Source: a virus
Lineage: Duplodnaviria; Caudoviricetes
Length of the DNA stretch: 28,226 nt
IMG/VR virus record: IMGVR_UViG_3300046804_005150
Coordinates: 1 to 28,226 of that record
Direction: 5' to 3' (one strand)
Position 1 is the first letter of the stretch. Each line of letters begins with the position of its first letter. A program made the position numbers and the translations under genes. Below, in pieces: positions 1-28,226 of the stretch. The notes under the pieces are model-generated. The model saw nothing but the letters and a program-made list of their open reading frames with translations, did no database searches and was not told the origin of the DNA.

Positions 1-26
1 TCACGGTTATTTTATAAAAACTATAT

Positions 27-1031
27 ATGCAAAAAGCACAATATCTATCGTATCAGGATGTATTCCTAAAACCGCAGTACTCAAAGTACCACTCAAGATC
101 AGAAGCCGATGTTTCTGTACAGTTTGGGCCGAAGAAGTTCAAACTCCCAGTAACTCCAGCCAATATGAAATGTACTATCGACACAAAGTTGGCGAAATGG
201 ATGAGCGATAATGATTACTTTTATGTAATGCATCGTTTTAACGCCAATCATTATGATAGTCCTAATACAGATAATATCAACTTCATTGTAAAGGCGAATG
301 AAGAGAACTGGAAGAATATCAGTATCAGCCTTGGCGTAAAACAAGAAGACATGGACTTGATTGAATATTGCATCAAGACAAATCTCAGAATTGATTATAT
401 CACGATTGATATTGCTCACGCGCACAGCATCAGAATGAAAGAGATGCTGTCATATATTCTAAGAATGTATCGCAGCGACATTTGTTCTATTGAAAAGCCA
501 TTCATCATTGCTGGTAATGTAGCAACCCCCGCCGCAGTTGTTGATCTTGAAAATTGGGGAGCAGATTCTATCAAGGTTGGTATTGCCCAAGGCGATGCTT
601 GTACAACATATGGGCAAACTGGTTTTGGACTGCCTATGTTTAGTTGCATGCTTGAATGTTCTGCTGCTGCCAGAAAGCCTCTTGTTGCGGATGGTGGTAT
701 TAGAATGAATGGCGATGTTGCAAAAGCAATTCGTTCTGGGGGTGGAATGGTTATGGTGGGAAGTGTGTTCGCCGCCTGTGTCGATTCACCCTCAGAAACC
801 GTAAAGGATGCATCTGGAACCAAAACGTACAAACAGTATTTCGGATCTGCTTCCGCAATCAACAAAGGAGCAAATGTTCACGTTGAAGGAAGGCTTGTTA
901 GTCTCGAATGTAATGGATTTACATACGAACAGAAACTCAAGGAAATGACAGAAAGCCTACAAAGCAGCATGTCATATGCTGGCGGAGACATTAGACTGGC
1001 CGATTGGGGAGTTATCTATCAGCGCCGCTGA
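27..1031 (+). CDS. guaC: GMP reductase (IMPDH/GMPR family, no CBS domains)
   Basis: Motifs DVFLKP, SRSEAD, PANM, IDIAHAH, IAGNV, KVGIAQGDACTT (catalytic Cys loop), ADGGIR, GDVAKA, VEG and LQSSMSYAG; 334 aa. Confidence 0.88.
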   Translation: MQKAQYLSYQDVFLKPQYSKYHSRSEADVSVQFGPKKFKLPVTPANMKCTIDTKLAKWMSDNDYFYVMHRFNANHYDSPNTDNINFIVKANEENWKNISISLGVKQEDMDLIEYCIKTNLRIDYITIDIAHAHSIRMKEMLSYILRMYRSDICSIEKPFIIAGNVATPAAVVDLENWGADSIKVGIAQGDACTTYGQTGFGLPMFSCMLECSAAARKPLVADGGIRMNGDVAKAIRSGGGMVMVGSVFAACVDSPSETVKDASGTKTYKQYFGSASAINKGANVHVEGRLVSLECNGFTYEQKLKEMTESLQSSMSYAGGDIRLADWGVIYQRR

Positions 1032-1201
1032 AGAAGATGTCGAAGGAAGTTCAGATGGTGAACTCCTTCATACTTCGACAAGTAATAACAAAACGCCGCT
1101 ACTACAGCGGCGTTTTCTTTTTCCAATAGTTCTGAAAGTTCCAGATATTTTTCATCACGGAACAGTTCAAGATAATTCACACACTTGTCATCGACGCTCA
1201 T
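1019..1201 (-). CDS. hypothetical protein, 60 aa (MSVDDKCVNY...LLQRR)
   Basis: Start moved from 1291 to the ATG at 1201, which overlaps the end of the upstream ORF 1188-1352. Confidence 0.6.
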   Translation of the reverse strand: MSVDDKCVNYLELFRDEKYLELSELLEKENAAVVAAFCYYLSKYEGVHHLNFLRHLLQRR

Positions 1202-1352
1202 CTTCTTCTCGTTGAGCGTCTTTGTGCTTCGGCTTATTCTTTTCTTTTTTCTTGGGGCGAAACTTCTGAAACTTCTCAGTTTCAATTTCATCCAACTCTT
1301 CTATATCTATATTTGTATAGTCTTCTTTATATCTGTCGTTATTTTTGCTCAT
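1188..1352 (-). CDS. small highly charged hypothetical protein, 54 aa (MSKNNDRYKEDYTNIDIEELDEIETEKFQKFRPKKKEKNKPKHKDAQREEDERR)
   Basis: Translated by hand; below the ORF-track cutoff. Runs ATG 1352 to TGA 1188 and fills the gap downstream of the dUTPase. Confidence 0.65.
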   Translation of the reverse strand: MSKNNDRYKEDYTNIDIEELDEIETEKFQKFRPKKKEKNKPKHKDAQREEDERR

Positions 1353-1404
1353 ATTAGTGTGCAATAAACTTTACAGGTATAAATATATAAAAAAAATAAA
1401 AACG

Positions 1405-2208
1405 TCACGTCTTCGTTAACATTAATATTTTTGAGGTAGGATGAACTGTGCCAGATTCGTCAACAACACATAGCCCTTTTCCATTTCCCTCTTCAAATTC
1501 ATATATTTCTCCGTGAAAATTTGCGAGATGTGTTTCCACAAATCCCGGATTAATTCCTTGGCTTACTTTATTTTCTGAGAAGAAATTTTTAATCGTGCTC
1601 GGCCTTTTTAGGTTGAATTTTGTATATGAAGGCTGTGTCAACTTTTCAAATGATTTAATCTTGTCTGTAGACCCAAATCCACCACCACGATCATTGGTGT
1701 CAAGGTTGTCAACTTTGACGAATTCAATATTCAAAGTTTCCATCGGAACAAGCTGACAAATCTTGTCGCCGTTATTGTATATCTTTCCTTTGTTCACACT
1801 TCCCATCAGCATACCATTTTCAAGAATATAATCCTCCGGTTGCCAGATATACTTAAAACGAACTAGAACTTGATTTCTATATCCTCGATCTATGAGTCCA
1901 ATAGAATTGGCGAGCACAAGATTGTATTTGCTGATACTACTTCTCGGACGCAAGTCTGTGTGAAAATTTTTTGTTTCATACGTGGACTGTGAGTATGTGC
2001 TTTGAGGAGCAATATATAAATTTGTTTCGTATTCGATATAATCGATGCGCTTGTAATATCCCCCTCCGATTTCTTCACCAACAATTTTAGGAGCAGTTGT
2101 TGCGATAACATCATAACCTGCGTCCGTTGTATTGGCACGTTGAGGGACATTAAGACCATCGACTTTCTTTAAATGGTATTGAACCGCATTATTTTTTACA
2201 ATATTCAT
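1405..2208 (-). CDS. dut: trimeric dUTPase with ~85-aa C-terminal extension
   Basis: Motifs AGYD (I), RPRSS (II), GLIDRGYR (III), GDKICQL (IV) and RGGGFGST (V). Confidence 0.9.
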   Translation of the reverse strand: MNIVKNNAVQYHLKKVDGLNVPQRANTTDAGYDVIATTAPKIVGEEIGGGYYKRIDYIEYETNLYIAPQSTYSQSTYETKNFHTDLRPRSSISKYNLVLANSIGLIDRGYRNQVLVRFKYIWQPEDYILENGMLMGSVNKGKIYNNGDKICQLVPMETLNIEFVKVDNLDTNDRGGGFGSTDKIKSFEKLTQPSYTKFNLKRPSTIKNFFSENKVSQGINPGFVETHLANFHGEIYEFEEGNGKGLCVVDESGTVHPTSKILMLTKT

Positions 2209-2216
2209 AATATAAA

Positions 2217-2525
2217 CTAATGTATGCTGACAACGACATCCGTGTGTGTCAAGCCATAATCACCTTTCCATCCTTCCTCGTTTTTTCCAAATACGATATG
2301 TTCTTCTCCTTCTAGAGCATTATATATGACCATATCTGGAAAATTTGGATCAATTTCCTTGCTGTATTGAAAATGTTGACGTGTTTGCTCGGATTGTAAG
2401 AACTGATCAAACTCCGATATTACTTGTTGCAACGGAGTGCTACGAACGATCACGACCCCTCTTCCATTTCCACCAAGCTGTTTTACATGAGTAACAATGA
2501 ATATAAAAAGATTTACTCGATTCAT
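2217..2525 (-). CDS. hypothetical protein
   Basis: 102-aa ORF with ATGA overlap to the upstream glycosyltransferase. Confidence 0.6.
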   Translation of the reverse strand: MNRVNLFIFIVTHVKQLGGNGRGVVIVRSTPLQQVISEFDQFLQSEQTRQHFQYSKEIDPNFPDMVIYNALEGEEHIVFGKNEEGWKGDYGLTHTDVVVSIH

Positions 2526-3733
2526 ATCTTGATAAGGTCCGCGCTAATATCTCTTACAACTTTGGTCTTCATCTTGAATGCACCAAGCTCAAACTCGGAA
2601 TTGTTTTCCACACCATCTTCAGATAAAATATCAGTAAGTTTCATAAGAATGGCGGAATTGCTACTTCCATCTCGCATGAAATCATCTTGACTGAAATACA
2701 ACAAGATGTCGTTATTTACCTCCTCAATGTATCCATGATTGAGTACTCGCTTTTTTAAATCAATCTTCGTGGTTGGCTGCTCTTTTTCTATGTATCTTTC
2801 AGCACAAACCATATTGTCTACAAAGATATTGGTTGCCCAAGGTTCAACAAAATGCAGAAAGTCTTCAGATAAGACGTTTGTCAATACGAAGCCGATATTG
2901 TATACAGGATGCTTGATTGGGTGATGGTTTTCATCAAACATCATCCAACGATGCCATTTGCGAAGATAGTTACGTCTTGCTCTGTTCTGATAGAACTTGA
3001 ACATATCATCGTCTTTGCCCACACCATTTTTTGCCCAGCTTCTGTGTCCTCTGCTGATCCAATGCCAACATAGGCTATCTCTGCTTTGAATCATCTTGTA
3101 TCCAGCTAAATGAAAGCGAAGAAACAAGTCGGCATCTTCTTCTGGGTATGGAGCAAAACTCTTTGCATCATGTCCACCAATGGCCAAGAAGTCTTCTTTG
3201 CTTATCAACCAAGGAGCAAATATTCCATTTGATGTTTGATCCTTGCGATCTTTTTCTTCCTGCTCAACAAATGTTAGAAAGTCCTTGTATTTGAAATCGA
3301 AGTATTCAAGACCAAAAGGCTTCAGAATCTTCTCTTTTCCAGATGGATAAATACCCTCTGGTTCAATGCGGGTGGCACATACAACTGTCTTTTCATTCCA
3401 ATGCTTCAACAGATTAGCCAAATAGTTCTTAGTGCATATCATATCACTGTGAAAAATGGTAACAAGAGGATTCTTTGCCATCTTGATTCCCATATCATAC
3501 GTTATGGTGTGACCAAGAATGTTTCCAGTTTTATTTGCCCAAAATCTCAAGTTATCATCCAAGTGAAGCTGTAGTTCAAAATACTCTGCGCTTTGATCTT
3601 CACTACCGTCATCCATCACAATGATCTCGTTCTCTGGATAATAATCTCGTAGGCTCCTATATGCCATCAGCGTATAATTCAATGTATTATACGACGGCAT
3701 TATAATTGAAATGTCTTTGGTCGTGTATTTCAT
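2522..3733 (-). CDS. GT2-like (GT-A fold) glycosyltransferase with C-terminal extra domain
   Basis: SIIMPSYN, IIVMDDGSED, FHSD (DxD position) and EDADL motifs. Confidence 0.85.
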   Translation of the reverse strand: MKYTTKDISIIMPSYNTLNYTLMAYRSLRDYYPENEIIVMDDGSEDQSAEYFELQLHLDDNLRFWANKTGNILGHTITYDMGIKMAKNPLVTIFHSDMICTKNYLANLLKHWNEKTVVCATRIEPEGIYPSGKEKILKPFGLEYFDFKYKDFLTFVEQEEKDRKDQTSNGIFAPWLISKEDFLAIGGHDAKSFAPYPEEDADLFLRFHLAGYKMIQSRDSLCWHWISRGHRSWAKNGVGKDDDMFKFYQNRARRNYLRKWHRWMMFDENHHPIKHPVYNIGFVLTNVLSEDFLHFVEPWATNIFVDNMVCAERYIEKEQPTTKIDLKKRVLNHGYIEEVNNDILLYFSQDDFMRDGSSNSAILMKLTDILSEDGVENNSEFELGAFKMKTKVVRDISADLIKI

Positions 3734-3912
3734 ATTTTCCCGTGGTCGATTCCAACAATATCAAGCATCTGCTTTTCCTTTTCAGTCATGCTGTTAAAAT
3801 GCTCGTGCATTTCTTCCTTGATCTGATTGATCTTGGCGCGAGGAGAATCCTCGTCTATACAACGCTGTAACTTGTAGTATAACTCAAAATACTTTCTAGC
3901 GGCTTCTGTCAT
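3730..3912 (-). CDS. hypothetical protein, 60 aa
   Basis: Overlaps both neighbours in a co-oriented operon. Confidence 0.6.
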   Translation of the reverse strand: MTEAARKYFELYYKLQRCIDEDSPRAKINQIKEEMHEHFNSMTEKEKQMLDIVGIDHGKI

Positions 3913-4144
3913 ATTTTTTAATTTCTTCAGTAACTTCTATTTCTTTCCAACGCTCATAGCACATTTGACTTTCACAGTTGTCATCAAATACGAGAGGATG
4001 TTTTCGATGTTCATACAGAAATGCTTGAAGGGCATCCATGTACTCTTTTTTGGTATATACGCGGATGTCAGTGTATACCGAAGATTGAGCAATCCACAGG
4101 TGACATTTACATTGAGTGCAAGCGATTGAATATGTTTGGCTCAT
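3896..4144 (-). CDS. small Cys/His-containing hypothetical protein, possibly Zn-binding
   Basis: CTQC and HRKH motifs; ATGA coupling to the upstream gene. Confidence 0.6.
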   Translation of the reverse strand: MSQTYSIACTQCKCHLWIAQSSVYTDIRVYTKKEYMDALQAFLYEHRKHPLVFDDNCESQMCYERWKEIEVTEEIKKYDRSR

Positions 4145-5031
4145 AGTTGATTATGATAAATAGATTTATTTTGATTGTACCTTCTTCGCATCTCGTCGGT
4201 CACTTTGATGAAACCATATTCATCATATGATGGCGGTTCTCCCCACAATGTCAACCATGTTTTAAAGTTTTTCTGTTCGCTTATCTTTTGTCTATCGGAT
4301 GTTCCAGTCAACTTATCATGTTGACCAAGGAAATGACTGCTGCGTGCTCCAAAGTGCCAAGTCAATGCTTTACCAGTTACAACAAAGTCATATCCATGCA
4401 ACTGCATAAGCACACTCTGCATATGATCTTCAAATGAACTTGGTGCAAAGCGTTCATCGTTTGGAATGAAATACTTTGTACGCATCATATAAGATACACC
4501 TTCTACTTTTCTAAAGTTCGGTGCGTTTGATCCTGCAAATGAATAATCTACCCAATCCAAGAACTCATTCTTTTTGAAATCGTGGTAGTATGCCCCAAAT
4601 CCCTCCGTTGTATCTGGAGGAGCAAATATTGTACCGAGTCTATCTGTATTGTTGAATATGTTGGGTTCAAGACGCCAAGCACACGCTAATATAGGCTTTT
4701 CAGTATTGGATACAATATCAAACAAAGGCTTGTCATAATAGCGACTAATATACATGTCACTGTGAATGAGGTTAAAGTACTCTGTTTTGACTTGTTTAAT
4801 TGCTTCATTTACTCCTCCTCCTATGCCTTTCGGCACTTTGTTATCTTCATAAATACACTGTATATCAGATTGTGAGAGTAGCCAATCACGAGTTTCTGTG
4901 TCATTCTCCGTATAAACAATGATAGGCTGGTTCTTGTGATACGCATTATCACGTATAGACTCAACCGCCAATTTCAAATATGGCAGCGATTTGTAGCTGT
5001 TAATGATCCAAGTGTATAGATGTTCACTCAT
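4141..5031 (-). CDS. GT2-like glycosyltransferase
   Basis: TWIINSY, GGGVN, LIHSDM and FEDH motifs. Start placed at the ATGA overlap at 5031. Confidence 0.8.
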   Translation of the reverse strand: MSEHLYTWIINSYKSLPYLKLAVESIRDNAYHKNQPIIVYTENDTETRDWLLSQSDIQCIYEDNKVPKGIGGGVNEAIKQVKTEYFNLIHSDMYISRYYDKPLFDIVSNTEKPILACAWRLEPNIFNNTDRLGTIFAPPDTTEGFGAYYHDFKKNEFLDWVDYSFAGSNAPNFRKVEGVSYMMRTKYFIPNDERFAPSSFEDHMQSVLMQLHGYDFVVTGKALTWHFGARSSHFLGQHDKLTGTSDRQKISEQKNFKTWLTLWGEPPSYDEYGFIKVTDEMRRRYNQNKSIYHNQL

Positions 5032-5321
5032 GATTTCCATCCGCTGTCATTTTTCAAATCAAGTTGAGCTTGAACATATCTCTTAATGACTTCATCAAAG
5101 AAAAGTTGTGCGCTTTCTTCTGCATCACCCTCAAACTTCATAGTGCCATCATTCCAATCCAGTTCTCCGACTTTGGTTCTATCTTTGTAAAAAGATACGG
5201 TGTATGCAGGCGGTACATACAGACTGGTGTTCAGCAATATATCAGATGAATAATTTATTTTTAAATCCATCTGCTCTGGTTTTATAAAATCAAACTCAAG
5301 CTGTATTTCAGTTGTATACAT
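5028..5321 (-). CDS. hypothetical protein with several QL-x-[LF] motifs
   Basis: MYTTEIQLEFDF...; start at ATG 5321, overlapping the end of the upstream gene. Confidence 0.6.
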   Translation of the reverse strand: MYTTEIQLEFDFIKPEQMDLKINYSSDILLNTSLYVPPAYTVSFYKDRTKVGELDWNDGTMKFEGDAEESAQLFFDEVIKRYVQAQLDLKNDSGWKS

Positions 5322-6081
5322 ATGTCTCCGCTTTCTTTCGTAATTCAATATATTCTCTCAACAGATTTTTCTTTGAGAAGAAATTATTCTGTCCAGTTTC
5401 CGCTCTCATGCAATAGGTTGGTATATCAAGTCCCGCCACTCCTTTTTTTACCGTGAGTGAATTGTGATGTAATACACAACAGCGATCAACCATACCAAGC
5501 TTCCAACCATTGTTTCTTGCTACAAGTGCAAAGTAAAAACAAATGCCCCAACCATACATCAGATCCTCGTCTATCTTTTTTACTTCCGCGAGCAATCTCC
5601 TACTGATTAATGGACATTGAAAATCAATATAATCAACTGGTCTAATATCTCTCGCGCTCCAACTATGCATGCTTTTCCAATGGCACTGCCCCTTTGGTTC
5701 AACGTTATAAAACGAAGGAGACACAATGTCATACTTTGTTTCTTGACTTCCCCATTTACCTGCAAATATTTCCTCAAACATTTCTTCTCTCAGAGATCTT
5801 ACAAAGTGATATGGATGAACCGTGAGATCGTTGTTAAGAAAAAGCATGCTGTCATATTGTTCATTTTCCAATGTATATTGCATAGCGGCGTTAAATCCGC
5901 CACCAAAATACACATTCTCACCTAATTCAAACGAAGTATGCTTGCTCTTGCCTTCTGGTGTTGAACCATTGTCGATTACAAACAAGTCGTAATCATATCG
6001 CTCATACGGCTTGAGCGACTCGTACAACATGTCTGTATAATCGGGTAGATTATGATTTAGAATGAATGTCGCTGTTTTCAT
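5308..6081 (-). CDS. GT2 family glycosyltransferase
   Basis: FILNHN, VIDNGS, ENVYFGGGFN and FLNND motifs. Confidence 0.85.
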   Translation of the reverse strand: MKTATFILNHNLPDYTDMLYESLKPYERYDYDLFVIDNGSTPEGKSKHTSFELGENVYFGGGFNAAMQYTLENEQYDSMLFLNNDLTVHPYHFVRSLREEMFEEIFAGKWGSQETKYDIVSPSFYNVEPKGQCHWKSMHSWSARDIRPVDYIDFQCPLISRRLLAEVKKIDEDLMYGWGICFYFALVARNNGWKLGMVDRCCVLHHNSLTVKKGVAGLDIPTYCMRAETGQNNFFSKKNLLREYIELRKKAETYVYN

Positions 6082-6505
6082 CTTCTTCGTATTCTACATC
6101 CCCATTTAAAATTTTCATATTAATGCTTTTTGCATTCATCTGAGCTTCTTCAATCAGGAATTTTTTATTTGGATGCACCGTGTCAAAATACAATTGTAGC
6201 TCCTCTTCGCTGTCGGCAAACATCATGAAATGATCACTGTCCCCAGATTCTCTGCATTTAAATAGTTTATATTCTGTGGTCACCACTTCGGTATATCCTG
6301 CATCATATTTGAATACATCGGATATAAGAGTTAGCTCTATCATAATCATCAAGCCATTACTTGCAGTCTTTATTATGTCAGAAAGTAGGGTATCATTCAT
6401 CCATTGAACTTTAAGCGCCAACAACCCAGATATTGCCAATGGTAATGCGATTATTGCAAATGCAAATGTGAGATAATATGCAAACGGCTTCTTTTGTTTT
6501 GTCAT
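6050..6505 (-). CDS. hypothetical membrane protein
   Basis: Hydrophobic N-terminal segment(s) (FAYYLTFAFAIIALPLAISGLLAL) and an acidic C-terminal domain; GAAGGA SD upstream. Confidence 0.65.
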   Translation of the reverse strand: MTKQKKPFAYYLTFAFAIIALPLAISGLLALKVQWMNDTLLSDIIKTASNGLMIMIELTLISDVFKYDAGYTEVVTTEYKLFKCRESGDSDHFMMFADSEEELQLYFDTVHPNKKFLIEEAQMNAKSINMKILNGDVEYEEDENSDIHSKS

Positions 6506-6574
6506 AAAATTATTCCTTCGGTTGTTTCAATGAAGTAAAAAGACTGTATGATATATTCGCCATAACAATTGGTG

Positions 6575-6603
6575 AATATGCACCAAAGGTACACAAGAGT
6601 CAA
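6575..6603 (-). promoter_or_regulatory. sigma70-like promoter TTGACT-N17-CATATT
   Basis: Intergenic, immediately after a stop codon; matches the recurring promoter pattern in this window. Confidence 0.65.
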
Positions 6604-6604
6604 G

Positions 6605-7183
6605 CTATAATAGCTTTGCAGTTGCGTTTGGGCCTTGAAGAGATGACACTTTGTATCCAATGGATGTAAGATACTCGGCTAGATCATCCAACTTTTGTCC
6701 TCTTTTGTTCGTACCATCGACGTGGCTGCACTCAAATGTCATTTCTTTTATCTTATACTTGGCAAAGTCGATGCTTTTTATTATCCTATAGTCATATCCT
6801 TCAGCATCAATGAAGAGATGGTCAAGTTCGTTCAAATTGTACTTTTCCATCAATGCCGCAAAAGTAAGCACAGGCACCTCCAATGTTCCCATGTCCTTTG
6901 GCTTGCATCCTAGTTCCAACAAATGCTCTTTTCTGAATGAACTGGTCTCATAGTTGCTGTTCAATTGATAGTAGAACGGCATACTTTTAATAGTAGGATC
7001 ATCCACTATTCCGATATTTTCTATCACCGCTTGTGGCAGATTCTTGTATGTGTCCTTCAGCGCTTCTATTAACGGCGGCATTGGTTCAATCAAAACCGCC
7101 AATTTCAATGAATTTTTAATCGAGTGTAGGAATTCATTGACAAGATCAATACCATTATTAGTACCTATTTGTATTATATTCAT
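6605..7183 (-). CDS. FkbM-family methyltransferase
   Basis: IQIGTNNG, LIEP and LFIDAEGYD motifs, then FE. Confidence 0.88.
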   Translation of the reverse strand: MNIIQIGTNNGIDLVNEFLHSIKNSLKLAVLIEPMPPLIEALKDTYKNLPQAVIENIGIVDDPTIKSMPFYYQLNSNYETSSFRKEHLLELGCKPKDMGTLEVPVLTFAALMEKYNLNELDHLFIDAEGYDYRIIKSIDFAKYKIKEMTFECSHVDGTNKRGQKLDDLAEYLTSIGYKVSSLQGPNATAKLL

Positions 7184-7893
7184 AAAATGGACTCTGACAA
7201 TATCTTATTCCAATTTTTGAATGGACTCAGCCATTTTGTTTCTCCGTGTGTGGAATACCCCGGCATAGGAGAAACAAGCAATCTCTCCTTCGATCTCAGT
7301 TCCAAAAACATCTGGTGATCGTTGGGATGCACTCCAGAAATCCATTTGTCGAATATTCCCTTGTCTTCCTTAAGAGTCTTTACTCTTGCCGAAAATGTCA
7401 TAGTAGTGCTGTCTGCCGTTCTCCAATATCCGCTCTTTGATCTGAAGATATACTCCGACTTAATTCCCTCTTCCATTTCTTTGTCTGGGTGCGCATATAA
7501 AGTGACATATTCTACCATAACATCCAATAGATTATATCCTTCCAATAGCATTTCTTTTGAACCAACATCGTGGATATAGTCGCCTTCAACAAAATACACG
7601 ATTTCATTCTCATCAAAATTCTGAATGGCATATTCCAATGCAAACTTGAACGATCCCGCATTTCCATTGTTTGTGTCAATGACGATTGGGCATGCTCCAA
7701 AATTTATTTGCTTAACAACGGAATCAAACTGTGTATGCGTGGATGAATTGCAATTGTCTCTTATCAACACAAGATCCGACAGATCTCTATTCAGGAAATT
7801 TACGCAGAAGTTCCTAAAACAATTCTCGTTGTTTACAATTGGAAGCTTTTGTTTTGGATATCCTCTGTCGCTAAATCTGTATATTACTTTCAT
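7180..7893 (-). CDS. GT-A fold glycosyltransferase
   Basis: IRDN, GNAGSF, VYFVEGDYIH (EDDY-like), STTMTF and PGYSTH motifs. Confidence 0.7.
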   Translation of the reverse strand: MKVIYRFSDRGYPKQKLPIVNNENCFRNFCVNFLNRDLSDLVLIRDNCNSSTHTQFDSVVKQINFGACPIVIDTNNGNAGSFKFALEYAIQNFDENEIVYFVEGDYIHDVGSKEMLLEGYNLLDVMVEYVTLYAHPDKEMEEGIKSEYIFRSKSGYWRTADSTTMTFSARVKTLKEDKGIFDKWISGVHPNDHQMFLELRSKERLLVSPMPGYSTHGETKWLSPFKNWNKILSESIL

Positions 7894-8654
7894 GTTATTG
7901 GAATTTTCAAATATGGTTCAACGATATCATATTCTCTGTCTCCAAAGATGACATCTTTGCCTCTGAATGGTTGTTCAAATTCTTTTTCCACAAGCACAGA
8001 CCAATCAAGATCCTTGTTATGGCCCCATGATTTTACCTTTTTTAGCATTCCTTCCTTGGAACGTACCCATGAAAAGTGATGAGAGAATGGAAATCCATCC
8101 AATTTGCATTTGTCCATTCTCATTTCTTCTGGGAGACACCAAAACATCGCCTTTCGCTCTTCCTGATGAAAAATAATATTGTCGTTTTGAGTTAATGGAC
8201 CCGATTTTACCAATGCTATTGCCTCTTCCCAAGCCTTGAGTCTGTATTTGAATTCCCTAAAATACCAATAACACGCCAATCTATAGCTTTGTTTTAGATC
8301 ATTCTGCTGTTGCGACCACCATCTGATGAATTTATCTGGTTCAATCACTTCGTCCACATCAAGAAACATGAAATAATCAGTGTCTTCTGGAGCGCTCATT
8401 ATTCCCAGCTTTCGGCATGCATTATGGTGCCATCTGGAACTTTGGGATGGATCATATTCAAATTCTATGAATTCCGCCTTTGGATTCTCCGCAATTCCCT
8501 TGTTTATAAGTTCTCTGTTTTCCGATGTTCCATCCAAGAAATGATCGCAATATGCCACAATAACTTTTTCGGAGAAAGGTAAAACTCCATCCACACATGG
8601 TTTCAAGAACATGTGGTCGATAGTACAATAGTTTATAACGGATGTTATTTTCAT
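7890..8654 (-). CDS. GT-A fold glycosyltransferase
   Basis: FMFLDVDEV DxD motif and HHFSWVR...KKVKSWGH. Start placed at the ATGA overlap at 8654. Confidence 0.75.
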   Translation of the reverse strand: MKITSVINYCTIDHMFLKPCVDGVLPFSEKVIVAYCDHFLDGTSENRELINKGIAENPKAEFIEFEYDPSQSSRWHHNACRKLGIMSAPEDTDYFMFLDVDEVIEPDKFIRWWSQQQNDLKQSYRLACYWYFREFKYRLKAWEEAIALVKSGPLTQNDNIIFHQEERKAMFWCLPEEMRMDKCKLDGFPFSHHFSWVRSKEGMLKKVKSWGHNKDLDWSVLVEKEFEQPFRGKDVIFGDREYDIVEPYLKIPIT

Positions 8655-9241
8655 TTTTTTACGAATAAAGCATTGATCAAGTGTTTTTCTGTCCATCTTG
8701 GATCTTGTTCGCAATGTTCACACTTTATAGTTTCAAAATCATTTCTTTCCATTAATTTCGCAAGCTTTTCTGGAGTATAAAAGCTTCTATGGTGAGGATC
8801 TTGGTATGCTTTCATGTATGGGATGCTTACAACCAAATGTCCTCCAGACTTCAAACCAGCCGTTGAGTTCCTTATGAATGCATCTGAATGTTTCTCAATG
8901 ATATGTTCGATCACATGAAATGAAATTGCAGTATCATACGTCATGTCATCTATCTTTGTCTCCACCAAATTGGCACAAATAAATTTGAATGGGATTGAAA
9001 TTTCTTTTAAATTTTTTTCAAAAGTTTCTTTGACTTTTTCGTTTATATCCACACCAGTTATGGATGTCACCTTCTCGTTTTTCCCCAACCAATAGGTTAT
9101 CCCTCCAGTATTACATCCTATGTCCAATACATTTCCATGTATCAAAGATTCATATTCTTCCAACAGAATAACCGTGGAATGTTTTTTCCATGGGCCGTGA
9201 CCACCATCCATGACATAATCTTCGCTGGTGTAATTTTCCAT
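8651..9241 (-). CDS. class I SAM-dependent methyltransferase
   Basis: VLDIGCNTG, GVDI, FHVIEH and LKSGGHLVVSIP motifs. Confidence 0.92.
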   Translation of the reverse strand: MENYTSEDYVMDGGHGPWKKHSTVILLEEYESLIHGNVLDIGCNTGGITYWLGKNEKVTSITGVDINEKVKETFEKNLKEISIPFKFICANLVETKIDDMTYDTAISFHVIEHIIEKHSDAFIRNSTAGLKSGGHLVVSIPYMKAYQDPHHRSFYTPEKLAKLMERNDFETIKCEHCEQDPRWTEKHLINALFVKK

Positions 9242-9242
9242 A

Positions 9243-9815
9243 TCATTCTTTTCTCTTACACACCCACGCTATCGATTGAAATAGATCCGACTGATGATCA
9301 ACCAGCCCGTATTTGGAACATACTTCGGATATTTGAGATTCCTGCAATTCCAACCAATCCCACACTTTTCCCCTAATATGCTCATTAAAAAAGGTTGAAG
9401 ATTTAGAATAATCATGTCCCATGATGAAATCTCCAGATTTCATGTATTGAGAAAGTGTATTAAATTCCGCTGCTTTGTTTCCACCATCACACATGATCAA
9501 TTTTTTTCCATTCGAGTTCAATATCTCAAGTGCTTCTTGGTTGTTTACCTCGTTTTCTCCAAAAATATTGACTATTTTCACCTCTATCCCACATTCGATC
9601 AGTTTGGGGTGTTCTTCTTGCGTGGATATATCATAACTAACAATTCTTGAGTTTGGCGATGCATCTCTCAGATATCTTGTTAATCCTCCATTGAGTGTTC
9701 CAATTTCAATGATGATGTCAAATTTTTGCTCCTCCAAAAATGGGCCAATCACATGTCCAAAATGCTCATGTTGTGCCGCTCTGAATCCCTTGTAGTGTGT
9801 AAATCCGTGTATCAT
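9243..9815 (-). CDS. SAM-dependent O-methyltransferase (CmcI/Methyltransf_24-like)
   Basis: IIEIGTLNGG, SYDI, CDGGNK and GHDY motifs. Confidence 0.78.
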   Translation of the reverse strand: MIHGFTHYKGFRAAQHEHFGHVIGPFLEEQKFDIIIEIGTLNGGLTRYLRDASPNSRIVSYDISTQEEHPKLIECGIEVKIVNIFGENEVNNQEALEILNSNGKKLIMCDGGNKAAEFNTLSQYMKSGDFIMGHDYSKSSTFFNEHIRGKVWDWLELQESQISEVCSKYGLVDHQSDLFQSIAWVCKRKE

Positions 9816-10384
9816 GTCAAGTTTAAATTAATGTTGTTGTTAAAAAATACAATTCCCGTGCCAGAAAAATGACCATATTGTGTTATATCATATTTTTCAT
9901 GCTTTATTTCAGACCAAAATCTTTCCATTTCCTCGCTAAGATGTATGTCATCACACATCATTATTCCTTTCCAATTGTTTTCCACTAGGAAATTATAGAA
10001 CCATATTTCGTTGTGATAAAGATGGTCGATGTCCAAGAATATGAACTCCGACTTCAGAATTTCAGATTGTATTCGCTGATCGGTCTTGAAGTCCCCAATG
10101 CAAAACTCTATGTTGCTTGATGGTATGTCATTTCTGAATACTCCAACGTCCAAGCTGAGAACTTTATTATTCTTATTCTGGGATAATGCGATTGCCGACG
10201 CGCCTCGGTACGTTCCAATGTCAGATATTTGAATGTTGTCAAAGCAATACCCAAGATGTATCAATAGTCTATAATGTTCTTTTCCAGATTCCAAATGGAA
10301 CCATTGATTCGCATCTGGATGAATATGTTCTATATGCGAAGTTGATATGCAGTCCAAAATTACATTAGATAGTGAAATTTTCAT
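9812..10384 (-). CDS. SAM-dependent methyltransferase (Methyltransf_24-like)
   Basis: DIGTYRGASA, FLDIDH and CDDI motifs. Start placed at the ATGA overlap at 10384. Confidence 0.8.
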   Translation of the reverse strand: MKISLSNVILDCISTSHIEHIHPDANQWFHLESGKEHYRLLIHLGYCFDNIQISDIGTYRGASAIALSQNKNNKVLSLDVGVFRNDIPSSNIEFCIGDFKTDQRIQSEILKSEFIFLDIDHLYHNEIWFYNFLVENNWKGIMMCDDIHLSEEMERFWSEIKHEKYDITQYGHFSGTGIVFFNNNINLNLT

Positions 10385-11280
10385 GATATTTTCGAAATAT
10401 GTTCTTGAAGCTTTCCGCTGAATTGTTCCCACACTTTACTCTTATGTACATCAATGTCAATGGGATTAAAATGAATGTATTTATTATAATGATTTTCGAC
10501 TATATATTTTTTGCCAATCTCCGTCACAACCACGTTTCGCATGACATATTGAGATGCGTTTGCTGATTTGTAATTCAATGAAAATGCCGTCAACCATGTA
10601 TCGTCTGGTCCATACGGTCCTATAAAGTCTGGCACCGTTGCTGCTTGTAGCAAATCGTGGGATATGCACGTGAACCACCCTCCGCCAAACTTTATGGATG
10701 ATATTTTTTCTATATAAGGTGAGTCCAATTCCTGAGCCACTTGATTTATAGAATACATATCGAAGTAATCTCTATGATTATGCGGTTCTTTTAAATATTT
10801 TTTATTGGTTATGATGTCCCAAGAAGAATCCCAGTATCGTATAAGTTCTGGTGTGATGATGTAATTTTTTTCAGAAATTTGTTTAATCGCTACCTCAACG
10901 ACCTGTAAAATATGCATCGGAAAATACATGTCGGGGTCCAGCCATACAAATAAATCACATTTGTTCTTGTATTTGATGCTGTCATTTCTGCGTTTCGCCG
11001 CGCTGCCAAAGCAATTTAAATTATGATTGATGTCGAAGTCCAAATCGCACCAATTGCAAAGAACTTTTAGGTTTTCAAACTTATCTATGAAAAATTGTTT
11101 TGGAATTTTTGATTCTTCCCATCTCACTCTATGATCATCGGACGCATCCATTGTGATGGATAGTGTGTATTTCGTGTCACCTGACCGAAAACATGATGCC
11201 TCCTTCAAGTTTATGAGTATTCTTTCCAAGCCATCTATTTCCCAAGGAAAGATAAAAATACTGAATACAACATGTTTCAT
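10381..11280 (-). CDS. putative GT-A fold glycosyltransferase
   Basis: VWLDPD DxD motif, GGGWF and YGPDD. Start ATG 11280 lies just after the upstream stop. Confidence 0.62.
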   Translation of the reverse strand: MKHVVFSIFIFPWEIDGLERILINLKEASCFRSGDTKYTLSITMDASDDHRVRWEESKIPKQFFIDKFENLKVLCNWCDLDFDINHNLNCFGSAAKRRNDSIKYKNKCDLFVWLDPDMYFPMHILQVVEVAIKQISEKNYIITPELIRYWDSSWDIITNKKYLKEPHNHRDYFDMYSINQVAQELDSPYIEKISSIKFGGGWFTCISHDLLQAATVPDFIGPYGPDDTWLTAFSLNYKSANASQYVMRNVVVTEIGKKYIVENHYNKYIHFNPIDIDVHKSKVWEQFSGKLQEHISKIS

Positions 11281-11284
11281 GTCA

Positions 11285-12091
11285 TCAATTATACATGTTT
11301 TGCGTTGGTTGCCAAGGTTGCAATTTTCTTTCATGCTTCAGCACCTTCCAAGATGGATAATACAACCCCTTGCCTCTGCCATCATAATTTGGACCATACC
11401 ACGGATCTGGTATAACGATGTTACCACCTCGGGTATTCAGATATGCTCCCCACCAAGCAAACGTGCTGTTGGAAAGCACAAGATTTGGCATTCTGGACAT
11501 AAGAAACAATTGAGACCCAGCGTCACCTTCCACATATACAACATGTTTTCCAAACATTCTCTTACACCAATCAAAATCGTCTGAAAATACAAACAATTGG
11601 TCGCAATGTTGACAATACCTTTCAAGTGCCTCGTTGTAATATTTTTCTGCAAGCACACAGTGATTTTGCTGCAACATCAAATAGTCGCCACGACGAACAC
11701 TGACGCCTGCGGCATTTATAGACATTTCCAAGGTCGATATTCTTTCGTATATCTCATCGTTTGGAACGAAGTATTTGTATATCAAATCTTCCCTAATGTC
11801 ATCAAAATATTCATATGACTGATAAAATCCATTCAAAGTTAGATTTTTCAGATTTGGAATTGGAAAGTAAACATCTTCCTTTTCCTCGTGTCTGGTGTTT
11901 TCTTGTGGCAACTCTCCTCGCGGAAAATTATATCCAAACATACTTAGGTCAACAGGTCTTGTTCCCCTGTGTCCTGCATATGTGGTGTGAGGAAATATTA
12001 CATCGTCTCCGGATTTTTTTGCCACAGAGAGTGTGGCGGCAATCTGAAACATGTTATTACCAAGTCTACCGTTGAATGCGCAGCTGTTCAT
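11285..12091 (-). CDS. GT11 alpha-1,2-fucosyltransferase-like protein
   Basis: GRLGNNMFQ, GFYQS, VRRGDY, FSDD and NSTFAWWGAYL motifs. Confidence 0.92.
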   Translation of the reverse strand: MNSCAFNGRLGNNMFQIAATLSVAKKSGDDVIFPHTTYAGHRGTRPVDLSMFGYNFPRGELPQENTRHEEKEDVYFPIPNLKNLTLNGFYQSYEYFDDIREDLIYKYFVPNDEIYERISTLEMSINAAGVSVRRGDYLMLQQNHCVLAEKYYNEALERYCQHCDQLFVFSDDFDWCKRMFGKHVVYVEGDAGSQLFLMSRMPNLVLSNSTFAWWGAYLNTRGGNIVIPDPWYGPNYDGRGKGLYYPSWKVLKHERKLQPWQPTQNMYN

Positions 12092-12714
12092 TTTTTGACT
12101 ATTACACTTGTGATGCTATGGAAAAAATCTTTTTCGTGCAATTGAAATATTTTTGCGGATTCAAAATTTTCAGCCAAATAACTTATCTGCTTTTCATCTG
12201 CAAATGGTGTCTGCACATCAAATTTTTTGAAAATCCTATACAAAAAATCATATGTTGTTACTGGATCTCCACTGGGATTATATTGTTTTCCCAAAAAAGA
12301 GGTATGCAAATCTTCGATAATATAGACTCCCTTGGATTTCAAACATGGAAACAAAGTCGCGAAGGATGATATTTGATGATCGATCATGTGACTGCCATCA
12401 TCTATGATGATATCATATTCTGGAATTAATGCTGTACATTTTTCCAAGATGTCCTTTGGATTTTTTTGATCTGCAATCACTGTTCTGGTATATTGGCTAT
12501 CATATTGCTTCTTGTCGAGAATATCCACTCCAATTATGCTTGGGTTGCCATAAAATTCTTCCCACATTTTCAACGAAGCACCGTCATAAATTCCTATTTC
12601 AAGAATGGATGGATTTATGTATTTTTCCAAATATGGATAGTAGAATTCAGTAAAGCCATGCCCAGTGGCTTTATCCGTGTTATATTTCAATCCAAGTTCC
12701 GTTAATCTGTCCAT
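12088..12714 (-). CDS. sugar O-methyltransferase (MycE/TylE-like class I)
   Basis: TDK...HGF, LEIGIYDGAS, IIIDDGSH and GVYIIEDL motifs; start ATG 12714. Confidence 0.82.
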   Translation of the reverse strand: MDRLTELGLKYNTDKATGHGFTEFYYPYLEKYINPSILEIGIYDGASLKMWEEFYGNPSIIGVDILDKKQYDSQYTRTVIADQKNPKDILEKCTALIPEYDIIIDDGSHMIDHQISSFATLFPCLKSKGVYIIEDLHTSFLGKQYNPSGDPVTTYDFLYRIFKKFDVQTPFADEKQISYLAENFESAKIFQLHEKDFFHSITSVIVKK

Positions 12715-12715
12715 A

Positions 12716-13396
12716 TTATCCACGCCCCATGTTGGCATCTCTGGACCAGTTCTTGTTGTAGAACATATTTTGTGCACGTTGACGGTCAATTGTCTTGTCG
12801 TGAATAATAGACCACTCGACTTCTTTTGGCAAATTTGCCGTGACAGTGGCACCAGTTATTGTTTCATGCAATGGTTTGTGCCATTGAATCTTTAGGCTAT
12901 TTTTGTATATACGAGACTGATAGTCGCCGTGATTCCAATTTATGATTGGATGCTCTCCAAACTGTGGCAATTTGCTTAGATGCCATCCCCATGTTATTGC
13001 ATCTTGCTCTGTTGCGCCACGGACAATATTCACACGTGGAACTCTATACAATTCCACCGTTGGATTTGCTTTAAGTAACTCTTGCATATCCGTCAAAAAG
13101 CTTGGCCACAAATACTCATCCGCATCAAGTTGGACAATATAATCTCCAACGCAGCGTTTTCCACCGTAATTTTTATGCTCGGCAAAGTTCTTATTTAGGG
13201 CATGTTGTATTACAGTAAACCCATACGTTCTTGCATTATCCAATATCTTTTTTGTATCCTCGTTGTCCGAGAAGTCATCAAGAATGACGACTTCATCGCT
13301 GGGGGCATTGGTGTCGAGATGAGTTTTGAGCTTCTCGATCAGTTCAAGAAGCTCGCGTGTCTCATTCTTGCAAGTTACTAAATAACTTATTTTCAT
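12716..13396 (-). CDS. GT2 family glycosyltransferase
   Basis: ISYLVTCKNE, LDDFSD, NFAEHKN, QLDADE, DYQSRIY and LHE motifs. Confidence 0.9.
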   Translation of the reverse strand: MKISYLVTCKNETRELLELIEKLKTHLDTNAPSDEVVILDDFSDNEDTKKILDNARTYGFTVIQHALNKNFAEHKNYGGKRCVGDYIVQLDADEYLWPSFLTDMQELLKANPTVELYRVPRVNIVRGATEQDAITWGWHLSKLPQFGEHPIINWNHGDYQSRIYKNSLKIQWHKPLHETITGATVTANLPKEVEWSIIHDKTIDRQRAQNMFYNKNWSRDANMGRG

Positions 13397-14688
13397 CCTA
13401 CTGTTGATGCTGAAACTTTCTTGAATTTTGGCAATGTGATTGCGACCTTCTTTTCAAATGAAGGAATATTTTTTTCCAAAATGTCTATCAGTACTTTATT
13501 TCCGTTTTCCAGTGTGAATTTTTCAGAATTTTGGATGCGCAGTTTCTCGGCATTTGGAATATATTTTATGTAATTTTCAAACATATCTTCCAATTTTTGA
13601 GCGGCCACACTATAATTTATGGTAAACCATTTTGCTTCTTTTATTAACCAATCGTTGCATGCGCTTTGAGGAACATGGTCTATGGCACCGGGCAACAAAT
13701 TTGCCAATTCGGTTGGTAGGAAGTCAAGCTGTCCGCTCCATCCAGAAGCAAGCAACGGCTTTCCACTCAATGTGGCTTCCAACAATGGACGACCAAACCC
13801 TTCACCATGTGTGAAACTTACATGAGCCTTTATCTTTGGATGATTGTATAGTCTATTAAGCTCAATTGGATCCAATTCTCCGTGAATCAAATATACATTT
13901 GGAAGATCTCCGGACATATTTTGACGTATGTCATGTATCTTTTTCAAGATATCAGTCCTATCCATCTTGGAGAATGTTGCACCGCTAGTCTTCAATACAA
14001 GGGCTGGCTTGTTTTTCTTGTTCTTGAACACCTCGCTGAAAACTTTTACAAGCATTCCGATGTCTTTTCTGTCCGCACCAAGATCACCTTGCAGCCAATG
14101 GCCAACCATTAAAAAGCAAAAATCCTCACCTATCGCATTTAATGCCGTGTCTATTCCTTCCGACGGTTCTGATGTTTTCTTGTATACACTTGTATCAACA
14201 CCTTCAAACGCAACTTCAATTGGTCTATTCAATGTAATTTTCTCAGATGTTCCGTTTTCCAATTTCTTTTCGTATGATGCCCTAATAAATATCTCTTTTG
14301 AAAAGTTTGAAGGGACGATGTTAAGGTTCATTCTATTAAGACCTTCTACCCACTCTGGCTTTGGAACGGTGCTTTCTATTCCGGCAGTTATACCCACATT
14401 GTATTTTCCTATTGGTCTGAATTCATTTGGTATAGATACCTGAACGAATAGATCTGGCTGTTCAGTCAATCTGTTGATTATTTTGCTCTTTACCTCTTTG
14501 ACCATTGGACGGCTTTCATCATCCAACATTGTGTTTGGGCAAACTCCCCATCGCATGGGAACGATTTTCACATCAAATTTCCCCCAGTTGATTAAAGCCG
14601 TGGCAATTTGAAATGTATGATCACCATATCCAGAGCGAGATGCCACTGGACCCTGAAGTACACACACTGGTTTAATTTCGTTGCTCAT
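13393..14688 (-). CDS. GT4-like (GT-B fold) glycosyltransferase
   Basis: SGYG, RKD and HGEGFGRPLLEA (E-x7-E) motifs. Confidence 0.88.
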   Translation of the reverse strand: MSNEIKPVCVLQGPVASRSGYGDHTFQIATALINWGKFDVKIVPMRWGVCPNTMLDDESRPMVKEVKSKIINRLTEQPDLFVQVSIPNEFRPIGKYNVGITAGIESTVPKPEWVEGLNRMNLNIVPSNFSKEIFIRASYEKKLENGTSEKITLNRPIEVAFEGVDTSVYKKTSEPSEGIDTALNAIGEDFCFLMVGHWLQGDLGADRKDIGMLVKVFSEVFKNKKNKPALVLKTSGATFSKMDRTDILKKIHDIRQNMSGDLPNVYLIHGELDPIELNRLYNHPKIKAHVSFTHGEGFGRPLLEATLSGKPLLASGWSGQLDFLPTELANLLPGAIDHVPQSACNDWLIKEAKWFTINYSVAAQKLEDMFENYIKYIPNAEKLRIQNSEKFTLENGNKVLIDILEKNIPSFEKKVAITLPKFKKVSASTVG

Positions 14689-14709
14689 TTATAACCTTTT
14701 TTTGTTTTA

Positions 14710-15060
14710 TTATGGATTTGTTCCCGCTGTATTTTGATCGTCCTGCTCCGCGAAAACAGCGAATATTTCACTGACCACATCGCTGATCTCGTCCTTGTAT
14801 TCTTGTGCCTTGGCTTTCTTTTCCTTGGCAATTTCAAGACGCTTCTTTGTTGCTTCAAAGACACGACCCTTGGCAGCTTCTTCTGAAATTGCCTTCAAGT
14901 CCTTTTTTTCATAGGTATCCTGAATTTCATTCTTCAGTTCCTTATCTTCTTCGGCATAACTCTTCATTTCTGCCTTCTTGTCCTTTTCAAGTTCAAATAG
15001 TCTCTTTGTAAGATCATAAATCTTGTTTTTTGCTTCGTCTGTTGTTAGTGGTTTTGCCAT
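14710..15060 (-). CDS. helical protein made of two ~53-aa internal repeats
   Basis: K/E-rich; residues 3-46 align with residues 56-99. Confidence 0.7.
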   Translation of the reverse strand: MAKPLTTDEAKNKIYDLTKRLFELEKDKKAEMKSYAEEDKELKNEIQDTYEKKDLKAISEEAAKGRVFEATKKRLEIAKEKKAKAQEYKDEISDVVSEIFAVFAEQDDQNTAGTNP

Positions 15061-15069
15061 AATATTTTA

Positions 15070-16545
15070 TTAGTTGAATTTTTTAAGCGCTTCTTCTCTG
15101 TCGATCTTTGGTAGAATGAATCCGAGTTTCTTATCTGGCATGTTATGCCCTACGAATTCATCATGGCGATGAATATTGAATTTTTCTCTACCTTTCCAAT
15201 TTTCCAACATCATGTCAATACCAACCGCCATGTTCTCGCACATTTTTTCCGAACTGAGACCATCTGGTCCAATTAGCCACTCGCGTCCCTTCAATCCTCT
15301 TGCCTTGCGATTTTCTCTTCCAACTTCATACCAATGCATCATTGCCACAGCCGCGTCTTCCCAACGAGCATAATCTGCAAGAATATATGGGGTTGGAATA
15401 CTACCCTGAACCATTCTTGCTGCTGGAAATATCGGAGTGGCCCAAGTACCATGACTCTTGTATCTTCCATCGGCATTTGTGCCCCATTCAATATTGAATT
15501 CAATTGGTTTTCCATTTTCATCTGTGAATCCGCATTGATCCTGCAATCCGCCAGTTACTGTGACGATAATCGGCGTGCCAGCCGCGATGCTTTCCGCAGT
15601 TCCCAAACCAAATCCCTCATTGTCGGATAGATTAATGGTCACATCCGCAATGTTGTAGTATTGATTCAGACGCTCTGGCATGATCTTGTCTGTACTGAAT
15701 ATCACATCATAATTTGGACAAAATGCTGTTTTGCATGCATTAAGATCTGTACCTGCCTCGTCAGAAGGAGTCGTGTGCATGAATAGCACACATTTCTTTG
15801 CTTCTTCTGGTGTTAGATTATCACAAAAGTTGCGATATGCAAGCATTATTGTCGATGTCTGCTTGCGACGAATATTTCTGTTGTTATAGAACAACACGAA
15901 ATTGTAATCTTTCTTGAATAGTTGCTTTCTTAGTACAGTAAGCTCTTTCAATTCTTGATCAGTCGTCAATGGTCTAAATGTCTTGGTATTGATACCATGA
16001 GGAACGTATGTTACTTTTGTAGGATTATTAAGCGCAGTTCCAAGAACTCCTTCGACGATGTTTTTGGTCTGCTTGCTGATGCAGCCAATCCAATCACAGC
16101 TTTCATAGAATGCTCGATTATACATCGGATATGGAAGATCATCCCATATGCTGTAAAATCCTATGGGCATTCTTTGGCGAAGTTCACGCTCCATTTGATA
16201 CAGCCAATTCCAAAATCTTGGATCAGTGAAGTGAATCAATGCATCTGGCTTTTCCAAGTTTATGACCTCGTTTAATATTTCAGCATTACCGTAACCGTCT
16301 ACGGGATACAAGCGTACATATGAATCTGTGATTCCCGCCATTTGGTTGGCAGCACCGTCCAGATTCAATATTTTGCCTTTTTCAGGATGTTGAATACTAC
16401 CTGCCAACTGAACCCAGTTGTATTTTCCAGCTAGACCCGTTACAAACTCTCTTGCCATTGTGGCAATACCAGAATGCATTCTTAGGTCGTCGCACAGTAG
16501 TATGATTTTCTTTCTGTCCTTTTGAGGAATATAACCATTTGCCAT
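15070..16545 (-). CDS. GT4-like (GT-B fold) glycosyltransferase
   Basis: HSG, VPHGI, NRNIRRK and NEGFGLGTAE (E-x7-E) motifs, then TGGLQDQ. Confidence 0.9.
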   Translation of the reverse strand: MANGYIPQKDRKKIILLCDDLRMHSGIATMAREFVTGLAGKYNWVQLAGSIQHPEKGKILNLDGAANQMAGITDSYVRLYPVDGYGNAEILNEVINLEKPDALIHFTDPRFWNWLYQMERELRQRMPIGFYSIWDDLPYPMYNRAFYESCDWIGCISKQTKNIVEGVLGTALNNPTKVTYVPHGINTKTFRPLTTDQELKELTVLRKQLFKKDYNFVLFYNNRNIRRKQTSTIMLAYRNFCDNLTPEEAKKCVLFMHTTPSDEAGTDLNACKTAFCPNYDVIFSTDKIMPERLNQYYNIADVTINLSDNEGFGLGTAESIAAGTPIIVTVTGGLQDQCGFTDENGKPIEFNIEWGTNADGRYKSHGTWATPIFPAARMVQGSIPTPYILADYARWEDAAVAMMHWYEVGRENRKARGLKGREWLIGPDGLSSEKMCENMAVGIDMMLENWKGREKFNIHRHDEFVGHNMPDKKLGFILPKIDREEALKKFN

Positions 16546-16558
16546 ATATAACCGTTGT

Positions 16559-16586
16559 ATTATGTTTTAAATTTCAATTCTGTCAA
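16559..16586 (-). promoter_or_regulatory. sigma70-like promoter TTGACA-N16-CATAAT
   Basis: Intergenic; heads the glycosyltransferase block. Confidence 0.7.
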
Positions 16587-16590
16587 TGCT

Positions 16591-16800
16591 TTAAAATGCA
16601 GAACCGCTTACTTGTAGATCGTTTGTAGAATCAATCTTTGCTTTAAAGTCTGGATCGTTCGTGTACAAATAAACGCAGCGATTAACCAATTTTTGGAGCG
16701 TCATACCGCTACTTACACCAGATTCCTTGAACAAGGTGTACTTGTCCTTGAAAATGTGTATAGAAGTGAAGCTCGTTTCGTGATTTGATTTTAATTTCAT
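16591..16800 (-). CDS. small ribbon-helix-helix-like DNA-binding protein
   Basis: TSIHI beta strand, then two helices separated by GMT; AAAGGT SD upstream. Confidence 0.55.
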   Translation of the reverse strand: MKLKSNHETSFTSIHIFKDKYTLFKESGVSSGMTLQKLVNRCVYLYTNDPDFKAKIDSTNDLQVSGSAF

Positions 16801-16877
16801 ATATATTACCTTTCTCTATATACATATATATGAAATCATATATTCCGTTCATATAAAAACTAGATGTTGTTTATATA

Positions 16878-17888
16878 TCAGCCTTCTTTACCGTCGCAAT
16901 ACAATTTACCTTCTGGGCTTTTAAGGTCTTTGAAAATGCAGTACTTGCAATTTTTTCTTGCCTTTCCCGGATTTTTAATGAATTTATGAGCTGTATTATA
17001 CTCGCCTTCTTTGGTAAATCCTTCGTTTATAAAATCTAAGAAACTGGTTTCGACTTCCTTCATGCTCATCTTACCATCTGGTGGAGAAATACGTTGAATA
17101 CGTTGTTGTGGGAATTCAACATTTTCAAGCAGCTTTCTCTTGAGTACCATGAATTCGATCTCTATTTCGGACATAGGAATCTTGAACAACTGATTATAAA
17201 AACGCTTATAAAGCAACAGTTGATCTATTTTGGTTCTGTCTGCCTTCTGGTATTTGTTCCAACCATTGGTCGAAGTCTTGAAGTCCAAAATAAGAATTTT
17301 CTTTGTATCTTTGTCTCTTAATACAATATCAAGAAATCCTTTATATAATATTGTGCCGCCTCTCAATGGAATTTCAAGCGGAAGTTCAATGCCCACAATT
17401 TCATACTTCTTACTCGGAAAGTGCTTGCTGCGTTGAGCATATGCGAGCACATGATCCAATATAACCTTACCATCATTTTCAAACTCAGCTATTGTTTGCG
17501 GAGTAACGAGACCAAGTTCGTCTATCTCGTCTTCACTCAACTTCATTTGCTCCTCCGTCGCGATTTTTAGTTCTTTTAACCCTTCTTCGTATGATTTCTT
17601 AAATAGAGCAAATGTATCGAGAGCATCCGCTTCTGCGGTGCCCACTGTATATAATAATCTCAGATATTCTTGCAATGCCTCGTGGATACCAGTTCCAAAC
17701 ACGGTGTGTATGCTTGCTTCGTATGGGGCGAGTTTGTCTATGTACGAAAGCTTCCATTGCATCGGACATTTCAGCCACATGGCATATTGACTGAAGCTCA
17801 CTGTCTTCATTTTCTTGTCAGGCTCCTGAACCACTGCCTGTGTTTGAGACTTTACCTCTGGTTCTTCTTGGAAAAACTGGTTTGACAT
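16878..17888 (-). CDS. PD-(D/E)XK exonuclease, Cas4/AddB-like, with probable Fe-S Cys set
   Basis: SFSQ...KCP, GTGIH, E, GFLD and DFKT motifs; C-terminal CKYC...C; start ATG 17888. Confidence 0.88.
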   Translation of the reverse strand: MSNQFFQEEPEVKSQTQAVVQEPDKKMKTVSFSQYAMWLKCPMQWKLSYIDKLAPYEASIHTVFGTGIHEALQEYLRLLYTVGTAEADALDTFALFKKSYEEGLKELKIATEEQMKLSEDEIDELGLVTPQTIAEFENDGKVILDHVLAYAQRSKHFPSKKYEIVGIELPLEIPLRGGTILYKGFLDIVLRDKDTKKILILDFKTSTNGWNKYQKADRTKIDQLLLYKRFYNQLFKIPMSEIEIEFMVLKRKLLENVEFPQQRIQRISPPDGKMSMKEVETSFLDFINEGFTKEGEYNTAHKFIKNPGKARKNCKYCIFKDLKSPEGKLYCDGKEG

Positions 17889-17897
17889 ATTCGAAAC

Positions 17898-17925
17898 ACT
17901 ATATACCAACAAATCTTGGTGTCAA
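17898..17925 (-). promoter_or_regulatory. sigma70-like promoter TTGACA-N16-TATAGT
   Basis: The -10 element ends 9 nt before ATG 17888. Confidence 0.72.
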
Positions 17926-17966
17926 TCTATTTAAGGTTATATTTATTTAGAACAAACAAAAAACAT

Positions 17967-18401
17967 ATGCAAGGATTCACTCATATTTTGCAGAAGACCG
18001 GAGTCCTCAAAACATTCACGGTAGCAAAGATTGTGAAAAAACAAGACATAGATGATCTAAAAAAATTAATCAAAGATGTCGCGTCCGATGAAAATGAATA
18101 CAAACAATTGCTTTCAGAGGAACTTGCAAAATTATCAAATATGCACGATGTCAAAAATCCTATTCCCGGAATAATTTATGGTGCAAGTGATGGAGTTAAA
18201 CATCAATTGATAAAAGCTATCACCGTCAAATTTTCCCAAAATTTGAAACAACAAAAATTTGACAAAAAAGAGCTTGCATTTCTGATAACCGCGATAATAA
18301 ACGAGCTTGAACTAACACAAGAAGATTTTCAAAATCTAAAAAAAGATCTAGACAATGAAGATATGGATGATGAAGATGAAGACGAAGATGATGAATTTTA
18401 A
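17967..18401 (+). CDS. hypothetical protein with acidic C-terminal tail
   Basis: Lone plus-strand gene; A-rich leader before ATG 17967; ends DDEDEDEDDEF. Confidence 0.7.
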   Translation: MQGFTHILQKTGVLKTFTVAKIVKKQDIDDLKKLIKDVASDENEYKQLLSEELAKLSNMHDVKNPIPGIIYGASDGVKHQLIKAITVKFSQNLKQQKFDKKELAFLITAIINELELTQEDFQNLKKDLDNEDMDDEDEDEDDEF

Positions 18402-19042
18402 ACTATTCTCATCTTCTCCATAAACTTGTCAACATGCTCGTTTAATTCTGGATTCCACAACAAATCGTCTGGGTTTATATCATTGATGTGTGGCCATTCC
18501 ACGCGATAGTCGGACAATTGTTTGATCTTCGGATCATTTTCTTGCTCGTGATCATTTGCTGGTGCCACGAACTCTTTGTAATGGACCACCCCAGTAATAT
18601 CATCATACTGTTGAGGCTGTGATTTCCATTCATATTTGCTGATATGACAGAGCGTTCCGCTCATTTCGTTTTTCAAAAAGTAGAGTTCGTCTTTTTCATA
18701 AAATGAATATCTTACATCCGTAATTATGTAATACTCATAATCCGATTCTTCAATTGCTTTTTTTGCAATATCAATCCAATATCTCCCATTTGTTCTTTTC
18801 CGTTGGGCATCTCCGTACCAAACAAGCATGGGACGAATTAATGTCTTCTCAGCTGAGTTCGGCGTGAATGCGGTGATTCCTAAATTCTTGATAAGAAATT
18901 CATCCACTTGAGTTTTTAACGGATCGGCAAATGCCACTCGTCTTACCTTTTTTCCAGCCTGAAGCAATTTAAGAGACAAAATACCAGCGAAGGTATCTTT
19001 TCCAGATCTTGCCACCCCACCAAGTCCAATAATTTTTTTCAT
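18398..19042 (-). CDS. deoxynucleoside monophosphate kinase (T4 gp1-like)
   Basis: P-loop GVARSGKDT, FADPLK and ITDVRY motifs. Confidence 0.85.
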   Translation of the reverse strand: MKKIIGLGGVARSGKDTFAGILSLKLLQAGKKVRRVAFADPLKTQVDEFLIKNLGITAFTPNSAEKTLIRPMLVWYGDAQRKRTNGRYWIDIAKKAIEESDYEYYIITDVRYSFYEKDELYFLKNEMSGTLCHISKYEWKSQPQQYDDITGVVHYKEFVAPANDHEQENDPKIKQLSDYRVEWPHINDINPDDLLWNPELNEHVDKFMEKMRIV

Positions 19043-19497
19043 GTGCTTAATAAATCTTCTATTTGTTTTTCGGTATAACCGTATTGGCGTATGATGGACT
19101 TGAGATCGTCTTTTGTCAAGAGTGATATGTATTCATATACATTTCTCCAACTGTCTTTGAAGTGCGAAGATAGTAAATGTAATAGCTCTGGTTTATACTT
19201 CTCAGTGCCTCGCTTGACATAAGGAGCAAATACTTTCTTCTTTGGAATCACGGCAATACATACCTGATAGAATTGTTCTGGCGACAATTTGTCCTGATAG
19301 TATTGTATATCGTTGATTAGATCAACAGATCCAGACTGCATGCTCAAAACTCTGCATACCATATAATTCGACCAAGTCTTTTTATCTTCGTCAGACAAAG
19401 TCTCAAAATACTTGGGATTTTTGCCAACGCGGATTTCATTTACATGATCGAACAAAGACTTTGTCTTTGGTTTCGATTCTTTGAGTTTTGACGCCAT
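19039..19497 (-). CDS. clamp loader small subunit (T4 gp62-like)
   Basis: LFDHVNEI, NYMVCRVLS and IPKKKVFAPYVK resemble gp62 homologues. Confidence 0.6.
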   Translation of the reverse strand: MASKLKESKPKTKSLFDHVNEIRVGKNPKYFETLSDEDKKTWSNYMVCRVLSMQSGSVDLINDIQYYQDKLSPEQFYQVCIAVIPKKKVFAPYVKRGTEKYKPELLHLLSSHFKDSWRNVYEYISLLTKDDLKSIIRQYGYTEKQIEDLLST

Positions 19498-19503
19498 AAA
19501 TTT

Positions 19504-19932
19504 TCAAGACCAAGTTCTGTGATCTTCAGCCACCCACTCGGCACCATCATATTCACCGATATGCCATTTTACATCAAATGGGATCTTTACAACCTTCAGT
19601 TCGGCAAAATTTCCGTTTGCTTCTTCCCCAAGTTCTTCAACTACAGCAACCAAATCTGGGTCTGCTCTGTTTTCTGGTCGATCAGACAAATTATGTTTTG
19701 TATAATCAAATTCTTCAAGATTGTCTGTCGATGAAGCGGTCCAATACATACCCGTTGGATATCCTTTGATTGGGGTACATTTAGATTTATCTCTATCAGA
19801 AATAGTATTGAAGAAATAGCATTTCTTTCCCTTACGTTCAGCAATCTTTTCGATTGCTTTTGGGGAAAGGCTGAATCCTCCGTGACAAGTGTTGATGACA
19901 ACCTTGATATATTTTGCCTTTTTTGATTTCAT
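19504..19932 (-). CDS. conserved viral hypothetical protein
   Basis: VVINTCHGGFSLS...RADPDLVAVVEELG...EYDGAEWV pattern; start ATG 19932. Confidence 0.75.
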   Translation of the reverse strand: MKSKKAKYIKVVINTCHGGFSLSPKAIEKIAERKGKKCYFFNTISDRDKSKCTPIKGYPTGMYWTASSTDNLEEFDYTKHNLSDRPENRADPDLVAVVEELGEEANGNFAELKVVKIPFDVKWHIGEYDGAEWVAEDHRTWS

Positions 19933-19933
19933 G

Positions 19934-20149
19934 TTACTTCTTCCACACTCTTTTATCATACTGCACGAAAGTTACAAGCCCAAAAGCATTCTTGGCATTG
20001 GCCCATTTGCCATTACCGTCTTTCTGACTTGTTATCTTTGTGTACGCCGCATTTTCAGTGAGTGCTTCTGGATTGCCGAGATAGAACTTACTGCCTATCT
20101 CCAACTTTCCAAATTCAACCATTTTTACTGAATTTTGATTATTCGTTTT
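19934..20149 (-). CDS. small hypothetical protein (beta-rich)
   Basis: MKTNNQ... start overlaps the end of the upstream gene. Confidence 0.65.
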   Translation of the reverse strand, partial: KTNNQNSVKMVEFGKLEIGSKFYLGNPEALTENAAYTKITSQKDGNGKWANAKNAFGLVTFVQYDKRVWKK

Positions 20150-20471
20150 CATCTTCTTTTTCCTTTTCAATTATATTTGTTCGCTTCAATCCGTCTCGGA
20201 TATTGCGATTGTTGTGTTGTTCAATCCTATGTATTCTCGAACTGTGTTCGTTCAGTTTTGCATTGATTTTATTGTGTTCTGCTGTATTGCGTTTAAGATT
20301 ATCAAACGCCACACGTAATGTATCTGTGATTGCATTCCCCGCTTCTGCCAAGGCTTTTCTCTGATCTTCGTTCTGCTTGATCAATGCCTTGTTTAGCTTG
20401 AACATTTCATAAATGAAATATCCAGAAACGGAGAATAGCAGCACAAATAATATTGTTTCTAATATATCCAT
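20139..20471 (-). CDS. membrane-anchored coiled-coil protein
   Basis: N-terminal TM segment (ILFVLLFSVSGYFIY) followed by a helical heptad region. Start moved to 20471, downstream of the hairpin. Confidence 0.68.
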   Translation of the reverse strand: MDILETILFVLLFSVSGYFIYEMFKLNKALIKQNEDQRKALAEAGNAITDTLRVAFDNLKRNTAEHNKINAKLNEHSSRIHRIEQHNNRNIRDGLKRTNIIEKEKEDENE

Positions 20472-20474
20472 AAT

Positions 20475-20505
20475 AAAAAAGATGCGTGTATTATGCACGC
20501 ATCTT
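20475..20505 (-). terminator. rho-independent terminator after the HNH gene
   Basis: AAGATGCGTG/CACGCATCTT inverted repeat followed by a T-run on the minus strand. Confidence 0.75.
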
Positions 20506-20513
20506 GTTGTTTG

Positions 20514-21173
20514 TCAAGACGCCAGTACTCCCCTTACTTCGATGACATTATCCAAAAAGTGAACCCAACTTGGATGATGTGCAATTTGAATGGTTGAACT
20601 GACTGGGACAGGAGGCGGAGCCTTTGGCTTGCGAATAAGTTTAAGTCCTGCCTGATCTGGTGTCTTATCTGCCTTTCTACTGTTGATGTCCTTGTGGCAC
20701 CATACCATGTTTTCAAACGTGTTCCTACCACCTTTTGTACGTGGAATAACATGGTCTATGTTACCTTCTCTCCAACTTAATACCTTACCAGTATATTGGC
20801 AAATACCGCCATCACGCTTGCGAATGCTTTCTTTTGTTGGGCGCGGAGTAACCACGGGCATTTTGCTGTAATTTGGTTGTATGATTACTCGTGGAGCACG
20901 AATTGTCATGTTGGACGTATGAATAGCGAGATCATAATCTCTGACAGGCAATGTTTTCCAAGTATTCCAATCGACTGGTTGGACATATTCAGGACTATCC
21001 CAATCAACATTACCATCTTCATCGGTTGGAAAATTCATGTCTATAGCAAGCGCGGCGGGGTTGCTTCCATCCGCGCCACCAAGCATAGCAATAAGGGCTT
21101 CCTTGACAGTCTTTGTATTGAGAGCTTGCCATAAGCCATTTAGGCATAATACTGGTTGATTAACTACATTCAT
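20514..21173 (-). CDS. HNH endonuclease
   Basis: RDGGICQYTG, IDHVIPRTKGG, N...N motifs, then KTPDQAG. Confidence 0.9.
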   Translation of the reverse strand: MNVVNQPVLCLNGLWQALNTKTVKEALIAMLGGADGSNPAALAIDMNFPTDEDGNVDWDSPEYVQPVDWNTWKTLPVRDYDLAIHTSNMTIRAPRVIIQPNYSKMPVVTPRPTKESIRKRDGGICQYTGKVLSWREGNIDHVIPRTKGGRNTFENMVWCHKDINSRKADKTPDQAGLKLIRKPKAPPPVPVSSTIQIAHHPSWVHFLDNVIEVRGVLAS

Positions 21174-21197
21174 TTATAATATATCCTTTCAGATATA

Positions 21198-21226
21198 ACT
21201 ATGGAACGCTTAATATAAAAAGTCAA
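21198..21226 (-). promoter_or_regulatory. sigma70-like promoter TTGACT-N17-CATAGT
   Basis: Intergenic; followed by a GAAAGGA SD and the HNH ATG. Confidence 0.72.
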
Positions 21227-21229
21227 GAC

Positions 21230-21436
21230 CTATTTGAATGTCTTTAATACTTTTTCAAAGCGAAAATATGGATCAACATCTATTTCCATGTCTCCGTCAA
21301 ACAAGATGATAGTCTTGTTTGCTTTATTAACAACAAGCGAAACGGTAAGTATTTTTCCCGATGAACTTACAACTTTATCTCCAATTACAAGGCGCTTGGC
21401 GATTTTATCGGTATATTCTTGTACTTTTGTCATCAT
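21230..21436 (-). CDS. small beta-rich hypothetical protein
   Basis: 68-aa ORF (AKRLVIGDKVV) that fits the operon spacing. Confidence 0.62.
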   Translation of the reverse strand: MMTKVQEYTDKIAKRLVIGDKVVSSSGKILTVSLVVNKANKTIILFDGDMEIDVDPYFRFEKVLKTFK

Positions 21437-21445
21437 AAATAAATA

Positions 21446-21640
21446 TTAATATTTTGTGGCAAGATGCCAATATCCGCAGTAACTACATTTGTACGGTGTT
21501 CTCTCTGAACGATATTCAATCAGTATTCTTTTGGCATCACGAATAGCATCGCTGCGAGTTTCATAATTTGTTTTAGTCTCGCAGGATGCTTTGTGATGAT
21601 TGTTACTTGAGGACTTGATATAGGATTTTCTTGTAGTCAT
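21446..21640 (-). CDS. small zinc-finger-like protein
   Basis: C..K..Y...A...A and YKCSYCGYWHL motifs; start uncertain. Confidence 0.68.
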   Translation of the reverse strand: MTTRKSYIKSSSNNHHKASCETKTNYETRSDAIRDAKRILIEYRSERTPYKCSYCGYWHLATKY

Positions 21641-22718
21641 CTGCACCAATGAACTTTGCATCAAGCATCTTAAACACAATTGATGCTCTATCTGTGCTGC
21701 TATATGTCGCCAAGATCTCAGCCGCTGCTTGCTTACGAGGAATATTGATACAACCAAATGAAAAAAGAACTAATTCATTCATTATTTTTTTAACTTCCAC
21801 CATAGCATCGCAAATCTTGGATGCATGTCCAGTTGCCATTGTAGCAATCTCAAAGTCAAACTTTTCAGTCAGATACTTAAAGAATTCTGGATATCCCGTT
21901 GGCTCATGTGATAAAGTATGACGATCCATGAACCAATCAATATAAACATCAACCACCTTGTCGATACTTGATATTTCAGACTTTGCACGATGTAGAAACA
22001 GATAGTGCGCAGACTTTACTTTACGAATAGACTGACCTTCGTTGTAATATACACATAGTCCTTCCTGATCGCGCAATGCTTCCACGCTCTGCTTCATTTC
22101 TTCCACAGAGTTATAGTTGTATGTCTTGGGACGACGTAGTTGAAGCTGTGAAGCAACAGTGCTTACCCCATCCTGTGTCATAAGCGTATAGTCATTATGA
22201 AAGATTACACCAATCAAAACCATATCTGGTTCATCTCCATAATCCAACACAATGCGATTGGTAGGAGACAGCCACTCAAAGATGTAAGAAACTGGAGTTG
22301 TATCAAGTGCTTCGATAAATTCAAAGAACTTATTGTATTTTTCACGCAATACATCAATCTCGTGACCATTTTCCTGATTTCGTACATCAACGGTTCCGCG
22401 AGTACGAATAACGGTATGACCTTTGTAACGAGAAATTATAAGAGTTGATCCATCAAGCTTTTCCGTCAGCGTTGATCCAGTTAAATCCGATGGGGCGGGA
22501 TCTATTGTGGGAGCTTCATCCCAATTGAAAAACTTCTTGAATGACAAGGATATAGGATTGCCTTCATTGTCCCATACAGAAGAACGAAAAATCAGATTGT
22601 CCTTGTTCCATGTAGCACCGATATGAATCGGTTGCACAAGAAAGCAGTCATTTTCACCGATTCGGTGTGGATGAACCATGAATGACTCTCTATCAATAGA
22701 CTGTATATCAATCTTCAT
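21603..22718 (-). CDS. RNA ligase, T4 Rnl1-like
   Basis: KFFN, motif I EKLDGS, TRG, FEWLSPTNRIV, EGLCV and KVKS..Y; start ATG 22718. Confidence 0.88.
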   Translation of the reverse strand: MKIDIQSIDRESFMVHPHRIGENDCFLVQPIHIGATWNKDNLIFRSSVWDNEGNPISLSFKKFFNWDEAPTIDPAPSDLTGSTLTEKLDGSTLIISRYKGHTVIRTRGTVDVRNQENGHEIDVLREKYNKFFEFIEALDTTPVSYIFEWLSPTNRIVLDYGDEPDMVLIGVIFHNDYTLMTQDGVSTVASQLQLRRPKTYNYNSVEEMKQSVEALRDQEGLCVYYNEGQSIRKVKSAHYLFLHRAKSEISSIDKVVDVYIDWFMDRHTLSHEPTGYPEFFKYLTEKFDFEIATMATGHASKICDAMVEVKKIMNELVLFSFGCINIPRKQAAAEILATYSSTDRASIVFKMLDAKFIGADDYKKILYQVLK

Positions 22719-22727
22719 AAGACCATA

Positions 22728-22756
22728 ACTATGGATAAGTGGGGGTGTAATGTCAA
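22728..22756 (-). promoter_or_regulatory. sigma70-like promoter TTGACA-N17-CATAGT
   Basis: The -10 element ends 9 nt before the ligase ATG. Confidence 0.72.
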
Positions 22757-22760
22757 CCAA

Positions 22761-22792
22761 TAAAAATCCCACGGTTTTTATGCCGTGGGATT
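22761..22792 (-). terminator. rho-independent terminator
   Basis: AATCCCACGG/CCGTGGGATT stem followed by a T-run on the minus strand. Confidence 0.8.
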
Positions 22793-22818
22793 GATAATAT
22801 AACCTTTATAAGCCAATA

Positions 22819-23034
22819 TTACTTGGCAAGGATTCTGCGAAGAATCGCAACAGCACGTCCATCAAGACGAACCTTGTTCATCTGCTTTGTAATCGGATTG
22901 ATACCCGTTACATTGAGATGCATTCTCAAATCCTTGACGCCTTCAACGGGGCGTGTGAAAGAAAGAGAATACTTTCTGTTCTTGACGAATGTGTTTACCT
23001 TGCGACCATTTTGGGTTTTTGTTGTTTTTGTCAT
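22819..23034 (-). CDS. small highly basic protein
   Basis: 71 aa and K/R-rich; has its own promoter, A-rich leader and terminator. Confidence 0.75.
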   Translation of the reverse strand: MTKTTKTQNGRKVNTFVKNRKYSLSFTRPVEGVKDLRMHLNVTGINPITKQMNKVRLDGRAVAILRRILAK

Positions 23035-23077
23035 ATGTTTAGTTTTTGTTTTTGTTATGTTGTTTATAACGAAATAC

Positions 23078-23106
23078 AGTATGTATTTTTACCCGCAGAT
23101 TGTCAA
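23078..23106 (-). promoter_or_regulatory. sigma70-like promoter TTGACA-N17-CATACT
   Basis: Overlaps the 3' end of uvsE; lies upstream of the small basic protein gene. Confidence 0.68.
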
Positions 23107-24039
23107 TAACTTTTCTCGGGAAATCTTATTTATAGCGACTTCTTTCATCTTGAATTCGAAGTCAAGATGCAGTGGATCTTTGTGATTGGCATAGATATCA
23201 GGAAGCATTGTGGGGAAATCTGCGTGAGCGCGAGGATTCTTGCCAGCAAGAGATTCGCTGAAGTGAAACAGAGGAACGACATCTTTCGGCCAAGTTTGCA
23301 ACGCCATTTTAAATGCAAACTCCTCGTTGTTGTAATTACTGTTGCATTTATGATGCAAGTTGTCAAAAGTGATTGGAATTCCCATACGCTTGTACATTTT
23401 GTCGTATAAATGCCATACGGGCCAGCTTCTCGGCTTGTCCTCGTTCTCGTAAACAAGTCGGTCCATCACAGATTTTGATAGTCGCTTGTGTACTTTTTCC
23501 AATCTATCAATCACCTCGACAAAATTTCCATCGTTGTAACAATTCATATGAATATTGATGGGAGCCTCATACGTTTGAGGTAGGTCCAACATATCCATAA
23601 TCATAGCATGTTGTTCCAAGTCCCTGATAGAATTCTCTACTACCTTTGGATTTGGACTGGCGGGAACAACAAACTGGTCAGGATGCATACTGCAACGAAT
23701 GTTGTATTGCTTGATTGTGGCAGCAGCAGCATTAAACTCGGCGTATATCTCGTTGAAATTATAGAAATCATCTACACCAAAATCAAGGTCGGGGTGTGTC
23801 ATCAATGGAAACACATTGCTACCGATACGATAATTCCAACCATTCTTACCACATTCTTTGAGAATGGCATGTATAGTCTTGATATTGTTCAATGAACGAT
23901 CAGCGAGAACTTTCATTGCCTCCTTCTTACCCAACTTCTTATATTGGGCATATGTCATTACATTGAACTTGATCTTCTGTTCTTGCAGTCCTGTATGAAT
24001 GCAGCACAGAGAAGGAGTAATATTAGATGGTAAAATCAT
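23089..24039 (-). CDS. uvsE: UV-damage endonuclease UvsE/UVDE
   Basis: YRIGS..FP, SMHPDQF, INIH, ENED, FDNLHH, FHFSES, AHAD and EFKMKE motifs. Start is probably 24039, downstream of the -10 element. Confidence 0.93.
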   Translation of the reverse strand: MILPSNITPSLCCIHTGLQEQKIKFNVMTYAQYKKLGKKEAMKVLADRSLNNIKTIHAILKECGKNGWNYRIGSNVFPLMTHPDLDFGVDDFYNFNEIYAEFNAAAATIKQYNIRCSMHPDQFVVPASPNPKVVENSIRDLEQHAMIMDMLDLPQTYEAPINIHMNCYNDGNFVEVIDRLEKVHKRLSKSVMDRLVYENEDKPRSWPVWHLYDKMYKRMGIPITFDNLHHKCNSNYNNEEFAFKMALQTWPKDVVPLFHFSESLAGKNPRAHADFPTMLPDIYANHKDPLHLDFEFKMKEVAINKISREKLLTICG

Positions 24040-24046
24040 GAATACC

Positions 24047-24074
24047 ATCATACATAAAAACTCTGGATTGTCAA
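24047..24074 (-). promoter_or_regulatory. sigma70-like promoter TTGACA-N16-TATGAT
   Basis: The -10 element ends 7 nt before ATG 24039. Confidence 0.68.
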
Positions 24075-24083
24075 CAAGACAAT

Positions 24084-24115
24084 AAAAAAGGACACCATTT
24101 ACGGTGTCCTTTTTT
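24084..24115. terminator. bidirectional-type rho-independent terminator
   Basis: AAAAAAGGACACC-loop-GGTGTCCTTTTTT, downstream of the beta-barrel gene. Confidence 0.88.
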
Positions 24116-24134
24116 GAATAGAACTAATTGGCTA

Positions 24135-24851
24135 TTAGAACTTTACAGAAAGACCAGCGGAGATACTGTTAGTTGTATTTCCAGCTGTTAGAATGCCATC
24201 ACGAAGTTGAGAAAAATCAACATTCAATGTAGCATACTTTGTGTAATATCCCAAACCAATTCCAACAATGGCATACTGCTTTGCATTTTTGAATTGGGCA
24301 ATCGTGTCAGCGCCGAGGTCATTGAAACCATATCCAAGGGCTGGAACCAACTTCAGATGTTGGAATCCGAATGGAAGACGCAGATTTGCTTCTGTGTTGT
24401 TTGTGCGGTTCTTCACATCTGCACGATAACGAGCATCCCAAGTGGCCTGTGTGCCGAAGAACTTACCGTTCAACAAAGCAAATCCCTCTGTGTTGCTTGC
24501 AAGATTTGAAACACTCTTGCTGAAGTTCTTGTATGTGGCACCCAAGGTCAAATTCGCCAAAGGCGATGTGAACTTATATCCAGCGGACAAGTCTGTACGC
24601 TTGAATAGTCCAGCACTTGCTGTGTATTTGCCCGTGGTTGTATCCTTAACTGTGTTGAAGGTGTTTGCACCCAAAACAAAGTTATAGACTTCTGTTGACA
24701 CGCCTGCGACCACAACATCTTCAAAAGCAACCAGTCCCTTGTCGAAGAACTTGGTATGATATGTTGCGTTAGCATTCAATCCGAATGTGTCAGCATTTAG
24801 TGTAACGGCGGCAAACAATGCCATGATAGTTACTATGATTTTCTTTGTCAT
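24135..24851 (-). CDS. outer-membrane beta-barrel protein (porin-like) with signal peptide
   Basis: MTKKIIVTIMALFAAVTLNA signal peptide, alternating amphipathic strands and a C-terminal AGLSVKF (terminal Phe beta-signal). Confidence 0.82.
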   Translation of the reverse strand: MTKKIIVTIMALFAAVTLNADTFGLNANATYHTKFFDKGLVAFEDVVVAGVSTEVYNFVLGANTFNTVKDTTTGKYTASAGLFKRTDLSAGYKFTSPLANLTLGATYKNFSKSVSNLASNTEGFALLNGKFFGTQATWDARYRADVKNRTNNTEANLRLPFGFQHLKLVPALGYGFNDLGADTIAQFKNAKQYAIVGIGLGYYTKYATLNVDFSQLRDGILTAGNTTNSISAGLSVKF

Positions 24852-24905
24852 ATATATTTTATTTAGTTTATTGTTATATACTTCACGTTTTGTAAAGTAT
24901 GAATA

Positions 24906-24933
24906 ACTATATTCTTGCAAACGGTTTCGTCAA
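24906..24933 (-). promoter_or_regulatory. sigma70-like promoter TTGACG-N16-TATAGT
   Basis: Lies between the tmRNA 3' end and the barrel gene. Confidence 0.65.
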
Positions 24934-24962
24934 GAAAATTTTTGAACGTATATATTAAAAAA

Positions 24963-25356
24963 TGGTGGACGTGCGGGGAGTTGAACCCCGGTGCTGTATA
25001 ATATAACTACAACCATATACAAGCTTATCTCTTATAATCCGACAATGTTTGGTAGAGCACCACATTGAAGTTGAAGTTTAGTATTTGATTTGCACTACCA
25101 TCTTCTATCTTATGCAAACGGACAGATGATGAACGCTCTATTCATATTATCTGTGTCATATGATAGAACGGGCAACCTTATTAGGCTGCGGCGAGAAGCT
25201 CGGAATCGCTGCTCTTTTTGAATGAGACAGAGATTACGGTCTTCTTTGCAAGATTTCTCTTAGCATTTATTTTTTCCAACGGGTATTATACAGAGACATT
25301 AGACTCTGTGCTTGCGGACTGTATCTAAACTATATAGTAGAATCCAGAACACGCCC
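24963..25356 (-). ncRNA. ssrA: tmRNA, one-piece, 394 nt
   Basis: The 5' end reads GGGCGTGTTCTGGATTCTAC and the 3' end CGGGGTTCAACTCCCCG-CACGTCC-ACCA. The 7-bp acceptor stem has G3.U70, an A discriminator and encoded CCA. The internal tag frame 25264-25181 follows ATAAAT and ends LAAA-TAA-TAA. Confidence 0.95.
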
Positions 25357-25365
25357 ATAAAGAGA

Positions 25366-25538
25366 AAGCGTGTAGGGACCGATGTTTGGGCATCGGCACC
25401 GGAGTCATTTTCGGATGACTCGTCCTATCTTTTTGACTTCGGCTTTTATACAAGAGAAACTTGATGCCTACTAAGTTGTCGTGAAAGAATGACCGCGAGT
25501 TTCCTAAACAGCGGCCCTTTTAACTACCCTACACACTT
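25366..25538 (-). ncRNA. unassigned structured RNA (~173 nt, multi-branch)
   Basis: A 12-bp closing stem AAGTGTGTAGGG/CCCTACACGCTT encloses three clear hairpins and one irregular arm. G.U pairs favour the minus strand; no ORF of 60 aa or more is listed here. Confidence 0.6.
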
Positions 25539-25671
25539 CTAAAATTGGTATCAAAGAACAGCAATAATAATTATCAGATAAAAGGGTCATGTCAATGTTT
25601 TTTATTTTCTGAAAGTTTTTCTCAAAACATATTATACCTTTTTTTTAATATATTTAGATTATTATACGGTT

Positions 25672-25839
25672 ATGGAAGTAGACAAAATGAGTCACACAAA
25701 ATCAAAGATATTGGACGATCTTGAATACTGGCATAAAAAGTTGGAGCGGTTTGAAAAGACAAACAACCAAGAAGGAATCAAGGTCGCAAAATTGATGATT
25801 GACAAATACCTCGACTCATATAATGATGCTATTATATGA
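25672..25839 (+). CDS. small hypothetical protein, 55 aa (MEVDKMSHTKSKILDDLEYWHKKLERFEKTNNQEGIKVAKLMIDKYLDSYNDAII)
   Basis: Translated by hand; below the track cutoff. Its TGA overlaps the next ATG (ATGA 25836-25839). Confidence 0.72.
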   Translation: MEVDKMSHTKSKILDDLEYWHKKLERFEKTNNQEGIKVAKLMIDKYLDSYNDAII

Positions 25840-26189
25840 AACTCGCGATCATAGGAAGCAGAGACTTCAATGATTATGACAAGGTGGTACATTACGTGGA
25901 TTTCCACTTCTGTATCGACTCCAATCGTGTTGACGAGATTGTCAGCGGCGGAGCCAAAGGTGCAGATGCTCTTGGTAAGAAATTTGCCAATGAATTCAAA
26001 CTAAAATACACAGAATTTCCCGCCGATTGGAATAAACACGGCAAATCCGCTGGATATATTCGTAACGAGCAGATCATCAAGCATTCGGATAAAGTAATTG
26101 CTTTTTGGGATGGAAAATCAAAAGGCACAATGCATTCGATTAATCTTGCCAGAAAACACAAAAAGGATACTATCATTATTTATGTATAA
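25836..26189 (+). CDS. SLOG-superfamily protein (YspA/DUF2493-like)
   Basis: IIGSRDF, VSGGAKGAD, ADW..HGKSAGYIRN and AFWDGKSKGT motifs. Confidence 0.88.
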   Translation: MKLAIIGSRDFNDYDKVVHYVDFHFCIDSNRVDEIVSGGAKGADALGKKFANEFKLKYTEFPADWNKHGKSAGYIRNEQIIKHSDKVIAFWDGKSKGTMHSINLARKHKKDTIIIYV

Positions 26190-26541
26190 ACTATTTTTAG
26201 ACGATATCAGAGATCCAAAAGTTGTGAATTGGGTAAAATTACCAGAAGGACCGTGGGTAATTGTTCGTAACTACAATCAATTCGTTGATTATATCACAAA
26301 AAACGGATTGCCAGAATTTATTACGTTTGATCACGATCTTGGAGAAGAACATTATATTGTTGGGAAGCCGAAGTATGATGAATATAAAGAAAAAACAGGC
26401 TATGATTGTGCCAAGTGGCTGATTGAATATTGTATGGACAATAACCAGTCATTTCCAGATTATATTGTTCACAGTATGAATCCCATCGGTGCAATGAATA
26501 TTCGTAGCATTGCTGAAAACTTCAGAAATACAATCAAGTGA
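26182..26541 (+). CDS. cyclic-phosphate-processing receiver-domain protein
   Basis: LFLDDIR, FDHDLG, TGYD and HSMNPIG motifs; start ATG 26182. Confidence 0.82.
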   Translation: MYKLFLDDIRDPKVVNWVKLPEGPWVIVRNYNQFVDYITKNGLPEFITFDHDLGEEHYIVGKPKYDEYKEKTGYDCAKWLIEYCMDNNQSFPDYIVHSMNPIGAMNIRSIAENFRNTIK

Positions 26542-27188
26542 AACGCATTTCATTAAATAGCAAGGACCAAAAGATCTGGTTTGTATCCGATCTTCATTTG
26601 GGTCACGACAAGCCATTCATACTTGGTCCTCGCAATTATAAAAATATCAACGAGGCATATCAACATACTCATGAAATGATTCAAGAGCATGTTGGTCCCA
26701 ATGACATTTTGTTCAATCTCGGTGATATGGTGATTGGGGCAAGAGACAATTCACTTTCATACGCACAACGAATTGTTCACTACCCATGCAAGCATCAATA
26801 CTTCATTTGGGGAAACCACAATGCTGGTATTCAACAGATGTATGACGATTGTCGCAGTCAACTTGGATTGCTTGCCGATGACATTGAAATATATCCACTC
26901 AACTATCCCAATAGTCCATTTACATTCCTTGGACATTATGCCGAAATTTGGATTGATGACACAAGTATTGTGCTTACACATTATCCAATCGCTTCGTGGA
27001 ATAGAATAAGCAAGGGTGCTTATCATCTGCATGGGCATTGCCATCGCAATCTCAAAGAAGACTTAACGCTCAATAGAATTGATGTTGGATGGGAATGGAA
27101 ATGCAGACCAGTCGAATGGAGTGAAATTGTAAGAGAATTAAGTCCAAGAAAAATAGTTTCACCAGATCATCATGGAAAGGATGAATAA
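26538..27188 (+). CDS. calcineurin-like metallophosphoesterase
   Basis: SDLHLGH, LGD, GNHN, THYP and HGHCH motifs; GTGA overlap start. Confidence 0.9.
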   Translation: MKRISLNSKDQKIWFVSDLHLGHDKPFILGPRNYKNINEAYQHTHEMIQEHVGPNDILFNLGDMVIGARDNSLSYAQRIVHYPCKHQYFIWGNHNAGIQQMYDDCRSQLGLLADDIEIYPLNYPNSPFTFLGHYAEIWIDDTSIVLTHYPIASWNRISKGAYHLHGHCHRNLKEDLTLNRIDVGWEWKCRPVEWSEIVRELSPRKIVSPDHHGKDE

Positions 27189-27191
27189 CTT

Positions 27192-27674
27192 ATGAAAACT
27201 CTAATACACAAAGACGGAAATCTACTAACCGCAACAGATGTTCAGGTTATTGGCCATCAAGCAAACTGTCAAAACACATTCGGAGCAGGTATTGCCAAAA
27301 GCATCAAAGATATGTATCCCAAGGCATATCACGCAGATACTATGGCATACAAAGATGGCAAGGCCGTTCTTGGAAACTTTAGTTTTTGCCATTTAGATAA
27401 TGGACCGTTCAAGAAAATATTTAATTTGTATGGACAGAACCTTTATGGCAAGGGAAAGCGTCAAACAAACTACGATGCTCTTTATAACGCCCTCGAAGGG
27501 ATGAAGAATCATCTCGTTGATAATGATGAAGACCTTCCACTTCCAGATGTTGGATTTCCATATCTTATGGGATGTGGGCTTGGTGGAGGAGATTGGCGAA
27601 TTGTGGAAAGACTAATTGAAGTTGCTTTCCACAATTACGATGGTCATGTGTTTATCTATAGATTTAAATCTTAA
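27192..27674 (+). CDS. macrodomain protein (ADP-ribose processing; DarG/Poa1p-like)
   Basis: GNLL, HQANC..FGAGIA, NLYGQ and FP..GCGLGGGDW motifs. Confidence 0.9.
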   Translation: MKTLIHKDGNLLTATDVQVIGHQANCQNTFGAGIAKSIKDMYPKAYHADTMAYKDGKAVLGNFSFCHLDNGPFKKIFNLYGQNLYGKGKRQTNYDALYNALEGMKNHLVDNDEDLPLPDVGFPYLMGCGLGGGDWRIVERLIEVAFHNYDGHVFIYRFKS

Positions 27675-27677
27675 CAC

Positions 27678-28226
27678 TTACTTAATAAGTGTAAACTTCA
27701 GGTTTCTTATCAACACATCATTGTCTATACCATAAGCAAAGAAGTTTATATCAAACTTGTTGATGCTTGGCAATGCTGTCGTGATATTTCCAAGTTTTCC
27801 AAGTGTCATACTAAACGTATGAGATGCATCTGGATTTGTTGTGCTTGGATCACCATCAAGAATCTTGATACGACCAATATATGTCTTGCCAACATATACT
27901 TTGATTACTGCTCTACCCTTATGGGATATTGGTCCAGTTTCTATATCAAGTAGTGATATTCCACCTTCTACCGCAGAAGATATCAACTCCTTCAAGCTTT
28001 GACTCGGTTCTAATGTAAAATTAAGACCCGACTTTGCAGCTGTATTCTTGTTAATAGGAACAACTATAGACTTGGTGGAGCTAATCTTGTATCTTGCTGC
28101 CAGCTTTGCTTTGGCGTTCTGTGGTTGCTGATATGACACTGTTTGTGTCCACAGCATAATATCTTTTACAGACACGCTTACAGGAGTACCATCCAAGTTT
28201 GGATATACATATCGCTGTTGGCCCCA
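27678..28226 (-). CDS. hypothetical protein, 5'-truncated by the window edge
   Basis: The frame stays open upstream of TTG 28196 to the window end (WGQQRYVYPNLDGTPV...). Confidence 0.7.
   Translation of the reverse strand, partial: WGQQRYVYPNLDGTPVSVSVKDIMLWTQTVSYQQPQNAKAKLAARYKISSTKSIVVPINKNTAAKSGLNFTLEPSQSLKELISSAVEGGISLLDIETGPISHKGRAVIKVYVGKTYIGRIKILDGDPSTTNPDASHTFSMTLGKLGNITTALPSINKFDINFFAYGIDNDVLIRNLKFTLIK

What the first reader, a model, noticed from the sequence alone, without database searches (positions are those of the whole stretch)
25366..25538. Unassigned ~173-nt multi-branch RNA sitting 9 nt upstream of the tmRNA
Seen on the minus strand: a closing stem AAGTGTGTAGGG (25538-25527) pairs with CCCTACACGCTT (25377-25366). 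It encloses GGCCGC/GCGGTC (25516-25491, with an inner GTTT/AAAC), GAGTCAT-CCGAAA-ATGACTC (25421-25402) and CCGATG-CCCAAA-CATCGG (25396-25379). A longer irregular arm (TCTTT..GAC..GGC..CAAG/CTTG..GCC..GTC..AAAGA) spans about 25488-25428. Two helices have G.U pairs on minus that would be A-C mismatches on plus, so the RNA is probably co-oriented with tmRNA. A TTGACA at 25595-25590 could drive both. I see no T-loop/CCA end, hammerhead core, or SRP or RNase P signature. Inference: a discrete ncRNA co-transcribed with tmRNA and released when the tmRNA 5' end is processed. It could be a 6S-sized polymerase decoy, a protein sponge, a ribozyme or a new class.
Basis: partly seen in the sequence, partly recalled or inferred. 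Interest (0 to 1): 0.85.

Follow-up and report, generated by a model that had tools for sequence, protein, structure and literature searches.

The report
Uncatalogued folded RNA heading phage tmRNA
A group of large uncultured phages keeps a tightly conserved, five-armed folded RNA gene of no catalogued family between a promoter and its own ribosome-rescue RNA (tmRNA); it is likely cut free as a stable RNA that probably binds a host protein during infection, but its job is untested.

Summary
In detail: every helix lies at the stated coordinates, and the 173-nt element folds better than 200 of 200 shuffles. It is a real RNA family. I found 30 distinct close copies (type A), 3 copies lacking the last hairpin (type B) and 1 distant copy (type C). 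Each sits between a conserved promoter-like and boxA-like leader and the phage tmRNA. Compensatory changes support the fold: 24 of 27 two-sided differences between independent sequence pairs keep pairing. One related phage lacks the element cleanly, and a type B copy sits on a type A-like tmRNA, so this is a swappable slot not needed to make tmRNA. There is no Rfam, cultured-phage, plasmid or bacterial match. 6S, Y RNA, Csr-sponge, retron, T4 RNA C/D and known ribozyme features were not met. RNA-library contigs give only weak evidence of expression. Best reading: a stable trans-acting RNA freed by tmRNA 5' processing, probably a protein-binding decoy (about 40%). The scan noted this family before on another genome (e1-5856223).

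The parts
25590..25595 (-). -35-like hexamer TTGACA
   Evidence: TTGAC present in 33 of 33 element loci and in the element-less L071
25567..25575 (-). conserved -10-region word GATAVTTAT, 14 nt after the -35 hexamer
   Evidence: 33 of 33 loci (two spacings read by eye); the exact -10 register is unresolved
25551..25559 (-). boxA-like word GTTCTTTGA at the likely transcript start (boxA label recalled)
   Evidence: 33 of 33 loci, 7 nt after the -10-region word; also heads tRNA and tmRNA genes of other phages
25366..25538 (-). the structured RNA, type A (five-way junction P1-P5)
   Evidence: model R1 179 bits (the window is in the model's training set)
25527..25538 (-). P1 5' strand
   Evidence: with 25366-25377: 100% of cells paired, 5 of 12 pairs with two-sided change
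25517..25526 (-). J1/2 single-stranded A/U-rich linker
25491..25516 (-). P2 hairpin, variable loop
   Evidence: a stem of at least 5 bp in 30 of 30 type A copies, with the register chosen per sequence from two options
25428..25488 (-). P3 long arm: P3a 25488-25484/25432-25428, P3b 25480-25478/25437-25435, bulge 25477-25473, P3c 25468-25466/25443-25441, variable apex
25469..25472 (-). AGUA strand of a sarcin-ricin-type (bulged-G, loop E) motif; partner GAA at 25440-25438 (motif label recalled)
   Evidence: invariant in 33 of 33 type A+B rows and present in type C, which was found without using the motif
25424..25427 (-). invariant UAGG junction strand (J3/4), followed by two freely varying bases
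25402..25421 (-). P4 hairpin, 7 bp, loop CYRAAW (25414-25409)
   Evidence: 4 of 7 pairs with two-sided change; loop C..AA invariant across types A, B and C
25378..25397 (-). P5 hairpin, loop CCCNAA; type A only
   Evidence: 4 of 6 counted pairs with two-sided change; absent in type B
25366..25377 (-). P1 3' strand
25357..25365 (-). U-rich spacer; likely RNase P leader of the tmRNA
   Evidence: 7-15 nt, last base a pyrimidine in 33 of 33 and ending AT in 26 of 33
24963..25356 (-). one-piece tmRNA with encoded CCA
   Evidence: Rfam RF00023 88.5 bits; ARAGORN

Best explanation
The element is a phage-specific structured RNA gene with a conserved sarcin-ricin-type core; it is likely transcribed as the 5' part of one precursor with the tmRNA, likely freed by the host's RNase P cut at the tmRNA 5' end, and probably acts on its own as a stable protein-binding decoy that helps keep translation running during infection. 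Shown: the sequence family, the covarying fold, the fixed place between leader and tmRNA, single copy per genome, loss in one phage and exchange in another, no predicted pairing with the tmRNA. Inferred: transcription from the TTGACA promoter, RNase P release and trimming of the U-rich tail back to P1, and a compact tertiary core in which the motif arm, UAGG and the P4 loop pack together (the GG of UAGG could pair with the CY of loop 4 as a two-pair pseudoknot). Least certain: the bound partner, proposed to be a host RNA-surveillance or anti-phage ribonuclease protein.
For: Fold: on an unfitted MAFFT alignment of 30 distinct copies 95.9% of helix cells pair, 18 of 40 pairs show two-sided change, and the covariation score beats 500 of 500 shuffles. 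In 15 disjoint pairs of present-day sequences 24 of 27 two-sided differences keep pairing; the partner-permutation null has mean 1.4 and maximum 9. Core: 31 positions are invariant over types A and B, including the unpaired AGUA/GAA, UAGG and loop-4 bases. Type C was reached through a neighbouring protein and its tmRNA; it carries the same words (1 of 200000 shuffles of that slot match) and scores 24 bits, E 1.5e-6, over its full length with a model built without it. Independence from the tmRNA: L071 has promoter, boxA-like word and tmRNA with no element, and its tmRNA is sister to element-bearing L402 (100/99). Type B L089 sits on a tmRNA nested among type A ones (100/100), while the element tree separates types A and B. 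In predicted precursor folds 15 of 18 loci show no element-tmRNA pairs and the longest complementary run is at shuffle level. Retention: 32 of 33 uvdE-anchored loci covering the slot hold an element. Context: RlaP, cREC_REC and an RNA ligase (Pfam) plus phosphoesterase and macro-domain genes flank the locus, and the complete relative G001 has 38 tRNA genes. RNA libraries: run X4 holds 110 nt of the L380-type element in a contig separate from its tmRNA contig; run X3 has a contig running from a tmRNA into the L427-type spacer and P1 3' strand.
Against: No binding partner, phenotype or host is known; the decoy role rests on context and on excluding alternatives. RNA evidence is weak. It consists of assembled contigs at depth 2.5-6.3 with no strand, no ends and no DNA or silent-stretch control. 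The X4 contig continues with 53 unrelated letters. None of the 4 runs laid on the window covered the window's own element, and 3 of 4 runs laid on L420 had tmRNA pieces only. The proposed pseudoknot has no two-sided change and its spacing is 8, not 9, in type C. 13 of 32 one-sided differences break a pair, pair 131-146 is A.C in 10 of 30 rows, and the count of pair types does not exceed shuffles (37 against 39). Copies found were selected for the core words, so part of the invariance is built in. The promoter's -10 register is not canonical.
Confidence: 0.4

Rival explanations
1. A cis-acting leader: the fold works only on the nascent precursor (antitermination together with the boxA-like word, protection of the 5' end, or tuning of tmRNA yield) and is then discarded.
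For: Always first in the transcript and always directly before the tmRNA in all 34 distinct copies seen; no second copy in G001-G004.
Against: L071 has the same leader and an intact tmRNA with no element. The unit is only about 600 nt and the next gene has its own promoter-like site. No conserved pairing with the tmRNA. A closed P1 with defined ends suits a free RNA.
Confidence: 0.17
2. A ribozyme of a new class (self-cleaving or acting on another RNA) whose active site is the conserved motif arm, UAGG and loop 4.
For: Invariant unpaired bases cluster at a junction while the periphery varies. Related phages appear to use small ribozymes beside stable RNAs: a pistol ribozyme in L006 and HDV-like layouts behind CCA-less tmRNAs in L072 and L575.
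Against: No ribozyme family above chance in Rfam (best Hovlinc E 4.3, on the opposite strand). The spacer to the tmRNA varies from 7 to 15 nt, so no fixed cut could make the tmRNA 5' end. The tmRNA gene occurs without the element.
Confidence: 0.15
3. An RNA that binds the ribosome or a translation factor directly, as a helper of the phage tmRNA or a mimic of an rRNA surface.
For: Strict linkage to the tmRNA; the sarcin-ricin-type motif is an rRNA feature (eukaryotic 5S loop E forms it, PMC8450098 passages); the phage record lacks SmpB.
Against: No GAGA-type cap on the motif arm, whose apex varies from about 11 to 30 nt; no 5S or rRNA model hit; dispensable in L071.
Confidence: 0.12
4. A 6S-like decoy of sigma70 RNA polymerase.
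For: Size, and a closing stem joining the ends; no sigma factor was seen among 321 ORFs of G001, so the phage may depend on the host enzyme.
Against: Covarying hairpins fill the would-be bubble; the distal arm varies in length and sequence; no 6S model at E<=10.
Confidence: 0.05
5. A selfish or neutral insert (miniature mobile element or retron-like RNA) that comes and goes at this slot.
For: Clean absence in L071 and exchange of types.
Against: Single copy; the terminal stem changes sequence while keeping pairing; no reverse transcriptase in 5 of 5 records, one of them complete; conserved non-canonical RNA motif.
Confidence: 0.06

Closest known systems
Phage T4 RNA C and RNA D (rnaC, rnaD; species 1 and 2 RNAs)
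   Same: Small stable phage RNAs of unknown function (PMC9697503 passage) encoded in a stable-RNA cluster next to tRNA genes; similar size (139 and 119 nt).
   Different: No match to model R1 (best 5.5 bits over rnaC). RNA C ends in a canonical tRNA T arm, which this family lacks. Ours precedes a tmRNA and carries a sarcin-ricin-type arm.
Bacterial Y RNAs (YrlA) with Ro60
   Same: Ends joined by a stem; multi-arm; found in phages (PMC4201824 passages).
   Different: No canonical T loop or tRNA-like domain; no TROVE/Ro60 in 5 of 5 records; no YrlA model hit.
6S RNA (RF00013)
   Same: Length and a closing stem.
   Different: Five-way (type A) or four-way (type B) junction instead of a rod with a central bubble; no model hit.
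Lysine riboswitch and T-box leaders (RNAs bearing loop E; features recalled)
   Same: A multi-way junction of similar size with an AGUA/GAA motif in one arm.
   Different: The motif is in the second enclosed arm; no kink-turn, kissing loop, specifier or T-box word seen; no downstream coding gene or terminator switch; no Rfam hit.
GOLLD and ROOL RNAs
   Same: Structured bacterial or phage RNAs of unknown function (PMC12286853, search listing only); association with tRNA clusters is recalled.
   Different: Three to five times longer (sizes recalled); no model hit.
Automated viral candidate structured RNAs of Fremin et al. 2023 (PMC10690425)
   Same: Mined from IMG/VR, the collection that holds many of these copies.
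   Different: Their candidates are at most 151 nt (passage), shorter than this RNA; a fragment could be among them, and their alignment and model files could not be read.

Membership tests
Any Rfam 15 family | match at the family's gathering score | tested here: not met
   window, seven homologous loci at gathering score, eight loci at E<=10: only the tmRNA scores; type C was not scanned against Rfam
6S RNA | irregular rod with an open central bubble (recalled) | tested here: not met
   P2, P4 and P5 covary inside the would-be bubble
6S RNA | binds sigma70 holoenzyme and templates product RNA | not testable with these tools
   needs an in vitro assay
Y RNA / YrlA | tRNA-like domain with a canonical T arm | tested here: not met
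   loop 4 is CYRAAW on a 7-bp stem and loop 5 is CCCNAA; ARAGORN finds only the tmRNA
Y RNA / YrlA | encoded next to Ro60 (TROVE) | tested here: not met
   0 of 5 records, one of them 100% complete; a host-encoded Ro60 could not be tested
T4 RNA C / RNA D | sequence or structure homology; terminal T arm | tested here: not met
T4 RNA C / RNA D | stable RNA cut from a stable-RNA operon | tested here: inconclusive
   the layout fits; RNA contigs are weak
Known self-cleaving ribozymes (hammerhead, HDV-like/theta, twister, pistol, hatchet, hairpin) | family core sequence and topology | tested here: not met
   no hit above chance; no such core seen in alignments A2 and A7 (cores recalled). Rfam also missed the theta-like layout in L072, so its sensitivity to minimal HDV-like forms is limited
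Known self-cleaving ribozymes | site-specific self-cleavage | not testable with these tools
   needs an assay
CsrB/RsmZ or operator-type sponge | several conserved GGA loops, or loops repeated at phage translation starts | tested here: not met
   the window's GGA in P2 is replaced in many copies; in G001, loop-4 hairpins 12 against 13-22 in shuffles and loop-5 hairpins 1 against 1-8
Retron msr-msd | adjacent reverse transcriptase | tested here: not met
   0 of 5 records
RNase P RNA / SRP RNA | conserved P4 pseudoknot regions, or the helix 8 motif (recalled) | tested here: not met
   the window's RNase P-like AGGAA word in P2 is not conserved; no model hit
Lysine riboswitch / T-box | ligand core plus an expression platform before a coding gene (recalled) | tested here: not met
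   the downstream gene is the tmRNA; no terminator-like site on the minus strand in 24700-26000; no model hit
Sarcin-ricin (bulged-G) motif | AGUA opposite GAA between two helices (recalled) | tested here: met
   invariant in 33 of 33 A+B rows and in type C, with flanking G-C pairs that covary; 3D geometry not testable here
Sarcin-ricin loop mimic | GAGA tetraloop one pair above the motif (recalled) | tested here: not met
   three pairs and a variable apex follow the motif

The most novel reading that the evidence does not exclude
A new class of phage RNA with its own tertiary fold (sarcin-ricin-type arm docked with a tiny UAGG-loop-4 pseudoknot, repeated in P5 of type A) that jumbo phages mass-produce from the tmRNA promoter as an RNA counter-defence or as a new ribozyme, with types A, B, C and the empty slot being exchangeable alleles matched to different host defences.
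Probability: 0.3. Interest if true: 0.85.

Novelty: categorically new. Interest (0 to 1): 0.6.

Why it matters
Compact phage RNAs with a conserved three-dimensional core and no family are rare leads for new RNA chemistry or RNA-based counter-defence, and T4's own small stable RNAs are still of unknown function (PMC9697503 passage). This one comes with natural controls: three structural types, an empty allele, a defined invariant core of about 30 bases and defined ends. Self-cleavage, probing, structure and pull-down tests can therefore be done at once on synthetic RNA. Its limits are a narrow range (one uncultured phage group, host unknown) and no function yet.

Tried and rejected
Similarity searches: no meaningful blastn match among 50,697 phage records for the window or type C or among plasmids. 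A core-pattern scan of GTDB gave 13 loci, none supported by either model. Model R2 found nothing in 5 bacterial genomes, but only 150 candidates per genome were scored, so this shows little. Of 49 viral records searched with R2 only G007, which is in the model, matched. 187 leftover pattern loci gave nothing convincing with R1 or R2 (L421 and L237 are AT-rich chance hits). The viral scan covered only 39 of 64 parts of the collection. An R2 hit in cultured Flavobacterium phage MW353175.1 (24.3 bits) is a hairpin antisense to a gene start, lacks the motif and folds at chance level: rejected. Pairing of loop 5 with the tmRNA 5' end: loop 5 is unchanged where the tmRNA starts GUGG (L426, L427, L380): rejected. 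Pairing of J1/2 with the P3 bulge: broken in L038 and L341 by inspection. Antisense targets in G001: only short chance matches (best 15 nt, E 0.038). Coding: no plausible ORF spans the element on minus; one plus-strand frame is open across much of it in the window, and its conservation was not tested. Host: nearest cultured capsids are 55-59% identical (Microcystis and Flavobacterium phages), so the host is unresolved. RNA runs: all 24 hold at most 11% of the words; 7 were laid; lack of cover on the element in most of them is no evidence. X2 and X4 contigs both stop at 25317, but no DNA run was laid. The uvdE protein tree is a quick tree with one mistranslated long branch (L113) and was not relied on. 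Counting of changes along tree branches was not done.

Full report
Setting. The window is a 28-kb piece of a large T4-like phage (PHROG hits; virus record). A one-piece tmRNA lies at 24963-25356 on the minus strand. A relative, record G001, is 297 kb and rated complete. It has T4-type capsid, portal and sheath genes and 38 tRNA genes. The nearest cultured capsids are 55-59% identical, so the host is unknown.

Observation. The plus strand folds equally well, so the strand is given by other evidence, below. Rfam has no match at gathering score and only chance hits at E<=10.

Family. Scans of IMG/VR by a tmRNA word, by element words and by neighbouring proteins, and one metagenome scan, gave 30 distinct type A sequences including the window. 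Their pairwise identity is 62-99%, median 72%. Three further copies (L089, L449, L352) share P2, the long arm and P4 but lack P5. A model trained on type A alone scores them 46.6, 42.9 and 23.2 bits (type B). A more distant phage, reached through a phosphoesterase gene and then its tmRNA, has a 198-nt element with a long P1 in the same slot (type C, L575:1892-2089). The type A model missed it in a whole-record search but matches it end to end with filters off (24 bits, E 1.5e-6). Its three core words occur in 1 of 200000 shuffles of the slot. Because several scans selected for core words, I made a motif-independent census: of 63 uvdE-anchored loci, 33 cover the slot, and 28 hold type A, 4 type B and 1 nothing. 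Each of records G001-G004 has one copy. No supported copy was found in GTDB pattern hits, cultured phages or plasmids.

Fold. On the unfitted MAFFT alignment, 95.9% of 1199 helix cells pair, against 87.6% in shuffles and 32-43% when partners are slid. 18 of 40 pairs show a two-sided change, and the covariation score exceeds 500 of 500 shuffles; the number of pair types does not exceed shuffles. The structure was drawn from these same sequences, which favours it in the slide control. To allow for kinship I compared 15 disjoint pairs of present-day sequences: 24 of 27 two-sided differences keep pairing (null mean 1.4, maximum 9 in 5000 permutations), while 19 of 32 one-sided differences keep it. 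P2 slips by one base between subgroups and forms at least 5 bp in 30 of 30. G.U cells outnumber A.C cells 47 to 23, a modest vote for the minus strand.

Core. Thirty-one positions are invariant over types A and B, and the main ones persist in type C: AGUA opposite GAA in the long arm, UAGG after it, two free bases, and a 6-7 bp hairpin whose loop keeps C..AA. AGUA/GAA between helices is the sarcin-ricin (bulged-G, eukaryotic loop E) motif. I recall that consensus from memory; the passages I read in PMC8450098 describe the motif but did not print it. The apex of the arm, P1 length, the P2 loop and P5 all vary, which points to a compact tertiary core with a free periphery. The GG of UAGG lies 9 bases (8 in type C) before the CY of loop 4, a geometry compatible with a two-pair H-type pseudoknot, and CGGU-P5-CCC repeats the layout in type A. 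This is inference only: those bases do not covary, and the spacing was part of the patterns.

Transcription unit. All 33 type A and B loci carry TTGAC, then GATAVTTAT 14 bases after the hexamer, then GTTCTTTGA 7 bases later, then 11-17 bases to P1. Type C has the same words. The last word resembles the boxA antitermination signal (recalled; one search gave a listing only). A U-rich spacer of 7-15 bases, ending in a pyrimidine in 33 of 33 loci and in AT in 26 of 33, separates P1 from the tmRNA. This fits an RNase P leader: RNase P makes tRNA 5' ends (PMC10879173 passage), and its role on tmRNA and its -1/-2 preference are recalled. In predicted precursor folds the element keeps to itself: no pairs to the tmRNA in 15 of 18 loci, one paired base in two and 11 in L089.

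A swappable slot. L071 has the same promoter words and boxA-like word followed 14 bases later by an intact tmRNA, and its tmRNA is sister to that of element-bearing L402 (100/99). Type B L089 has a tmRNA nested among type A loci (100/100), although the element tree separates A from B (29 and 26 rows, loci with incomplete tmRNA left out). The element can therefore be lost or exchanged without the tmRNA, which argues against an obligatory processing role. Yet 32 of 33 loci keep one.

Expression. Twenty-four RNA-labelled runs hold 4-11% of the words; seven were laid, all as assembled contigs. Run X4 has a contig with 110 bases of the element whose 7 of 7 listed substitutions match L380, as do both indels to within a homopolymer shift. 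It is separate from the tmRNA contig and continues with 53 unrelated letters. Run X3 has a 322-base contig that leaves the tmRNA and goes on for 147 letters, the first 30 of which equal the L427 tmRNA start, spacer and P1 3' end. The other five runs show tmRNA pieces only. Contigs give no strand, ends or level, and no DNA or silent-stretch control was available. This is weak support for transcription, not proof of a discrete RNA.

Mechanism. I commit to a stable trans-acting RNA, likely made with the tmRNA, freed by RNase P and trimmed to P1 (about 70% for this biogenesis), whose conserved core probably binds a host protein as a decoy (about 40% overall). The reasons for the decoy role are indirect. 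The RNA heads what is likely an abundantly transcribed stable-RNA unit, and it lies among RNA-repair genes (RlaP, cREC_REC, RNA ligase, phosphoesterase, macro domain). It has alleles that are lost or swapped, and it has no antisense or operator targets in the phage. Rivals are a cis-acting leader, a new ribozyme, a ribosome-binding helper, a 6S-like decoy and a neutral insert, as scored above.

Comparison with what is known. It works, by place and likely biogenesis, like T4 RNA C and D, which are small RNAs of unknown function (PMC9697503, passages). It is not homologous to them and lacks the T arm of RNA C. Y RNA fails on the T arm and on Ro60 (PMC4201824, passages), retron on reverse transcriptase, and 6S, Csr sponge, RNase P, SRP, riboswitches and known ribozymes on structure and models. 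Phage tmRNAs themselves are known (PMC7162821, passages). Nine literature searches showed no description of this RNA; most subscription journals are outside that library. The automated IMG/VR screen of PMC10690425 (passages read; 3 of 6 held supplementary files searched without a hit; the alignment and model archives could not be read) lists candidates up to 151 nt and may hold a fragment. PMC10085705 (passages) had nothing bearing on it. The types B and C, the empty allele, the motif core and the RNA contigs come from my own calls.

Verdict. A real, new structured RNA family with a well-supported fold and a defined core; function open; interest 0.6.

Noticed in passing
L072:156-214 (+) and L575:1445-1502 (-): Directly behind two phage tmRNAs that lack a full encoded CCA there is a 58-59 nt element with an HDV-like (theta-ribozyme-like) layout; the two copies are homologous with compensating changes in their first two helices. 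The theta-ribozyme paper PMC10879173 has no occurrence of 'tmRNA' in its main text. Rfam does not detect the L072 copy. Cleavage is untested.
   Followed up: partly
window 24963-25356 and homologues: The tmRNA acceptor stem and D-loop region vary in cassette fashion with compensation among close relatives (at least six acceptor-stem variants, one starting GU), independently of the upstream element; possibly escape from host nucleases.
   Followed up: partly
window 21603-27674: RNA-repair-type genes surround the tmRNA: RNA ligase, SLOG/YspA, cREC_REC, phosphoesterase, macro domain; RlaP is nearby in G001.
   Followed up: partly
window 24135-24851 (-): A porin-like gene (TorF/Gcw_chp look-alike) with its own promoter-like site follows the tmRNA; close relatives carry very different alleles (21-76% identity).
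   Followed up: partly
L019:1530-1725 (-): Another boxA-led spacer of about 190 nt before the tmRNA of a different phage clade; weak fold (z -1.24), no match to R1 or R2.
   Followed up: partly
L006:2768-2819 (+): Pistol ribozyme above gathering score in a phage tRNA/tmRNA cluster.
   Followed up: no
L020:944-1183 (-): Group I intron overlapping or interrupting a phage tmRNA.
   Followed up: no
L089:3557-3570 (+): This type B copy has an extra 5' hairpin with a CUGAA loop resembling loop 4.
   Followed up: no
G001 (L452-L466): The hexamer GATAGG is depleted genome-wide (30 against 69-77 in shuffles); it may be a stop-codon or restriction-site effect. The record also encodes heme oxygenase with bilin reductase, peptide deformylase, an Acb1-like phosphoesterase and a CHASE2 cyclase.
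   Followed up: no
window 25567-25595 (-): The promoter has an invariant 14-base gap between TTGACA and GATAVTTAT in all relatives, which does not give a canonical sigma70 -10 at 17 bases in every copy.
   Followed up: no
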